Positions 1 through 64,000 are shown, counted from the stretch's first letter. The stretch: DNA of 64,000 nucleotides from Candidatus Altimarinota bacterium (GCA_965250085.1 OZ252287.1:704001-768000); one strand, 5' to 3'. Numbers and translations: made by a program. Notes: a model not told the origin generated them from the sequence alone.

Positions 1-444
1 TTGATAAAGCAAGACTCAAAACTAGCCAAAAAGGTACGCGATATTATTCAGCGTGGTGATTTGGTTCCCAATGAAATCGTTATGGAAATGGTAGAAGATT
101 TTGTACAAGAATCTCCAGAGGCATCTCCCTTGCTTTTTGATGGTCTCCCCAGAAGTATGGAACAAAAAGAAACTTTTGACGCTATACTCAAGAGATATAA
201 TCTTTCTATATTCGGGGTCTTTATCGATATTACAAAAGAAGAAGCTATCAAAAGACTCCTTCTCAGGAAAAGGAGTGATGACACCAAAAAAGCAATAGCC
301 CAAAGAATAAAAAATTATACTAAGGAAACTCTTCCGGTGATTGAAGCGTATGAAGAGGAAGGGGTGTTGATGAGAACAGATGGACTTCCTTCTGTTGAGG
401 AAGTATTTGCAAGTATTTCAGGAATAGTAGAGGAAAATACTTAA
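1..444 (+). CDS. adk: Adenylate kinase, short-LID type, 5'-truncated by the window edge
   Basis: Motifs G-x-LVP, LLFDGLPR, RxDD and YxKETLPV; the P-loop lies outside the window. Confidence 0.88.
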   Translation: MIKQDSKLAKKVRDIIQRGDLVPNEIVMEMVEDFVQESPEASPLLFDGLPRSMEQKETFDAILKRYNLSIFGVFIDITKEEAIKRLLLRKRSDDTKKAIAQRIKNYTKETLPVIEAYEEEGVLMRTDGLPSVEEVFASISGIVEENT

Positions 445-2315
445 AAATCTATTTCATATACTTTATTCTCATCTGCAATAACTAAGGTCGTCGGTGCATT
501 TGCCCACATCGCCTGAAGCGTCCCCACATTCTCCAAAACAATCTGACTCTGATATGTCGCCTGGTTATTTCCTTTGAAGTACACGTACACGGTCGATTCT
601 GAGGGATTGAGCAAGAGTATGTGCTCCAGTTCATCATCTGTATATATTTGTGTCACGTTTTCTAAAATTCCATCAGGGGTTCCGATAAGACTATATTCCT
701 GGCTCACTCCCTTCAAAAACTTCATCAGTTCCCCTTCCGCAGTAAACACAAAAACTTCACCATCAATTGCAAAAGAGATGGCCGAGGAAATATCTATCTC
801 TTCAGCAATATATGGAATTGCTGTCCCATAGTTTTCCTCTTTCCGCTCATATTTCCATATCTGATTCTCTTCTGGGCTCAAGAGATAAACATATTTTGAA
901 TATGCAAATATATCTTCTCCTTTCTTCCAAATACTATCTTCTGTTTTGGCAAGAGAGAGTTCTTTTTGTTCAGCATCATATTCGAATATTTTTCCCTTAG
1001 CATCGGTAAAAATAAATTGTTTTTTATTGGTCAATGGAACCCCATTTATCAATTCAGATTCTGAAATGAGGGGAATGGTGTCTACAAATTCATCATTGAG
1101 AACAATTCGAAAAAGTGTGTTTTTATCAAAGGAGAACCATTCTCCTTCATATTCAAAGACCCCCACAAGTGATACGTCACTTTTTCGGGTTTTCAGGTTT
1201 GCCAATTCTTTTGGAGTAGAGATACGAGTTATGTCATTTATTTGATCTTTTACTTGAGACACTTCTTCTAAAAGCACCAAAGCTTCGCTTCGAAAAAAAC
1301 TTGATTGTAATATTTTTTCCAAGTCACGATCAATCCGTGACAAGTTTGCATTTGCTCGATCTTTCTCTCCTAGTATTTCCTGGTCCTTCACATTTTTAAG
1401 AGATGCTTGTATTTGACCCAGAAGTTGCTTGTACTCATCTCTCTCATCATTATTCGTACGATCTGCAAAAGATGTTACGAATGAAAGAATGAGAATAAGT
1501 CCCAGTATTCCCAGAAGTAATCCGAGAAATGGTTTATGATCCCCTGCTCGGAGTCGCCAAAAAAATTTTGTCATATTTTTTCTTGACTGATCCCAAGAAA
1601 AATTTTGCAAAAAACTTGTAGAAGAAGTAGTGGTAAAACCTTTTTTTCCTCTCTCTTTGTTTGTTTCAAGAGGGAGCGGAGTTTCTTTCCCTTCAAAAGA
1701 AGCAAGTACGAAGGATACGTTATCTCCAGCTCTTTCGAGGGTATCTGTTAAAGTATTCTTCCCTTCCTGTATGTTCATGTGAAGAATCTCTGTAAGCTCA
1801 GACTCTGTCATATGCCTGAGAATTCTTGATTCGGAAAAAAGGAGTGTGTCACCATGAGAAAGTTCGCCACTTGCAATGTTTATAAACACATCTGGTTGTA
1901 TTTTTTGAGGTGAAATATTCTCAGATATGATATTAAGTTTTCCTTTTCGTGCTAAATATACTTCAAAAGTTCCTACTGTGGAGATATGGAGCTCTCCTTC
2001 TGCAAAAAGTACAAGTACTATGGAGTGCGTTCTTATAAAATCTGGATGCACCACAATTTGATCTTCTGTAATTTGAGTATTTAAAATCTTGAGAGACTCC
2101 TCAAATCGATCATAAGGATTCTGCTCTTGGAGGATGTGAAAATATGCGTTTTTGAGAGTCTCCCAAATAGCTTCCGCAAAGCTTTGTTCTCCTTCCGGAC
2201 CAGAAAATATCATCCACATACGTGTCTGAAGATTTTGACTTTCTTCTTTCTTGATAATTTTGGTGTATTCAGATGGGCTTCCCAGATGTTCTGCCAGCAC
2301 AATATTTTCTCCCAT
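441..2315 (-). CDS. CPR-type conserved membrane protein: degenerate PP2C-like N-domain, one TM helix, helical linker, C-terminal beta-propeller
   Basis: PP2C-like segments (LHISTVG, VYLARKGKL, IASGEL..GDTLLFS); TM FLGLLLGILGLILILSF; propeller-like repeats (YVYLLSPEENQIWKY, SFAIDGEVFV). ATG 2315 chosen as the start. Confidence 0.6.
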   Translation of the reverse strand: MGENIVLAEHLGSPSEYTKIIKKEESQNLQTRMWMIFSGPEGEQSFAEAIWETLKNAYFHILQEQNPYDRFEESLKILNTQITEDQIVVHPDFIRTHSIVLVLFAEGELHISTVGTFEVYLARKGKLNIISENISPQKIQPDVFINIASGELSHGDTLLFSESRILRHMTESELTEILHMNIQEGKNTLTDTLERAGDNVSFVLASFEGKETPLPLETNKERGKKGFTTTSSTSFLQNFSWDQSRKNMTKFFWRLRAGDHKPFLGLLLGILGLILILSFVTSFADRTNNDERDEYKQLLGQIQASLKNVKDQEILGEKDRANANLSRIDRDLEKILQSSFFRSEALVLLEEVSQVKDQINDITRISTPKELANLKTRKSDVSLVGVFEYEGEWFSFDKNTLFRIVLNDEFVDTIPLISESELINGVPLTNKKQFIFTDAKGKIFEYDAEQKELSLAKTEDSIWKKGEDIFAYSKYVYLLSPEENQIWKYERKEENYGTAIPYIAEEIDISSAISFAIDGEVFVFTAEGELMKFLKGVSQEYSLIGTPDGILENVTQIYTDDELEHILLLNPSESTVYVYFKGNNQATYQSQIVLENVGTLQAMWANAPTTLVIADENKVYEIDF

Positions 2316-2473
2316 GTATAAAGTGGAAAAGTCAGGCTCAAGAATATCAAAAAACAGCAACAAGGCAAAAGAAAAATATAATTCTTTTTGACATAAATGT
2401 GTTGTGATTTACAAAATAGATCCATACTGCTTGAAGATTTCTGTATATTATATACGATTCTGATCTCTTCGTT

Positions 2474-4651
2474 TTGATTTGTAGCAACGTGCCAACAAGA
2501 GAACATCTACAAAAATTGGCTAGTCGAAAAAAGATTCCTCTAGAAAAAGGAATCTTGTCTCGAGCAGAAAAATTTGCTGCAAGCCATGTATCGTCATCTG
2601 CAATGAGGGAAGCGTTTTCTGTAGGAAGAATTCTTATTGAATTCTCTCCAGATCAAGACACTCTCATCGCAAGTATCCTCCTAAAGCTTGCTGAGATAAA
2701 GAATCCTCCTTTTGATGAAATTGAAAAAGAATTTGGAGAATCAGTAGCAGATCTTTTAAGGTCACTACAAAAACTCGTTCTGCTGGCTGAAGTTTCTCTT
2801 AAAAAATCAGGGTCAAGAACTACTACGTTGAGAAAAATGTTTTTGGCACTTGCGAGGGATACTCGTGTAGTATTTTTGAAGCTGGCAAATCGTTTATACT
2901 CTCTCGAACAAATTAAAGGAAAGCCGAGTATAAAACAAAAAATATACGCAAAAGAGGTTTTTGAGCTTTATGGTCCTATATCCTCAAGACTCGGAATTTA
3001 TCGACTCAAGAGAAGATTAGAAGATTTGGCGTTTCAAACTCTCCTTCCGAAAGAATATCACCGTATATCAAAAAAAATAGAGCACACCAAAAGTCTTCGT
3101 AAGGGAATGCTCAAAAAAGGAGAAAAAGTTCTCATGGAAATACTCCGTAGATCAAATATTACCGGAAAGGTTGAATCTCGTGTGAAGGACCCCTATAGCA
3201 TATACTTAAAACTCAAAAGAAAAGAAACCTCAGAGATTGAAGATTTAAACGATCTATTTGCATTTCGTATATTGGTTCCACAAGCAAATGATTGCTATGT
3301 CGTTCTTGGGAAGATTCATCAAAAATGGAATGTGCTTCCTGGTCGCTTTAAAGATTATATTACTGTCCCCAAACCAAATGGATACTCCTCTTTACATACC
3401 AGCATCCTGAGTGATTTTTATAAAAAAGCTCCTTATCCAATAGAAATTCAAATACGAACTTTTCAAATGCATGAAGATGCAGAATTCGGATCTGCTGTAC
3501 ATTGGCACTACAAAGAGCGAGGAAGCCACGAATCAGCAAATCAGAGCTGGTTTGCCAGTCTTGCAAAAACAAATAAGAAGCTCAATGAGTCGAAAAACTT
3601 TGAAATATTTGTGAAGGATTTTTTGGGTGATCGAATATTTGTACTTACTGAGAAAGGAGATATTAAAATCCTTCCTGAGAATTCCACGCCACTTGACTTT
3701 GCATATTCCGTACATTCAGATATTGGAGAACATTGTCAGAGCGCTATCGTAAATGGAAAGATTGTTCCTTTGAGGTATACGCTTCAAAACGGTGATATTG
3801 TAAAAATCGCAACTAATAGGAGGGTTGTTCCTCGGGAATCATGGCTCGCAGTGGCTACTGCAGCCTCAACACGACAAAAGATTAGAGCTTTTCTCAGGCA
3901 ACATGACAAAGAATTTTTTGTTCGAGAAGGAAAAAAAATGTTGAATGCAGCACTGAGTAATATGGGGGCAAAAGAACTTGATAAAAAACTTTCTTTTCTC
4001 AAGGGGTATGAAACAGAGAAATCTCGAAGTTTAAAGTCGCGAGAAAGCATTCTTCAGCGTATTGGCGTTGGAGATCTGAGTGCTCAAACTGTTTCTAAAA
4101 AACTCCTGAGTCAAAATCCTCCTGCTCAAAAAAAAATAGTGTCTTCTCATAAAAAAAAGAATCGAAAAAAAGAAGACGTTCTCGTTGCAGGAGAAAAAGG
4201 ATTTTATACAAAAAGAGCTCAGTGTTGCAGTCCTGCTCCAGGTGATCTGATTCTCGCTTTTATTACTAGAACTGGCACCTTTACGCTTCATAAGAGGCAT
4301 TGTGCAGTATTAAAAAAACTTGACCCACATAGATTCCTCGCGGCTCGCTGGACCAATGATCCTGTTCCTCTGCAAGTTCATCTTCGCATTAAAAAAGATC
4401 CCGATCACTTTGGTATTATTCAAGAAATATCTCGCGTATTTGCATCTCTGGGGGTAAATCTGGTGCAAATACATTATTCCGGCACTGCTGTGCCAGGAAT
4501 GACAAAAAAGAGAGAGATCTTTGTTGCTATTGAAGTTCTCAAGAAACAAGTGATACCACAAATCCTAAAAGATCTCAGAGACATCATGGGAATTGAAGAT
4601 ATTCAGGAAATATCTGAAAAGGAAATCCCCTATAGAAATATACAAGAGTGA
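2474..4651 (+). CDS. relA: RelA/SpoT family (p)ppGpp synthetase (long RSH) with a degenerate HD hydrolase domain
   Basis: RxKxxYSI, DLFAFRI, KDYI..PKPNGYSSLHT, EIQIRT, TGS domain (TPLDFAYSVHS), CC..PGD zinc-finger region, ACT domain. Confidence 0.93.
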   Translation: MICSNVPTREHLQKLASRKKIPLEKGILSRAEKFAASHVSSSAMREAFSVGRILIEFSPDQDTLIASILLKLAEIKNPPFDEIEKEFGESVADLLRSLQKLVLLAEVSLKKSGSRTTTLRKMFLALARDTRVVFLKLANRLYSLEQIKGKPSIKQKIYAKEVFELYGPISSRLGIYRLKRRLEDLAFQTLLPKEYHRISKKIEHTKSLRKGMLKKGEKVLMEILRRSNITGKVESRVKDPYSIYLKLKRKETSEIEDLNDLFAFRILVPQANDCYVVLGKIHQKWNVLPGRFKDYITVPKPNGYSSLHTSILSDFYKKAPYPIEIQIRTFQMHEDAEFGSAVHWHYKERGSHESANQSWFASLAKTNKKLNESKNFEIFVKDFLGDRIFVLTEKGDIKILPENSTPLDFAYSVHSDIGEHCQSAIVNGKIVPLRYTLQNGDIVKIATNRRVVPRESWLAVATAASTRQKIRAFLRQHDKEFFVREGKKMLNAALSNMGAKELDKKLSFLKGYETEKSRSLKSRESILQRIGVGDLSAQTVSKKLLSQNPPAQKKIVSSHKKKNRKKEDVLVAGEKGFYTKRAQCCSPAPGDLILAFITRTGTFTLHKRHCAVLKKLDPHRFLAARWTNDPVPLQVHLRIKKDPDHFGIIQEISRVFASLGVNLVQIHYSGTAVPGMTKKREIFVAIEVLKKQVIPQILKDLRDIMGIEDIQEISEKEIPYRNIQE

Positions 4652-4675
4652 GTCATAGGAAGTTCATCTTTACTC

Positions 4676-5137
4676 CTAGTATCTTGCCATATACGCAAAA
4701 GCTTTGTTGGCTTGGGCCATACGATGAACATCTTCTCTTTTTCGGAAAGCATCTCCCTCCATGTTAGCTGCTTGTGAAATTTCTTCTGCAAGTCTTTCTG
4801 ACATTGGTTTTCCTGATTTTTTGCGACATGCTCCAATAATCCATCGAATGGCTAATGTGAGCTGTCTTTTTGGAGGAACTTCACGAGGAACTTGATACAC
4901 AGATCCCCCCACTCTTTTTGCTCGCACTTCTATATTCGGCTTCACATTCCCTATCGCCACCTCAAATATTTCAATTGCATCTCTTTCATCTTGTTTTTTT
5001 TCAGAAATTTTTTTCAGTGTATTAGCAAATATTTTTCGAGATATGGATTTTTTTCCACCTCTCATGAGACAATTAATAAATTTTTCCTGGACATGACTTG
5101 AGTTCGTCGGCACGAACTCTACTCGCTTTTGTGGCAT
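4676..5137 (-). CDS. rpsG: 30S ribosomal protein S7
   Basis: KFINxLMRxGKKS, VEVRxxRVGG-like segment, HRMAQANKAFA. Confidence 0.98.
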   Translation of the reverse strand: MPQKRVEFVPTNSSHVQEKFINCLMRGGKKSISRKIFANTLKKISEKKQDERDAIEIFEVAIGNVKPNIEVRAKRVGGSVYQVPREVPPKRQLTLAIRWIIGACRKKSGKPMSERLAEEISQAANMEGDAFRKREDVHRMAQANKAFAYMARY

Positions 5138-5157
5138 ACAACAAAAATAAAAAAATA

Positions 5158-5574
5158 TTATTTAGGCTTTTTGGCTCCGTACTTTGATCTTCCTTGCTTC
5201 CGATTTTCAACACCTTGAGTATCAAGACTCCCTCGAACGACATGATATCTCACCCCTGGAAGATCTTTCACTCTCCCCCCTCGGATAGTCACAACAGAAT
5301 GTTCCTGTAGATTGTGTCCTTCTCCTGGAATGTACGCATTTACTTCCGATCCGTTCGTAAGACGAACACGAGCAATTTTTCTCAATGCAGAATTAGGCTT
5401 TTTGGGAGTCATAGTACGTACCTGAGTACACACTCCTCTTTTTTGAGGTGCTCCTCTACTGAGCTCTACGGCTTTTCCTTTGAGCGTATTTTGAGTGAAA
5501 AGCATTGCAGGAGATTTAGACTTTTTGGTCACTGTTTTTCGTTTTCGACGGATAAGTTGATTGATAGTAGGCAT
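5158..5574 (-). CDS. rpsL: 30S ribosomal protein S12
   Basis: [30 protein letters not shown]. Confidence 0.99.
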
Positions 5575-5678
5575 TAAGAAAGAAAATTATGGACCTGGAT
5601 TCTAGAGAGCTTTCTTGGAAAAATCAAGGAATTTCAAGCAAGAGATGTTGCTGTGTACAATGTATAAATCATTACTCT

Positions 5679-8600
5679 CTATTTTTTGTCACGATAATAT
5701 TTTTTATGATATACAGCTCCTGCAGGGATGAGTTTTCCAATAATGACATTTTCTTTGAGTCCTTCAAGGTGATCTACTTTTCCTGTAGTGGAAGCCTCTA
5801 CCAGTACTCGTATGGTCTCCTGAAACGACGCGGCAGAAAGCCATGATTTCGTGGCAAGGGCAATTCGAGTAAGGCCTAAAAGTAATCTTTCATATGTTGG
5901 TGGCTTCTTTTTTGGATTTTCACGAATAAATATCTGAACTGTTTGATAATCCATTGTCTCTCCAGGCAGAACTCCAGGAACATCTCCCGGATCAATGATG
6001 CTCACAATAGAAAACATTTCTTTTACAATAATTTCTATATGCTTGTCACTAATAGTCTGTCCTTGCGAAGCGTAAATGCTTTGTACTTCATTTGTAATAT
6101 ATTTTTGAACTGTCTGAAGATCTGTTTTTTCCATGAGTTCTCTGAGGTTGAAATGCCCAAATGTTAAAGGCGTTCCGATCTCTACTGTGTCCCCATCTTC
6201 TATCATGAGTCGAGATGTTGAAGAAAATGAATGTTTTGCTATTACCTTTTTTGTATGCTTTATGACAATTTTATTTTTTTCAATTTTTTGTATTTTTCCT
6301 CCATATTTTGCTCTGAATATTTTGATACCCTTTGCTAGTATTTGGTTTTCCTTCACAAGATCTCCTTTTTTTACAGCAACTTTTGCTCCTTCATTAATAA
6401 AATATGTATCTTCTCCTAGTTTCGAAGCTTTAATTGTTAAAATAAATTCTTGATCGTGGTGATCAATAGATGCCATTCCAGAAACATCTGCTAAGATCGC
6501 TGGCGTCTTTGGCGTTCGTGCTTCAAAAAGTTCTTCTACACGTGTGAGTCCTTGAGTAATATCTGCTCCTTCCGCTACACCTCCCATGTGGAATGTTCTC
6601 ATGGTAAGCTGAGTACCAGGCTCTCCAATACTTTGAGCAGCAATAATACCAACCGGAGTTCCTACCTCTACTGTTTTGCTAGTTCCCAAGTCACGACCAT
6701 AACATTTTTGACAAATACCTCCAGGTGTTTCACAATTCATAATAGAGCGTACCTTTACAGCTTCAATACCACGTTCAATTATCTCGCCTAAAAGAGCGAC
6801 CCCTATCTCTTTATTTCTTTTGGCAATGATTTCTCCTGACTTTGGATCAGCAAGTGTTGCGGCAAGTGTTCGTCCGAAAATCCTTCTGTCAAACTGTTCT
6901 CCAACGTTCTGAGATTCTTCTTCTGTAATTTTATATATTTCTTTTGTTCCGCAGTCTTCTTCTTTGATAATAATGTCTTGTACCGCATCTACCAGACGTC
7001 TTGTCAGATATCCAGCTTCTGCCGTTTTGAGCGCCGTGTCCGATTTTCCTTTCCTTCCTCCATGAGTCGCAATAAAATATTCTAGAATAGAGAATCCTTC
7101 TTTCAAGTTTGCTTTAATGGGGAGTTCAATGGTTCGTCCAGATGGACTCGCAACAAGTCCTTTCATTCCTGAAAGTTGTGTAATTTGTCCCCAGTTTCCT
7201 CGAGCACCAGAATCAATCATGTAGAATATGTCATTTTCTGGTTTTTTGGAGTAATGTCCGACCATAGCGTTCGACAGTTCTGATTTAGCTTCTGCCCAGA
7301 TCTTTATGACATGGTTGTACCTTTCATTATCCGTTATAAGGCCTTTTGAGTATTGATTTGAAATAATAACTACCTTTGCTGTGGCTTTTTCTAAAACATC
7401 CTTTTTTTCTTCAGGAATCTCTATATCATCAACTCCTATAGAAATTCCCGACATTGTGGCATAGAAAAATCCCAGTTTTTTCATTTTGTCAGCTGTTTGT
7501 GAGGTAGTTTCAGCATCTGCAATTTCAAAGATATCACTGAGAAGTTTTTCAATTCCCTTTTTCTGTAGTGGCGCATTGATAAAAGGAACTATGTCAGGAA
7601 TCGCATCATTGAAAATAATTCTTCCCACAGAAGTTTCTACAATTTCTTCTCCTATTTTCACTTTCACAAGAGCTTGCAAATCAACATGGCCTAGGTCATG
7701 TGCAAAAATAGCTTCCTCTTCACTTCCAAACACAATTCCTTCTCCTTTTTTACCTTCATGTGTTCGCATCAAAAAGTAAATACCCAGCACCATATCCTGT
7801 GTTGGAGTGATGATGGGGTCTCCTGAAGAGGGCTTAAGAATATTGACACTCGAAAGCATAATCTCTCTTGCTTCTCGCTGGGCCTCTTCTGAAAGGGGAA
7901 GATGCACTGCCATTTGGTCTCCATCAAAGTCAGCGTTAAATGCTGCACAAACAAGTGGATGTACTTGGATTGCTTTTCCTTCAATGAGAATAGGTGAAAA
8001 TGACTGGATTCCAAGTCTGTGCAGTGTAGGAGCACGATTCAGGAGGACATGTTTTCCTTTAATTACATCATCCAGAATATCCCAAACAATCTTCTTTCCG
8101 GACTGAATTATTTTTTCAGCTCCTTTTACATTATGAGCAAATTCTCCACGAATAAGCTCTCCGATAATAAAGGGCTTAAAGAGCTTCATAGCAATTTCTT
8201 TTGGAAGTCCACACTGATTGAGGCTCAATTCTGGACCAACTACAATTACTGATCGTCCAGAATAATCCACACGTTTCCCTAGTAAATTTTGTCGAAATCT
8301 TCCTTGTTTCCCCTTGAGCATATCAGAAAGTGATCTCAGCTTTCTTCTATCCCCAGCAGTAAATACTGCTCTTCCTCCCCTGGGAGAGTTGTTAATAAGG
8401 GTGTCGACCGCTTCTTGCAGCATTCTTTTTTCGTTCCGACAGATTACTTCTGGTGCTCCTATTGCCATGAGTCTCTTGAGACGATTATTTCTATTGATAA
8501 TCCTTCTGTACAGGTCATTAAGGTCAGATGCTGCAAAACGTCCTCCATCAAGCTGCACCATAGGACGAAGATCAGGAGGAATGATTGGAAGTTGTTTCAA

Positions 8601-9497
8601 AATAAGCCATTCTGGGCGAATTTTTGCTCTTTGGAGACCACCTAAAAATCGGATGCGACGTAATGTCTTTTTCTGTTTTTGTCCACTGGCTGTTTGAGCA
8701 TCTACTTGAAGATTTTTGAGCATTTTCCCTACGTCTATTCTTTCTAAAATTGCCCGTATGCTTTCTGCTCCTGTCCCCGCCTTGAATACATGTCCAAACT
8801 TCATGTTCATTTCTCGATACTCTAGTTCTGTCATGAGTTTCCAGTCTGTTATTGACTCAAGTTCTTTTTTTGCTTTTTCATGAGTTTCTTTAAGGTCATC
8901 CATCTTTTTTGCTTCTTCAGATTCAAGTATTTCAATTTCTTTGGGAGGGGCATCTGATTTTTTAAGGGCTTTTCGTTTTTCTTTATAATCGTCTTGAATT
9001 TTTTTCTTATATGCTTTGAATTGTCGGTCAAGGTCATCTCTTGCTTCTTTTTTAGCCTCTTCATCAACAGAAATAACAATGTAAGAAGCAAAATATACAA
9101 CATGTTCAAGTCCTTTGATTGGAAGATCCATAATAAGACCAATGCGAGAAGGAGTAGATCTTAAGAACCAAGTATGTGCTACTGGTACGGCCAAAGAAAT
9201 ATGTGCCATTCGTTCTCTTCGGACAATCGCACGAGTTACTTCTACTCCACATTTTTCACAAATAACTCCTTTATATCGAATTTTTTTATATTTTCCACAA
9301 TAACATTCCCAATTTTTTATTGGTCCAAAGATCTTTTCGCAAAAAAGACCATCTCTTTCTGGTTTTTGAGTTCTATAATTTATGGTTTCAGGTTTTGTTA
9401 CCTCTCCATATGACCATCCTTGAATGCGATCTGGAGAAGCAACTGTAAGAGCAATCGAGTTAAATGAGTTGCTTTTTTTGTGACGAGGAGAAGGCAT
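5679..9497 (-). CDS. rpoC: RNA polymerase beta' subunit
   Basis: NADFDGD catalytic motif, N-terminal zinc finger, GKRVDYSGRS, PGTQLTMRTFH. Confidence 0.99.
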   Translation of the reverse strand: MPSPRHKKSNSFNSIALTVASPDRIQGWSYGEVTKPETINYRTQKPERDGLFCEKIFGPIKNWECYCGKYKKIRYKGVICEKCGVEVTRAIVRRERMAHISLAVPVAHTWFLRSTPSRIGLIMDLPIKGLEHVVYFASYIVISVDEEAKKEARDDLDRQFKAYKKKIQDDYKEKRKALKKSDAPPKEIEILESEEAKKMDDLKETHEKAKKELESITDWKLMTELEYREMNMKFGHVFKAGTGAESIRAILERIDVGKMLKNLQVDAQTASGQKQKKTLRRIRFLGGLQRAKIRPEWLILKQLPIIPPDLRPMVQLDGGRFAASDLNDLYRRIINRNNRLKRLMAIGAPEVICRNEKRMLQEAVDTLINNSPRGGRAVFTAGDRRKLRSLSDMLKGKQGRFRQNLLGKRVDYSGRSVIVVGPELSLNQCGLPKEIAMKLFKPFIIGELIRGEFAHNVKGAEKIIQSGKKIVWDILDDVIKGKHVLLNRAPTLHRLGIQSFSPILIEGKAIQVHPLVCAAFNADFDGDQMAVHLPLSEEAQREAREIMLSSVNILKPSSGDPIITPTQDMVLGIYFLMRTHEGKKGEGIVFGSEEEAIFAHDLGHVDLQALVKVKIGEEIVETSVGRIIFNDAIPDIVPFINAPLQKKGIEKLLSDIFEIADAETTSQTADKMKKLGFFYATMSGISIGVDDIEIPEEKKDVLEKATAKVVIISNQYSKGLITDNERYNHVIKIWAEAKSELSNAMVGHYSKKPENDIFYMIDSGARGNWGQITQLSGMKGLVASPSGRTIELPIKANLKEGFSILEYFIATHGGRKGKSDTALKTAEAGYLTRRLVDAVQDIIIKEEDCGTKEIYKITEEESQNVGEQFDRRIFGRTLAATLADPKSGEIIAKRNKEIGVALLGEIIERGIEAVKVRSIMNCETPGGICQKCYGRDLGTSKTVEVGTPVGIIAAQSIGEPGTQLTMRTFHMGGVAEGADITQGLTRVEELFEARTPKTPAILADVSGMASIDHHDQEFILTIKASKLGEDTYFINEGAKVAVKKGDLVKENQILAKGIKIFRAKYGGKIQKIEKNKIVIKHTKKVIAKHSFSSTSRLMIEDGDTVEIGTPLTFGHFNLRELMEKTDLQTVQKYITNEVQSIYASQGQTISDKHIEIIVKEMFSIVSIIDPGDVPGVLPGETMDYQTVQIFIRENPKKKPPTYERLLLGLTRIALATKSWLSAASFQETIRVLVEASTTGKVDHLEGLKENVIIGKLIPAGAVYHKKYYRDKK

Positions 9498-9539
9498 GTT
9501 TAGAGAAAAAATGTGAGAGAAAGAAAGGCAAAAAGAAGA

Positions 9540-10019
9540 TTATTTCTTTTCAGAGGCATCTTCAATATCTGAGAAGAAATCATCATCAATTTCATTCAAT
9601 GGATCTGACGATCCATCTGCCTGAGGAACATCTTCTTCAAAGTTAGAATTCTCTTCAGTCTCGGGATCGTTACCCTCATCTGAAGGAGCTCTCTTTTCTA
9701 GCATTATCATGTCATTTGCAACAATTTCTGTTCGGAAGATTTTGACTCCAGATTCATGATCCCATGACCTGGTTTTTAAATATCCTTCAATATAGACAAG
9801 TTTTCCTTTTTTAAGGAGTTCTTCACAGAGTTCAGCAAGTCTCCCCCAGGCAACAATATTATGATATTCCGCTAGAGATTGCTTTTGTCGGTCCGAGCCA
9901 ACCCATTCTCTATTCGTCGCAAGTCCAAATGTTACAATTGTTTGTCCATTTGTTGTTTTTCGTATCTGTGGATCTCGAGTGATGTTTCCTACGAGAATGA
10001 CTTTGTTAATGCTTCTCAT
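9540..10019 (-). CDS. ssb: Single-stranded DNA-binding protein with an atypical C-terminal tip
   Basis: INKVILVGNITRDP, ATNR.W, LKKGKLVYIEGYLKTRSW; acidic tail without terminal PF. Confidence 0.95.
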   Translation of the reverse strand: MRSINKVILVGNITRDPQIRKTTNGQTIVTFGLATNREWVGSDRQKQSLAEYHNIVAWGRLAELCEELLKKGKLVYIEGYLKTRSWDHESGVKIFRTEIVANDMIMLEKRAPSDEGNDPETEENSNFEEDVPQADGSSDPLNEIDDDFFSDIEDASEKK

Positions 10020-10051
10020 AATTACGCAATAATGAAAAAATAAAAAATAAC

Positions 10052-13000
10052 TTATAAAGCTTTTTCTTTAGCAGCGTCAGATATTTCTTTCTCCATAGTT
10101 TTGCCTCCCACGTCTCCTTCTCCATGAAGTTCTTCTTCAATTTCTTCTTCAGATTCAGAAACCAGAGTTGCCTCTTGAAGTTCACTCATCTTGTCGGATG
10201 CGGGAAGAATATCGGCGACATCTTGTTCAGGAGGCAGTTCTACATGTTCTACTTCCCTACCACTCTCTTCCATAAGGTCCACATAGATACAAAGTGCTTT
10301 CAGTTCATGTACTAAGACATTAAATGACTCTGGCGTGTTGGGTCTTCGGATGTCTTCTGCCTTTACTATACTTTCATATGCACGAGCACGACCAATGACA
10401 TCATCTGACTTGATCGTCAGCATTTCCTGTAAGGTGTGCGCTGCTCCATATGCCTCAAGTGCCCATACTTCCATTTCTCCAAAACGCTGTCCTCCATGCT
10501 GTGCTTTTCCTCCCAAGGGCTGTTGTGTCACAATAGAATATGGTCCCACTGATCTAGCATGCAGTTTATCTGCCACCAAGTGAGAAAGCTTAAGAATATA
10601 CGCCATTCCTACAGTTGTTTCATGAACAAATGGCTCTCCTGTTCTTCCATCGTAAAGTTGCACTTTTCCCGTTTCTGGCAAATTTGCTGTCTTGAGGAGT
10701 TCCACAATGCTTGCGGGTGGAATACCGTTAAGTACTGGGGTGGCAAATCTCAGCCCCAGTTCAGAAGCTGCCCATCCCAAATGCGTTTCCAGAATCTGAC
10801 CGATGTTCATGCGAGAGGTTACCCCAAGTGGATTCAAAATAATGTCCACAGGCGTTCCGTCTGGAAGAAATGGCATATCTTCCTGGGGAACAATTTTTGA
10901 AATAACTCCTTTATTTCCATGCCTCCCTGCTACTTTATCTCCTACTTGGATTTTTCTTGTTTTGGCGACAAATACCCTGACTTGTTTAATAACTCCCTGC
11001 GGAAGATCATCACCTCCATCACGAGAAAAAATTTGAATATCTACTATTTTTCCTCCTTCACCACCAGGAAGTCTGAGTGAAGTATCTTTTACGTCTTTTG
11101 CTTTTTCTCCAAAGATTGCCTGTAAAAGCCTTTCTTCTGGGTTAAGTTCTGTTTCTCCCTTAGGAGTAATTTTTCCTACGAGAATATCTCCTTCGTGCAC
11201 CATAGATCCTATTCGAATGATTCCATCTGTATCTAGATCTTTGAGCTTTACTTCTCCTACATTTGGAATATCCCTTGTGATCATTTCTGGTCCAAGCTTG
11301 GTATCTCTTACGTCAATGGTAAAGTTCTCGATATGAATCGAATCATATACTCCGTCTCTTACGAGGCGATCAGAAATTACTACTGCATCTTCAAAATTAT
11401 ATCCGCTCCAAGACATATAGGCCACAAGCAAATTCTTTCCGAGGGCTATTTCTCCCTTTTCCACCGCTGCTCCATTGGCCAGTACTTGGCTTTTTTCAAA
11501 TTTTTCTCCTTTATTCACTGCTGGGCGCATGTGAAAACACATCGCTTGATTTGAGCGCATAAAATTGGCAAGAGGGTAGGTGTGTTTTTTTCCATTTTCG
11601 TAAAGGACTGTGATTTCTGAAGCATCGAGATTTACCACCTTCCCCGCTTCTTCTGCAAAAATCGCTTGACCAGAGTATCTTGCGACGGTTTCTTCAAACC
11701 CTGTTCCCACCAATGGTGCCTCTGGCGAAACCAGTGGTACAGCTTGGCGCTGCATGTTGGATCCCATAGAAGCACGAGTATTGTCATCATGTTCGAGAAA
11801 AGGGATAAGGGCGGTGCTTTCAGAAATAATTTGTCGAGGCGAAACATCAATATGTGTAACTTCTGTAGTATGGACCATGACCGCTTCTCCATTCTTTCGT
11901 GCAGAAATTTGATCCTTCACAAACTGGCCTTTGTCATCCAAGAATGAATTTGCCTGTGCTGTCACAAGCCCTTTTTCTTCATCCGCATCATAGTATTTAA
12001 CGTCATCAGTAATATGGGCTCTTACCTGCACCTCTTTTCTCTTTTTATCTGCGCCAATTTTTTTTGTCATCTCCGAAGTAATTACACTCCCTTTTTTCCC
12101 AGCGCGAGCAATGCTTTCTTCCAAGATTCTCCCTAATAAGTGCTTTTGAGTATTTGGAACAGCATGAGCTACTGCACGAAAAGGGGTTTCTATGAATCCA
12201 TAGGAGTTCACCTTGGCATATGTTGCTAAATGTACCACCAATCCGATATTTGGCCCTTCTGGAGTAGAAATGGGGCAAATGCGGCCATAATGAGATGAAT
12301 GTACGTCGCGTACATCAAAGCTCGCTCGCTCTCGTGAAAGTCCTCCTGGTCCCATAGCAGAAAGTCTTCGCTTATGTGCGAGTTCTGCTAAAGGATTAGT
12401 TTGATCCATAAACTGCGAAAGTTGTGAACTGGCATAAAACTCTCTCATTGCTGCCGTAATAGGCCGAGAGTTAATGAGTTGTGTTGGAGTGACTGTTTCG
12501 AGGTCTACGACAGTCATTCGGTCTTTAGCAATACGATCTGTACGCATGAGACCGACACGAAACTTATTCTGTACCAGTTCGCCAACACTTCGTATTCGCC
12601 TATTGGAAAGATGATCAATATCATCTTCAAGTGGTGCTCCAATGTTGAGACCCACCAATTCACACAGAATACTGTAAAAATCTTCTGCCTGAAAAGTGCG
12701 ATGTTCGTAGTCGTTTGGAAAATCTGTGCCAAATCGTTTATTAAGTTTGTAACGGGCAATAGGTCCCATGTCGTATCGCTTAAAATCGAGGAACATGCCG
12801 TCTATAAGTGATTTTGCATTTGCTGCTGTTGCCAGATCTCCAGGACGAATTTTTCGATAAATAGCCTGATACGCTTCTGGTACTGCCTTTACACTGTCTT
12901 TCTCAAGTGTCTTTAGGATACCGTTTTCTTCAGGACGTTCTGTCAAATGACCAAATGCGGCCATGATCTTTTCATCTGTATCATATCCAAATATTCTGAG

Positions 13001-13645
13001 AAGTTGTGTAACCGGAATTTTTCTTTTTCGATCTATTTTAACCGTAATCATTCCTTTTTTATCTGTCTCAACCTCCAGCCAAACCCCTCTCTTTGGAATT
13101 ATTTTGGCATTGAATGATCCAGGAACTGTTGAATTTTTTGAAAAGAATGCTCCAGGAGATCGAACGAGTTGATTGACCACCACTCGCTCAATACCATTGA
13201 CTACGAAGGTTCCTCTTTGCGTCATAAGTGGGATAGCTCCGAGAAATACTTCCTGCTCTTTAATTTCTCCAGTTTCTTTATTGACCAACTTAACACGGAC
13301 TTTCAAATTTGATTCATACGATGCATTTTTTCGCTTCGCTTCAGCAGCTGTCAGTTTTGGCTTCTCAAAAGAATGCTTCAAAAAATAAAGCTCCATCTTT
13401 TTGCCAGAAAAGTCCGTGATGGGAGATACCTCATCTAGTAGCTCACGTATTCCCTCTTGCAAGAACCATTCATACGAATTGAGTTGTACTTCTATAAGAT
13501 TTGGGACAGAAAATCCATCTCCAGAATCCGTAAGAAAAAGGCGTCCATTTTGATTCTTAAGAACCTCAAATGGAAGCTTTGGAAGTGAAGGAGATGTCTT
13601 TTTAGAAGTTTTCTTTTTTGAAGAAGTTTTTTTGATCTTTGGCAT
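10052..13645 (-). CDS. rpoB: RNA polymerase beta subunit
   Basis: SQFMDQTNPLAEL, GDKVAGRHGNKG, GQRFGEMEVWALEAYGA. Confidence 0.99.
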   Translation of the reverse strand: MPKIKKTSSKKKTSKKTSPSLPKLPFEVLKNQNGRLFLTDSGDGFSVPNLIEVQLNSYEWFLQEGIRELLDEVSPITDFSGKKMELYFLKHSFEKPKLTAAEAKRKNASYESNLKVRVKLVNKETGEIKEQEVFLGAIPLMTQRGTFVVNGIERVVVNQLVRSPGAFFSKNSTVPGSFNAKIIPKRGVWLEVETDKKGMITVKIDRKRKIPVTQLLRIFGYDTDEKIMAAFGHLTERPEENGILKTLEKDSVKAVPEAYQAIYRKIRPGDLATAANAKSLIDGMFLDFKRYDMGPIARYKLNKRFGTDFPNDYEHRTFQAEDFYSILCELVGLNIGAPLEDDIDHLSNRRIRSVGELVQNKFRVGLMRTDRIAKDRMTVVDLETVTPTQLINSRPITAAMREFYASSQLSQFMDQTNPLAELAHKRRLSAMGPGGLSRERASFDVRDVHSSHYGRICPISTPEGPNIGLVVHLATYAKVNSYGFIETPFRAVAHAVPNTQKHLLGRILEESIARAGKKGSVITSEMTKKIGADKKRKEVQVRAHITDDVKYYDADEEKGLVTAQANSFLDDKGQFVKDQISARKNGEAVMVHTTEVTHIDVSPRQIISESTALIPFLEHDDNTRASMGSNMQRQAVPLVSPEAPLVGTGFEETVARYSGQAIFAEEAGKVVNLDASEITVLYENGKKHTYPLANFMRSNQAMCFHMRPAVNKGEKFEKSQVLANGAAVEKGEIALGKNLLVAYMSWSGYNFEDAVVISDRLVRDGVYDSIHIENFTIDVRDTKLGPEMITRDIPNVGEVKLKDLDTDGIIRIGSMVHEGDILVGKITPKGETELNPEERLLQAIFGEKAKDVKDTSLRLPGGEGGKIVDIQIFSRDGGDDLPQGVIKQVRVFVAKTRKIQVGDKVAGRHGNKGVISKIVPQEDMPFLPDGTPVDIILNPLGVTSRMNIGQILETHLGWAASELGLRFATPVLNGIPPASIVELLKTANLPETGKVQLYDGRTGEPFVHETTVGMAYILKLSHLVADKLHARSVGPYSIVTQQPLGGKAQHGGQRFGEMEVWALEAYGAAHTLQEMLTIKSDDVIGRARAYESIVKAEDIRRPNTPESFNVLVHELKALCIYVDLMEESGREVEHVELPPEQDVADILPASDKMSELQEATLVSESEEEIEEELHGEGDVGGKTMEKEISDAAKEKAL

Positions 13646-13886
13646 ACAAAAACAGACGAAAGAGGTTCAAAGAAGCCATTCCTATATTTGGAATTTTTGC
13701 TTTTTTGTGCCCAAGCTCAGAACTCACGATTTTCTCTGGGTTCAAAAATGTCTCGAGGATTATACCGAAAAGAAAGTCCATTGCAAGAGAATATTTAGAA
13801 AAATGTAAGATTGTCTTTTTGGGAAAACAATATGGAAAAAAGCTGTATTTTCTGCTATAATGATAAGATGTTTTGATCAATCATTC

Positions 13887-14591
13887 ATGCAAAAAATCCC
13901 TTTTACGCAAAAGGCTATAGAACTCAGTAGTACGTTTTTTAATTCTAGTACTCAGAATTTTGGACAAATTTTGCAAGTGCTTGGCAATGTACTGATTGCT
14001 GTGGGAATTGTTCTTCTCGGATGGATGCTTGGAAAATATGCAGAAAAGTTGTTTCGCAGGCTGGAAAAGAAACTCAAAGTAGCAAAACTGTATCAAAAAA
14101 TAGGACTGACTCACCTTTTACAAAAAGCAAATATCAAAGCTTCTGCAGGTGAGATTATTGGAAAACTAGCAAAAGGATACATAATTACCATTTTTGTCAT
14201 TACCGCTGCAAACGTTTTAGGATTTACGCAGGTTTCTGAGTTTCTCGACAGTGTTATTGCCTATATCCCTAATGTTCTTATCGCACTCGTTATTATTTTG
14301 CTCGGCATGAGAATTGCTGATACGAGTAGTGCTATTTTAGAAAATACTCTCAAATTGGCCCACTCGGGTGCTGCAAAAACTCTTGCTCTGAGTGCAAAAT
14401 ATATCATCATTACCTTTGCTATTCTTGGAGCACTTTTTGAACTCAAAATTGCAGAAGACCTTGTTCGCATTCTTTTTACAGGATTCATTGCCATGATTGT
14501 CCTTGCTGGAGGACTTGCTTTTGGGCTTGGGGGAAAGGAAGTGGTAAGAGAGTTTTTGGATGACATGAAACGTGCACATCCAAAGAAATAG
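13887..14591 (+). CDS. Small-conductance mechanosensitive channel-related membrane protein (TM_helix repeat/CmpX type)
   Basis: Several TM helices; YIPNVLIALVII; C-terminal GGLAFGLGGKE signature. Confidence 0.8.
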   Translation: MQKIPFTQKAIELSSTFFNSSTQNFGQILQVLGNVLIAVGIVLLGWMLGKYAEKLFRRLEKKLKVAKLYQKIGLTHLLQKANIKASAGEIIGKLAKGYIITIFVITAANVLGFTQVSEFLDSVIAYIPNVLIALVIILLGMRIADTSSAILENTLKLAHSGAAKTLALSAKYIIITFAILGALFELKIAEDLVRILFTGFIAMIVLAGGLAFGLGGKEVVREFLDDMKRAHPKK

Positions 14592-14628
14592 TTCCTATTT
14601 TTACATACATCAAAGATCCTTGTGTGTA

Positions 14629-15447
14629 TTATCTTCTTTTTGAAGAATGAGGTGTCCTTTGTGACTTATTGCGAGTAAGAAGTGTTTTTTGTAGTTTGTT
14701 TCGAGTAACTTTAGAATTATTCCTTGGGAGTGAAACATGTCCCCAGAGGGCCACTTGATCGCCATTCAGATCATCACCGTACCGAATTTCTGCATTGAGA
14801 CCAAACCTTTCATTTCCTACTGAAGCTCTGAAAGAAAGGTGTCCTTCAAAACTTTTCCGAACTATGATTCGTGTCGGATACAGGCTGTGAGAGGCAAATG
14901 TATTTCCAATGCCAGCAGAGGTCTCTGAGAGATGAAAAGAAAGTTCATTATCCCACCTTTCTTCTCCTTCTTGTAACGATTTTTTTTCTTGTCTTCTCTC
15001 TTGATAAGAGTCAAAAAATCCAGAAAACAGATCGTTATCAATTTTATCTCGAATAAGTTTTTCAAAGGCGTCTGCATATGCCTCTCTCACCTCTTCATAA
15101 CCCGGCAGGGTTGTAATGTCATTTCCAAATGCGAATGCTCTGTCATATTCAGATCTTGCAAAGAGAAGGTCCCTTTCTTTCCTTCCTTCCAGTGCATCTT
15201 CATCAAAAATATTCTCTTCTCTCTCTATCTGAAGTGAATATGGAGGTGTTTCAGTTGCAAGAGATTCTTGAAATTCCAATCGCATGTCACTGATTGCTTG
15301 TCTCACGGCTAAAAAGATTGGCTGGGAATCAGGCGACTTGATTTCTTGCTCCTGTGCAAGTGCCTCTGTCCCGCCCATCTTCAAAAGAATTGCAAGCGCC
15401 ATGGCTGTCCTACTGGGCAATCTTTGATTTTTTGAAGAGCCTTTCAT
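14629..15447 (-). CDS. Hypothetical protein with a possible signal peptide
   Basis: 272-aa ORF filling the gap between genes; N-terminal AMALAILL...ALA|QE. Confidence 0.6.
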   Translation of the reverse strand: MKGSSKNQRLPSRTAMALAILLKMGGTEALAQEQEIKSPDSQPIFLAVRQAISDMRLEFQESLATETPPYSLQIEREENIFDEDALEGRKERDLLFARSEYDRAFAFGNDITTLPGYEEVREAYADAFEKLIRDKIDNDLFSGFFDSYQERRQEKKSLQEGEERWDNELSFHLSETSAGIGNTFASHSLYPTRIIVRKSFEGHLSFRASVGNERFGLNAEIRYGDDLNGDQVALWGHVSLPRNNSKVTRNKLQKTLLTRNKSQRTPHSSKRR

Positions 15448-15541
15448 GAACTCAAAAAATATTCAAGAACTAAAAAATTGTTCACAATAAGGATACACCT
15501 CGTAGACATATTTGCAAGTTTTTTTGAGCAGGGAAGAAGCC

Positions 15542-15563
15542 GATCTTCTTATGAAAGAAGATC
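15542..15563 (-). terminator. Hairpin downstream of rplT, possible terminator
   Basis: gatcttctt-atga-aagaagatc, a 9-bp perfect stem about 20 nt after the rplT stop; the U-tract is weak. Confidence 0.4.
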
Positions 15564-15584
15564 TCTTGATTTTCAATTCCTCTA

Positions 15585-15929
15585 TTACTTCATCACTTTC
15601 TCCACTACTGTCTTGAATATTTCTGGATGTTCTACTGCGAGATTTGAAAGCACCTTACGATTAAGAATAATCATGTTGCTTGTAAGCCCATGCTGAAAGC
15701 GAGAATAATTATATCCTTGCTCTTTGAGTGCAGCAGAGATACGAGTAATCCAAAGCTTTCTAAAATCTCTTTTTTTTGTTCTGCGATGAGCATATGCGTG
15801 TTGCCCTGCCTTCATAACTGCATTCTTTGCGAGTCGAAAGAGCTTGGATCTTCCCCATCGATATCCTTTTGCCATTTTTAATATTTTTTTGTGGCGCCTG
15901 CGCGTCGCTGGACTGTTCGTAACTCTCAT
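15585..15929 (-). CDS. rplT: 50S ribosomal protein L20
   Basis: MRV...RRRHKKILKMAKGY.., RDFRKLWITRISAA, LNRKVLS; the true start is ATG 15929 inside the longer ORF. Confidence 0.97.
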   Translation of the reverse strand: MRVTNSPATRRRHKKILKMAKGYRWGRSKLFRLAKNAVMKAGQHAYAHRRTKKRDFRKLWITRISAALKEQGYNYSRFQHGLTSNMIILNRKVLSNLAVEHPEIFKTVVEKVMK

Positions 15930-15948
15930 GAGCGATAAATATGAAAAA

Positions 15949-16167
15949 TTAGAATGAAGGAAGAAGTTTTTTGACTGCTTTTTTGTTTGATGCACCCAAA
16001 ACATGTGGCTTGTCTGCCAATTTCTTCTGACGTTTTGATTTTTGCAAAAGAAGATGATTTCTTCCTGGTTTTTGAATTTTCCATTTTCCACTTCCAGTGC
16101 GAGCTATTCTTTTTTTTGCTGCAGATTTATTCTTTTGCTTGCCGATTTTACCAATTTTGCCTGCCAT
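15949..16167 (-). CDS. rpmI: 50S ribosomal protein L35
   Basis: KNKSAAKKRI..TGSGK, HLLLQKS; lies between infC and rplT. Confidence 0.93.
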   Translation of the reverse strand: MAGKIGKIGKQKNKSAAKKRIARTGSGKWKIQKPGRNHLLLQKSKRQKKLADKPHVLGASNKKAVKKLLPSF

Positions 16168-16262
16168 AGGAGGAATACAAATGAGAAATAATAAATACAG
16201 ATGGCTACTAATTTTTGATCTTTAATAAATGGTGAATGACTCACTATGGAGCAGATCGAGTA

Positions 16263-16796
16263 TTACGAATTCTTTTTTTGATTTGGAAGCGTTCGAAATT
16301 CTACAATAATACTTCTTCCCTGTTTTTTTGGCTCCTGTTCTACTTTAGCAATTTCTATCAAGCTTTCTCTCATTTGGTCTATTCGCTTGAGACCTATCTC
16401 TGGATGAGACGCCTCTCTTCCTCGAAACTGCAAAATAACCTTTACCGGATGTCCTTTGGAAAGAAATTCTTCTGCTCTTCGCGTTCGAACTTCAAAATCA
16501 TGGTCAGAGATGCGAATGCCAAAGCGAATTTCTTTTGTCTCCTGCGCTTTTGAAAGTCTCTTTTGTTTTTTTTCTGCCTTCTTTTGGTGATACAAATAGT
16601 TCCCAAAGTCCATTATTTTGCATACTGGTGGCTGCGCCTTGGGGGAAACCTCTACAAGATCTAATTCTTGCTCCCCAGCTCTTTTCATTGCCTCAGCAAG
16701 AGACATTACACCCAGTTGTTCATCATTCTCAGCAATAACACGTATCTCTTGTGCGGTAATTCCAGTATTTTTCCGCGGGATTTTTTTCGAAGACAC
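16263..16796 (-). CDS. infC: Translation initiation factor IF-3
   Basis: LDLVEVSP.AQPPVCKIMDFG, KEIRF, FRGRE. Start is uncertain (GTG 16796 or a nearby ATC); no ATG at the expected position. Confidence 0.96.
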   Translation of the reverse strand: MSSKKIPRKNTGITAQEIRVIAENDEQLGVMSLAEAMKRAGEQELDLVEVSPKAQPPVCKIMDFGNYLYHQKKAEKKQKRLSKAQETKEIRFGIRISDHDFEVRTRRAEEFLSKGHPVKVILQFRGREASHPEIGLKRIDQMRESLIEIAKVEQEPKKQGRSIIVEFRTLPNQKKNS

Positions 16797-16838
16797 AAGA
16801 AAGGAAAAGGCAAAAATTCTAAAGCGTGCGGGGAGTGT

Positions 16839-16876
16839 AGGCAAAAAACGAACTGAAGTCAATTCGTTTTTTGCCT
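16839..16876. terminator. Strong hairpin between the DoxX gene and infC (terminator or attenuator)
   Basis: aggcaaaaaacgaa...ttcgttttttgcct: 14-bp perfect inverted repeat that includes A/T tracts. Confidence 0.6.
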
Positions 16877-16911
16877 CACGAAGTTACGATTTATACGATA
16901 TTATTTCGACT

Positions 16912-17322
16912 CTATTTGTCCTGTTTTACACAACAGCAACCAGGCATCGTAAGTGCCAAAGCAATCACTATCAGATAGAGAAAGTGATCTGCCATGGCTC
17001 CCATGTTTCCTTGGAGCAACTGTCCAAGTATGAAAATTAGGAAAAGGACGCCGGTGCAAAAGAGGCCGAGCACTCGCTTGTATCCTGAGAGAAGCCATAC
17101 ACCAAGAGCAACCTCGATGAATGGTACAAGATACAGAAATGCCTCTGCCAAGCCTACTGGAAGCATTGTTTCTGCAAATGGAGCGGACATGGCGCCGGCA
17201 AAGCCAGCAACACCTCCTTCGCTCATAAGCTTACCAATTCCAGCAAGAAGCATAAAAATCCCCATTCCAACACGAAGGAGGGTTTCTCCTTTTGCCGGCA
17301 TGGCTTCAGACATATGTTTCAT
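16912..17322 (-). CDS. DoxX family membrane protein
   Basis: LLRVGMGIFMLLAGIGKL and PFIEVALGVWLLSG; four TM helices. Confidence 0.85.
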   Translation of the reverse strand: MKHMSEAMPAKGETLLRVGMGIFMLLAGIGKLMSEGGVAGFAGAMSAPFAETMLPVGLAEAFLYLVPFIEVALGVWLLSGYKRVLGLFCTGVLFLIFILGQLLQGNMGAMADHFLYLIVIALALTMPGCCCVKQDK

Positions 17323-17461
17323 ATAAAAAGGGGAAAAAGATAAAGAAAGAATAAAAAAGTTGTTCATATAATAGCTGAGCCCGCTACGTAGTCAACTTTT
17401 TTTAGATTTTTGAAAGAGAAATATGTTGAAATATTTTAAAAAAATAGTAAAGTATATATTG

Positions 17462-18919
17462 TTATTTTTCTTTTTTTTGTGAGAAGTAATACCACGCTAT
17501 ACCCAGTATCCCATACCATATTCCCAAGCCAATACCCTCTGTTGAAAGCGGCGTGTCTGCAAAAGGAATTTGAGAAAACACATGAGTTATAAATAGTGCA
17601 AAATGAAGAATTCCATATGCCAAAAACCCTGAGAAGAAGTGAAATCCTGGGAAAAAAGTAAAGAACGAAAAAAACATCGCCAGGGGAACCAGTGGTGCTA
17701 CCAAGAGATTGGCAACAGGAGAAACAAGTGAAATGCGACCAAAATAAAGGGCTACTAGTGGGAGTGCCATAATTTGGGCTGCGAGAGTTGTCTGTAGTGC
17801 ATCTCGAAATCCAAAAGCAGTAGGAATAGAGACAAATACTTTTTGCCAAAGTGGTGTAAAAAGAATAAGGCCTATGACCGCCGCAACAGAAAGTTGAAAG
17901 GAAATATCTGAATACAATAAAAAAGGATTGAAGCTGACAATAAGTACTATGCTCCATAAGAGAACATAAAGTGGCGTTCCGTAATATCCAAAGTGAAGTA
18001 TAAATAATGCGAGTGATCCCATGACAGCTGCTCGTACCACCGAAGCAGAAGCTCCTGTAAGAAGGACAAAAGCGCAAACAAAACTAAGTGTCAGAAAGAG
18101 ATTTGTTTTGCGCGGCAAAAACTGAAACATCCAAAATACGAAAAGAATGAGAATTGTTATGTTGAATCCTGAGAGAGCCAGGAGATGAGAAAGTCCTGTG
18201 ATTCGAAATTCTTCTACAATATCTGTTGGGAATCCCTTGTCACCCCCAAAAAGAATACCTACCGCAAAACTTGCTTCTGGCTCTGGAATATGGAGACGAA
18301 GTAGTGTCTCAGCCTTAGCGCGAAGATGAAAAAGTGTGGAAAAAAATGTGATTTTTGTGTTCTTCTCAATCAACTCTGCCTCTGCCCATGGAATATAGGC
18401 ATATATGCCTTCTTTTTCTAAATATCTTCGATATGAAAAATCTTCCCATTCTGGAGGAAGAGTAAGCTTTCCTCGAATGCGAAGAGTGTCTCCATATAAA
18501 AATTGTGGATACAGTGGAAGATTCAGGAGGATCGTTCCGACAACATTTATTTCTTGCTGGTCTTCTGCAAACTGCAAACTCTTTACCTCAAAACGTACTT
18601 GTACTTTTTTAAGACTTCCGTCTGGAAAAGAAGATATTTTTCCTGTCATGAGAACTCTTGGAGCCAACTCTTTTTCTTCAGCATAAAATGCTACTTCAGA
18701 AGGATCTGGCGTATGTATCGCTAGCAAGATGCGAAGCATGCCGAGTAAAAAACATCCATTCCAAAGAAAAAAAATCCGGAGTGAAACCTTGGGGAGAAAA
18801 AGAAATATACAGAGAAAAAAAGGAAGGAGAAGAGTGGCATCATTTCGCGTGCTGTCCAAAAGAAAAATTCCGAGAAGAAAAGAAAGAAAGGCGCCAGAAA
18901 TAATATATTTGCGTTTCAT
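17462..18919 (-). CDS. comEC: Competence protein ComEC/Rec2 (DUF4131 plus Competence domain, no MBL domain)
   Basis: GLSHLLALSGFN, SASVVRAAVM, DISFQLS, ANLL. Confidence 0.93.
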   Translation of the reverse strand: MKRKYIISGAFLSFLLGIFLLDSTRNDATLLLPFFLCIFLFLPKVSLRIFFLWNGCFLLGMLRILLAIHTPDPSEVAFYAEEKELAPRVLMTGKISSFPDGSLKKVQVRFEVKSLQFAEDQQEINVVGTILLNLPLYPQFLYGDTLRIRGKLTLPPEWEDFSYRRYLEKEGIYAYIPWAEAELIEKNTKITFFSTLFHLRAKAETLLRLHIPEPEASFAVGILFGGDKGFPTDIVEEFRITGLSHLLALSGFNITILILFVFWMFQFLPRKTNLFLTLSFVCAFVLLTGASASVVRAAVMGSLALFILHFGYYGTPLYVLLWSIVLIVSFNPFLLYSDISFQLSVAAVIGLILFTPLWQKVFVSIPTAFGFRDALQTTLAAQIMALPLVALYFGRISLVSPVANLLVAPLVPLAMFFSFFTFFPGFHFFSGFLAYGILHFALFITHVFSQIPFADTPLSTEGIGLGIWYGILGIAWYYFSQKKEK

Positions 18920-19055
18920 GAGGATTCATTGTTCAAAAGCTGGTGAAAAAGAGCAATATTTAAAGAAATATTAAGTCCAGAGGTGAAATCCGATATGATA
19001 TGATCCTTCTCACAAAAATATTTGATTTTCAACCTGCCACCTTTTACTCGATTCT

Positions 19056-20231
19056 ATGAAGAGGATCTATCTCGATCACGCGGCTACTACTCGCCTCAAT
19101 GAAGAAGCTTTAAAGGCGATGGAGCCGTATCTGACAGAGAATTTTGGGAATGCTTCTGCTGTGTATAGAGAAGGGCAGAAAGGAAGAGAAGCTATTGATG
19201 ATGCGCGTCATGAGATTTCAAAAATCTTGGAGTGCAGCTTAGAAGAGATTGTATTTGTCAGTTCAGCAACTGAAGGAAACAATTTTGCGGTCAAAGGAAT
19301 TCTCCAGGCATGGAGAAAGAAACATCAAAAAAAGCCCCATTTTATTACAAGCCCCATAGAACACTCTTCAGTACTGAGAGTGGCAGAATATCTGGAGGAG
19401 GAAGCATTGGCGGAAGTGACATATTTGCCAGTTGATAATGAGGGGCGTATAGACCCTGATGACTTGAGAAAAAGTATTCAGGAAAATACTGCACTTGTTT
19501 CTATCCATTATGTGAACAATGAAATTGGAGTTATCGAACCCGTTCCAAGACTTGGAAAAATTTGCGAAAAACACGATATCCCATTTCATGTAGACGCCGT
19601 GCAGGCTGCTGGAATACTTCCTCTTTCCGTACAACGCCTCCATTGCAATCTTCTCACTCTTTCGGCTCACAAATTTTATGGACCCAAGGGCATTGGACTT
19701 CTCTATGTGAGACGCGGAACAGAAATGGCTTCGCAAATGCATGGGGGCGGACAGGAGCGCAAGTACAGAAGCGGTACGGAAAATGTGGCAGGCATCGCCG
19801 GTATGGCAAAAGCACTACAGATTGCAGAAGAAAAACGGGAAAAAGAATCTGTGAGATTGAGAGAATTACAGGAGTTCGGTTTGAAACTCATGCAAAAAGA
19901 ATTTTCTGAGATAAAACTCAATGGTCCGGAGCTGGGGGATAAACGCACTCCAACCAATCTCCATTTTGGCTTTGGAGAACTGGATGGAGAAAGCTTGCTG
20001 ATTCGCTTAGACCTCGAAGGCCTTGCTTGTTCGCTGGGCTCTGCATGCTCTTCAGGCATGCTAGATCCTTCTCATGTGCTCAAAGCTATTGGTGTCTCAT
20101 CAGAAGAAGCCCGCAGTGGACTGAGGCTCACGACGGGGCGAAGTACAAAAAAATCAGATTTTGAGAAAGTAATTCCGATGATTGTGAAAACAGTGAAGCA
20201 ATTACAAAATGAACAAGAGTTCTTGACATAG
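19056..20231 (+). CDS. iscS: Cysteine desulfurase, IscS/NifS family
   Basis: YLDHAATT, HVDAVQ, SAHKFYGPKG, RSGTEN, GSACSS. Confidence 0.95.
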   Translation: MKRIYLDHAATTRLNEEALKAMEPYLTENFGNASAVYREGQKGREAIDDARHEISKILECSLEEIVFVSSATEGNNFAVKGILQAWRKKHQKKPHFITSPIEHSSVLRVAEYLEEEALAEVTYLPVDNEGRIDPDDLRKSIQENTALVSIHYVNNEIGVIEPVPRLGKICEKHDIPFHVDAVQAAGILPLSVQRLHCNLLTLSAHKFYGPKGIGLLYVRRGTEMASQMHGGGQERKYRSGTENVAGIAGMAKALQIAEEKREKESVRLRELQEFGLKLMQKEFSEIKLNGPELGDKRTPTNLHFGFGELDGESLLIRLDLEGLACSLGSACSSGMLDPSHVLKAIGVSSEEARSGLRLTTGRSTKKSDFEKVIPMIVKTVKQLQNEQEFLT

Positions 20232-20246
20232 CATCATAAAAATGTA

Positions 20247-20956
20247 GGCTCTAGAGTAGGAGATTTTAAAAATCTCTGATAATTTTGGACATTATAACAA
20301 AAATATCTTGATCTTTATAGTTCCATCGCCACTCACATTCTTTGAGGTGAAAGTTAAACTTGTGAGAAGCAATTCCGTTAAACTTAGAGAGTCTTCTTTT
20401 CGCAAAAGACCAAAAGGATTCAATACCATTTACATGACATTTTCCTCGTGCAAATTCATTTTCTGAGTGATGAATACGATAGTGATCATATCCATTGAGA
20501 ATGAGTCCATCATAAGCTCTCCATCCATCAGTATGAATAGTTGATCCTTCTAGTATTTTTCCTTGAATAATAGGTAGGAGCTCTTTTCTGGAGCAATCTT
20601 TTACAATAGAAACAAATACCCTTCCTTCTCTTTGAAGGATTCCAAAGACAGGAGTCTTTCCTGCGGCTCCTCTTCCTCTCTTTCCTCTCACTCTCTTTGC
20701 TCCAAAGTAACTTTCATCAAGTTCAAATTCTCCAAAACTCTTTGACTGTGCTAAAGAGAACTTTGCAATCTTTTCTCTAAAAATATTAAAATATCGATCA
20801 ACCGTTCTCCGATTGAGATCTAGAATATTTGCTGTTTTTGATGCATTGAGATCTTCACAAAAACACTTCAATATTTTTTTGATCTTATAATTCGATATTT
20901 TACTGTGTTTAAGCATGTTAAGAGAATAATTGAAGTAATTATTCTACTCAAGAGCC
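20247..20956 (-). mobile_element. Complete IS1595-family (IS1016-like) insertion sequence, 710 bp
   Basis: Terminal inverted repeats GGCTCTAGAGTAGGA / GGCTCTTGAGTAGAA (13 of 15 match); flanking direct repeat AAATGTA at 20240-20246 and 20957-20963; single transposase gene. Confidence 0.92.
20266..20916 (-). CDS. IS1595 family DDE transposase
   Basis: ELDESYFG, RGRGAAGKTPVFG, IHTDGWRAY, HVNGIESFWS, HLKECEWR. Confidence 0.95.
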   Translation of the reverse strand: MLKHSKISNYKIKKILKCFCEDLNASKTANILDLNRRTVDRYFNIFREKIAKFSLAQSKSFGEFELDESYFGAKRVRGKRGRGAAGKTPVFGILQREGRVFVSIVKDCSRKELLPIIQGKILEGSTIHTDGWRAYDGLILNGYDHYRIHHSENEFARGKCHVNGIESFWSFAKRRLSKFNGIASHKFNFHLKECEWRWNYKDQDIFVIMSKIIRDF

Positions 20957-21020
20957 AAATGTAATATTATTCCCTGTTTTTGTATTCTTGCATTCTTATT
21001 TTTCTTTTTATGTCAAAATT

Positions 21021-21401
21021 ATGTCAAAAAACACAATAGAGTCCACTCCATTTGATACTTTTGCAGAAGTGTCTGCAGCAATAGAAAAATTGCAAAACCG
21101 TACAGCCAACGAGTCTGTTTCACGAGCTATTTTTGGAGCTCCGTGTGAGGAAATTGTAGCTGACATTGAGACATTAAGATCTTGTCTGACATCAGATGTG
21201 GTGCCACAAGAATTAAAAGACGATTTTAAGTCGGTGTGTCAAACATTTCTAGCACGCATGGAAATACTCGAAGGACAACATGCAGATAGTATTGAGGTAA
21301 TAGGATTTGCCTCGGGAGAATACGGAGGCAGTATTCGTTTTCTTAGGCATTATGTATCACAAACAAGAGCCTCTCTTTCACAAGAGGTGCCATTGAGTTG
21401 A
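21021..21401 (+). CDS. Hypothetical protein (orphan)
   Basis: 126-aa ORF from ATG 21021 with no recognisable motif. Confidence 0.5.
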   Translation: MSKNTIESTPFDTFAEVSAAIEKLQNRTANESVSRAIFGAPCEEIVADIETLRSCLTSDVVPQELKDDFKSVCQTFLARMEILEGQHADSIEVIGFASGEYGGSIRFLRHYVSQTRASLSQEVPLS

Positions 21402-21662
21402 TTCTGCTGGCGCGCGTTTCCTCCAAAGGCGGACACGGATAACGCATGCCAAATTTCCGTGGAAACCGATACCCTATTCATCGTGGTCTTTTGAGCTACG
21501 GTATATTTGTGGTTTCAGCCAAAGCCTATTTGTCTTTGTAAGAACAGAATAGTGAGTCTTCATTTAAAATCTTTAATTTATAATCTATCCTCCTTCGTAC
21601 CTGATAAGTCGGGATTACGGCGGATAACTGCTTTTTATTTATGTTTTCATACGGAGCAGTTA
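21400..21662 (+). other. Hairpin-rich intergenic region: candidate structured RNA plus a REP-like element
   Basis: At least five stems, e.g. tggcgcgcgtttcc/ggataacgcatgcca, gaaacc/ggtttc, ctatt/aatag, tatcc/ggata, ataactgct/agcagttat. Confidence 0.4.
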
Positions 21663-21674
21663 TAATTTGTCCTG

Positions 21675-22709
21675 ATGGCAATATCTCGACAAGAATCGGA
21701 AGTAGTAGCGGCTCCTCATGATGCCAAAGAGGAAGTCTTTGAGGCGACTTTGAGACCGAAGACATTTGATGAATATGTAGGACAAAGGCAGATCAAAAAA
21801 AATCTGAAAGTTTTTATCGGTGGAGCCAAAAAACGTGATGAAGCCTTGGAGCACATCCTTGTCTACGGACCAGCGGGACTGGGGAAGACAACACTTGCAC
21901 ATATCATTGCCCGAGAGATGGGCGGGAATCTGCGAATTACTTCTGGACCCGCTATTGAAAAGACAGGAGATCTGGCAGCACTTCTTACGAGTTTACAAAA
22001 GGGAGACGTGCTGTTTATTGATGAGATTCATCGACTCAAAACCATAGTAGAAGAGATTCTGTATTCCGCTATGGAAGATCATGCACTCGATCTTATGGTC
22101 GGCAGTGGACCGGGGGCAAAATCTATGCGGCTTTCGCTCGAGCCATTTACCCTCATTGGCGCTACGACCAAAATCGGACTGCTCTCCTCCCCTCTTCGTG
22201 ACAGGTTTGGGAGTATCCATAAGCTTGAGTTTTATAGTCCAGATGAGATTGCTCAGATACTCAAGCGAAGTGCTGAGATCTTGAAATGCAAGATCGACGA
22301 CAATGCGAGGAAGTTTCTGAGTACCTCAGCCAGATCTACTCCGCGTATTGCCAATAGACTTCTCAAGCGTGTACGTGACTTTGCCGATATGGATGGTCAC
22401 GCTGTTATCTCGCAAAAGATTTGTGAAGATGCTTTGGGACATTTGGGCATTGATGAGCAAGGGCTTGATGCGACTGATCGTGCATTGCTCACTGCTATTA
22501 TCGAAAAATTCTCCGGTGGACCAGTAGGACTCAGTACCCTTGCTGCCGCTATGGCAGAAGAAAAAGAAACTATAGAAGACATCTATGAACCATTCCTTAT
22601 GCAGATAGGATTTCTCCAGCGTACTCCCAAGGGTCGCATGGCTACAAAACACGCCTACAAACACTTGGATATGGAGACGCCAAAAGATGCACCTTCGCTT
22701 TTTTCGTAG
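21675..22709 (+). CDS. ruvB: Holliday junction branch migration helicase RuvB
   Basis: LRPKTFDEYVGQ, GPAGLGKTT, FIDEIHRL, GATT, YEPFL, RTPKGR. Confidence 0.98.
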   Translation: MAISRQESEVVAAPHDAKEEVFEATLRPKTFDEYVGQRQIKKNLKVFIGGAKKRDEALEHILVYGPAGLGKTTLAHIIAREMGGNLRITSGPAIEKTGDLAALLTSLQKGDVLFIDEIHRLKTIVEEILYSAMEDHALDLMVGSGPGAKSMRLSLEPFTLIGATTKIGLLSSPLRDRFGSIHKLEFYSPDEIAQILKRSAEILKCKIDDNARKFLSTSARSTPRIANRLLKRVRDFADMDGHAVISQKICEDALGHLGIDEQGLDATDRALLTAIIEKFSGGPVGLSTLAAAMAEEKETIEDIYEPFLMQIGFLQRTPKGRMATKHAYKHLDMETPKDAPSLFS

Positions 22710-22718
22710 AATACCAGT

Positions 22719-24590
22719 CTAAATAATCGTGCAAGATATGTTTGCTACAAACAGTGGAACAAAATTATCTCCATCTTTTTTATAAACCTCTGCTTTTACT
22801 TTACCGAAGGTGGCGATAGTATTTCCTCTCAGTTTTCCAATTTTTCCACGAGTTACTAGCGTATCTCCTGCTTTCAAATCTTGTATCGCACGTGAATCCA
22901 ATTGCTTTTTCTCGATACTCGTTATCATTACATTCTTTCCAGCAAATTGCTCGGACATCCCAGCGGCGGCAATTCCTTGTGATGCAATTTCTGACAACAA
23001 TGGTGAGCTTATATTTCCTGATTTGGTTGTGTCGATTGTATTAGCAGTAATATCGCCAATCTTAAATTCTGCTTCAAGAATATCGTCAGGATAATTTATT
23101 GCAGTGTCTACCATCAGGAATCCATTACTATGAGGGAGTATCCCTTTAATAGTGCTACGGTCTAGTTTTTTCGCATCTGACTGAGGCGCATTTTGAAGTT
23201 CTGGCTCAAGAGAATTTCTTGCCTTCTTTTTTGATACCTCAATATAAACAATGTCCGGATTATCTGCACTCACTACGAAGTATTTCTCATCCGACTGAAT
23301 ACATTGCACCTTTTCATACGGAAGAATTGGCTTTCGGTATTTTACCGAAAGCTCAGTATCATCTATCTTAAATTTACTTATGAGGAGTTCTTCTCCGGCA
23401 ATACCTGGAGCGATTCCCATATGATCACACAAGGTCTGATTATCAGTTCCCGCCATTTGATATATACCATCATCCAATTTAGTAAATAATCGGAATTGAT
23501 CCTCTGGCTCTGGAGTATTGTCTGATGATACTTCAGGAATTAGGTATGAAGGATTGTTAGGAGTGAAGTACCCTCCCTGCAAAATACTTTCTTCATCAAT
23601 CCCAAGGGCATCTATCATATCTCTGTTTTTATTTACAATTTCCTTTACCTCATATGCCACCTGTTCTTTGAGTGCCTCTGAGATGGTTTTTCCAAAAAAT
23701 TGTAAAAATCCCAAACGTAATCCTTTTTCTTTCATTTTTCCTGTAATCAAATCATTGAGTTCTTTTCCAGTAAGTCCTTCTCTTTCATATTGTGATACTT
23801 TATCAATTTCTTCAAAAATACACAGTACTGCATCTCTATATTCTGAGAAATAAGGAACGCCCTCCAGGCAATCAATCAGTGGTTTCCAAAATAGATCATC
23901 CCTTCTGTCATCAATTTTTTCACAAAAATCATGAATAATTTTGAGAGAAGTGAGCGGCATTATAGAAGTGGAGTCGGTGTATATCTCAGGAGCACGATAG
24001 GCGTATCCATTTTTCAAGGAGCTGATTGCTTTTTCACCATGGGCTTTTGCGTCTTGCATCACATATGCTTGTGCAAAATCTGATTGATACGAAAGAAATG
24101 TTTTTACTGTTTGGTCAGTTACTATCCCTTCTTCTTCCAAGTTCTGGAGAAGTTGTAAAAATTGATTCACCGCTACTTCTCTAAGTGAATCGAGAATTTC
24201 CTTACGTTTCAAAATTCTTTTTGATCCTTCGTTCTCTGGATTTTTACTAGCAGATGTTAATTCTTTTTCGGTTGGATAAGAAACTTCATGAGCATCAAAG
24301 CTTTGTGTGGCAGCAAGTGCTGCTTCCTTTCCCTTGCCGGCTCCTCCAAGAATAATGGAACTGAGTGTGGATCCTCGTAGAGCATCGACAATTCCTTTTA
24401 CTTGCCTGTCAAAAACTTTATCTGCTCCTCCAAATTTGAGCGCGAATTGACGTGGAGGATCTCCTGATGTTGTTCTTGTTGTGGCAATATTTCTCTCTTT
24501 ATTAGTCTGAAGCGCATGAATAATGGCTCCTCCAATACCACTGGGATTCCCTCCAATAATAAGGTCTGTATACGTCTGCTTTTCTGCCAT
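22719..24590 (-). CDS. Putative fusion: NAD(P)-binding enoyl-reductase-like domain plus two FabA/FabZ-like hot-dog domains
   Basis: LIIGGNPSGIGGAI (Rossmann); Y-x5-K (AYVMQDAK); CDHMGIAPGIAGEE and VKYRKPILP; ILPHSNGFLMVD, LLSEIASQ and LKAGDTL. Confidence 0.55.
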   Translation of the reverse strand: MAEKQTYTDLIIGGNPSGIGGAIIHALQTNKERNIATTRTTSGDPPRQFALKFGGADKVFDRQVKGIVDALRGSTLSSIILGGAGKGKEAALAATQSFDAHEVSYPTEKELTSASKNPENEGSKRILKRKEILDSLREVAVNQFLQLLQNLEEEGIVTDQTVKTFLSYQSDFAQAYVMQDAKAHGEKAISSLKNGYAYRAPEIYTDSTSIMPLTSLKIIHDFCEKIDDRRDDLFWKPLIDCLEGVPYFSEYRDAVLCIFEEIDKVSQYEREGLTGKELNDLITGKMKEKGLRLGFLQFFGKTISEALKEQVAYEVKEIVNKNRDMIDALGIDEESILQGGYFTPNNPSYLIPEVSSDNTPEPEDQFRLFTKLDDGIYQMAGTDNQTLCDHMGIAPGIAGEELLISKFKIDDTELSVKYRKPILPYEKVQCIQSDEKYFVVSADNPDIVYIEVSKKKARNSLEPELQNAPQSDAKKLDRSTIKGILPHSNGFLMVDTAINYPDDILEAEFKIGDITANTIDTTKSGNISSPLLSEIASQGIAAAGMSEQFAGKNVMITSIEKKQLDSRAIQDLKAGDTLVTRGKIGKLRGNTIATFGKVKAEVYKKDGDNFVPLFVANISCTII

Positions 24591-24666
24591 CAGTATTTTT
24601 AAGAATACAAAAGGCAAACAAAGTATAATTATTCTTCATAAATGTCAATATTATTATCTTTCTGTT

Positions 24667-26055
24667 TCATAGTATCTCTCCCTTACAAATCCACACATCT
24701 GCCTCTTCTATTTTGACCGGAACGATCTCTCCTACAAACCTCTCCGCTTTTTTCCCAACCGGAAAGAAAATTGTTTGCCCCGTGTGACACTTGCCTTTTG
24801 CAATGTTTTTGTCATCCACAGATTCCACCAGTACCTCCACCTGTTGTCCTATAATCCGTTTGTTTTCACTGAATGAAGTCTCTCTGAGTTTTTCGGTAAG
24901 GATCTGAAATCGACGGTCTTTTTCCTTTTTTGAGATATCATCTGGCATTTTTTCTCCCGCAAAAGTCCCCGGTCGCGGAGAATATTTGGAGATATATGCC
25001 ATCAGGAATTGCTCCTGATCAAAAAGATCCATGGTCATTTGAAACTCTTCTTCTGTTTCACCAGAAAATCCCACAATGATATCTGTAGTAATTGTGATAT
25101 CTGGCATGAGCTCCCGTGCCTTCGCTGTGGTACGTTTGAAACGAGCAATATTGTGCTCACGCCCCATACGTCTGAGTACTTCAGATGATCCGCTCTGCAC
25201 GGGCAGATGAATACTCCGAGCAATATTAGAATATGCCGCAATGACTTCCAGCACATCATCTCCCATATGCCTGGGGTGAGGAGAAGTAAACTTGAGTCGC
25301 TTGAGATTTGGAATCTGAGCAATTTGTTCAAGCAGAAAAGCAAAATCTGTTTGCCTTTGAAGCATCTTTCGTTTGCTGTCATCCAGGAAATACGCATTCA
25401 CATTTTGTCCCACCAGAGTGATCTCTTTGGCTCCATTTTCCACGTGGTTTTCGCACTCAGTCATAATCTCTTTGAAAGAACGTGAACGTTCTCTTCCCCG
25501 CGTAAATGGCACCACGCAATAGGTGCAAAATTTATCACACCCTGTCATGATAGGCACGTATACGCGGAATTTTTCTGTGAGCTTGGGAGAAATATGCAGG
25601 TAGTCATTCAGATCAAATTCATGTTTTGGACGCTGGAGAGAGGTATCAAATTGCGAGAGAAAATCAGGAATTTTGGGCAAGTCTTCTATTCGGAATACCA
25701 TATCTATTTTTTTATGTTTTTTGAGGAGTGGATCGCGATCTTCATCTTCCTGCGTGGATGATTTTTTGACCATGCATCCCGTGAGACCCACCATCTTTCC
25801 CTTTTTTTTGGCATTGTGTACAAATCCATGCACTCGGTCCTCTGCATGCTGCTTGATAGAACACGTATTGAGAAAAACGATATCTGACTCTTCCATTGTC
25901 TCTACCTTTTGCATATTCAGACTCTCCAGTACGGTTTCGAGCCTTTCAGAATCAGAATGATTCATCTGACATCCAAACGTTTTGAGAGAGAACTTTTTGA
26001 GATGCTTTGGGAATGGTGCAACGAAAGAAGTCATAGCAGAAAGATTGTACTGCAT
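24667..26055 (-). CDS. miaB: tRNA i6A37 methylthiotransferase MiaB
   Basis: TFGCQMN..DSE, NTCS, GC, CDKFCTYCVVP, HLPVQSGS, TRAM domain. Confidence 0.94.
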   Translation of the reverse strand: MQYNLSAMTSFVAPFPKHLKKFSLKTFGCQMNHSDSERLETVLESLNMQKVETMEESDIVFLNTCSIKQHAEDRVHGFVHNAKKKGKMVGLTGCMVKKSSTQEDEDRDPLLKKHKKIDMVFRIEDLPKIPDFLSQFDTSLQRPKHEFDLNDYLHISPKLTEKFRVYVPIMTGCDKFCTYCVVPFTRGRERSRSFKEIMTECENHVENGAKEITLVGQNVNAYFLDDSKRKMLQRQTDFAFLLEQIAQIPNLKRLKFTSPHPRHMGDDVLEVIAAYSNIARSIHLPVQSGSSEVLRRMGREHNIARFKRTTAKARELMPDITITTDIIVGFSGETEEEFQMTMDLFDQEQFLMAYISKYSPRPGTFAGEKMPDDISKKEKDRRFQILTEKLRETSFSENKRIIGQQVEVLVESVDDKNIAKGKCHTGQTIFFPVGKKAERFVGEIVPVKIEEADVWICKGEIL

Positions 26056-26072
26056 TTTTTGAGAAACTCAAT

Positions 26073-26987
26073 TTACGCGACAAAACGTTTTGGTACTGCA
26101 GTTAATTTCTCCTCACCCCATTCTCCGCCAGCAAACTCTAAAAGGGCAAGCGCCTTTTGCTCAACGTCCACGACAACTGCAGTAGGCTTATGAGCACGAC
26201 TTAAAAAACTGCCACAGTCAGCAATTATTTTTCCATCTTCCAAATGTAAATATGGAGAATGATGGTGTCCACGAATCAGTGCCCAGGAATCGGTAGATTC
26301 GAGAAGTCTATGAGAATCTTCCAAAGCAGGGTGCTTGCTTCTTCCTCGTTCATGTCTTGTGAGCTGTGCAGGAACAATTCTTTTTTGCACAACAGCATCT
26401 ACAAGATCCATCCTTGCAAGAGAAACTCTTGGTGCGGTGCGATGGAGTAATCTCCAGATGGCATCCCATGATCGAAGATTTCTCTCAGTTTTTTGTAAAA
26501 CTCTTTGAATTTGTGGATCTTCAGAGAGAGATCTATTGAGTGCTGTTATATCACTTTCATTTTTCCTCAGAAGCTCTCGAAATCGCCTGAGTCCGAGAAA
26601 GTGTCCATGAGTAACAACCGTGCTTTCTTTTTCTGAAGAATAAATAGCTGGTAAACGAGTATAAGGAATTTCTGAGATATACTGATCGAGCTCATCTGCA
26701 AGATATGGATCATGATTCCCTTCCAAAAACTCAGGAACAAATTGCGTTTGATAATAATATCGCACCAGTTCTCTGCGAAAAGAATCTGATTCTTCCTCTG
26801 TATGGAGACATCCGAACATGGTACTGGTTTGCTCAAAGGTATCTCCTACAAATCTCAACTGCGCTCTGACATTAATTGCCATATCGACAAGAGCTTGAAA
26901 CGCCCTTTTAAATCGCTCGTGTACACCTCTATTGATTTGATCCCCCAGATGAAGATCGGAAATATGGATTATATTTTCTGTTCTCAT
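26073..26987 (-). CDS. Calcineurin-like metallophosphoesterase (LpxH-like)
   Basis: HISDLHLG, VGDTFE, GNHD, THGH, GHHH. Confidence 0.85.
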   Translation of the reverse strand: MRTENIIHISDLHLGDQINRGVHERFKRAFQALVDMAINVRAQLRFVGDTFEQTSTMFGCLHTEEESDSFRRELVRYYYQTQFVPEFLEGNHDPYLADELDQYISEIPYTRLPAIYSSEKESTVVTHGHFLGLRRFRELLRKNESDITALNRSLSEDPQIQRVLQKTERNLRSWDAIWRLLHRTAPRVSLARMDLVDAVVQKRIVPAQLTRHERGRSKHPALEDSHRLLESTDSWALIRGHHHSPYLHLEDGKIIADCGSFLSRAHKPTAVVVDVEQKALALLEFAGGEWGEEKLTAVPKRFVA

Positions 26988-26989
26988 AA

Positions 26990-28735
26990 CTACAGTTTTT
27001 TGATTTGGATACAGAGTTCTTTCATTTGTTCTTCTGGCATTGGTCCGGGGGCACCGAGCATAAGGTCTTGGGCTTGTTGGTTTTTGGGGAAGGCAATTAC
27101 TTCACGAATATTTGGCTCTCCGGCAAAAAGCATGACCACTCTGTCAAGACCCATCGCACATCCTCCATGTGGTGGTGCTCCATACTCAAAAGCGCTCAGC
27201 ATGTGTCCAAATCTCGCTTCAGCATCTTTTTTAGAAATTTTGAGAATATCAAATATTTCTGCCTGCAAATCTGATTCATGAATTCTCAGTGATCCTCCTC
27301 CGAGTTCAACTCCATTCATGATGACGTCATACGCATGTGCTCTTGCCTTGAATGGGTCAGTTTTGAGGAGCTCGACATCCTCTTCGAGAGGGCGAGTAAA
27401 TGGATGATGTACCGCTCCCACTGCCCCCTCGGAGTTTTGTTCAAACATCGGAAAGTCATGCACCCAGAGATAAGAAAATTCATCCGGATTTTTGAGACCA
27501 AATATATTTCCCAACTCTGATCGCACTGCTCCCAGCGGTTCAAGTGCTGTAGCAAAACTCCCTGCTCCAAAGAGAATTACATCTCCATTCGCAGATTTTG
27601 TTTTTTTGACAAGTTCTTCGATAAATTTTTTGTCTGCAAATTTTGCCACTGGACCAGAGTCTTCTCCCACTCGATACCAAGCAAGTCCTCCTGCGCCATG
27701 TTTTTTGGCAAGATCAGTAAGGTCATCAATATTCTTGCGGGTAAGCTCACCAGTCTTCTGCGCTATTGGAAGTGCAAATACATATTCAGAGTTTTCAAAC
27801 ACTCCAAATCCACATTTTCTTGAGTCTTTAGTGATATCTACAAGCTTTAAGCCGAATCTCAGGTCCGGCTTATCCGATCCATACGTAGTTATTGCTTCAT
27901 GATATGTCAAACGAGGAAATTTTTTAGGGTATTGTTTCTCAGGAGCAAACTTTTGAGTAAGCTCGATAAAGCATCTTTCGATAATATCCATAATATCCTC
28001 TTCGGTAGCAAAACTCATCTCTAATTCAAACTGTGTAAATTCTGGCTGTCGATCTCCCCGTTGGTCTTCATCGCGAAAACACCTCGCTACTTGAAAATAT
28101 TTATCAATTCCTCCCACCATCAGCAATTGCTTGAGCTGTTGTGGTGATTGAGGAAGCACATAAAACTCTCCTGGATACAATCGACTCGGAACCAGATATT
28201 CTCGAGATCCCTCTGGAGTCCCCTTAATCATGATAGGAGTCTCTATATCAATGAATCCTTCGTCATAGAAAAAATCTCGGATCATCTTTACCATCTCCGC
28301 TCGAAGAATGATGTTGTTTTTAACTCGTTCACGACGAATGTCTAAATATCGATACTTGAGACGCAGTTCTTCTCCCACATCCTTGTCCTGATCTATCTCA
28401 AAGGGAGGCGTCTTGGATGTATTTAAAATTTCAAGTGAATGGACCTCAACTTCTATCTCACCTGTTTTCATACTTGCATTCGCTTGGTTTTTGGGTCGTG
28501 GTCGGACCTTTCCTACAATTTGAAGGACAAATTCCGGACGTATCTGCTCTGCTAAATGAAAATCTTCAGATGCAATATTGGGGTCAAATACAATTTGAGT
28601 AAGTCCATATCTATCTCTGAGATCAGCAAAAATGATACCTCCGTGGTCACGCCGTCTATGTACCCAGCCACAGAGAGTGACTTCATTTTTGTCATTTTTT
28701 TTGGTTAACTCCGCACATGTATGGGTTCTGAGCAT
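26990..28735 (-). CDS. aspS: Aspartate--tRNA ligase
   Basis: RRDHGG, LPQSPQQLKQLLM, CFRDEDQRGDRQPEFTQ, GAPPHGG. Confidence 0.98.
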   Translation of the reverse strand: MLRTHTCAELTKKNDKNEVTLCGWVHRRRDHGGIIFADLRDRYGLTQIVFDPNIASEDFHLAEQIRPEFVLQIVGKVRPRPKNQANASMKTGEIEVEVHSLEILNTSKTPPFEIDQDKDVGEELRLKYRYLDIRRERVKNNIILRAEMVKMIRDFFYDEGFIDIETPIMIKGTPEGSREYLVPSRLYPGEFYVLPQSPQQLKQLLMVGGIDKYFQVARCFRDEDQRGDRQPEFTQFELEMSFATEEDIMDIIERCFIELTQKFAPEKQYPKKFPRLTYHEAITTYGSDKPDLRFGLKLVDITKDSRKCGFGVFENSEYVFALPIAQKTGELTRKNIDDLTDLAKKHGAGGLAWYRVGEDSGPVAKFADKKFIEELVKKTKSANGDVILFGAGSFATALEPLGAVRSELGNIFGLKNPDEFSYLWVHDFPMFEQNSEGAVGAVHHPFTRPLEEDVELLKTDPFKARAHAYDVIMNGVELGGGSLRIHESDLQAEIFDILKISKKDAEARFGHMLSAFEYGAPPHGGCAMGLDRVVMLFAGEPNIREVIAFPKNQQAQDLMLGAPGPMPEEQMKELCIQIKKL

Positions 28736-28786
28736 GGTGTTTAGGATGCAGGTAAATTGTTACAGTTGAGCAAGTGAAAGGCAATT

Positions 28787-29749
28787 TTATTTGTTATTGT
28801 TTGCTTGCAAAAATCGCACAAAAAAATCTTCAAGACGTTCTTTTTCGGCAAAAATATCTTTGATTTCAATATTGTTCTGAAAGCATTTTTGCAAAAATTC
28901 AGAGAGAGTATTTTTAGTATCAAAGTGAAAGTGATATGCGTTCGCATCTTTTTGCCCCATGTGTTCCATCTTGTCGTAGTCGGAGCATTTTTCTCCATTA
29001 AATTGTGTGAGGAGATCTGAAGAAATTTGTACAGACTTTGGAAATCGAACGAGATAGTACTTTGCGGTGAGTCGATTCATGATTTTTTCTTTGTTTTCAT
29101 CGAGTATAATTTTTCCGTTATGGATGATAGCAATGCGATCACAAAGTGCTTCGGCTTCTTCTAAATAGTGAGTGGTCAGAAGAATGGTTACCCCTTTTTT
29201 GTTGAGCCTCTGAGTAAATTCCCATATTTTGCGACGAAGCTCGACATCCACTCCGGCTGTAGGTTCATCAAGAATAAGAATCTTTGGGTTATGAAGAAGC
29301 GCTCTCACGATCAGAAGCCTCCTTTTCATTCCTCCAGAAAGAGCAACAATTGGTGCTTTTTTTTTGTGTTTTAGCTCCATAATGTCCAGGAGTTCATCTA
29401 TCTTTTTGTAGGCCCTATTTCGTGGAATGCCAAAATACGAAGCAACGATGAGTAAGGATTTTTCTACTGTTTGAAAGGTGTCAAAATTAAACTCTTGTGG
29501 CACTACTCCCACTATTTGTCGTGACCGTTTGTAGTCTTTTGTGGTTTCATGTCCAAATATCTTTGCTTCTCCACTTGTCTTCATAACGAGTCCGGTGAGA
29601 ATGCCGATCGTAGTTGATTTTCCAGCTCCATTGGGACCCAGAAGTCCGAAAAAGCTTCCTTCTGGAACTTGCAAATTTATCGAATCAAGCGCCGTAACGG
29701 TTTTATATTTTTTGGAGAGATTTGTGATAGAAAGTGCGTTTGTTGTCAT
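28787..29749 (-). CDS. ABC transporter ATP-binding protein (YadG/ABC-2 type); no permease adjacent
   Basis: GPNGAGKST, LSGGMKRR, ILDEPTAGVD, TTHY. Confidence 0.92.
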   Translation of the reverse strand: MTTNALSITNLSKKYKTVTALDSINLQVPEGSFFGLLGPNGAGKSTTIGILTGLVMKTSGEAKIFGHETTKDYKRSRQIVGVVPQEFNFDTFQTVEKSLLIVASYFGIPRNRAYKKIDELLDIMELKHKKKAPIVALSGGMKRRLLIVRALLHNPKILILDEPTAGVDVELRRKIWEFTQRLNKKGVTILLTTHYLEEAEALCDRIAIIHNGKIILDENKEKIMNRLTAKYYLVRFPKSVQISSDLLTQFNGEKCSDYDKMEHMGQKDANAYHFHFDTKNTLSEFLQKCFQNNIEIKDIFAEKERLEDFFVRFLQANNNK

Positions 29750-29878
29750 GTGATACGAATGGGGAGCTGATACATTGTGATCGTTTTTGCTGATGTTGAA
29801 AAGGGTTTTCTGTGCTCTGATTTATTTCTTTTCTTGTCTATTTCTGCTATATATAGACACAAAAGAAACCAAAAAAAT

Positions 29879-31510
29879 ATGCTTGTTCCTGGGTTTTTGC
29901 AAAAAACAACGATTCGCACAAAACGCATTCTGATGTACTACCTGGCAGCAATGAATTTTATGTTTGTGTACACGATTCTTGCATATTCTATTGCTGTATT
30001 TTTGAAAGATCGATTTCCAGATACTCCTAATGCTATTTTTCTTGTAGGTCTTATTTTGGGGACAGCAAGCTTTTTTGCTCTTTTTGTGGATGTCTTTTGG
30101 GCATACCTCCAGAGAATCAAAGCTGCTCGATTACTCTTTCTATGGGCTCTGTGTGGACTTGCTTTTACTGTTTCTATTTTTTTGTTTTCCCAGTTTGATG
30201 TTGAAGTCTTTCAGCCCTTCAAGTGGGCGCTCTTTACTGTGGTAGCGGCGTTTTCATATGGATGGAGTTATGATTTGTATGAAGTAACGATGACAACATA
30301 TATCCTCAAGAGATCTCCAAAGGAAGAATTTGCGCAAAACATCTCTCAAAAAAAAGTATCTGAAGCAATTGGAATGCTCGGAGGATTGATCGTAGGAGGC
30401 ATTGCCCTTTCTTTCGGCTCTCAGGTCGCACAGACATTTCTTCTTTTCTTTCTTTTTGCAGTCTTTCTTTTTGTAAAACATCATTTTGATCAAGAGGAGG
30501 ATGAAGTGCCTCTTCAGTTCTCAGAAACCTCACTGGTAAATTGGAAAGAAGTATTTGCTCTTATTGCTCATCCAGACAGAGTAGCAACAGCTGTTGGAAG
30601 TGCTAAGGATTCTGTGCGTGAGGGGGTTCTCAAACTTTCTCATGAAACAGCTGAAGCAGTGAAGAATCTACCAGAACAAGCAAAACACACCGCAGATGAA
30701 GTATTGGACACCGCTAGAAAAAAGTTGATTGATCTCTTGATGAAAGAAGAAGAGATGCAACAACGAAAAGATGAGAAGCCTCAATTTGAATTTAAAAAAA
30801 TGATGAATGAGGTATGGGTTCTTTTTTCAGAATTTACCCATATTTTTTCGCGTAATACGCCATTTGCCATCTTTTGGGTCATGGCTATTGTGATGTTCTT
30901 CTCCTTTTGGGATACGATGGCTATAACATTTCAGCCATTGTTTCTTGCTCGATTTGCTGATCAACTCGGTCCAGGAGGAAAAGCTTTGGGAGGAATGATT
31001 ATGGGTCTTTTTATTTTGCCTGTTTTTGCTCTGCAAATTCCATTTGCTAAAATGGCAGATAAGCGTGGAAGATATGTAATGATTTTGTTGGGAATTGCTA
31101 TTTCTGGTGTTTCTCTTTTGATGCTAGGTCTTATTGACAGTGTCTTTGGAGGAAGGATTGTGATTTTGATTTTTGCCGGCATGCTCAATAGTGTTGGATA
31201 TGCTGCTGCTTTCTCCCCAGCTCAAGCGATGTTTGTAGCTCAACATCAAAAGTATATCTATGAAAAAACAGGGAAAAAACTCGATAATGAAGCTGGAGCC
31301 GCGCCATTGAGACTGGTTCTCAATATTGGAAATATTTTTGGACAAATGGCTGGTGGATTTATTTTTGCGTTTTTAGGATTCACCAGCGGATTCCTCATCT
31401 TTGGAGTCTTGTTGCTCACGATAGCACTTTTTACTCTTCCCTTTCTGGGAAAGTTAAAGAAATCAAAAACTTCTCTCCCTGAAGTGCAATCTTTTGATGA
31501 GAATATTTGA
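29879..31510 (+). CDS. MFS transporter with a long central hydrophilic loop
   Basis: 6+6 TM layout; MFS motif KMADKRGR in the second half. Confidence 0.82.
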   Translation: MLVPGFLQKTTIRTKRILMYYLAAMNFMFVYTILAYSIAVFLKDRFPDTPNAIFLVGLILGTASFFALFVDVFWAYLQRIKAARLLFLWALCGLAFTVSIFLFSQFDVEVFQPFKWALFTVVAAFSYGWSYDLYEVTMTTYILKRSPKEEFAQNISQKKVSEAIGMLGGLIVGGIALSFGSQVAQTFLLFFLFAVFLFVKHHFDQEEDEVPLQFSETSLVNWKEVFALIAHPDRVATAVGSAKDSVREGVLKLSHETAEAVKNLPEQAKHTADEVLDTARKKLIDLLMKEEEMQQRKDEKPQFEFKKMMNEVWVLFSEFTHIFSRNTPFAIFWVMAIVMFFSFWDTMAITFQPLFLARFADQLGPGGKALGGMIMGLFILPVFALQIPFAKMADKRGRYVMILLGIAISGVSLLMLGLIDSVFGGRIVILIFAGMLNSVGYAAAFSPAQAMFVAQHQKYIYEKTGKKLDNEAGAAPLRLVLNIGNIFGQMAGGFIFAFLGFTSGFLIFGVLLLTIALFTLPFLGKLKKSKTSLPEVQSFDENI

Positions 31511-31583
31511 GACGCAGAGTCAAGAGGACATTTTTGACAAATATTTTTCATATTCTAAGATAAAAAAGTTATCAGAGAGAAAT

Positions 31584-32276
31584 ATGAGTCTTGCGCTTCC
31601 TCGTCACGAGCACCCGGAATCATTGAATGAGAGTCCAGATAACCTGGGAAATGTACCTTTTTGCAAAAGCGTTGCAGATTTTCAGAGGACAGAAACCAAA
31701 ATTGCTATCGGCAGATTGTTTGGTGGTTTTTTGGAAGACCGCAATGCTCATGTGGGCAAACTTCTTTCTGATGCAAATTTACAAGAAGCATTTCTCGATG
31801 ATGCAAGAAATAGAAGGATAATACACGAAATTGGAGTATTCCAAGCAAGGGAACAGTACCAAAAGAACCACCCCTTTTTATATGCCCTGCATGGAATTGT
31901 CCATAACCTCAATTTCTTCTTTTCCCGTAAACCTGAAAAAGATATCTCTGGTCATATCAAGGATATTCGCTTGCAAAAACTCGGCTCACTTATTATGCAA
32001 TTCCATGAGCATACAACGCTTCGATCAGACAAAAATTTTGACTCAGAAATGTTTATAAATGAGTCAATTGCAAGAATACAAAAGCTCACAAATGATATGA
32101 AGAAGATTGCATTTCATGTTTCCAAAAATACAGTTATTAATGACATGGAGAAACAACGCGCATCAATCCAAAGTGTACTGGAAGCACATCTTGCACTGAC
32201 TTCTGAAGATGAGCTTTCTGACGAAGAAAAAAATGAGATTCGAGACAAGCTTAAAAAGGCTCTTCCCACTTTATAG
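31584..32276 (+). CDS. Hypothetical protein (orphan)
   Basis: 230-aa ORF; possible upstream promoter TTGACA (31534) ... TAAGAT. Confidence 0.6.
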   Translation: MSLALPRHEHPESLNESPDNLGNVPFCKSVADFQRTETKIAIGRLFGGFLEDRNAHVGKLLSDANLQEAFLDDARNRRIIHEIGVFQAREQYQKNHPFLYALHGIVHNLNFFFSRKPEKDISGHIKDIRLQKLGSLIMQFHEHTTLRSDKNFDSEMFINESIARIQKLTNDMKKIAFHVSKNTVINDMEKQRASIQSVLEAHLALTSEDELSDEEKNEIRDKLKKALPTL

Positions 32277-32736
32277 CAAGTACATCATTTACCTGAATGT
32301 CTTTTGCAAATTCTGAATTTGATCGCATTTCCAATACATACCTACTGAGAATTTTTGGCGTACGCGCAATAATAGGAGGTTCATCTTTGCTCGGATGGTG
32401 AGGCATGTCACGTTCTATGTGAAGCACGGTGGAGTCTTCGTCCAAGAAAAAAATATCAAGATCAAAGTAGGTATCAGGCATCCAAAAGCTTCTCTCCTGC
32501 ATGTCGGGATATGTGAACAGCATTCCTTGATTCTTTACAAAATTATTATCAGGGATACTACTGAGGCCTTGAATTTGTTCTTCTCGTGTTGTCGCCAGAA
32601 ATGTCTCTATTGTCTGTCCATCAGAAAGAGTGATTTCCGTGGTCTGCAGTGAGTCAAGGTATTCATTGGTAACATGATGTGCGCACGCAGAAAAGAAAAA
32701 CAGAGTACAGGCAAAGAATATAATTTGTTTTTTCAT
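32251..32736 (-). CDS. DUF192 family lipoprotein
   Basis: Lipobox FSAC; QGLS, GMLF, FWMPDT.FDLDIFFLD, YVLEM. Confidence 0.88.
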   Translation of the reverse strand: MKKQIIFFACTLFFFSACAHHVTNEYLDSLQTTEITLSDGQTIETFLATTREEQIQGLSSIPDNNFVKNQGMLFTYPDMQERSFWMPDTYFDLDIFFLDEDSTVLHIERDMPHHPSKDEPPIIARTPKILSRYVLEMRSNSEFAKDIQVNDVLAIKWEEPF

Positions 32737-32830
32737 ATTTCTTTGTAATCTATAATGCAAATGAAAATACTTTCTCTCAGCCTCTTCCTACAGGAGCAAT
32801 AACTCTGAGGAAAGTCTTTTTCAGAAATTC

Positions 32831-34375
32831 TTATTGTGTTACTTCCGCTTCACCAGAAGATTGTGCTTCTTCGGCAGATTGTTCCCACTGATTTATAGGC
32901 CCAGCTTCCTCTTCTTTTTCTTCTTCTGGAAGTTCGGGGAAAGTAATCGTGAGAACATCTGATCCAAGTATTGTATCATCAGCATCAAACGCTTTGACTT
33001 CATAGAGATTTTTTCCTGATTCCATATTGCCATACTCTTGGTTAATAAAATATTGCCAAGTATTACTCCCCTCTGAAAACTTGCTAAGTGCGTATCCATT
33101 GACAGTTACTTTTGCTGCGTTTGAAGGAGCTGTACCAGAAAGAGTCACCGGATCTGTTGTGCCTGCTGCAAACTCACTGTCTTCGGTTGGAGCGGTAATT
33201 TTGAGCACTCCTTTTATTTCAGAGGAAGATTCTATCTCTTGAGGAGAATTATCTGTTTCAGGATCTTCCGAAGATGCATCCTCCGACTCTGATGATTTTT
33301 CAGGAGTATACACCACAGTGATCACCGCTTCGGAAATGAGATCGTCATCAGCATTATATGCCTGTACCGAGTATGTATTTTCGCCTTCATCTAGATTCTC
33401 ATAAGCCTCTGCCGCTGTGTATGCAAAAGTAGTATTTCCGGACTCAAATTTTTGAAGTGTATAATCATCTACTGTCACCTTTACTGTTCCGCCAGGAACA
33501 AGTCCTGATATTTCAATAGGGTCTTTAGAGATTTTTACTCTACTTCCATTCCCCCCTGGCACCAAAATCTGAACTTCACCTGAGACCTCTTTTTCATTTT
33601 CATCGTTCTCAGATGATGAATTCTGATCTGATTCTTCTTCAGAAGTTCCTTCTTTTTCGGATTCTTCATTTGTCTCCACTATTCCTTGTTTGTGAGCAGA
33701 AAACCATGGGTCTTCTGCGAGAATTGCAAGTGAGTTTTGCCCGATGTCTCCCAGAAAAGAAAATTGTTGTCCAACCCCGACATCCGTGTAAAAAACTTCT
33801 TCATTATCTGCAATTTTTGAAACCCGTACTATCCCTCCTGCGACTTTAATCACTTCATCTTCATAGTCTACAGAAAACTCGCCATTATTACTTTTCGCAA
33901 ATTCATTTTCTCCCAGTTGGACCACAAATTCTGAGCGAGGGTTAAGGCTGGGCGCTACATCTACCCATATCTTTCCGTCTTTTATTGCGACTTCTATCTC
34001 TCGAGTTTCTCCTTTGTGCATTCTACTTTTTTCAAGAACCACCTCTGTCTTTTTGTCCAAAAGGACTTCAGAGTCATCAAAAAACTGAAGGGCGCTCCCA
34101 GTAGTATTTCGACTTTTAATAGATTCCTTCTCTAAAAATGGAATCGAACTCGCAGAGACTGGTTTGTATCCATTTTCTTCGTCATCAGCAAATTGCACAT
34201 ATACTGTGTTTTCTGGCGGAACAGACAATGATACTTCTGCAAAATCTCCTCCTCCTCCAAAGAAAAACATCTTTATCAGATAAAAGAGAGCAAGGCCTCC
34301 AGCAATAATAAGCGCGCTTACAAAAAATGGATATCGTGAACTATTGGTTCTGTGTCGGTATTGAGATGCATTCAT
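32831..34375 (-). CDS. Membrane-anchored FecR-like domain protein with two Ig-like domains
   Basis: N-terminal TM; LQFFDDSEVLLD...GKIWV (FecR-like); two related ~90-aa units (ISG.VP...VTV..Y.L.KF..G..TF.Y...Y.N...G.N.Y.V.A). Confidence 0.65.
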   Translation of the reverse strand: MNASQYRHRTNSSRYPFFVSALIIAGGLALFYLIKMFFFGGGGDFAEVSLSVPPENTVYVQFADDEENGYKPVSASSIPFLEKESIKSRNTTGSALQFFDDSEVLLDKKTEVVLEKSRMHKGETREIEVAIKDGKIWVDVAPSLNPRSEFVVQLGENEFAKSNNGEFSVDYEDEVIKVAGGIVRVSKIADNEEVFYTDVGVGQQFSFLGDIGQNSLAILAEDPWFSAHKQGIVETNEESEKEGTSEEESDQNSSSENDENEKEVSGEVQILVPGGNGSRVKISKDPIEISGLVPGGTVKVTVDDYTLQKFESGNTTFAYTAAEAYENLDEGENTYSVQAYNADDDLISEAVITVVYTPEKSSESEDASSEDPETDNSPQEIESSSEIKGVLKITAPTEDSEFAAGTTDPVTLSGTAPSNAAKVTVNGYALSKFSEGSNTWQYFINQEYGNMESGKNLYEVKAFDADDTILGSDVLTITFPELPEEEKEEEAGPINQWEQSAEEAQSSGEAEVTQ

Positions 34376-34442
34376 AGGAAAAAATTTACGGACAACTCGC
34401 ATTCTCCCAGAAAAATATGCTTTCTGTCAATTTCTCCGATCT

Positions 34443-34477
34443 GCAATTCATAATTTGTAATTCGCAATTTGTAATTG
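34443..34477. repeat. Degenerate 7-bp tandem repeat, five copies
   Basis: gcaattc ataattt gtaattc gcaattt gtaattg. Confidence 0.7.
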
Positions 34478-34534
34478 TACATTGTATGTATATTATTCTC
34501 TCCACAAGTGAGCACAAAAAAGAAGAAGCAAAAT

Positions 34535-36790
34535 ATGAGCTGGCCACGCAAAATACAAAAAGCGTTGATCAATCTCCCTCATTTGCCTGGAGTATACGAA
34601 ATGTTGAATGAAGACGGAGAAACTCTGTACGCCGGTAAAGCAAAAAATCTCAAAAAAAGGGTGCAAACATATTTTCGTCCTTCAGCTCATCTTGGGCCAC
34701 GTCTCAAAAAAATGAGAGAAAAAACTAAGGACATTACTTGGACAGAGGTATCATCAGAAGGAGAGGCTCTGATACTCGAATCAAATATCATTAAGGAAAA
34801 ACGACCAAAGTTTAATATTCTTCTCAGGGATGATAAAAACTTTGCATACTTTTGCATTACTCTGGCAGAAGATTTTCCTCGTATTCTCTTTACCAGACGA
34901 ATCGTCAAAGACGGAAGTTTGTATTTTGGACCTAAAACTTCCGCTGCATCAGTGCGAAAAACGATTGATCTCCTAAGGGATATATTCCTTTTTCGTTCAA
35001 CTCACTTAGAAATTACAGAAATAAAACCAGGGAAAGTAGAAGTAAGGAATCCGGGGAATATCAAGTATCCATGCCTCAATTTTCATATCGGCAAATGTGC
35101 AGCGCCTTGCATTGGTAATATCTCAAAGATTGAGTACCGCGAGCGAATTGACAAAGCAATTCGATTCCTCAGAGGACATGTACAAGAAACTCTCAAAGAA
35201 TTGGAAGAAAACATGAAAAGCGCTGCAGAAAAAAAACAATTTGAAAAAGCAGCTCGTATTCGCGATTTATACACAGCAGTGCAGAGTATTTCTCAGCGCC
35301 AAATAGTTTCTGCTCCAGATGAGCTTTCTGCAGATGTTCTCGGGGGTATACAAAAATTTGGACGCTCATTTTTTCATCTATTTCAAATTCGTGATGGAAA
35401 AGTGATTAGTTCTGAAACATTTTCTTTGCCAAATAGTAGTGATGAGGATGCTACTGAGGGGCTCTGTGCTTTTTTGAGAGAACACGCTGATCGCAGTGCA
35501 GATACTCCCAAAAACATTGTTGTGTCAGAAAAAGTTTTTCCGAGTGCAGAAAGGAATGTCTGGGAAGAGTTTTTTACGAGCAAATGGAATCAGAATGTAA
35601 AGATTTCGCTCCCTCAAAAAGGAAAGCGGAAAAAACTTCTGGATTTAGCTGAGCAGAATGCTATGAGTTATGCCATGCGTAATGCTGCCAGCTTTATTAA
35701 ACATGAAGAAGATATTGAAAAAACTCTCGACACATTACAAAAAAAACTGGGAATGAAACAGTTTCCAAAGAGAATTGAGTGCTATGATATTTCACACTTG
35801 GGAGGAACAGAAACCGTAGGATCTATGGTGGTGTTTCAAGATGGAGAAGCAAAAAACTCTGAATATAGACGTTTTAAACTCAGGTCAGTTGAGCAGGGGG
35901 AAATTGACGATTATAAAAGTATGGAAGAAGTACTTTTTAGAAGACTCAGTCATTTTCCCGAAGAGCTTCCTGAGGAATATAAAATACAAAAGCTTAGGAG
36001 TAAAAAGGATCAGGAAATGGTGCGAGTGATTTTGAAAAAACAAAAGCAAAAAACTGGAAAGAAGATACATATTGATGAATTTTTAATTCTCAAAAAAGAA
36101 AAAGAGATTGCGGGTGTTCTTCAGAGTCAAAAAGAGAAGAAAAAAGACACAGAAGAAATAAAATTTGTTTGGGCAGAAAAAGGATTGGCGTGTTTTTTAC
36201 TCAAAAAATTTATAGAAACTTCTGAGAGTAAAAAGTTGTTTCTTGACAAGAACTTATCGTTACGCATTCCTATGGAAAAACTCGAGCAATTTGGATTTGC
36301 AGATGAAGCGGGAAAATTGGTGTACAAAAATATTGGAAAAAAGAAAAAAGCAAAAGACAGCCTGGAAAAAAAACCAGATCTTATAGTGATTGATGGCGGC
36401 AAGGGACAGCTCAGCAGTGCATATAAAATTTTGAAAAAATTTCCAGAAGTGAGACGTGTCGCTCTGTGCTCCTTGGCAAAGAAGAATGAAGAAGTGTATG
36501 TGCCAGGCAGATCAAAGCCAATTGCTATTACGAAAAGTTCTTCTGAGGGAAAACTGCTTCAGCGCATTCGTGATGAAGCTCATCGTTTTGCTGTGACGTA
36601 TCACAAATCATTGCATCAAAAATCTCAACAAAAATCTGTGCTTGATGACATCGCTGGCGTTGGTCCAAAGACAAAAAAGAAGCTTCTGAATACTTTTGGA
36701 TCTGTTCATGGAATAAGAGAAGCAAGTGATAAAGACCTTCTGCGCGTAGTAAGTCATAAAATACTTACTATTTTAAGAAGGGCTCTTTAA
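34535..36790 (+). CDS. uvrC: Excinuclease ABC subunit C with an internal GNAT-like insertion
   Basis: GIY-YIG domain (PGVY..YAGKAKNLKKRV), FEKAARIRD, RIECYDISH, PDLIVIDGGKGQL, RDEAHRFA, HhH. Confidence 0.96.
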   Translation: MSWPRKIQKALINLPHLPGVYEMLNEDGETLYAGKAKNLKKRVQTYFRPSAHLGPRLKKMREKTKDITWTEVSSEGEALILESNIIKEKRPKFNILLRDDKNFAYFCITLAEDFPRILFTRRIVKDGSLYFGPKTSAASVRKTIDLLRDIFLFRSTHLEITEIKPGKVEVRNPGNIKYPCLNFHIGKCAAPCIGNISKIEYRERIDKAIRFLRGHVQETLKELEENMKSAAEKKQFEKAARIRDLYTAVQSISQRQIVSAPDELSADVLGGIQKFGRSFFHLFQIRDGKVISSETFSLPNSSDEDATEGLCAFLREHADRSADTPKNIVVSEKVFPSAERNVWEEFFTSKWNQNVKISLPQKGKRKKLLDLAEQNAMSYAMRNAASFIKHEEDIEKTLDTLQKKLGMKQFPKRIECYDISHLGGTETVGSMVVFQDGEAKNSEYRRFKLRSVEQGEIDDYKSMEEVLFRRLSHFPEELPEEYKIQKLRSKKDQEMVRVILKKQKQKTGKKIHIDEFLILKKEKEIAGVLQSQKEKKKDTEEIKFVWAEKGLACFLLKKFIETSESKKLFLDKNLSLRIPMEKLEQFGFADEAGKLVYKNIGKKKKAKDSLEKKPDLIVIDGGKGQLSSAYKILKKFPEVRRVALCSLAKKNEEVYVPGRSKPIAITKSSSEGKLLQRIRDEAHRFAVTYHKSLHQKSQQKSVLDDIAGVGPKTKKKLLNTFGSVHGIREASDKDLLRVVSHKILTILRRAL

Positions 36791-37326
36791 GCTTTTTCCA
36801 AGACACACACAAACGGTGTCGCCCCGACTGTTTTGTCCCGTATGCTTATTGCAAGAGTTGTTTTTTCACTCTCCGTAAGAGGCTCTATTCCATGTGTTTC
36901 TGAATTTCTTGTTCCTTTCACTTCATATCCAACACTTTGAAGAAATCTTATGTTCGAATAGAGATTTTCATGTTCTCTCTGAAATATCCCAAAGAGTTTT
37001 TCTCTAATGTTATACAAAGTTTTCATAAGGCCCTGTCCCTGAAATTGAGGAAGTGTTTCCTTTGCCAAGTGATCATGAAAACGATCTGCTCCAATGAGAA
37101 AGGGTCTCTGAAAAAGTAGCGCTACCGGGGCACATCGTGCCCCTTCAATTTCTTTTCGCATGGAAAACTCTTCAAGCGCAAATTTTTGTCCTGATGCAAT
37201 ATGAGATTCATTCATCCATATCCCGAGTCGAACTGGAGGATCATATGAAAAATTTTCATCTTCTTCTGATATTACAAGCGCTTCAAGTTCTTTGAAACGT
37301 AAGGATCGCAGGATTCCATACTTCAT
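36787..37326 (-). CDS. Putative GNAT-family acetyltransferase (divergent)
   Basis: Motif A-like PQFQGQGLMKTLY and motif B-like NIRFLQSVGY. Confidence 0.55.
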   Translation of the reverse strand: MKYGILRSLRFKELEALVISEEDENFSYDPPVRLGIWMNESHIASGQKFALEEFSMRKEIEGARCAPVALLFQRPFLIGADRFHDHLAKETLPQFQGQGLMKTLYNIREKLFGIFQREHENLYSNIRFLQSVGYEVKGTRNSETHGIEPLTESEKTTLAISIRDKTVGATPFVCVLEKA

Positions 37327-37346
37327 ATATTCAGATCTTTAAAATT

Positions 37347-38510
37347 CTATAGAGCAAGATTTTGGTGCACTTCATTTATAATCTGCAAAACAGCATCCCT
37401 CTCTTCTGGCATTAGAATTGCTGGAGCAAAACGTATTTCACCAACCCCAACATGCTTGTGCCCTTCGGGGTATGTATTTCTGGCATCTCCTATCTGTACA
37501 CCTCTTGTTTGTAACGCTTTCATAAATTTGTCATGATCCTGAATTCCCGGAAATCGTGGCTGTATAAAATATCCAGAGCTCAGATCAGAATTGTATATCG
37601 CAGTGGGAGTGTGTTCTTCTAAGGTATTAAGAAAACCTGTTATGCGTTGGCTAAATAACTCTTTTAAAGATTGAATATGCTCCGGGTAACGACTTGTCTC
37701 CAGAAAACGATGATACAGAGCATGAACAGGGTGTATGGCATTTAATCTAGCGCTGCTTACAACCTCCTTCATTTGCTCAACAAGTACTTTGGGGAGAACT
37801 AAATAGCCACACTTGAGTCCAGGTGAAATCTCTTTAGTAAAATTTAATTGGGCAACAACGTGATCCTTTGGATTGGTGAATTCTTCTGCATCCCATCCGT
37901 ATGTAAGGTTTTGATAAGCAAGATCCCAGAGCACAAAAACGTCATATTTGGCACATATTTCTTCAACGGCCTCTCTTTGTTCTGGAGAATAATTATACGA
38001 ACTTGGATTTTGTCCAATAGGAATACCATAAAAACCATCAATTGATCCAGATCGAGCAAGATCCTCTAGGCATTCTAAATCGAGACCTTCTGGTGTCATA
38101 AGAATGCCCACAGCCTCCATATTATTGTGGTAAATGTTTTGAAGCATACGGTCATAAGTAGGAGCCTCTACGGCGACCGAAACTCGTCTGCTCAACACTG
38201 CCTCCTTTTTCTGGTGTGCATCTGCTCTTTGTTTGTTCAGGAATGTAAGCCAGTGTGACGTTACATCCATTCCTCCATGTCCCATAATGATCTGATCTGA
38301 CTCCACTCCATGCTTTTGGGCTAAAAACTCTCGGAGAGGTCCGTAGCCCATAAAATCTGGTCCTCTATAGCCAAGTAAATCCTTATCATTACTTATCAGT
38401 GAAGCGAATGTTTCTCCAATTTCCTGACCATTTTGAAATTCACTGGGAAACGTTTCCGGCAAAGGTGCTCCTCTGAGAAGGGTATATTGTTTTTGTGATT
38501 CTGAAGGCAT
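37347..38510 (-). CDS. PLP-dependent aminotransferase class I/II (LysN/MocR-like)
   Basis: LLRGAP, GYGPLRE, VEAPTY, QNPS, DLAY, FTKEISPGLKCGY. Confidence 0.85.
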   Translation of the reverse strand: MPSESQKQYTLLRGAPLPETFPSEFQNGQEIGETFASLISNDKDLLGYRGPDFMGYGPLREFLAQKHGVESDQIIMGHGGMDVTSHWLTFLNKQRADAHQKKEAVLSRRVSVAVEAPTYDRMLQNIYHNNMEAVGILMTPEGLDLECLEDLARSGSIDGFYGIPIGQNPSSYNYSPEQREAVEEICAKYDVFVLWDLAYQNLTYGWDAEEFTNPKDHVVAQLNFTKEISPGLKCGYLVLPKVLVEQMKEVVSSARLNAIHPVHALYHRFLETSRYPEHIQSLKELFSQRITGFLNTLEEHTPTAIYNSDLSSGYFIQPRFPGIQDHDKFMKALQTRGVQIGDARNTYPEGHKHVGVGEIRFAPAILMPEERDAVLQIINEVHQNLAL

Positions 38511-38618
38511 GAAAATAGCAAAATGCAAAAATTATATTAGCAACTTTTATTTTTTTGTCAAAAGACTGGCCGTTTTTTTATTGACGCACAAAAAAATAAT
38601 GCTGAGCAAAAAACTGCC

Positions 38619-40172
38619 TTAGTTTTGTAAATAATTTTTGATGATTTCAGCGGCTTTTTTCGTGTTTTCAAAACTGAGATTAGGGAGAGATACTCGCACC
38701 ACAGATGTTCTGTTTTTCTCATCTCTGTCGCTCTGAGAAAAAAATAAATTTGCTGGCATGAGAACTACTCCTCTCTCAGCAATCTCACCAAACTTTTGTT
38801 CAACAGGGAGTTTGTTCTTCTCATCATTTTCGAGTTCTGTCATATCAAACATGCCATAGTAACTGTTTCCTTTAAATTTGAGCCCCAGAGTTTCATAAAA
38901 AATCTGCACTTTTTTTTGTACATCTTGCACATATTGCATGCGCTCTTCTTTCCCAAGAATGAGATGGCAAAGTCCGAGAATTTGAGAAGGTCCTGGTATT
39001 CCTGTGATATGTTGGAATACACCAATATTTTTTCCTCCGGGAGATTTGGCGAGATAGAGGAGCCACACAATATCTCCTCTATAATTCTGAAGATGATTTT
39101 TGAGAATTTTTTGAGAAATATATTCTCGTCCCTCTGGCAAAATGCAAAACGCACCAAATCTCACCCCGGTGGCGCGTTCTATTTTAGAAAGAGATGAAAT
39201 ATGTATCGTGCGCTTTTGCGCCTCGGGAATAGAAAAAATACTCTGTGCATCATCAAAAAACTGCAAATATACCTCATCTGAAATAATAAGAGCGTTGTGT
39301 TTTTCCGCGAGGTCAGTAATTACTTGTAGCAAATCTCTTCCATATGGGAATCCTGTTGGATTATTAGGGTTAATGAGAACCATTGCCTTAATTCGACCTG
39401 AAAAACTTTGCAGCGTCTCGAGGCTCTTTTGAAAGACTGCACCGGTCATAGGATCAACAGAGAGTGAGAGTATATTGATGCCTCTCTCTTCGAGCAAATT
39501 GTTATATGGTGCATACACTGGAGATGTCATTACAACCGTATCTCCCGATTGTAAGTATCCGATACCTTCTTCTCCAAGTCCTTTAAAGACGCTTCCGATA
39601 CCATGTGACGCACCACTCAGAAGCATGAGATCTTCAGAATTGACTGGAAGTTTGAGCATATCAACATATTCTTCTGCCACAGCAGCTCTTACAACTGGCT
39701 CTCCCCAAGGATTGGGGTATCTGCCGCCCGAAGGAATAGAAAATTTGAAAATGTCATAAAGAATCTCAAATCTTCCGAATCCTAAATTCTGATTCTGAGA
39801 AATTTTTTCAAGTTCATCAAGAAAGATATCAAAAGAACGAAGTATCCCTTTTGCTTTTTTTGAAGTGTAATTTTCTTGAGCAACACGCTGAATAGAGCTC
39901 AGAATATGAGGAAGGCTCTCTCTTGAATATTCGGCAAAATGAATATTGGTCACATTGTTGTTAAACTCTGTATCCAAAAGGAGTAAAAAGGCATAGAGCT
40001 CTCGTGAACGCACTGTTGGGGCAAATCCATACCCCGGCTCTCCTTGAGAAAGATCTAGAACATTAGCCTCTCCTACATTTTCAACGGCAATTTCCCTCAG
40101 TGCTCGGAATGCCAAAAAAGGGACTGTGGTATGCACATCAAATCCCCATTGGTTATCTGCGTATTTTTGCAT
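38619..40172 (-). CDS. Aspartate 4-decarboxylase-like PLP enzyme
   Basis: 517 aa; PVYAPY, INPNNP, ISDEVY, SLSK...TGVRFG, HITGIPGPSQ, RVSLPNL, which parallel AsdA/AspD motifs. Confidence 0.7.
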   Translation of the reverse strand: MQKYADNQWGFDVHTTVPFLAFRALREIAVENVGEANVLDLSQGEPGYGFAPTVRSRELYAFLLLLDTEFNNNVTNIHFAEYSRESLPHILSSIQRVAQENYTSKKAKGILRSFDIFLDELEKISQNQNLGFGRFEILYDIFKFSIPSGGRYPNPWGEPVVRAAVAEEYVDMLKLPVNSEDLMLLSGASHGIGSVFKGLGEEGIGYLQSGDTVVMTSPVYAPYNNLLEERGINILSLSVDPMTGAVFQKSLETLQSFSGRIKAMVLINPNNPTGFPYGRDLLQVITDLAEKHNALIISDEVYLQFFDDAQSIFSIPEAQKRTIHISSLSKIERATGVRFGAFCILPEGREYISQKILKNHLQNYRGDIVWLLYLAKSPGGKNIGVFQHITGIPGPSQILGLCHLILGKEERMQYVQDVQKKVQIFYETLGLKFKGNSYYGMFDMTELENDEKNKLPVEQKFGEIAERGVVLMPANLFFSQSDRDEKNRTSVVRVSLPNLSFENTKKAAEIIKNYLQN

Positions 40173-40348
40173 ATAAAATTTTTTTTAATTGTAATTTAGT
40201 GGAATAAAAAATTAAAGTGAAATAGGTTTGTTCTCTTGAGAAAACATCATTAAAAATTGAGCTTCTTTGAGAAATAAAAAATTGGACAAATATTTTTTCT
40301 TTCCTTCAAAAATCTTGTACATTGTGCTCAGAGAATTATTCAAAAACT

Positions 40349-41267
40349 ATGATCCAGATCTATCATAAAACCAACAAGCAAAAAAAGTTACAAGCAATTC
40401 AAACATTGCAAAAAAACTCATGGGTGTATGCCGAAAAACCAACAGAAGAAGACCTCCTCTATTTGCAGAAAAAATGCAAACTCGATGAAGATCTTCTGAA
40501 TGATGCCTTGGATCCATATGAAGTTCCTCGACTTGAAACAGAAAAAGGAGTGCTGTAATTTCTTTACCAGACTTCCCTATCAATCAGGTGAGAAGGTGTC
40601 CACAGTGCCATTACTGGTAGCAGTGGGGAAAGAATTTATTACCACTGTCTCCAACGCTCCTCTGCCTTTTTTGAAGAAGTGGGCAGAAAAAAAGTGTGCA
40701 TTTCCTTCAACACAAGTTTCTGAACTGTTTATTACGCTTCTGGAAGAAATTGATGTCGCATTTATGATTTTTCTTTCTCGCATCGCTCGAAATATTCGGA
40801 GTATCAGTGCAGAGATAGAGGACATTGAGAACGAAGATATTATCCGATTTGTTCGTTTTGAAGGGATTCTCAATGACCTGCTCGCGGCACTGGTCCCCAT
40901 GAATGCCATTTTGCAAAAACTTTCTCTGCACCCCATGATGGAACTGAGTGCAGAGCAAAAAGATATGGTAGAAGATTTCTATTTGAACAATCATGAGTTG
41001 CAGGAATTGAGCAAGAATAATTTCAAATCCATCGTGAATGTTCGAGAAGGATACTCCACCATTATGTCGAACAATTTGAATAAATTTATCAAAATCCTAA
41101 CGGCCCTTACCGTCTCACTCACCATTCCCACAATTATCAGCAGTATGTATGGCATGAATATTCGCCTTCCTTTTGCTGACTCTCCATTTGCATTCTGGTA
41201 TGTAATAGGAATTACAGGCGTGTTTGCTCTTTTGGTGTTAGTGATACTTCTGAAGAAGAAGTGGTAA
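40349..41267 (+). pseudogene. corA: CorA family Mg2+ transporter interrupted by a 1-bp insertion
   Basis: First part has WV...PT..D, DALDP.E.PR; second part has SNNLN..IK.LT and YGMN. Removing one A at 40557 (CTG TA[A]T TTC) restores one reading frame. Confidence 0.85.
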
Positions 41268-41297
41268 AAACCGAAGAGACATGCTCAAGAACAATTT

Positions 41298-41326
41298 TTG
41301 ACAAAAGTATTGCATAATAGTACAGT
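41298..41326 (+). promoter_or_regulatory. Putative sigma70 promoter
   Basis: TTGACA-17 nt-TACAGT, about 40 nt upstream of ATG 41367. Confidence 0.55.
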
Positions 41327-41366
41327 GCGATTCCTTATTAATATTTGCGTAATTTTTATCCTATTT

Positions 41367-43616
41367 ATGGTCGAAATCGCATCTCCAGCAGTGCCTGTTC
41401 TCGTCCCTAGTCAACATTCTAGCTTGGATCCAGGACCTAAAAAAGCTTCTTTGAGGAATCTCATTCAATTACAGAGAATTGTTGATTTACAAGCGAGGGA
41501 AGAGCGATGCTTTAGGCTTACGTATATTGAGGGGGATTCTTTACAGAATATCGCTAAAATTATTGATGAGAATGTGACTCAAGTAAGAATGTGTCTAATG
41601 AGTAGTCAAAACAAAATAAAAAATAAGATAGAGGACGTGCAAAAAGATGAAGAGTTGTCTACTTGGCTAAGCTCTCTTTTTCCTGATTTAGGCATTATCA
41701 TTAGAACAGAGCCTCAAAGCGGAATAGAACAAATCAGAAACACTTCTACAAGTGTTCCTCCAGATAGTTCAGTGGGTGTTTCTTCTATTGGAGGAACTAA
41801 TGACAGATTTTCGCAGCATGTTCATTTGTTACAAAAAGTCTTGGGACTAAGTTCTTTGATCTCTCAATGTTTATATCTTGCTTATGATGAAGGTCGGTCT
41901 CTTGAACAAATTGCCAACACCCTTTCTATCACAAAGAGAGATATAGAAATACTGATAGACAACGGTCTGGAGGTGATCAAAAGTGCTTCAGAAGATCTGG
42001 AGCAGCATCATAAAAAGCTGTATAACTGGGTAATAAAAAATATTCTAAAGCCAGAAAAAAAGAAGCGAAGTGGAAACGCTCCAGCATCTTGTTCGATAAT
42101 TCCTGAAATTTCCCTAAGCGTTGATAATACTATTGATCAAAAAAATATTGATATCCTTTCCAAAGCTGTAAAATTGACCCTTCCGAGAAAAAAGGTATTG
42201 TCTCTTCTGGTACAAGGGCACTCCACTGGAAAAATTGCGACTATATTAGATAGTACCGAATCTAGCGTATCACAACTCATTTTTCACTCTCGAAGAAAAA
42301 TAAAGGTCTACCTTGAAGACAACCTTCTTCTAGATTCAGAGTTTCACACTTGGATTGAGGAAAAAATTCTTGCTAGAAGAAAGAGAGGGAAGAAAGACCT
42401 CAAAAAGCCAGCTGCCGTAATGCCACGAATAGAATTGAAGGAAGCACTAGATGCGACAACAAATCCCACTTTGAAAATCATATTCACTCAACTCGCAAGG
42501 CTGAATCTTAAGAATGTAGATCTGGAAAATACGCTGATCACTCATGCTAGAAATACTTTAATTGATAGTCGTATCGAAGGAAGACTCATAGATAAAACAT
42601 TTGATATTAAAAAACATATAAACGATGTATGCACTCAACATGACATTCCTTTTGGGGTCTTTATCGACATAGTACTTAAAAATCCTGCCCTGCTTTTTTG
42701 TCCAACAAATACTGTTACCAATTATTCTGACTTTCGAATCTTAGTACATAATTATCGTTCCCCTCATTCCAATGCAACAAACTCTTCTCCTGTCTCTCTA
42801 AGGTCAAAGGAGGCTTCTGAGATACATACTTTTGAAGCAGGTGGAGAAGAATATGTATATATAAATGAGCAAATGCATACGGCTGTACTCTTAGCAAAAA
42901 GACTGGCGAGTGAAAAAATGCCCGTGCTTATTCTCGGTGAAACCGGAGTGGGAAAAGAAGGTATTGCTCGTCTTTTACATGAAAGTTCTGATAGAGCCCG
43001 GTTTCCATTTTCTGCCATTAATTGTTCAGCCATCCCCGCTGATCTTCTTGAGAGTGAACTCTTTGGACATAAGCGAGGATCGTTCACAGGGGCGACCTCG
43101 AACAGAAAAGGCTTATTCGAAACTGTAGAGCGCGGAACTCTCTTTCTTGATGAAATTGGAGAAATGGATCCACGAGTACAATCAAAGCTCTTGCGAGTCT
43201 TGCAAGAGAAAGAATTTCGTCCAGTTGGAAGCAATGAGGATACTAAATTTAGAGGAAGGGTTATTGCCGCTACTAATAGAGACCTTACTCAGGAGATACA
43301 ATCTCACACTTTCCGTTCCGACTTGCTCTACCGCATTGCACAATCTCATATTATTATTCCCAAACTAAAAGATAGAATTGAAGATATTGATCCCCTTCTT
43401 CGCATTTTTTTAAAACAGCTCCATCCTCAGCTCCACATCAAGGATGCAGCACGAAACAAACTCAAAGACCATTCATTCCCTGGAAATATTAGAGAATTGC
43501 AGGCTATTTTAAGACAAGCATATGTCCTTGCAACCCTTCACTCTCCTAAAAATCTAGTTATTGATGCAGAACATATAAGATTCTTCTTTGCAGAGAGCTT
43601 GGGTGAGATCTCTTAG
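41367..43616 (+). CDS. Sigma54-activator-type AAA+ protein with three N-terminal sigma-region-4/LuxR-like HTH repeats and no C-terminal HTH
   Basis: GETGVGKE, INCSAIP..LLESELFGHKRGSFTGA, FLDEIG, VIAATNRDL, FRSDLLYR, FPGNIREL; three G.S..(Q/N/K)IA..(L/I) units. Confidence 0.85.
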   Translation: MVEIASPAVPVLVPSQHSSLDPGPKKASLRNLIQLQRIVDLQAREERCFRLTYIEGDSLQNIAKIIDENVTQVRMCLMSSQNKIKNKIEDVQKDEELSTWLSSLFPDLGIIIRTEPQSGIEQIRNTSTSVPPDSSVGVSSIGGTNDRFSQHVHLLQKVLGLSSLISQCLYLAYDEGRSLEQIANTLSITKRDIEILIDNGLEVIKSASEDLEQHHKKLYNWVIKNILKPEKKKRSGNAPASCSIIPEISLSVDNTIDQKNIDILSKAVKLTLPRKKVLSLLVQGHSTGKIATILDSTESSVSQLIFHSRRKIKVYLEDNLLLDSEFHTWIEEKILARRKRGKKDLKKPAAVMPRIELKEALDATTNPTLKIIFTQLARLNLKNVDLENTLITHARNTLIDSRIEGRLIDKTFDIKKHINDVCTQHDIPFGVFIDIVLKNPALLFCPTNTVTNYSDFRILVHNYRSPHSNATNSSPVSLRSKEASEIHTFEAGGEEYVYINEQMHTAVLLAKRLASEKMPVLILGETGVGKEGIARLLHESSDRARFPFSAINCSAIPADLLESELFGHKRGSFTGATSNRKGLFETVERGTLFLDEIGEMDPRVQSKLLRVLQEKEFRPVGSNEDTKFRGRVIAATNRDLTQEIQSHTFRSDLLYRIAQSHIIIPKLKDRIEDIDPLLRIFLKQLHPQLHIKDAARNKLKDHSFPGNIRELQAILRQAYVLATLHSPKNLVIDAEHIRFFFAESLGEIS

Positions 43617-43659
43617 TGTTTTGCAAGTACGATATGTTTATATAATTTTTTATTCTTTC

Positions 43660-44367
43660 ATGGATGAAATAGTTCCTCCAGTAGTGCCTCTTTCTTCTCC
43701 TGATCAACTATCTGATAATAAAGATTCGTCAGGTATTACGCGCACTCAGAGCCTGTGGCTTCTGGCTAGGTTACAAACAGCGCTTCGTTTAAGTGATATG
43801 AGTACTAAGTGTTTGGATCTTACGTATAATGATCTTCAGTCTCCTGATCAGATTGCTTCTACTCTTGGCATAACCGTATCCCAAGTGAGGACACGGCTAA
43901 AAGACTCCCTATACACAATAGAGTTTCGGTTGGATATATTGCAGAGAGATAATAAAGATTTGTATGACTGGGTGGTGTCCGATATTCTGAATTTAGAGGA
44001 ATCTGAAGATCGAATTGGAGGTGCTGAGAGTGATATTTCCACAACTTCACTTATGAATAAGAAATCTGATTCAGATGCTGACAAAGATCCCGACAAAATT
44101 CATATCTATCAGCTTGCTCAAACTGTAGGTTTGACTTCTCTGCAACAAAATACATTGTTCTTTTTTGTGAAGGGTCTTTCCTATCAGGAAATAGCGAGCG
44201 AACTAAATACAGCATGTGGTAATATCTCACAACGCATGGTTTATATTCGAAAAAAAATAAAACGCCATATTAGGGCGAGGCGTCCATTGGATGTGGACCT
44301 CCGAATCTGGACACAAGAAAGAATCCTTGCCGCGAGAAAGAAAAAAGGTTCAGTCGTTATAAAATAG
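43660..44367 (+). CDS. Tandem two-HTH (sigma-region-4/LuxR-like) protein, paralog of the N-terminal region of the upstream gene
   Basis: QSPDQIASTLGITVSQVRTRL and KGLSYQEIASELN; N-terminus and W-containing helices shared with the upstream ORF. Confidence 0.75.
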   Translation: MDEIVPPVVPLSSPDQLSDNKDSSGITRTQSLWLLARLQTALRLSDMSTKCLDLTYNDLQSPDQIASTLGITVSQVRTRLKDSLYTIEFRLDILQRDNKDLYDWVVSDILNLEESEDRIGGAESDISTTSLMNKKSDSDADKDPDKIHIYQLAQTVGLTSLQQNTLFFFVKGLSYQEIASELNTACGNISQRMVYIRKKIKRHIRARRPLDVDLRIWTQERILAARKKKGSVVIK

Positions 44368-44511
44368 TCCTAATTTTTTATAATCCCGATATGATTCTAT
44401 TTTTGGCATCCATTGGTATTTTTTATAAAAACATAAAAAATCACCTATTCTTAGAATCAATGAAGAACGTGATACAATACAAGCATCCTTCTCCTTTTAT
44501 CCCCTTTTTTT

Positions 44512-44898
44512 ATGGAATCTGGTCATTATCTCGCGTCCATTATCGGACCTGTCTACGTTGTCATAGGACTCAGCGCTCTCATGTATCCCAAAGTTTGGGT
44601 AAAACTTCTCAAATACTACACCGAAAACCACTTTCGACTTTTTGAACTTGCGCTCCTGGAACTTGTTCTGGGACTTCTCATCATCAGCAAATATAATGTG
44701 TGGGAACCAAACATATATCTAATCATCACCCTCACTGGTTGGGGCATGATTCTCGAGAGCGTGATGTATATGATTTTTTCAGGAAAAACACTCAAGGGCA
44801 TGATGAAAAAGTTTTCGACATCTGGATCAATGAGCTTCTGGGGACTCGTGGCACTTATTGTTGGGGGGGTGCTTTGCTACAATGTGTATATGGTGTAG
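44512..44898 (+). CDS. Hypothetical four-TM membrane protein
   Basis: Four hydrophobic segments; YLASIIGP, IITLTGW. Confidence 0.7.
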   Translation: MESGHYLASIIGPVYVVIGLSALMYPKVWVKLLKYYTENHFRLFELALLELVLGLLIISKYNVWEPNIYLIITLTGWGMILESVMYMIFSGKTLKGMMKKFSTSGSMSFWGLVALIVGGVLCYNVYMV

Positions 44899-44907
44899 CT
44901 TCTTAAA

Positions 44908-45102
44908 ATGGTTATGTCAAAAAAAACATTTGCAGGCGTGCTTGTTGCTGTTGCCCTGTCCATCGGCATTTTTATGTTGAACGGTTCAAAAGACCTTATT
45001 GTGTCAATGCGCATGAGTGGATCAGGCTTACAGATCTATTCGAACGGCACTGTCATTGCTTTTTTTCCAGAATATTATCGTTATGCTGGCATTTTTTTAT
45101 AA
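44908..45102 (+). CDS. Small hypothetical membrane protein or gene fragment
   Basis: 64 aa with an N-terminal hydrophobic helix, directly after the previous gene. Confidence 0.3.
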   Translation: MVMSKKTFAGVLVAVALSIGIFMLNGSKDLIVSMRMSGSGLQIYSNGTVIAFFPEYYRYAGIFL

Positions 45103-45658
45103 AACTGTGAATGATCTTAGCTTATTAAGTCGGAAGGAACTCGAAATAGAATTAGAAGTGCTGTTCGAGCAAAACGCGAAGCTCTCCAAGGAGAATAAGA
45201 GCCTCAGAGTTCTAGCGTATGCAATTGAAGAAGTTAGAAGAAACATTGATTTCGATTACGCCCCTGAGGAGAACCAGCGTCGAGGCGGGGTCTCAAGTGC
45301 TCTTAGGACTAATGCTGAACAGCGGAGTAGGAACGCAAAAATGGCAGCCCTCTCACGGTCTCCTGAGAAGCGCAAGGCGCTTGCTCGGCAGGCTGCTCGA
45401 GTTCGATGGGGGGATGCTATTGACGCGAAAGCTGTCGGCGAACAAATTCGCAATCTTCGCCAGTTCATAAACGTCACCCAGAGCGAGTTCGCGACCGAAC
45501 TAGAGACATACTTGGGCGTTGGCAAAGCTCCATCCCAATCAACGGTAGCAAGTTGGGAAAGCGGAAAGGCGGCGCCGAGTAACGATTTCAGGCCTGCGAT
45601 TCTGGCTTTAGCCGCCGCACTCGATTATCCATTTGAAATTCAGCCTCTCATCGAGTGA
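45083..45658 (+). CDS. XRE/Cro-family HTH protein with an N-terminal coiled coil and a mobile-element-type 'ARxAAxxRW' motif
   Basis: IRNLRQ..VTQSEFA..L...SQSTVASWESGKAAP; SPEKRKALARQAARVRW; start uncertain. Confidence 0.75.
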   Translation: MLAFFYKTVNDLSLLSRKELEIELEVLFEQNAKLSKENKSLRVLAYAIEEVRRNIDFDYAPEENQRRGGVSSALRTNAEQRSRNAKMAALSRSPEKRKALARQAARVRWGDAIDAKAVGEQIRNLRQFINVTQSEFATELETYLGVGKAPSQSTVASWESGKAAPSNDFRPAILALAAALDYPFEIQPLIE

Positions 45659-45700
45659 GTTCAGCGATGCGAAAGAGAACTTGCCATGAGCGAAGTCGAA

Positions 45701-45775
45701 TGGTGCCCCCGACAGGAATCGAACCTGTATCTAAGTCTTAGGAGGACCTTGTTCTATCCATTGAACTACGGGAGC
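45701..45775 (-). tRNA. tRNA-Arg(CCT)
   Basis: GCTCCCG...TAGTTCAATGGATAGAAC, anticodon arm AGGTC-CTCCTAA-GACTT, T-loop GGTTCGATTCC, encoded 3' CCA. Confidence 0.97.
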
Positions 45776-45780
45776 AAGAC

Positions 45781-45857
45781 AGTCGGAAGTATAAAGTCAA
45801 AAGTATAAAGTAAGAAGTGTAACTTTCAGACTTTATAACTTGTAACTTTCAACTTGC
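45781..45857. repeat. Two opposed degenerate heptamer arrays
   Basis: agtcgga agtataa agtcaaa agtataa agtaaga agtgtaa, followed by the reverse-type array ..actt.. with period 7. Confidence 0.7.
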
Positions 45858-46385
45858 TTACGCAGTAAGCTTTGGAAATATTGTTTTATCAGAAGGAAGA
45901 GAAGAAGTCGTGCAAACAAATTCTTTTATTGCCTCCTCTGAACCGGCGCCCATTTCTGCCAAGAATTTTTCTTGTGCTGTTCCTACTACAATCACTGCTT
46001 TGGGGTCTATTTCTTCCACCATTTTTTTGAGAGCAGGTTTCACTTCATTCACCTCCAAAACCAGAACATCTACATTTCCGAGTATTTCCATATCATTTTC
46101 TGTGAGTTCTTTGTCTAAGGCAGGGAGAAAAACTACTCGCACATCTTCTGTAAGGAGTTTTACTCCAAGAGATTTATTATGCAGTTCAAAAAGCTGTGCA
46201 GCGGTCCCTCCAAATTCATACTCGCCTGGCCAACTGAGGAAATTGCCATCAAAATTCATATCTCTGTCTTGACCAGTAAAGACAGAAAACAAAAGTGTTT
46301 CATTCTTTTTAGATGGATTGATCGTAAACATTCCATTTTTTGTTTCACCGCTAAAAGCAAAGTTTCCGTAGTATTTGAGTTTCAT
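45858..46385 (-). CDS. MBL-fold (Lactamase_B_3-like) protein of CPR type, degenerate metal site
   Basis: MKLKYYG..F, WPGEYE.GG, LGNVDVL, IDPKAVI. Confidence 0.7.
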   Translation of the reverse strand: MKLKYYGNFAFSGETKNGMFTINPSKKNETLLFSVFTGQDRDMNFDGNFLSWPGEYEFGGTAAQLFELHNKSLGVKLLTEDVRVVFLPALDKELTENDMEILGNVDVLVLEVNEVKPALKKMVEEIDPKAVIVVGTAQEKFLAEMGAGSEEAIKEFVCTTSSLPSDKTIFPKLTA

Positions 46386-46465
46386 AAATTTTAAAAAAAC
46401 AGCAGAGAGAGTGTACTCAAAATCATGTAAAAACAGAAGAGATTTGCTTTTTTTCTTTATACATT

Positions 46466-47575
46466 ATGGCACCTTTGCTATGCTCCTTTTTGATTTTTTT
46501 AAAGACAAGAATGGAAATATTAAAAAAAGAGGCGCCTTTTCTTCTTTTCTTCGTCGCACTCACCGCTGGAATTGGATATATATTTCAAAGGCCAGACATT
46601 GCCATGTGGACAGGGTTCATTTTGGCTGCATATAGTGCCATTGGCAATGACAGTATTCAAACCCTTGGGACATTTTTGACATCTAATGAAAAAATAAAAT
46701 GGTGGGTGCTCTGGATGTTTATTGGAGGTATTTTTATAGTGGTCATGACGTATGGATGGCATGCAAACCAAGGCGATGTAGCATTTGGGAGGCTGAATAA
46801 GATCCAGTACACCAATACATTTTCATTCTTCCAAATTTTTGCACCTGCTGTCCTCTTGCTTCTGACAAGGTATCGTATTCCTGTGAGCACCACTTTTCTG
46901 TTGCTTTCTGTTTTTTCTACTGCCAAGACCGTAGAAAAAATGATCGTCAAAAGTCTCTTTGGATATGCACTCGCATTTATATGTGCTTTCCTTTTTTGGG
47001 GAGCACTATCTAAATTTTTTGGTGCATATTTTGCAAAACCTCTTTCTCAATCGCAACAAAAGCGCTGGAGAATTTTACAATGGGCGTCTACTGCCTTTCT
47101 CTGGTCCTCGTGGCTGATGCAAGATACCTCCAATATTGCTGTGTTTTTTCCACGCATTATTTCATGGGAAAATTTTTTGATAATGACGTCGATTGGATTT
47201 TTACTAATTGGATTCTTACTTTTTATAAAAGGAGGACGTATCCAATCCATTGTTCGAGAAAAAAAAGACGTCGTAGAAGTACGGGCAGCAACACTTATCG
47301 ATATTATGCTGGCATTTATTCTGCTGTATTTTAAAAAGATCAACGATATTCCCATGAGTACTACCTGGGTCTTTTTGGGACTTTTGGCGGGAAGAGAAAT
47401 CATCCTCTCTCACTTTGCTGGTTCAAAAGGTCCCTTTAAAGAGAGTGTCTATTTGGTCGCAAAAGACATTATGCTCGCGGCATTAGGGCTTGTTATTTCT
47501 GTGATACTCGTTATTTGCACCAGACCTGACGTGTTTCTTCCATGGGTAAAGGGAATATTTTTGATAGGAAACTAG
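46466..47575 (+). CDS. PiT/PHO4-like inorganic phosphate transporter-related membrane protein
   Basis: GNDSIQTLGT and duplicated IPVSTT / IPMSTT motifs; about 10 TM helices; start may be ATG 46511. Confidence 0.65.
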   Translation: MAPLLCSFLIFLKTRMEILKKEAPFLLFFVALTAGIGYIFQRPDIAMWTGFILAAYSAIGNDSIQTLGTFLTSNEKIKWWVLWMFIGGIFIVVMTYGWHANQGDVAFGRLNKIQYTNTFSFFQIFAPAVLLLLTRYRIPVSTTFLLLSVFSTAKTVEKMIVKSLFGYALAFICAFLFWGALSKFFGAYFAKPLSQSQQKRWRILQWASTAFLWSSWLMQDTSNIAVFFPRIISWENFLIMTSIGFLLIGFLLFIKGGRIQSIVREKKDVVEVRAATLIDIMLAFILLYFKKINDIPMSTTWVFLGLLAGREIILSHFAGSKGPFKESVYLVAKDIMLAALGLVISVILVICTRPDVFLPWVKGIFLIGN

Positions 47576-47603
47576 TATCTTCTTTCTGAATTACAGAGTT
47601 TCA

Positions 47604-48875
47604 TCATATTGCACCTTGATATCTTGCCTTGTTTCCAAGCTGTTTTTCTATCCTCAGGAGCTGATTGTATTTGGCAATACGATCGGTACGAGAGAGTGAT
47701 CCGGCTTTGATCTGTCCGGTCTCAAGTCCTACTGCCAAATCGGAAATAGTAGTGTCTTCAGATTCTCCACTACGATGACTCATGACAGCTGTCCATTTTC
47801 CTGTTTTTACCGCCATTTGCACGGTTTCGATCGTTTCGGAGAGAGTTCCAATCTGGTTAAATTTGACGAGGAGTGAATTGACGCATTTGCGAGCAATACA
47901 CATCTGCACCCTTCGAGGATTTGTCACACACAGATCATCTCCTACAAGTTGCACTTTGTCTCCAATATGAGCGGTGAGAGATGTGAATGCATCCCAATCA
48001 TCTTCAGAAAAGGCATCTTCAATAGAAATAATCGGGTATCTGTCACAAAGATCAATATAATATTGCCCAAGTTCTTCAGAGTTTTTCCATTCTCCGTCTA
48101 CTCGGTATCCTTTTTCATCCTCATAAAACTCCGATGCAGCGGCATCAAGAGCGATCTGTATTTTTCCATCATGACCGGCAGCTTCTACTGCCTCGAGAAT
48201 AACCTCAATGGCATCTGCATTCTTTTTTAAATGCGGGGCAAATCCTCCTTCATCTCCTACCGCCGTCACCATTTTTCGAGACTGTAGAATTTTTTTGAGA
48301 TGATGAAATGTCTCTGATCCCATTTGGAGTGCCTCTGAAAATGAATTGGCTCCCGTGGGCATAATCATAAATTCCTGAATCTCCAATCCAGAGTCTGCGT
48401 GTTCTCCTCCGTTTATTACATTCATCATGGGAGTCGGGAGCAGTACTGGATCTGAATTTTCCGCAAGAGATCCAAAATATTGAAAGAGTGGAATATTTAA
48501 CTCTTGAGCATGCGCCTTTGCCACGGCGAGTGAAATACCAAGGATGGCATTCGCTCCCAAACGTCCTTTGTTCATGGTGCCATCCAGATCTATCATCTTG
48601 TGATCGAGTTCTTTTTGCTCTCCACTTTCCATTTCCACGATTGCCTTCTTGAGCTCAGTATTTACATTCTTTACAGCGTTCAAAACACCTTTCCCCAGAT
48701 ATCGTTTTTTGTCTCCATCACGAAGCTCCAGAGCTTCATGGGTTCCCGTAGACGCCCCAGAAGGAACAATAGCTCTGGCTGAAACACCACTTTTGAGCTC
48801 TGCAAGAACCTCTACCGTTGGACTCCCTCGAGAATCGAGGACTTCTAAGGCCTCAATATTTATGATTTTGGACAT
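47604..48875 (-). CDS. eno: Enolase
   Basis: LDSRG.PTVE, VPSGASTG..EA.ELRD, GDEGGFAP, SHRSGE, GQIK. Confidence 0.98.
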   Translation of the reverse strand: MSKIINIEALEVLDSRGSPTVEVLAELKSGVSARAIVPSGASTGTHEALELRDGDKKRYLGKGVLNAVKNVNTELKKAIVEMESGEQKELDHKMIDLDGTMNKGRLGANAILGISLAVAKAHAQELNIPLFQYFGSLAENSDPVLLPTPMMNVINGGEHADSGLEIQEFMIMPTGANSFSEALQMGSETFHHLKKILQSRKMVTAVGDEGGFAPHLKKNADAIEVILEAVEAAGHDGKIQIALDAAASEFYEDEKGYRVDGEWKNSEELGQYYIDLCDRYPIISIEDAFSEDDWDAFTSLTAHIGDKVQLVGDDLCVTNPRRVQMCIARKCVNSLLVKFNQIGTLSETIETVQMAVKTGKWTAVMSHRSGESEDTTISDLAVGLETGQIKAGSLSRTDRIAKYNQLLRIEKQLGNKARYQGAI

Positions 48876-48940
48876 ATGAAAAGAATTACGGCTCCAGTAT
48901 GACACAGAACAATTTGGCTTCAAAAATAAACTTATGATTT

Positions 48941-49843
48941 TTAGACTTTCATGGAGAAATCAAGCGACTGAGCATGCTTGGTCAGAAAACCAGCAGAAAG
49001 GATATTCACTCCAGTGTCAGCAAATCCCAAAAAGTTTTTAGGAGAAATTCCTCCTGAGGCCTCAAAGAAAATATTTTTTCCATTCCATTCTTGGATATCA
49101 ATTTTGTTGAGAACATGAGAAATATCCTCTGGAATGAAATTGTCCAACATGATCACTCCAGGTGTTTCGGACGGGAATTGTTCTAAAGTATCAAGTACCG
49201 TAAAAAATTCATCTTCTGTTTCCACCTCTATCTCCCAAAAATCTGCTGTGTTTTGTTGGGAAACTTTTTCCACGACATTTTTAATTCCATCGGAAAGACT
49301 GAGGTGATTTTCTTTGACAAGCACAGCGTCAAAAAGTCCAAGTCGATGTGTGAGTCCGCCACCAAGGGTAACTGCTTTTTTGTCCAACATCCCCCAGAGT
49401 GTTTTTCGTGTTGCGGCAAAATATATACTTTTCGGTAATTGGGAAGAAAATCGATTTGTGTGAGTGGCAATACCAGACATCCGCGAGAGAGTGTTGAGAA
49501 GTGTTCGTTCGATTCTCAGTATTTCTTTTCCATCTCCAGAGAGAGTAAGGATCTCATCTGCGCCCTTAAATTCTTCTCCATCTTGAAAATGCCATGTGTC
49601 CTTGATGTTCAGACCTTGAAGAAGATACAAAATTTCTTCCTGTCCCGCCAGTATTCCATTTTCTCGAGAGATAATTTTTGCAGAGATTTTTGTCTCTTGT
49701 TGTATGAAGAGATCACTTGTGAGATCTTCCCCGTCTCCAGAAAATTGAAAGTCAAAGAACTTATCTACTGCCTTTCTGTACTTCGGATGTTCCAAAGTAA
49801 GAAGATGCGATCGGTCGTGTGGAGGTTTTGGAGGAATGTGCAT
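48941..49843 (-). CDS. nadC: Quinolinate phosphoribosyltransferase
   Basis: ERTLLN.L.RMSGIAT, TRKT, HRLGL.DAVLVKENH, EIEVE, IMLDN, EASGGI. Confidence 0.9.
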   Translation of the reverse strand: MHIPPKPPHDRSHLLTLEHPKYRKAVDKFFDFQFSGDGEDLTSDLFIQQETKISAKIISRENGILAGQEEILYLLQGLNIKDTWHFQDGEEFKGADEILTLSGDGKEILRIERTLLNTLSRMSGIATHTNRFSSQLPKSIYFAATRKTLWGMLDKKAVTLGGGLTHRLGLFDAVLVKENHLSLSDGIKNVVEKVSQQNTADFWEIEVETEDEFFTVLDTLEQFPSETPGVIMLDNFIPEDISHVLNKIDIQEWNGKNIFFEASGGISPKNFLGFADTGVNILSAGFLTKHAQSLDFSMKV

Positions 49844-49869
49844 AGTACATGAAGTATGAATCTTTTTTG

Positions 49870-49980
49870 TCCCCCTTGAAAAGGGGGATTTAGGGGGTTT
49901 GTATTATAAACCCACCCAGCCTCCCTTGTTAAGGGAGGAGTAAAAAAAAACCTCTCTTTGGTAAGGGAGATGCAGGGGGT
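49870..49980. repeat. Cluster of three REP-like GC hairpins
   Basis: tccccctt-gaa-aaggggga; cctccctt-gtt-aagggagg; ctctcttt-ggt-aagggag; two of them followed by aggggg tails. Confidence 0.75.
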
Positions 49981-49999
49981 TTAAAAACAGAAAAATAAA

Positions 50000-50069
50000 T
50001 GTCATTCTGATTCGCCGTAGGCGGAGAAGAATCTCGAGATCCTTCAGTCGTACCTCCTTCAGGATGACA
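50000..50069. repeat. Palindromic REP/MITE-like element (GTCATTCTGA...TCAGGATGAC type)
   Basis: Terminal inverted repeat tgtcattctga / tcaggatgaca, with internal cgcc-gta-ggcg and atctcgagat palindromes. Confidence 0.75.
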
Positions 50070-50134
50070 GAACTCTTGCTTTCTACTGGCTTTTTACCTA
50101 CCATACGCGAGAATTATTTTGACTCCTGAACAAA

Positions 50135-51037
50135 ATGAAATTTCCCATTATTCCCTCTTCAAAAACATGGTTCTCTCTCTCTGCACTTCTAGTGGCAGCA
50201 AGTTTGTTTTTTCTCTTGTCTCCAGGTTTTGGACTCAAAGCGGGAATTGATTTTACTGGAGGAAGTAAGATGTATCTTCCTTTTTCTGAGCCCATCGCTC
50301 GTCAGGAATTTACAGATATTTTTCGTGAAACATTGGGAGATGACAAAGGAGAAATAGTGGTAGAATCTGGGGAGAATGCCATTTTGGTGCGCTCGAGAAC
50401 ACTGGAAAATAGTGAAATAGAATCCCTGAAATCTGCATTTGCAGAAAAAGGAAACCGCATCACTGAAGATGCAATCCGAGTAGAAACAGTAGGTCCGACT
50501 CAAGGCGCAGTACAGACTCGTAATGGATTTATCGCCGTAGGAATTACTCTTCTCGCAATTGTGCTCTTTATTAGTCTCGCCTTTCGGAAAGTGCCACATG
50601 GTCTTTCCAGTTGGAAACTTGGCCTCGCGGCTATTGTTGCCCTCCTTCATGACGTCACCATCATTGCTGGTATTTTTGCACTTTTGGGGAAATTTTATGG
50701 AGTAGAAGTCGATACTCTCTTTATTACTGCGCTCCTCACCGTTATGGGATTCTCAGTACATGACACTATTGTGGTGTTTGATCGCCTGAGAGAAAATCTG
50801 CGTGGCGTTGCCGTGTCTGAGCTTCCCCAAGTCGCCGAAAAGTCTGTCTGGGAAACAATGGCTCGCTCACTGCATACTTCTATCTCCACCGTCATTGTCC
50901 TTGTTGCCATTTTACTCGCAAAAATCGAAGGGATTCATTTTTTTGTCCTCGCCCTTACTGCTGGTATTGTTATCGGAACATATTCTTCTATCTTTCTCGC
51001 CACACCACTTCTGGTGGCATGGTCGAAACAGAAATAA
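50135..51037 (+). CDS. secF: Protein translocase subunit SecF
   Basis: GIDFTGG, VETVGPT, ALLHDV, GFSVHDTIVVFDRLREN, GTYSSIFLA. Confidence 0.96.
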   Translation: MKFPIIPSSKTWFSLSALLVAASLFFLLSPGFGLKAGIDFTGGSKMYLPFSEPIARQEFTDIFRETLGDDKGEIVVESGENAILVRSRTLENSEIESLKSAFAEKGNRITEDAIRVETVGPTQGAVQTRNGFIAVGITLLAIVLFISLAFRKVPHGLSSWKLGLAAIVALLHDVTIIAGIFALLGKFYGVEVDTLFITALLTVMGFSVHDTIVVFDRLRENLRGVAVSELPQVAEKSVWETMARSLHTSISTVIVLVAILLAKIEGIHFFVLALTAGIVIGTYSSIFLATPLLVAWSKQK

Positions 51038-51137
51038 ATCGCTTATTCCTCATTTCTTCGCTCTGAAGTACACACAATGAATATTGTGGTCTTCAACGCA
51101 TTGGATTACCAATAAGATCTGCTACTTAATCCATACC

Positions 51138-52967
51138 TTACCTTACAATTTTTACAATTTCAGGCGTTACATTTTCTGGTATAACCCAACAAAGTTTGTA
51201 GCGTTTTGAGCCTTTTTCTTCATTACATCGCTCATAGGTGCAATTTGCTTCTAATGCATCCAATGGAACCGTCATTTCATTTATAGTGCCGTCATACACA
51301 CGAAAATATAAAAGCCCCTCCTCTATCTTTAATACAAAAACAGTGTGGAATCCTGGATAGACAATAGAGTCCCTTATTTGCAACCCTGTATCTTGTGCTT
51401 CACGAATTATTTGCTCTTTGATTCCCACCTGTGCTCTCTTTTTTTCTTCAAACCGTGAAAGTACTTTTATAATGGTGCCTTCACTGGCTTCTGGAATAGC
51501 GCTTGGTTGATTTTTAGAATCAGCAGCTTCCTTTTGAGGAGCACTTCTTTCAAGCTTAGCAAATAGATCTTCTACAGCCGCGATTTCATCTGCAGAAACA
51601 CTTGAAATGTCCGGCTCAATGCGTACCTCTCTATCATCTTGACTCGTAAAAACCTCTCCTGCTCGCTCCGGATAAAGTCCAAATTTTCTTCTCAGAATTT
51701 TTTCTAAAAAAATAATGTACTTTTTCATAAGCCATTTGGTTACATCAAGTGTCGTTTGTTGACTGAAGAAGTCAAATTCTTCATCCATCAGTTCCTCAAA
51801 AAAATCTGCTGGAGCCTCTACCTTTGTTGCTCCCATTTGCCGTGCACATAAATACGCTCTCGAAAAAACTGTAGCTCTATCATCTCGCTTGAGCCATTTG
51901 CGCACAAGTATGAGCCAATATTTCCCCATTCCAATCGCATCAAAATTATATCTTGGCGCAACAAAATGAGTATTTTTGCCTTCAGCCACCATTTTAACAA
52001 ATCGATATAAGGTGTTGGCAGCGAAATACTCTCTTTTTTGCACAAAAAAACTTTCTCTTCCAAATAACCCAGGAATATTGGTTACAACAGATTTGGCTTC
52101 CCCTGAATTTTTTCTCATTTGCTCCTTGGCACTACTGGTATAGTACAGTCGATTTCTTGTCAGAAGTGCCTGATTGGAAGCAAGATCACGCCGCCCAAGA
52201 TGGTCTATTAGGGCTGCTTTTTCAAAATCTGCAATTTCTTCCACATCTACGGGGTGTACTCCCATCTTTTCTGCAAATGCCAAAATATCTGGCTCTTTTT
52301 TTGTCAAAACCAAATCTAAATCAGAGAGAGGGAGTTCTGCCCTTAATGATTCCAACAGTGTTTCTCCTTCTGGACTAGTAAGGTCCATATCTTGAAGCAC
52401 ATGAAGCTTCAACGCCACTCTCGCAGCACCACCCTTGGCCCCACTGTGCTCAGTGAGCATCTCAAGCTGTGGCAACAAATCAGTAAGATATGGAATCTCA
52501 CTTACAGGAATATCCTCCACTTGAATCTGATCTAAAACTTCATCATCATTGAGAGGTACCCATGAGATTTGTTTGATATCAGTCATCACTCTACGCGAGA
52601 CAGAAACAGGTCCCTCGTCTTCAGGAAGTTCTTGGTTTTTATATATTTCTCGAATATCCTGCGTAACAGCCTCTATAAGCTTTTTGATGAGGCCTCGAAC
52701 TTCCTCAGGTATCTCTTCATTTTTGAGTATTTTTGGCACTTGCTTCATTAGTTGTGAGTAGAAGTGTGAAGGGTTTTCAATGCTATCTACAAGATTGCGT
52801 AATTGCTCAGAAATATCGTTGAGGACAGCAAAAACACCATGTGGATCATCCACTCGAGATCGACCCGCATTAACTTCATCGTATGGGGATTCATGCCCGC
52901 TCAAAAATGAATCAGCAAAGCTGGATGTTATAAACTCCCAAGTCCTATTTCCTTTTGGTAGACCCAT
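51138..52967 (-). CDS. Hypothetical protein with a divergent class II (CCA-adding/poly(A) polymerase-like) nucleotidyltransferase head
   Basis: KGGAAR...SDLDLVL (hG[GS]..DxD with a long spacer) and HLGRRDLASNQAL (compare RRDFTxNA). Confidence 0.55.
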   Translation of the reverse strand: MGLPKGNRTWEFITSSFADSFLSGHESPYDEVNAGRSRVDDPHGVFAVLNDISEQLRNLVDSIENPSHFYSQLMKQVPKILKNEEIPEEVRGLIKKLIEAVTQDIREIYKNQELPEDEGPVSVSRRVMTDIKQISWVPLNDDEVLDQIQVEDIPVSEIPYLTDLLPQLEMLTEHSGAKGGAARVALKLHVLQDMDLTSPEGETLLESLRAELPLSDLDLVLTKKEPDILAFAEKMGVHPVDVEEIADFEKAALIDHLGRRDLASNQALLTRNRLYYTSSAKEQMRKNSGEAKSVVTNIPGLFGRESFFVQKREYFAANTLYRFVKMVAEGKNTHFVAPRYNFDAIGMGKYWLILVRKWLKRDDRATVFSRAYLCARQMGATKVEAPADFFEELMDEEFDFFSQQTTLDVTKWLMKKYIIFLEKILRRKFGLYPERAGEVFTSQDDREVRIEPDISSVSADEIAAVEDLFAKLERSAPQKEAADSKNQPSAIPEASEGTIIKVLSRFEEKKRAQVGIKEQIIREAQDTGLQIRDSIVYPGFHTVFVLKIEEGLLYFRVYDGTINEMTVPLDALEANCTYERCNEEKGSKRYKLCWVIPENVTPEIVKIVR

Positions 52968-53109
52968 ATTACGGAAATTAATAAAATAAGGTCGCATTAT
53001 AGTTGACCGTATTTCAAAAAACAAGGGTGATATTATTTTCGGTGGAACCGCTTCTGAATTGACCTAAGTCCAATTTTTTTCTTTTTAGAAATATAGGAAA
53101 GGAATATTT

Positions 53110-54180
53110 TCAAAACCGAAACTCATGTGAAAGATCCACATCTACATTTTGGAATATAAAATTTTTTCGTCGCGCACTGGAAGCGTGTTGCCACATGTAA
53201 TATCCAGCGCAGGCAATCATAGCGGCATTATCGGTGCAGTATTCTCTTTTTTCCGGGATTCGAGTTTTGAGATTCCGTTTTTTTGCCTCTTCTCCAAATC
53301 GCTCCCTGAGTCTTTCATTTGCGGAGACTCCTCCTGCCAGATGAACTTCTTTCGCTCCATATTCATCGACCGCCGTAAAGAGCTTCATGACAAGTGTGTC
53401 TACAATCGCCTCTTGATACGAAGCCGCAAAATCTGCAAGCTGAGAACTGGGAACTGGGAACTGGGAACTTTTCATATCTTTGCTCTCCTCACTCCCCACT
53501 CCCAGCTCCTTTACTTTATAGTAGAGCGCTGTTTTAAGCCCTGAAAATGAAAAATTGAAGTCTCCGCTTTTTTCCATTGGTCTGGGAAATGCAACTGCTT
53601 TTCTCTTTCCCTTGTCTGCTAATTTGGACAATGCAGGTCCTCCTGGATACGGCAATCCTAGCATACGCGCTCCCTTGTCGAACGCTTCTCCAGCCGCATC
53701 ATCCACAGTTTCTCCCAGATGTCTGAATTCCCAGTTTTTATTCCACAAATAAATATCGTTGTGCCCACCGGCCACAGTAAGAGATACAACGGGAAAGTGA
53801 GGATCCTCTTCTCGTTCTAGAAGATTAGAGAGAATGTGTCCCGCAATATGAAACACAGGGACCAGCGGTTTGTCATGGATCATGGCAAGAGTTTTTGCAG
53901 ATTCAATGCCAACTAATAATGATCCGAGCAGTCCGGGTCCATTGGTCACGGCGATCGCATCAATATCATTCCAGATGCATTTTGCTTCGATGAGTGCGGA
54001 GGAAATCACTGGCGCAATCTTGAGCGCTCCTTCTCTGGCGGCAATCTCTGGAACTATTCCTTTCGTTTTTTTGTGAAGTTCAGCAGATGATTCTATCACA
54101 GTAGAAAGCACACCGTATCCATCTTCTACAATTGCTCCTGCTATTTCGTCGCATGATGATTCAATTCCTAGAATTTTCAT
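53110..54180 (-). CDS. tsaD: tRNA t6A37 threonylcarbamoyltransferase TsaD
   Basis: ILGIESSCDE, GPGL.GSL, HIAGH, DDAAGEAFDK, FSFSGLKT, CTDNAAMI. Confidence 0.97.
   Translation of the reverse strand: MKILGIESSCDEIAGAIVEDGYGVLSTVIESSAELHKKTKGIVPEIAAREGALKIAPVISSALIEAKCIWNDIDAIAVTNGPGLLGSLLVGIESAKTLAMIHDKPLVPVFHIAGHILSNLLEREEDPHFPVVSLTVAGGHNDIYLWNKNWEFRHLGETVDDAAGEAFDKGARMLGLPYPGGPALSKLADKGKRKAVAFPRPMEKSGDFNFSFSGLKTALYYKVKELGVGSEESKDMKSSQFPVPSSQLADFAASYQEAIVDTLVMKLFTAVDEYGAKEVHLAGGVSANERLRERFGEEAKKRNLKTRIPEKREYCTDNAAMIACAGYYMWQHASSARRKNFIFQNVDVDLSHEFRF
53442..53509. repeat. Opposed heptamer arrays inside tsaD
   Basis: gagaact gggaact gggaact gggaact ... ctcctca ctcccca ctcccag. Confidence 0.75.
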
Positions 54181-54464
54181 AATCTCTGAAGAAAAACTTT
54201 TTGAATATCTTTCCATATCGCCTGCATATCTTCTTCAGAAATATCACACTTCAAAGCATGTTTCCAGAGTCCTTTCTTTTTTGGATCAAAAAGCTGAGCA
54301 ATCATACGTTCGTCTTTCTGAACATACATTCCTCTGCCAAGCATGTTTCCTGATACATCCAGAAGAATGTTGTTATCAGGAGTACAAACAATACGCAAAA
54401 GATTTTCCTGCGGAAGAATCTTTCGCGTGAGAATACACATCCGAGGGGGTTTTCTATGACCCAT
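54177..54464 (-). CDS. ylxR: YlxR/DUF448 family RNA-binding protein
   Basis: PPRMCILTR, LLRIV, GRGMYV, ALK. Confidence 0.85.
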   Translation of the reverse strand: MGHRKPPRMCILTRKILPQENLLRIVCTPDNNILLDVSGNMLGRGMYVQKDERMIAQLFDPKKKGLWKHALKCDISEEDMQAIWKDIQKVFLQRL

Positions 54465-54487
54465 ACTGTGTAAAACGAGAGACAAGT

Positions 54488-55957
54488 TTACTTTTTCTTC
54501 TTTTTTTCGGATTTTTTCGGAGCTGCTTTCTTTTTCGTATCAGCAGTTTTTTTTGTTGTTTTCTTCGTTGTTTTTTTTTCGGTTTTCTTTTTTGTCTCTG
54601 AGTCTGCCTTCTTTGGTTTCTTTTTTACTGCTGTTTTTTTTGTGGCGACCTTCGTCTTTGATTTTTTCTCTTTTGGTGAGTCTTCCTTTGCTTCTGTTTT
54701 TTTTGAAATTTCCTCTTCAGAAGATTCTTCTTTCTTATCCTGAGCTTTATCAACAGACTCTTCTGCTTTTTCTTTCTTTGATACTGGTTTTTTCTTTTTA
54801 TCTGCCGACTTGTCCGCAGAAGTTTTAACGGAGACGGAGGCGGAAGTTTTTTCGGAGGAGGACTCTTTTTCTGTCGTTCCCTTGAGGCTCAGTCTCAGTG
54901 AATGATCATCCATAAGAATTTCCAAAACTTTTACTTCTACCTCTTGTCCTTCCTTATACTCTTTTTCAGGATCAATGCTTTCATTTTCAAATTCTGAAGT
55001 GTGGACCAGTCCATTGACTCCATCCTCGAGGGTGACAAAAATACCATAATTGGTGACTTTATTAATGCTCCCTTTATGAGAGGATCCTATCTCATAGGAT
55101 TCAATCTTATCCAGCCATGGATCAGGTTCAAGCTGTTTGATGGAAAGAGAAATCTTATGCCCCTCTACCCCAATAACTTTTACTTTGACTTTGTCTCCTA
55201 GCTTGAAGAGTTCTGTAGGCGTTTTGACATGACTCCATGTCATTTCAGAAATGTGTACCAGTCCTTCCAGATTTCCAAAAAGAACGAATGCGCCAAATTT
55301 TACAATCCCATTAACTTCACCTTCTACCTCATCATTCAGTTTTAGTTTTGACATTTCGTTTTCTCTCAGTTCAGCAGTTGCAGCTCTCTCGGAAACAACG
55401 AGTTTACGAATTTCGAGATCGAGAAGAATTATTTTCGTCGTAAACTTACGCCCCACCAATGCTTCTAGTTTTGCAAGTATCGCCTCTGCATTGGCTCCGT
55501 CTACACGCGGGTAATTTTGGGGCGAAAGCTGAGAAACTGGCAAGAATGCCGTGACTCCGTTCACTTCTACCATCAATCCTCCTTTGTTCGCCATTTTGGC
55601 TACGACTTCTATCGTTCCTCCTTCGTCCTGTATCTTTTCAAAATATTCCCATGATTTTTCTTGAGCTGCTTTTCGGAGAGAGAGAATAATCATTCCTTCA
55701 TCTGTTTCGTCCTCTAAGACAAAAGCCCCTACTTCATCCCCTATCTGTAAATTTTTTGCAGTCCCAAAGGTGTCATTGAGTTCTCTTCCAGAAATAATTC
55801 CGGTTGCAACTCCACCAATATCTATGAGGAGTTTTCCTGATCCAGTGCTAATAACTCGACCAGAAATAACAGTACCTGGAGTAATATCAACAAACTCCGG
55901 AGAGCTCTCCATAATATCCTCCATGGATATATGAGAGGGTGTTTCTTTTGTTGCCAT
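54488..55957 (-). CDS. rpsA: 30S ribosomal protein S1 (four S1 domains plus a Lys-rich tail)
   Basis: NKGGL.V, AFLPVSQL, FGAFV, EGLVHISE, LSIKQL..DPW, YGIFV. Confidence 0.93.
   Translation of the reverse strand: MATKETPSHISMEDIMESSPEFVDITPGTVISGRVISTGSGKLLIDIGGVATGIISGRELNDTFGTAKNLQIGDEVGAFVLEDETDEGMIILSLRKAAQEKSWEYFEKIQDEGGTIEVVAKMANKGGLMVEVNGVTAFLPVSQLSPQNYPRVDGANAEAILAKLEALVGRKFTTKIILLDLEIRKLVVSERAATAELRENEMSKLKLNDEVEGEVNGIVKFGAFVLFGNLEGLVHISEMTWSHVKTPTELFKLGDKVKVKVIGVEGHKISLSIKQLEPDPWLDKIESYEIGSSHKGSINKVTNYGIFVTLEDGVNGLVHTSEFENESIDPEKEYKEGQEVEVKVLEILMDDHSLRLSLKGTTEKESSSEKTSASVSVKTSADKSADKKKKPVSKKEKAEESVDKAQDKKEESSEEEISKKTEAKEDSPKEKKSKTKVATKKTAVKKKPKKADSETKKKTEKKTTKKTTKKTADTKKKAAPKKSEKKKKK
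54801..54863. repeat. REP-like element within the rpsA tail
   Basis: GC-rich, internally duplicated gaagtttt..cggag unit inside an AT-rich tail; ends resemble the intergenic element at 21586-21626. Confidence 0.5.
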
Positions 55958-56099
55958 AATAATAGTGTTTGCTGTGATAAAGAGAGACAAATGGCTTTTT
56001 TAGCACTGTCAGCCCCTAACAGCTCAGGCATGACAAACTAAAAAAAGCTGAGCGAGTCTAGGAAAAAAGAAGCAGAAATGCAAGAAAAAATAGTATTCC

Positions 56100-56840
56100 T
56101 TACTTTTTTGGAAAAAGTTCTTCGAAAACTTCTCGTGAAGAAAATGGTTTCTGCGCCAATACTTCAATAGAGCCAAGGAGGAGATTAAAAAGTTTTTGAA
56201 TATCTTGTTCTGGAAGTATGAGTCTGGAGAAACTTTCTGATGAAACGGTTTGGAAGAAAAAGAGACTTTTGATCTCATCGAATGTGAGTTTTGCTGCATC
56301 AGTGAGATGTTTGCAGCAAAAAAGACCTTGCTTTGGATGCCAAAATACAGTGCTTTGTTTAGAAAATTTTTTCCCGCATTTTGTGCAATTCTGAAAATAA
56401 GGAAATATTCCCAGCAAAGTACCAAGTTGCAGTATAAAACCACATATTTCTTCACGAGGCTTTGCAAAGGAGATTTGAAGAAATTTTTGCCAGAGAGAAA
56501 ACACGCCTGAAATGACTTGCCTCTCCGCAAGGAGCTTTAGAGAAGCTTCTGCCAAGAGAGAAAGTTCTGCCAAAAGTATCGGATCTGAAACATCAGGAGC
56601 AAAGAGAAATTCTGTTGAGAGGAGTCTGGCAAGGGCTTGCTCATTTTTAGGAATTGATCGAGCAAGTTTCATTTCTGAAAAAATTTGTATTGTTCCTTGC
56701 CGTTTGCTGCGTGCGCTTCGTATTCCTTTGGCAATCAGTTTTCTCTTTCCCTCTTTTTCCATTAAGAAGGTAAGCAAGGCATCACTCTCTTGATATGGCT
56801 GAACATGGAGCAGAATACCGCGATCAGTTATTTCTCGCAT
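56100..56840 (-). CDS. recO: DNA repair protein RecO
   Basis: DRGILL...YQESD..L, GK..LIAKGIR, C..CG zinc site. Confidence 0.9.
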   Translation of the reverse strand: MREITDRGILLHVQPYQESDALLTFLMEKEGKRKLIAKGIRSARSKRQGTIQIFSEMKLARSIPKNEQALARLLSTEFLFAPDVSDPILLAELSLLAEASLKLLAERQVISGVFSLWQKFLQISFAKPREEICGFILQLGTLLGIFPYFQNCTKCGKKFSKQSTVFWHPKQGLFCCKHLTDAAKLTFDEIKSLFFFQTVSSESFSRLILPEQDIQKLFNLLLGSIEVLAQKPFSSREVFEELFPKK

Positions 56841-56870
56841 GTGCAGAAAAAATGAAAGAAAACATAGTTT

Positions 56871-57833
56871 TTATTCTTCTGAGAATAAATGGTGCTTCCG
56901 AATAAACTTTTCTACAGTGAAAAATGAAATGATGAACGCACCTAAAATAAGAAATCCTATTGCCTTCCAAAAGGATGTGAGGAACGTGTATTGTAACTCT
57001 GAAAGCACTTGCAACAGAAAGACTTGATCTGATTGAGAGGTAAAGAAATTCACAGCACGAGGAGCAATGGTTTTGAGGAAAAGAAAGAAAAGAACAAAGC
57101 TTCCCAAAAATGAACAAAGTGCCAAAAAAACTCCATTGATTACAAATGGAAAACGGATGAACGAATGCTCCGCTCCTACCAGACGCATGATAAATATTTC
57201 TTTCTTCCGTTGATGCAAGATGGAAGACACAAAAAATGCTATAAGAAATGCAGAAATAGCAAGGAATACTGTTACCAAGAAAAATCCACTCTGACGGAAA
57301 AAAGAAAGAAGTTGAAGAATTCTGTTTACTTGTGATTTCTTTTCTTCATATCTATTAAAAAAACTTCGATCGATAACGTCATCAAACTGAGGATCTTCCA
57401 AAAAAACAAATATTTCATTTGGCGACCATGTACCCGGCACTATTTCTACTGATGCCTGTAATGGATTTCCGAGTTGATATCGTTCCAAAAATCGAACTTT
57501 GTCTGGAAATTTTTCTTTCATTTCGTTAAGCGCCTCATCTTTGGAAAAAGGTTGATAGCTCTGTATTTTTTTGTCTTTTTGCAGCGTCTCAAGTTCTAAT
57601 AAAAGTGCGTCAATTTGAAACTGACGTGTGTCAGGTTCAAAAAAAACTCCTACATCCACCTTCTCTTCTACTCGGTCTATAAGAGTTTGAGATGAGCTAT
57701 TAACTGAAAATATCATCCAGGTCAGGAAAAAAACCATGGCCATTGCCAAGATCGTCCACAAACTCATCCATTTATTTCTCCAAAAAAGATGAATAAATTC
57801 TGTGACGCCGCGCTTGAGAGAAAGAGTGTTCAT
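56871..57833 (-). CDS. ftsX: Cell division permease FtsX
   Basis: WRNKWMS, SKDEAL, NPL.AS, KKEIFIMRLVGA..FIRFPF. Confidence 0.9.
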   Translation of the reverse strand: MNTLSLKRGVTEFIHLFWRNKWMSLWTILAMAMVFFLTWMIFSVNSSSQTLIDRVEEKVDVGVFFEPDTRQFQIDALLLELETLQKDKKIQSYQPFSKDEALNEMKEKFPDKVRFLERYQLGNPLQASVEIVPGTWSPNEIFVFLEDPQFDDVIDRSFFNRYEEKKSQVNRILQLLSFFRQSGFFLVTVFLAISAFLIAFFVSSILHQRKKEIFIMRLVGAEHSFIRFPFVINGVFLALCSFLGSFVLFFLFLKTIAPRAVNFFTSQSDQVFLLQVLSELQYTFLTSFWKAIGFLILGAFIISFFTVEKFIRKHHLFSEE

Positions 57834-58240
57834 AAATGAGAGTTCCCAGGGAATATGTTTCTCAGTTTTGACGATTTAAATTCTTCGGGAAAATGGGGTA
57901 AAAGTCGAGTGATTATTGCCTCAGAAAAATTCTCATCTAGAAGCTTCATAGGGGCTTTCTGATCATATCCCAAGGCGATAATATCTGGGTCTATCATCTT
58001 TGGGATCAGAAGATAGTCTTCTTTTTCCCCAAGATAGACCCCATCAGCGATACCAAGTTCCTCAATATTTTGCACACGAATAGTTTCTGAAAAATGAGTA
58101 TTCCTTCCTTTTCTTTTTTTCACAGTACTGTCTTTTGCAATCACCACAAACAGTTCATCTCCCAGTTTTTTTGCACTTTTGAGAAAATCGATGTGCCCAG
58201 GGTGAATAATATCAAACGCGCCAAAAGCGAGCACTCGCAT
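57830..58240 (-). CDS. Cytidylyltransferase-family protein (archaeal-type FAD synthase/RibL-like)
   Basis: GAFDIIHPGH, LFVVIAKD, PDIIALGYDQ, KSS. Confidence 0.82.
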   Translation of the reverse strand: MRVLAFGAFDIIHPGHIDFLKSAKKLGDELFVVIAKDSTVKKRKGRNTHFSETIRVQNIEELGIADGVYLGEKEDYLLIPKMIDPDIIALGYDQKAPMKLLDENFSEAIITRLLPHFPEEFKSSKLRNIFPGNSHL

Positions 58241-58276
58241 TTTGCCATTTTGTTTGGAAGGAATGTTCAAAATATT

Positions 58277-60022
58277 TTATTGCAAGGCTTTCAAAAAATT
58301 TTCAAGCTTCATTTTCTCTTCTTTCTCTAAACCATATTTCCGGACAGTTACCGACCCTTCACTTTCTTCTTTTTCTCCTACCACAAGAGTAAAGGGAATT
58401 TTTTGCATTTGAGAATTTCGAATTCTTTTGCCAAGGGTCTCATCTGCATCAAACATCTCTGCTCTGCCTCCCGACTCTCGAATCTTCTCAAAAACTTCCT
58501 GAGCATATTGTCCATATTTTTCAGAAACCGGAAGCACCGCACATTGCACAGGTGCGAGCCATGCGGGAAATGCTCCAGCATAATGCTCGATAAGAAATCC
58601 GATAAATCGTTCGTGAGTACTCAGTGGAGCGCGGTGGATACAAATAGGTGTCTGTTCACTTCCGTCGGCGGCAACATAGGTCAGATCAAATCGCTTTGGT
58701 ACTGCAAAATCTAGTTGATTGGTGGCCAGGGTAAATTCACGACCAATAGCCGACCAAATTTGCACATCAATTTTTGGTCCATAAAACGCCGCTTCATCTT
58801 CTGCCTCTACAAATGGTACTCCTGATTTTTCCAGAGCACTTCTTACAAGATTTTCGGTTTTGATCCAAAGATCTGGTTCATCCACATATTTTTTTCCCAA
58901 GCCTTTTTTGGAATGTTTGGAAAGACGCATTTCATATTTTTCAATGCCAAAGAGTTTGAAGTAATAGAGATACATATCAATAACACTTCGAAACTCTTCT
59001 TCAAATTGCTCTTCAGTGCAGTAGATATGTGCATCATTCATACACAGTGATCTCACTCTCATAAGGCCAAACAGTGCCCCAGAATCTTCATATCGATAGC
59101 AGTGTCCATATTCCGCAAGCCTGAGGGGAAGGTCACGATAGCTCTTTGGAGTAGCAGCATAAATCTTATGATGATGAGGACAGTTCATTGCCTTCAGATA
59201 ATACTTTTCATTGTCCATCTCCATCGGAGGAAACATGGACTCTGCATAATAGGGCAGATGTCCGGATCGTATGTACAGTGCCTCCTTTGCAATATGAGGG
59301 GAACGCACTCTTTGGTATCCATATTTTCCCTCAGTTTTCTTGGCGAGTTTTTCTAAAAGCTCTACAACCGCTGCACCTTTAGGAAGCCAAAGGGGAAGCC
59401 CTGGTCCCACTTCTTCATCAAAGGTAAAAAGTTCAAGTTCTTTTCCCAACTTTCGATGGTCACGTTTCTTTGCTTCTTCAATCATCTCTTCATACTCTTG
59501 AAGATTTTTTTTATCTTGAAAAGCAACTCCATAGATACGCGTCAGCATATTGTTTTTTTCACTTCCTCTCCAATATGCCCCGGCCAAAGTTGTAAGCTTG
59601 AATACCCCTATCTCACCAGTTGATTGTACATGTGGCCCCGCGCAGAGATCACGATAAAACGGCTTTTCTGAGGTTCCAAAGTCATATAGAGAAAATGTGG
59701 TTTCTCCTTCTTTTTTGAGATCTTCAATAAGCTCAATCTTGTATGGATCATCTCTAAATTCTTTTTTTGCAGTTTTATAATCAATTTCATGGCGTACAAC
59801 AGGGAAGTCCTTATTGATAATCCATCTCATTTTTTTCTCAATGCGCTTAAAATCCTCTTCTGAGATTTTTTGCTCACCAAAATCAAAATCCTGATAATAT
59901 CCCTCGTCTGTCCATGGTCCCACTCCACGTTTGGCATCAGGCCAGAGCATTTTGACTGCAGCAGACATAACGTGAGATGTCGTATGGCGCCGTCGCAATT
60001 CATCTTCTGTTAGATGGGGCAT
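58277..60022 (-). CDS. thrS: Threonine--tRNA ligase
   Basis: DLCAGPH, AGAYWRG, RDHRKLG, MNCP.H, AFYGPKID, IHRA. Confidence 0.98.
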   Translation of the reverse strand: MPHLTEDELRRRHTTSHVMSAAVKMLWPDAKRGVGPWTDEGYYQDFDFGEQKISEEDFKRIEKKMRWIINKDFPVVRHEIDYKTAKKEFRDDPYKIELIEDLKKEGETTFSLYDFGTSEKPFYRDLCAGPHVQSTGEIGVFKLTTLAGAYWRGSEKNNMLTRIYGVAFQDKKNLQEYEEMIEEAKKRDHRKLGKELELFTFDEEVGPGLPLWLPKGAAVVELLEKLAKKTEGKYGYQRVRSPHIAKEALYIRSGHLPYYAESMFPPMEMDNEKYYLKAMNCPHHHKIYAATPKSYRDLPLRLAEYGHCYRYEDSGALFGLMRVRSLCMNDAHIYCTEEQFEEEFRSVIDMYLYYFKLFGIEKYEMRLSKHSKKGLGKKYVDEPDLWIKTENLVRSALEKSGVPFVEAEDEAAFYGPKIDVQIWSAIGREFTLATNQLDFAVPKRFDLTYVAADGSEQTPICIHRAPLSTHERFIGFLIEHYAGAFPAWLAPVQCAVLPVSEKYGQYAQEVFEKIRESGGRAEMFDADETLGKRIRNSQMQKIPFTLVVGEKEESEGSVTVRKYGLEKEEKMKLENFLKALQ

Positions 60023-60468
60023 AATGAAACAAAAGGAAATATAAAATATGTGAGTTTCCGCCTCAATTATACGTGCGGAGTGAAAAAGAAAAACCCAAAA
60101 GATGTTGCCTGCTTCTTTCTACACAAAATACGTGGTACAGGGACGGTTTCCAAAGAAAGGAAAGAGTAGTACGTTCAAAAATATACAAAAAATCAGAAGA
60201 ATTGTGAAGAAACCTGCTCTGTTTATACAGACATTTTAACTCGTGAATACAAAATTGGAGCAAAAAATAAAAAGATACTTGACATGATTTAGTTTTTTTA
60301 TTAAAGTTCAATCCTTTGAGGGATTTTACGAAATGGACAAAAACATTTAAAGATGTATTAAAAAGAAAAAAGAAAGCCTTGACAAAACTTCAAATCACAT
60401 CGTACATTGACTGTTGTTCCTCCTCATATACTTTTTCCCCGACTTCCTTTTCATCTATTTAGAGCATT

Positions 60469-61581
60469 ATGACTTCTGCTACCAAAAGCGGTTCCTTGAA
60501 CCTCCAAAACATACTTGAAGATTTCTTCCTCATTCTGACAGAAAAAGAGCAGACGGTTATTACCAAACGCTTCGCTTTGGATGGAAAGCCAAAGAGGACT
60601 CTCGAAAGAATAGGGAAGCATTTTTCAGTGACCCGTGAAAGGATTCGCCAGATTGAAAGTATTGCACTGCAAAAACTTCGAAGAAACATTGGGAACACAG
60701 AACTTCAACAAATTAATGCACTTGCGAGAGAGATTTTGGAGTCAAATGGGGGTGTTCTGTTTGAAGGGTCATTGCTGGCAGAGATCCTCAATGTCTCACA
60801 TGTTTCTGACACTCCTGTTACAGGAAGTATTATTAAGCTAAGTCTTACTATTGATTCTCAACTTGAGAAGCTTGATACCTCAAAAGTGTTTCGTCCATTT
60901 TGGAGAATTAAAGAAGTATCGTTTGCGGAAATAGAAAAAACAGCTGGAGTAAGTTATAAAATTCTCAAAAAAGTAGGTTCTTTAACTCCAGAAAAAACAC
61001 TTTTAGAAAAAGCTCATAAGACGTTAAAGGGTGATATTCCTACTCCTCGCGTTGTTTCCATCTTATCACTCGATCGCCGCTTTAGAAAAATGGATGATGG
61101 TACTTGGGGGCTTATGGAATGGAGGCATGTAAATCCGAAAAGTATTCGGGACAAAGCCAATATCATCCTTAAAAAAACTGGAAACCCTTTGCATTTTATT
61201 GATATTGCGAATCAAATTTCACAAACCGGGTTTGATAAAAAGGTTGTTACAGTGCAAGCGGTGCACAATGATTTGATTCGTTATCCAGAGTTTGTACTCG
61301 TTGGAAGAGGGATGTATGCGCTTTCTGAATGGGGATATGAGCCTGGGACAGTAGCGGATGTGATTGCAAAAATATTGAAGAAAGATGGACCTATGAAAAA
61401 ACGTGATATTGTCACAAATGTTTTGAAACAGCGAGATGTAAAGCTGGGCACTATTTCTCTGAACTTACAAAAAAATCCTGCGTTTATACGAGTTGGGCGT
61501 GCCGTGTATGACTTTGAGCAAAGCAAGTGGAAAGTCCCGAAGCGTGGGCGAGGACGTGCAAAGATGAAAAACTTTGTCTAG
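60469..61581 (+). CDS. CPR-conserved protein: sigma70 region-4 HTH plus C-terminal winged-helix (HARE-HTH/RNAP delta-like) domains
   Basis: [24 protein letters not shown]; PLHF..IA, VHN.LI...FVLVGRG.YAL.EWGY.PGTV. Confidence 0.8.
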
Positions 61582-61604
61582 GTCCTAAAAACTAATTGAT
61601 TTCT

Positions 61605-61636
61605 AAAAAGCCCTGATTTTTACGTCAGGGTTTTTT
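61605..61636. terminator. Rho-independent terminator, probably bidirectional
   Basis: aaaaag-ccctga-tttttacg-tcaggg-tttttt between convergent genes. Confidence 0.8.
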
Positions 61637-61662
61637 GTTTCTAAATACTACTGACAACTTTA

Positions 61663-62067
61663 CTACTTATTACTATCGCCCTGTACCTGAAAAATACGAG
61701 CTACTGCAAGTGCCGCGTTCCCCGGATCAAGCACGGTCATTACGGGAACATTGGAGGGCATCTGGAGTGATGAGTGTACATTGACCAGCATATCAGTCTC
61801 ATCCTTAAAAGGGGGACAAGCAATGACCGGATGCCCAGTGCTTCCGGCACAAAACCCTGAAAGTGCATTCGATTTGCCAGCAATTGTTATATACACCACA
61901 TTATTTTTTTCATTTTTTTTGAGAATCTCCATTACTTTTTCTGGAGTTTTGTGTGCTGATGCTACATGGGTTTCAAAATCCAGAAAAAGTTCTGCCAGCT
62001 TTCCTTCTATTTTCGCAGCAAAGTCTTTATCAGTTTCCGAGCCAAGAATCAAAATAGCTTTTTTCAT
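61663..62067 (-). CDS. purE: AIR carboxylase / N5-CAIR mutase family protein
   Basis: ILGS..D, VASAHKTP, IAGKSNAL.G, PVIACP, SSLQMP..VPV.TV, NAALA. Confidence 0.9.
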   Translation of the reverse strand: MKKAILILGSETDKDFAAKIEGKLAELFLDFETHVASAHKTPEKVMEILKKNEKNNVVYITIAGKSNALSGFCAGSTGHPVIACPPFKDETDMLVNVHSSLQMPSNVPVMTVLDPGNAALAVARIFQVQGDSNK

Positions 62068-62266
62068 ATGAAAGAGAGTCTAAAAAAATTAAGAATTCTT
62101 TGTGTGTATTGTGCCGAAAAAACAGAAAAAGAGAAAGGGGTGAGAAAGTGGCTTTACAAGGTTTTTTTTTCATTTACAGTACAATTTTTTTGTAAGAAAG
62201 ATCTTCATTTTCGGCTTTTTTCCTACTCTTTCTCCATTCTAGAATACATTTATTGTACAACAATGC

Positions 62267-62295
62267 TTGACAAAAGTCTATTTTTTTATTATGTT
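62267..62295 (+). promoter_or_regulatory. Putative sigma70 promoter for the surface-protein gene
   Basis: TTGACA-17 nt-TATGTT. Confidence 0.5.
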
Positions 62296-62448
62296 TCGAC
62301 ACTCTAAATTTAATTTTTTTTCTTTCTGGTAAGAAAGATCACCAAAGTTGTTCTGAGATAAAAAATTAAGCAAAAATTAAGCTTAAGCCCTCAGAGACAC
62401 TCTTATTTTCCTCTTCGAAAATATTTTTAATTTTTATCCCTCACTATC

Positions 62449-64000
62449 ATGAAGTCTTTATTTCAGAAAATTCTCAGCACTTTTGCCTCGTGCGCCGTGC
62501 TCGCCAATACATTTTTGTTTGCACTTTTACTTCCTGCGGCTCCGGTTGCATATGCGGCGGCTCCTCCGAGTGTACCAGAATGTAATGGTCTCACTGCTAC
62601 AATTTATGTGGACAGTGGAACAATAATTGGTGGACCCGATAATGGAGATTCATATGCTGGTACTTTGAACGGTACCGCTGATGATGATGTCATGGTGGGA
62701 TCAAACGGTGAGGACGCCATTAATGGTCTTGGCGGAAATGACACCATCTGTGGAGGAATTCAGGATGATATTATTCATGGTGGAGAAGGAGATGACTGGA
62801 TTGAAGGTGGTAATGGGAAAGACGATCTTTTTGGAGACGAGGGAAATGACACCATGTTTGGAGCAAATGGTGGTGACGATATGACCGGTGGACCGGGTAT
62901 TGACTTTTGTGATCAGGGAAATGGTCCGGGAGTTGATTGTGAAGCGGATATCACAGAAGGCGTAATCGTAATCGTAAAAGACGCTTCGCCAGACGATGCA
63001 CAGGATTTTGGCTTTACCGGTACCAATGGTATTGGCGGCTTTTCTCTGGATGATGATGCCGATGGAACACTTTCCAATACAGAGACCCTCAATTTGGCTC
63101 CCGGGGTGTATGCTGTCTCAGAAGATTCTCCTCTGCCTGCCGGATGGGTGGTTACGAGTTTGAACTGTACAGCAAGTCCTGACACCGGTCAGGTCAGCAC
63201 GACTTCAGATACCGTTACGGTGAATTCTCTCTCTGCAGGAGATGCTATTACCTGTACCTTTACCAATACGTTGAGCCTGAATGAATGTGAAGACGGAGTG
63301 GATAATGATAATGATAACCTTATTGACTTCCCGGCTGATCCGGGATGTAGCTCTCCAACTGATGATGATGAATCCGACGGAACATCCGAATGTCAGGATG
63401 GAATAGATAATGCCGATCAGGATGGTCTAGCGGATGCTGCTGATCCGGGATGCTGGACTGATCCGAATGATTCTCAAACATACGATCCAACTGATAATGA
63501 TGAGTCCGATGGCACTACTCAGTGTCAGGATACATTTGATAATGACCAGGATAGCGTTTCTGATGCTGCCGATCCGGGATGCTGGACTGATCCGAATGAT
63601 TCTCAAACATATGATCCAACTGATAATGATGAGTCTGACGGGACGACTGAATGTCAGGACACCATTGATAACTCAGACCAAGATGGCGTAGCTGATGCGA
63701 ATGACCCTGGATGTTATGATAATCAAAATGTCTATCAGCCTACTGATAATGATGAATCTGATGCTACTACTGAGTGTCAGGATGGAATAGATAATGCAGA
63801 TCAAGATGGCGTAGCAGATGCTGCTGATCCGGGATGTTGGACAGATCCAGACGATTCACAAACATATGATCCTACCGATGATGACGAATCCGATGGCACT
63901 ACTCAGTGTCAGGATACGAATGATAATGACCAGGATGGTGTCAGTGACTACCCAGCTGATCCAGGGTGTTCTTCTGCTCAAGATAATGATGAGTCCGATG
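62449..64000 (+). CDS. Large secreted/surface Ca-binding repeat protein, 3'-truncated and absent from the ORF track
   Basis: Manual translation from ATG 62449: signal peptide MKSLFQKIL...PVAYA, RTX-like GGxGxD nonapeptides, a prealbumin/Ig-like domain (IVIVKD...ITCTFTN), then six C.D..DND.D...D..DPGC repeats; no stop before the window end. Confidence 0.88.
   Translation, partial: MKSLFQKILSTFASCAVLANTFLFALLLPAAPVAYAAAPPSVPECNGLTATIYVDSGTIIGGPDNGDSYAGTLNGTADDDVMVGSNGEDAINGLGGNDTICGGIQDDIIHGGEGDDWIEGGNGKDDLFGDEGNDTMFGANGGDDMTGGPGIDFCDQGNGPGVDCEADITEGVIVIVKDASPDDAQDFGFTGTNGIGGFSLDDDADGTLSNTETLNLAPGVYAVSEDSPLPAGWVVTSLNCTASPDTGQVSTTSDTVTVNSLSAGDAITCTFTNTLSLNECEDGVDNDNDNLIDFPADPGCSSPTDDDESDGTSECQDGIDNADQDGLADAADPGCWTDPNDSQTYDPTDNDESDGTTQCQDTFDNDQDSVSDAADPGCWTDPNDSQTYDPTDNDESDGTTECQDTIDNSDQDGVADANDPGCYDNQNVYQPTDNDESDATTECQDGIDNADQDGVADAADPGCWTDPDDSQTYDPTDDDESDGTTQCQDTNDNDQDGVSDYPADPGCSSAQDNDESD
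63280..64000 (+). repeat. Coding tandem repeats of about 100-130 bp
   Basis: Near-identical copies of gatccgggatgctggactgatccgaatgattctcaaacata.gatccaactgataatgatgagtc near 63443, 63571 and 63826. Confidence 0.85.

Follow-up and report, generated by a model that had tools for sequence, protein, structure and literature searches.

A paralogous gene pair combining sigma region 4-like arrays with an enhancer-binding-protein-type AAA+ motor in a genome without detectable sigma-54

Bacterial enhancer-binding proteins (bEBPs) usually, though not universally, carry a Fis-type helix-turn-helix (HTH) domain at their C-terminus. Caulobacter NtrC is not known to possess the GAFTGA loop, and PhyR, which consists of sigma2, sigma4 and a receiver, joins a domain derived from a sigma factor to a signalling domain and uses it as a decoy. 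According to the sections of the survey literature that deal with this loop (PMC3162934), sigma-54 and AAA+ activators co-occur almost without exception in cultured bacteria, the few exceptions having a broken loop. The same sections associate an intact GAFTGA-type loop with sigma-54 dependence and report a deleted or broken loop in the sigma-54-independent homologs TyrR, PhhR, DhaR and HupR (PMC3162934). Caulobacter NtrC is presented as another sigma-54-independent homolog in part of a preprint (bioRxiv 10.1101/2023.06.06.543975).

Here we describe a gene pair, ORF1 and ORF2, in a window of 64,000 nt (the whole stretch of DNA analysed) from a Candidatus Altimarinota bacterium (GCA_965250085.1, OZ252287.1:704001-768000). 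ORF1 encodes a complete motor with an intact loop, in a single-contig genome without detectable sigma-54, and this motor is fused to modules of the other sigma family. We propose, tentatively and at a little under an even chance, that the pair is a lineage-specific two-gene module for transcription control, made up of a functional, sigma-54-independent, ATP-driven regulator and a motorless modulator.

Gene structure and domain composition of ORF1 and ORF2

The features of the locus are given below in window coordinates. The motor motifs are Walker A/B, the GAFTGA-type loop, the R-finger and sensor II.

41298..41326, + strand: candidate sigma-70-type promoter-like site TTGACA-17-TACAGT; 10/12 matches; 41 nt upstream of the ORF1 ATG
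41367..43616, + strand: ORF1 (P0001), 749 aa, stop codon included; three sigma4-like units, linker, bEBP AAA+ domain
41367..41399, + strand: N-terminal peptide MVEIASPAVPV of ORF1, common to ORF2; 6/11 residues identical
41451..41705, + strand: unit A1, aa 29-113; sigma4-like five-helix module; net charge -1
41802..42047, + strand: unit A2, aa 146-227; sigma4-like module; Sigma70_r4 E 2.7e-5; net charge -2
42132..42371, + strand: unit A3, aa 256-335, followed by basic tail ARRKRGKK; Sigma70_r4_2 E 4e-4, GerE 7e-4; net charge +7
42402..42761, + strand: linker of ORF1, aa 346-465, 120 aa; no Pfam family for aa 345-500
42762..43586, + strand: AAA+ sigma-54-interaction domain and lid, aa 466-740; matched by NifA, NtrC1 and PspF structures
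42936..42959, + strand: Walker A, GETGVGKE, aa 524-531
43077..43094, + strand: L1 loop GSFTGA, aa 571-576; natural variant of GAFTGA
43140..43163, + strand: Walker B, LFLDEIGE, aa 592-599
43311..43334, + strand: R-finger region, FRSDLLYR, aa 649-656
43479..43502, + strand: sensor II region, PGNIRELQ, aa 705-712
43660..44367, + strand: ORF2 (P0002), 235 aa, stop codon included; N-terminal peptide, unit B1, acidic linker, unit B2
43741..43989, + strand: unit B1, ORF2 aa 28-110; closest to A2 (33% identity); net charge -1
44089..44328, + strand: unit B2, ORF2 aa 144-223, followed by a basic tail; closest to A3 (33% identity); Sigma70_r4_2 E 1.5e-5; net charge +12

The longest frame of ORF1 opens at TTG 41298, but ATG 41367 is the likelier start, because the similarity to ORF2 begins exactly there and because the TTGACA-17-TACAGT site occupies 41298-41326. 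It should be noted that sigma-70-type promoter-like sites are no commoner in the region overall than in shuffled sequence. Around both genes, no DNA repeat or operator-like motif was prominent, and among the listed public RNA runs none held these genes. Positions 40200-44500 were reproduced with zero differences by Logan contigs from three runs, all of a single sample from which the window itself may derive.

The first-pass annotation had described ORF2 as an ATPase-less sibling of ORF1 with a matching N-terminus, and this description stands. ORF2 has two units and no motor, and its residues 12-228 align with residues 129-340 of ORF1 (31% identity, E 2e-26). The N-termini MVEIASPAVPV and MDEIVPPVVPL are alike, as is the DNA just upstream of each. 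A further match lies one repeat out of register (1-231 vs. 1-235, E 5e-13), from which it follows that the units are repeats.

The same annotation had counted five sigma-region-4-like HTH repeats, three in ORF1 and two in ORF2, a count borne out by Pfam, by profile comparison and by structure prediction. Pfam assigned Sigma70_r4 to two stretches of ORF1 (E 9.8e-11) and Sigma70_r4_2 to residues 269-312 (E 1.8e-8), and both families to two stretches apiece in ORF2. Taken singly, each unit had Sigma70_r4 or Sigma70_r4_2 as its best family (E 1.5e-5 to 0.02), one unit only passing the curated cut-off. When units were compared with each other, six of the ten pairs matched at E 1e-4 to 2e-15, B1-B2 fell short of significance (E 0.17) and the remaining three pairs did not match. 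A profile of all five units matched sigmaE region 4, NarL and DesR as well as the solved SigW sigma4 domain (6jhe, E 4.8e-6). In AlphaFold2 models, each unit has five helices (pLDDT about 70-89) and the linkers between units are disordered. A Foldseek search of the ORF2 model against the PDB gave no match at E <=0.001, such that the ranking alone is informative; the top-ranked structures were all sigma factors or LuxR types, with a target-normalised TM of 0.66-0.67 for the isolated sigma4 domains 3hug_K and 2h27_A. The units probably share their fold with LuxR/GerE HTH domains, since the solved NarL and DesR domains match their profile, the GerE family itself scoring below its cut-off of 23.5 bits in both proteins (21.3 and 15.5 bits, respectively, in ORF1 and ORF2). 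A strongly basic charge is confined to the final units, A3 and B2 (+7 and +12; -1, -2 and -1 in the others), a split that the first-pass annotation had missed.

This sigma-like character could also mean that the units do not address DNA at all, but dock as mimics or decoys on the beta-flap of RNA polymerase or on an anti-sigma factor. The motor would then be tethered to polymerase, or the genome's ECF-type sigmas would be freed as in the PhyR partner switch, with ORF2 as a free decoy. We consider this unlikely. It would account for the better fit of the units to Sigma70_r4 than to GerE, for the helix that precedes the HTH in the AlphaFold2 models as it does in sigma region 4, and for the three of five units that are not basic. 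It is also consistent with the presence of four short sigma-70-family factors beside the RpoD-like one in the genome, one of which has a region 4 that the unit profile matches (E 2e-6). However, no flap-binding or anti-sigma-binding surface is evident in the sequence, and A3 and B2, each with an Arg/Lys tail, resemble DNA binders. Moreover, PhyR-type mimics combine sigma2, sigma4 and a receiver, a combination absent here: in Pfam searches of ORF1 and ORF2, neither Sigma70_r2 (sigma region 2) nor Response_reg was found and PhyR_sigma-like reached 13.6 bits vs. a cut-off of 27. When ORF2 was co-folded with the RpoB flap of the same organism (residues 760-960, 29-row alignment), the score was 0.00, which speaks neither for nor against such docking.

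The motor of ORF1 was assigned by Pfam to Sigma54_activat (PF00158, residues 500-662, E 1.7e-63, 213.7 bits vs. a cut-off of 20.2) and AAA_lid_14 (669-738), and the protein ends 11 residues beyond the lid. HTH_8, the C-terminal Fis-type HTH, was not found in ORF1 by Pfam. The bEBP AAA+ domain is thus complete and without a Fis HTH, as first annotated, with Walker A and B, GSFTGA, R-finger and sensor II all found. Its identity to ordinary NtrC-type (response-regulator-type) activators is 46-52%, and the NifA, RtcR and NorR models covered the central part of ORF1 only, all of them under their full-length cut-offs. The loop sequence is a familiar one, GSFTGA being present in 42/119 ordinary bEBP matches and GAFTGA in 60/119. 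Between array and motor, residues 337-500 had a pLDDT <50 in a model of ORF1 1-500, and the unit profile detected no fourth sigma4-like unit in the linker.

Sigma-54 in the genome

We searched the genome of this Peregrinibacteria-like CPR bacterium, a single contig of 1.37 Mb that is 97.1% complete. Four sigma-54 models (PF04552, TIGR02395, PF04963 and PF00309) gave 0 matches at E up to 1 (0.001 for PF04552), and nothing was found with an unfiltered profile of divergent short sigma-54-like proteins, with tblastn, with phmmer or with an RpoN-box pattern. Most CPR genomes are reported to have a minimal sigma set, generally without rpoN, and the lack of rpoN in this one is supported by the models, the divergent profile and the pattern alike. 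The strict -24/-12 consensus was observed 2 times in the genome vs. 1.2 expected, and looser forms 18 vs. 12.8 +/- 2.4 and 10 vs. 6.1 +/- 1.5 times (first-order Markov null), with no such site beside ORF1 or ORF2. The sigma-70 family is represented by one RpoD-like and four short factors; the five region 2 sites in the genome include none at ORF1 or ORF2. Two weaker PF00158 matches (37.6 and 32.8 bits) lie elsewhere in the genome, in ORFs of 545 and 884 aa.

With no sigma-54 detectable in the genome, the ORF1 motor would have to act on something else. Its intact GSFTGA nevertheless argues for a sigma-54-like partner, because an intact loop goes with sigma-54 dependence in the survey sections cited above (PMC3162934), and none was found. 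Perhaps the motor still remodels a factor of the sigma-54 kind, one that has diverged beyond recognition or that comes from another cell. A fully canonical motor, GSFTGA included, is what this explanation would predict. Two other genomes of the same class encode short, very divergent proteins that resemble the sigma-54 DNA-binding domain (DBD), at 31 and 21 bits, so that such factors can lie at the edge of detection. Yet neither of these two genomes is among the motor holders, every search of the ORF1 genome came back empty, including the unfiltered profile made for divergent cases, and the -24/-12 motif is not clearly enriched. ORF2 was itself considered as a cryptic sigma-54-like factor and rejected, having no profile similarity to the short sigma-54-like proteins (hhalign probability 1.3%). 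Overall, a hidden partner appears quite improbable to us.

Relatives, distribution and origin of the motor

In searches of 5.8 and 1.84 billion proteins, the repeat part retrieved ORF1 and ORF2 only, and the sigma4-like array is known from one genome. One more protein, P0003, ranked third in the exhaustive ORF2 search (E 5e-4); being a dockerin and carbohydrate-binding protein, it is a chance match. In the Protein Atlas, ORF2 fell only among generic clusters of stand-alone sigma4 domains. A scan of genome contigs with ORF1 recovered three ordinary bEBPs (from Crocinitomicaceae, Shewanella and Bacillus) by their AAA+ part only. Viral contigs held no ORF1 relative, and PHROG matches were to generic AAA+ and sigma families. 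Searches of protein families and of the literature yielded no family or publication describing a sigma4 array joined to a bEBP motor. On these searches the architecture is undescribed and its repeat part a singleton.

The motor, on the other hand, has relatives. In trees its closest one is a protein of a genome from the same class (G085), 49% identical over 253 aa and sister to the ORF1 AAA+ domain (FastTree support 98, IQ-TREE SH-aLRT 94). Strong PF00158 matches occur in 13/301 genomes of the class and 12/401 of the phylum (about 3-4%), and none of these holders, in class or phylum, had a sigma-54 DBD match. TIGR02395 gave only noise of 14 and 11 bits among 12 holders and nothing in 5 more. 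Several of the motor genes without detectable sigma-54 sit on contigs of 150-960 kb. The aromatic-Thr pair of the loop is present in 11/11 class copies examined and in 8/10 phylum copies fetched, the other two having been set aside by a Walker-motif filter. Orthologs in two of the genomes (G272 and G282) have a dN/dS of 0.09-0.12. Among the 11 class loci with a bEBP gene, no conserved neighbour was found, save a Der GTPase common to two related genomes. Motors without detectable sigma-54 thus recur across the phylum and are not an isolated oddity, a recurrence that the first-pass annotation had missed, and this wider pattern is a more interesting result than the single locus.

The genes beside ORF1 and ORF2 are housekeeping genes, none of them for secretion. 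Upstream, a CorA gene is split across two frames. With 561 long ORFs of the genome as reference, neither the three ORF1 segments nor ORF2 deviated by more than about 1.3 SD in GC3 or codon-use score; the composition of the pair is native and it is not a recent import.

These data bear on whether ORF1 is an evolutionary leftover, a motor acquired from a sigma-54-bearing bacterium, fused by chance and now functionless. A singleton architecture is what one might expect of such a relic, and the split CorA gene indicates that the region tolerates damage. Against this, the 2.25-kb frame is open with all motor motifs intact, codon use is native and the nearest AAA+ relative belongs to the same class. 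Selection on comparable motors in relatives without detectable sigma-54 is purifying, and a reduced genome of 1.37 Mb would be expected to shed dead genes. We regard this origin as very unlikely. The first-pass annotation had further suggested proteins that act on a host's polymerase. In the form of effectors exported into a host bacterium to act on its sigma-54 polymerase, which the frequent episymbiosis of CPR bacteria and a motor sigma-54-competent by sequence might have favoured, this is scarcely credible and was not upheld: the N-termini have neither the hydrophobic nor the basic character of a signal peptide, the neighbours are not secretion genes, and a ring ATPase of 749 aa would make an improbable cargo. 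The lack of a secretion signal, the native codons and the purifying selection on motors of this type in sigma-54-less genomes of the phylum together indicate an endogenous role.

Proposed function and comparison with known systems

The reading that we favour remains an endogenous, sigma-54-independent regulator with a motorless modulator. ORF1 would be a bEBP-type ATPase working as an ATP-driven ring, its usual C-terminal Fis-type DNA-binding domain swapped for an N-terminal triple array of sigma4/LuxR-type HTH modules. The basic last module, A3, would most likely bind DNA, and the near-neutral A1 and A2 would most likely make protein contacts. ORF2 would have arisen by tandem duplication of the array (B1 corresponding to A2, and B2 to A3) without the motor; it would share DNA sites or partners with ORF1 and modulate it as a competitor or co-factor. 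The most plausible target of the motor would be a sigma-70-family holoenzyme or a sigma4-like module. We infer DNA binding by the units from predicted fold and charge; that ORF1 assembles into a ring and hydrolyses ATP, what ORF2 does and what the motor acts on are inferences too.

A more specific version, which we think very improbable, is that the pair forms a self-contained enhancer-type switch in which sigma4 modules replace sigma-54. In this scheme ORF2 would serve as a pared-down factor for docking on polymerase and DNA, and the GSFTGA loops of the ORF1 ring would take hold of its N-terminal peptide much as the loops of canonical motors hold region I of sigma-54; Patescibacteria would have kept their GAFTGA-bearing motors for a substrate other than sigma-54. 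If true, ATP hydrolysis would be coupled to the initiation of bacterial transcription by a second, undescribed route. More generally, if such motors are active, a target other than sigma-54 is needed, and the repertoire of ATP-dependent transcription control would be widened.

ORF1 shares its AAA+ domain, lid, motor motifs and GAFTGA-type loop with bEBPs of the NtrC/NifA/PspF type (NifA 9qq6, Aquifex NtrC1 1ny5/1ny6, PspF 2bjw). It differs from them in having no receiver, GAF, PAS or C-terminal Fis HTH, in its N-terminal triple sigma4-like array and linker, and in residing in a genome without detectable sigma-54. The G085 protein (L013:1216-2523, minus strand, 435 aa; same class, other family) likewise has no Fis HTH and ends just past the lid, and its genome, too, gave no sigma-54 match. 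Unlike ORF1, it has a 175-aa N-terminus with no sigma4-like unit or similarity to ORF1, a GAFTGA loop and no ORF2-like gene beside it.

By profile and model, the units are akin to ECF sigma region 4 (SigW sigma4, 6jhe; sigmaE region 4 on -35 DNA, 2h27) and to LuxR/GerE domains (NarL, DesR). In contrast to ECF sigma factors, ORF1 and ORF2 have no region 2 and their units are tandemly repeated; compared with sigma region 4 and LuxR domains, each unit has an extra C-terminal helix and a conserved L..W....IL, and three of the five are not basic. PhyR mimicry offers a precedent for a fusion of this type, but ORF1 and ORF2 comprise sigma4-like units and AAA+ only. Lastly, TyrR, PhhR, DhaR, HupR and Caulobacter NtrC resemble ORF1 as bEBP-type AAA+ proteins that must act without sigma-54; as far as the surveyed sections describe the TyrR/DhaR/HupR type, ORF1 is set apart from it by a loop that is intact, as it is in most CPR copies.

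Organization of the ORF1-ORF2 locus and its repeated units

[quoted passage not shown]

41298-41326, + strand: candidate promoter-like site, TTGACA-17-TACAGT
ATG 41367, + strand: start of ORF1, 749 aa (P0001)
ATG 43660, + strand: start of ORF2, 235 aa (P0002)

The two ATG codons were preferred as starts because similarity in both protein and upstream DNA sets in exactly there. Logan contigs (three runs of one sample, possibly the window's own source) matched 40200-44500 without any difference, so the ORF1 fusion cannot be put down to an error in a single assembly. Two 151-nt low-depth contigs from a run of a second sample and study (X5) were identical to parts of ORF2 (43835-43985 and 44059-44209), so that this strain, or one very close to it, may occur elsewhere. 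The upstream gene, for a CorA-type Mg2+ transporter, is split over two overlapping frames (40322-40558 and 40500-41267, +), the N-terminal piece of 78 aa covering CorA profile positions 3-47 and the remaining 255 aa positions 61-290. Since the Logan contigs carry the same sequence, the frameshift is real, leaving either a pseudogene or a gene read only via frameshift. About 650 nt downstream of ORF2 is a gene whose 213-aa product has an XRE-like HTH at its C-terminus (45017-45658, +; matches to PHROG regulator families only), and next to this gene is a tRNA gene (45704-45775, -). Neighbouring genes, PHROG matches and a search of viral contigs with ORF1 gave no sign of a phage or mobile element.

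The first-pass annotation had described five sigma-region-4-like repeats and an ATPase-less sibling of ORF1, and both descriptions hold. ORF2 residues 12-228 align with ORF1 129-340 (31% identity, E 2e-26) and, in a second register, residues 1-231 align with ORF1 1-235 (27%, E 5e-13), showing that the units are repeats. Six of the ten unit pairs matched at E 1e-4 to 2e-15; B1-B2 was not significant (E 0.17) and three further pairs gave no match. The units share the motif L..L.L-(8)-CL.L.Y..G.S...IA..L..T...V........KIK, then L..W....IL, followed in A2, A3 and B2 by a Lys/Arg tail. The best Pfam family of each was Sigma70_r4 or Sigma70_r4_2 (E 1.5e-5 to 0.02), the curated cut-off being reached by one unit only when scored singly and passed by both whole proteins. 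Among solved structures, a five-unit profile matched the SigW sigma4 domain best (E 4.8e-6), followed by DesR, NarL, VraR and sigmaE region 4; it also matched region 4 of one short sigma factor of the same genome (E 2e-6). AlphaFold2, run on a shallow paralog alignment, predicted five-helix units (pLDDT 70-89) with disordered linkers between them. Foldseek with the ORF2 model returned nothing at E 0.001 or better, its top-ranked matches all being sigma factors, isolated sigma4 domains (target-normalised TM 0.66-0.67) or LuxR-type domains. In a feature that the first-pass annotation had not mentioned, the last unit is strongly basic in both proteins (net charge +7 in A3, +12 in B2), while A1, A2 and B1 are near neutral (-1, -2 and -1). 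Pfam detected no sigma region 2 in either protein, and for this reason we ruled out that ORF1 and ORF2 are themselves sigma factors. No third paralog was found in the genome. The window encodes another non-sigma protein containing sigma4, of 370 aa (60469-61581, +), with Sigma70_r4 at residues 23-71 (E 1e-13) and HARE-HTH at 227-288; sigma region 2 is absent there.

The AAA+ motor and its relatives

As the first reading had claimed, ORF1 carries a complete bEBP AAA+ domain and no C-terminal Fis-type HTH. Residues 466-740 form a canonical domain (Sigma54_activat, E 1.7e-63, then the lid) in which Walker A, Walker B, sensor II and the R-finger region are all intact. The polypeptide stops 11 residues past the lid. 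Its nearest solved relatives are NifA, CapR, FlrA, NtrC1 and PspF. The L1 loop reads GSFTGA; with GAFTGA in 60 and GSFTGA in 42 of 119 non-self matches, these sequences indicate that it is an ordinary natural variant. The linker (residues 346-465) matched no family, is not a fourth unit and was modelled at low confidence.

The AAA+ part matched all 8,000 scored candidates, the best among the matches listed being response-regulator-type activators (46-52% identical). Searched with the N-terminal 480 residues, 5.8 billion proteins yielded self only among 7,996 scored candidates (411-1311 aa), and none of the 120 matches listed for the AAA+ part, the query excepted, had a Sigma70_r4 domain; no annotated family with this architecture was found in these searches. 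An exhaustive phmmer search of 1.84 billion representatives with ORF2 recovered ORF2, ORF1 (E 1e-22) and one chance match. Only one of 40 relatives searched (G018) had a match to ORF1, confined to the AAA+ part. Motor-domain trees placed ORF1 as sister to a 435-aa protein of genome G085 (FastTree support 98, 131 rows; IQ-TREE SH-aLRT 94, 44 rows including all 11 class copies and a random 32 of the 119 other matches). Like ORF1, the G085 protein lacks a Fis HTH; its genome belongs to the same class, Gracilibacteria, and a different family. In GC3 and codon use, ORF2 and every segment of ORF1 fell within about 1.3 SD of the 561 long ORFs in the genome.

Proposed function and the search for sigma-54

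The most economical reading, which we hold tentatively and in which we infer every functional step, is that the pair is a functional, lineage-specific regulator with ORF2 as its motorless modulator. ORF1 would be an ATP-driven ring in which the N-terminal unit array replaces the Fis HTH, the basic last unit binding DNA and the neutral units binding protein. ORF2, a putative tandem-duplicated motorless copy, would share the specificity of ORF1 and modulate it. With no sigma-54 detected, the motor may act on a holoenzyme of the sigma-70 family, on a sigma4-like module or on some unrecognised factor. That the sigma4-like units serve as a sigma or anti-sigma decoy is unlikely.

The genome is a single contig of 1,368,807 bp, scored as 97.1% complete. 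The closest named homologue of its enolase carries the label Candidatus Peregrinibacteria (75% identity), ribosomal protein L30 was not found, and some class members have in-frame TGA in rpoB, all consistent with a CPR/Patescibacteria lineage; the rpoB TGA codons agree with the recoding of stop codons known from part of this lineage. In the rpoB flap region, we counted 2 to 22 in-frame TGA in class members G048, G040, G047, G030 and G052, and none in the genome of ORF1.

Besides one RpoD-like factor, the genome encodes four short factors of the sigma-70 family. Four sigma-54 models (DNA-binding, core-binding and activator-interacting domains, and full-length TIGR02395) gave zero matches, in agreement with the earlier expectation that rpoN is lacking; a published CPR survey (PMC6744442) likewise names sigma-54 as one of the families that CPR lack. 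Because two class genomes encode short proteins resembling the sigma-54 DNA-binding domain (DBD), we also searched with these divergent proteins, their unfiltered profile and an RpoN-box pattern, and found nothing. The -24/-12 consensus was not clearly enriched genome-wide (2 observed vs. 1.2 expected; 18 vs. 12.8 +/- 2.4 in a looser form). A hidden sigma-54-like partner for the canonical motor is accordingly quite improbable. It is very improbable that ORF1, with its motor motifs all intact, is a leftover gene, and a host-directed effector is the most remote of these explanations.

Motors and sigma-54 across the class and phylum

Among sampled genomes, PF00158 was matched strongly (at E 1e-20 or lower) in 13 of 301 from the class and 12 of 401 from the phylum, the genome of ORF1 being counted in both. 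Sigma-54 DBD matches, all but one below the curated cut-off, were seen in 2 and 3 genomes of these sets, respectively, and in none of the motor holders. With TIGR02395, the 12 remaining holders of the class gave only noise (14 and 11 bits), and five holders of the phylum set gave no match. Some holders are solid assemblies: G483 has two copies on a 963-kb contig, G432 has two on one of 683 kb, and the copy of G317 lies on one of 153 kb. Three motor copies, by contrast, lie on 3-8 kb contigs and are possible contamination. Architectures varied (AAA+ with the Fis-type HTH_8, AAA+ alone, long unassigned N- or C-terminal parts). The aromatic-Thr loop core was kept in 11/11 class copies examined and in all eight phylum copies (of 10) that passed a Walker-motif filter. 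Orthologs in G272 and G282 are 84% identical, with a dN/dS of 0.09-0.12.

In these two genomes, which are of one genus, the bEBP-type gene adjoins the Der GTPase gene (loci L067 and L022), with Walker A motifs unusual for the family (GKVGTGKE in one, GRVGAGKE in the other). Large contigs of other Patescibacteria, G432:C1 (L061, L062), G483:C1 (L063, L064) and G317:C5 (L059), encode short PspF-like proteins (340-457 aa, AAA+ with or without HTH_8) with the loop GAFTGA or GSFTSA, in genomes giving no sigma-54 match.

The short sigma-54-DBD-like proteins are found in G104 (L010:1441-2436, -, 332 aa) and G141 (L011:1231-2298, -, 356 aa). They are 26% identical (E 8e-34) and match the DBD weakly, at 31 and 21 bits. 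Both have a motif resembling the RpoN box (RRAVSNYR/AERTINKY), and their profile detected them in only 2/301 class genomes. Both genomes lack a strong bEBP motor, and orphan halves of the sigma-54 system thus exist separately in the class.

The component parts of ORF1 and ORF2 belong to known families; in the full-text literature we found no paper on a sigma-70-region-4/sigma-54-activator fusion, nor on sigma-54-type activators in CPR. As the fusion is known from a single genome, generalisation from it is limited; that intact motors are kept across the phylum without sigma-54 is of broader reach and easier to test. In the relevant part of an 842-genome survey, activators and sigma-54 co-occur almost perfectly, the exceptions having a substituted loop (PMC3162934); the CPR pattern breaks this rule.
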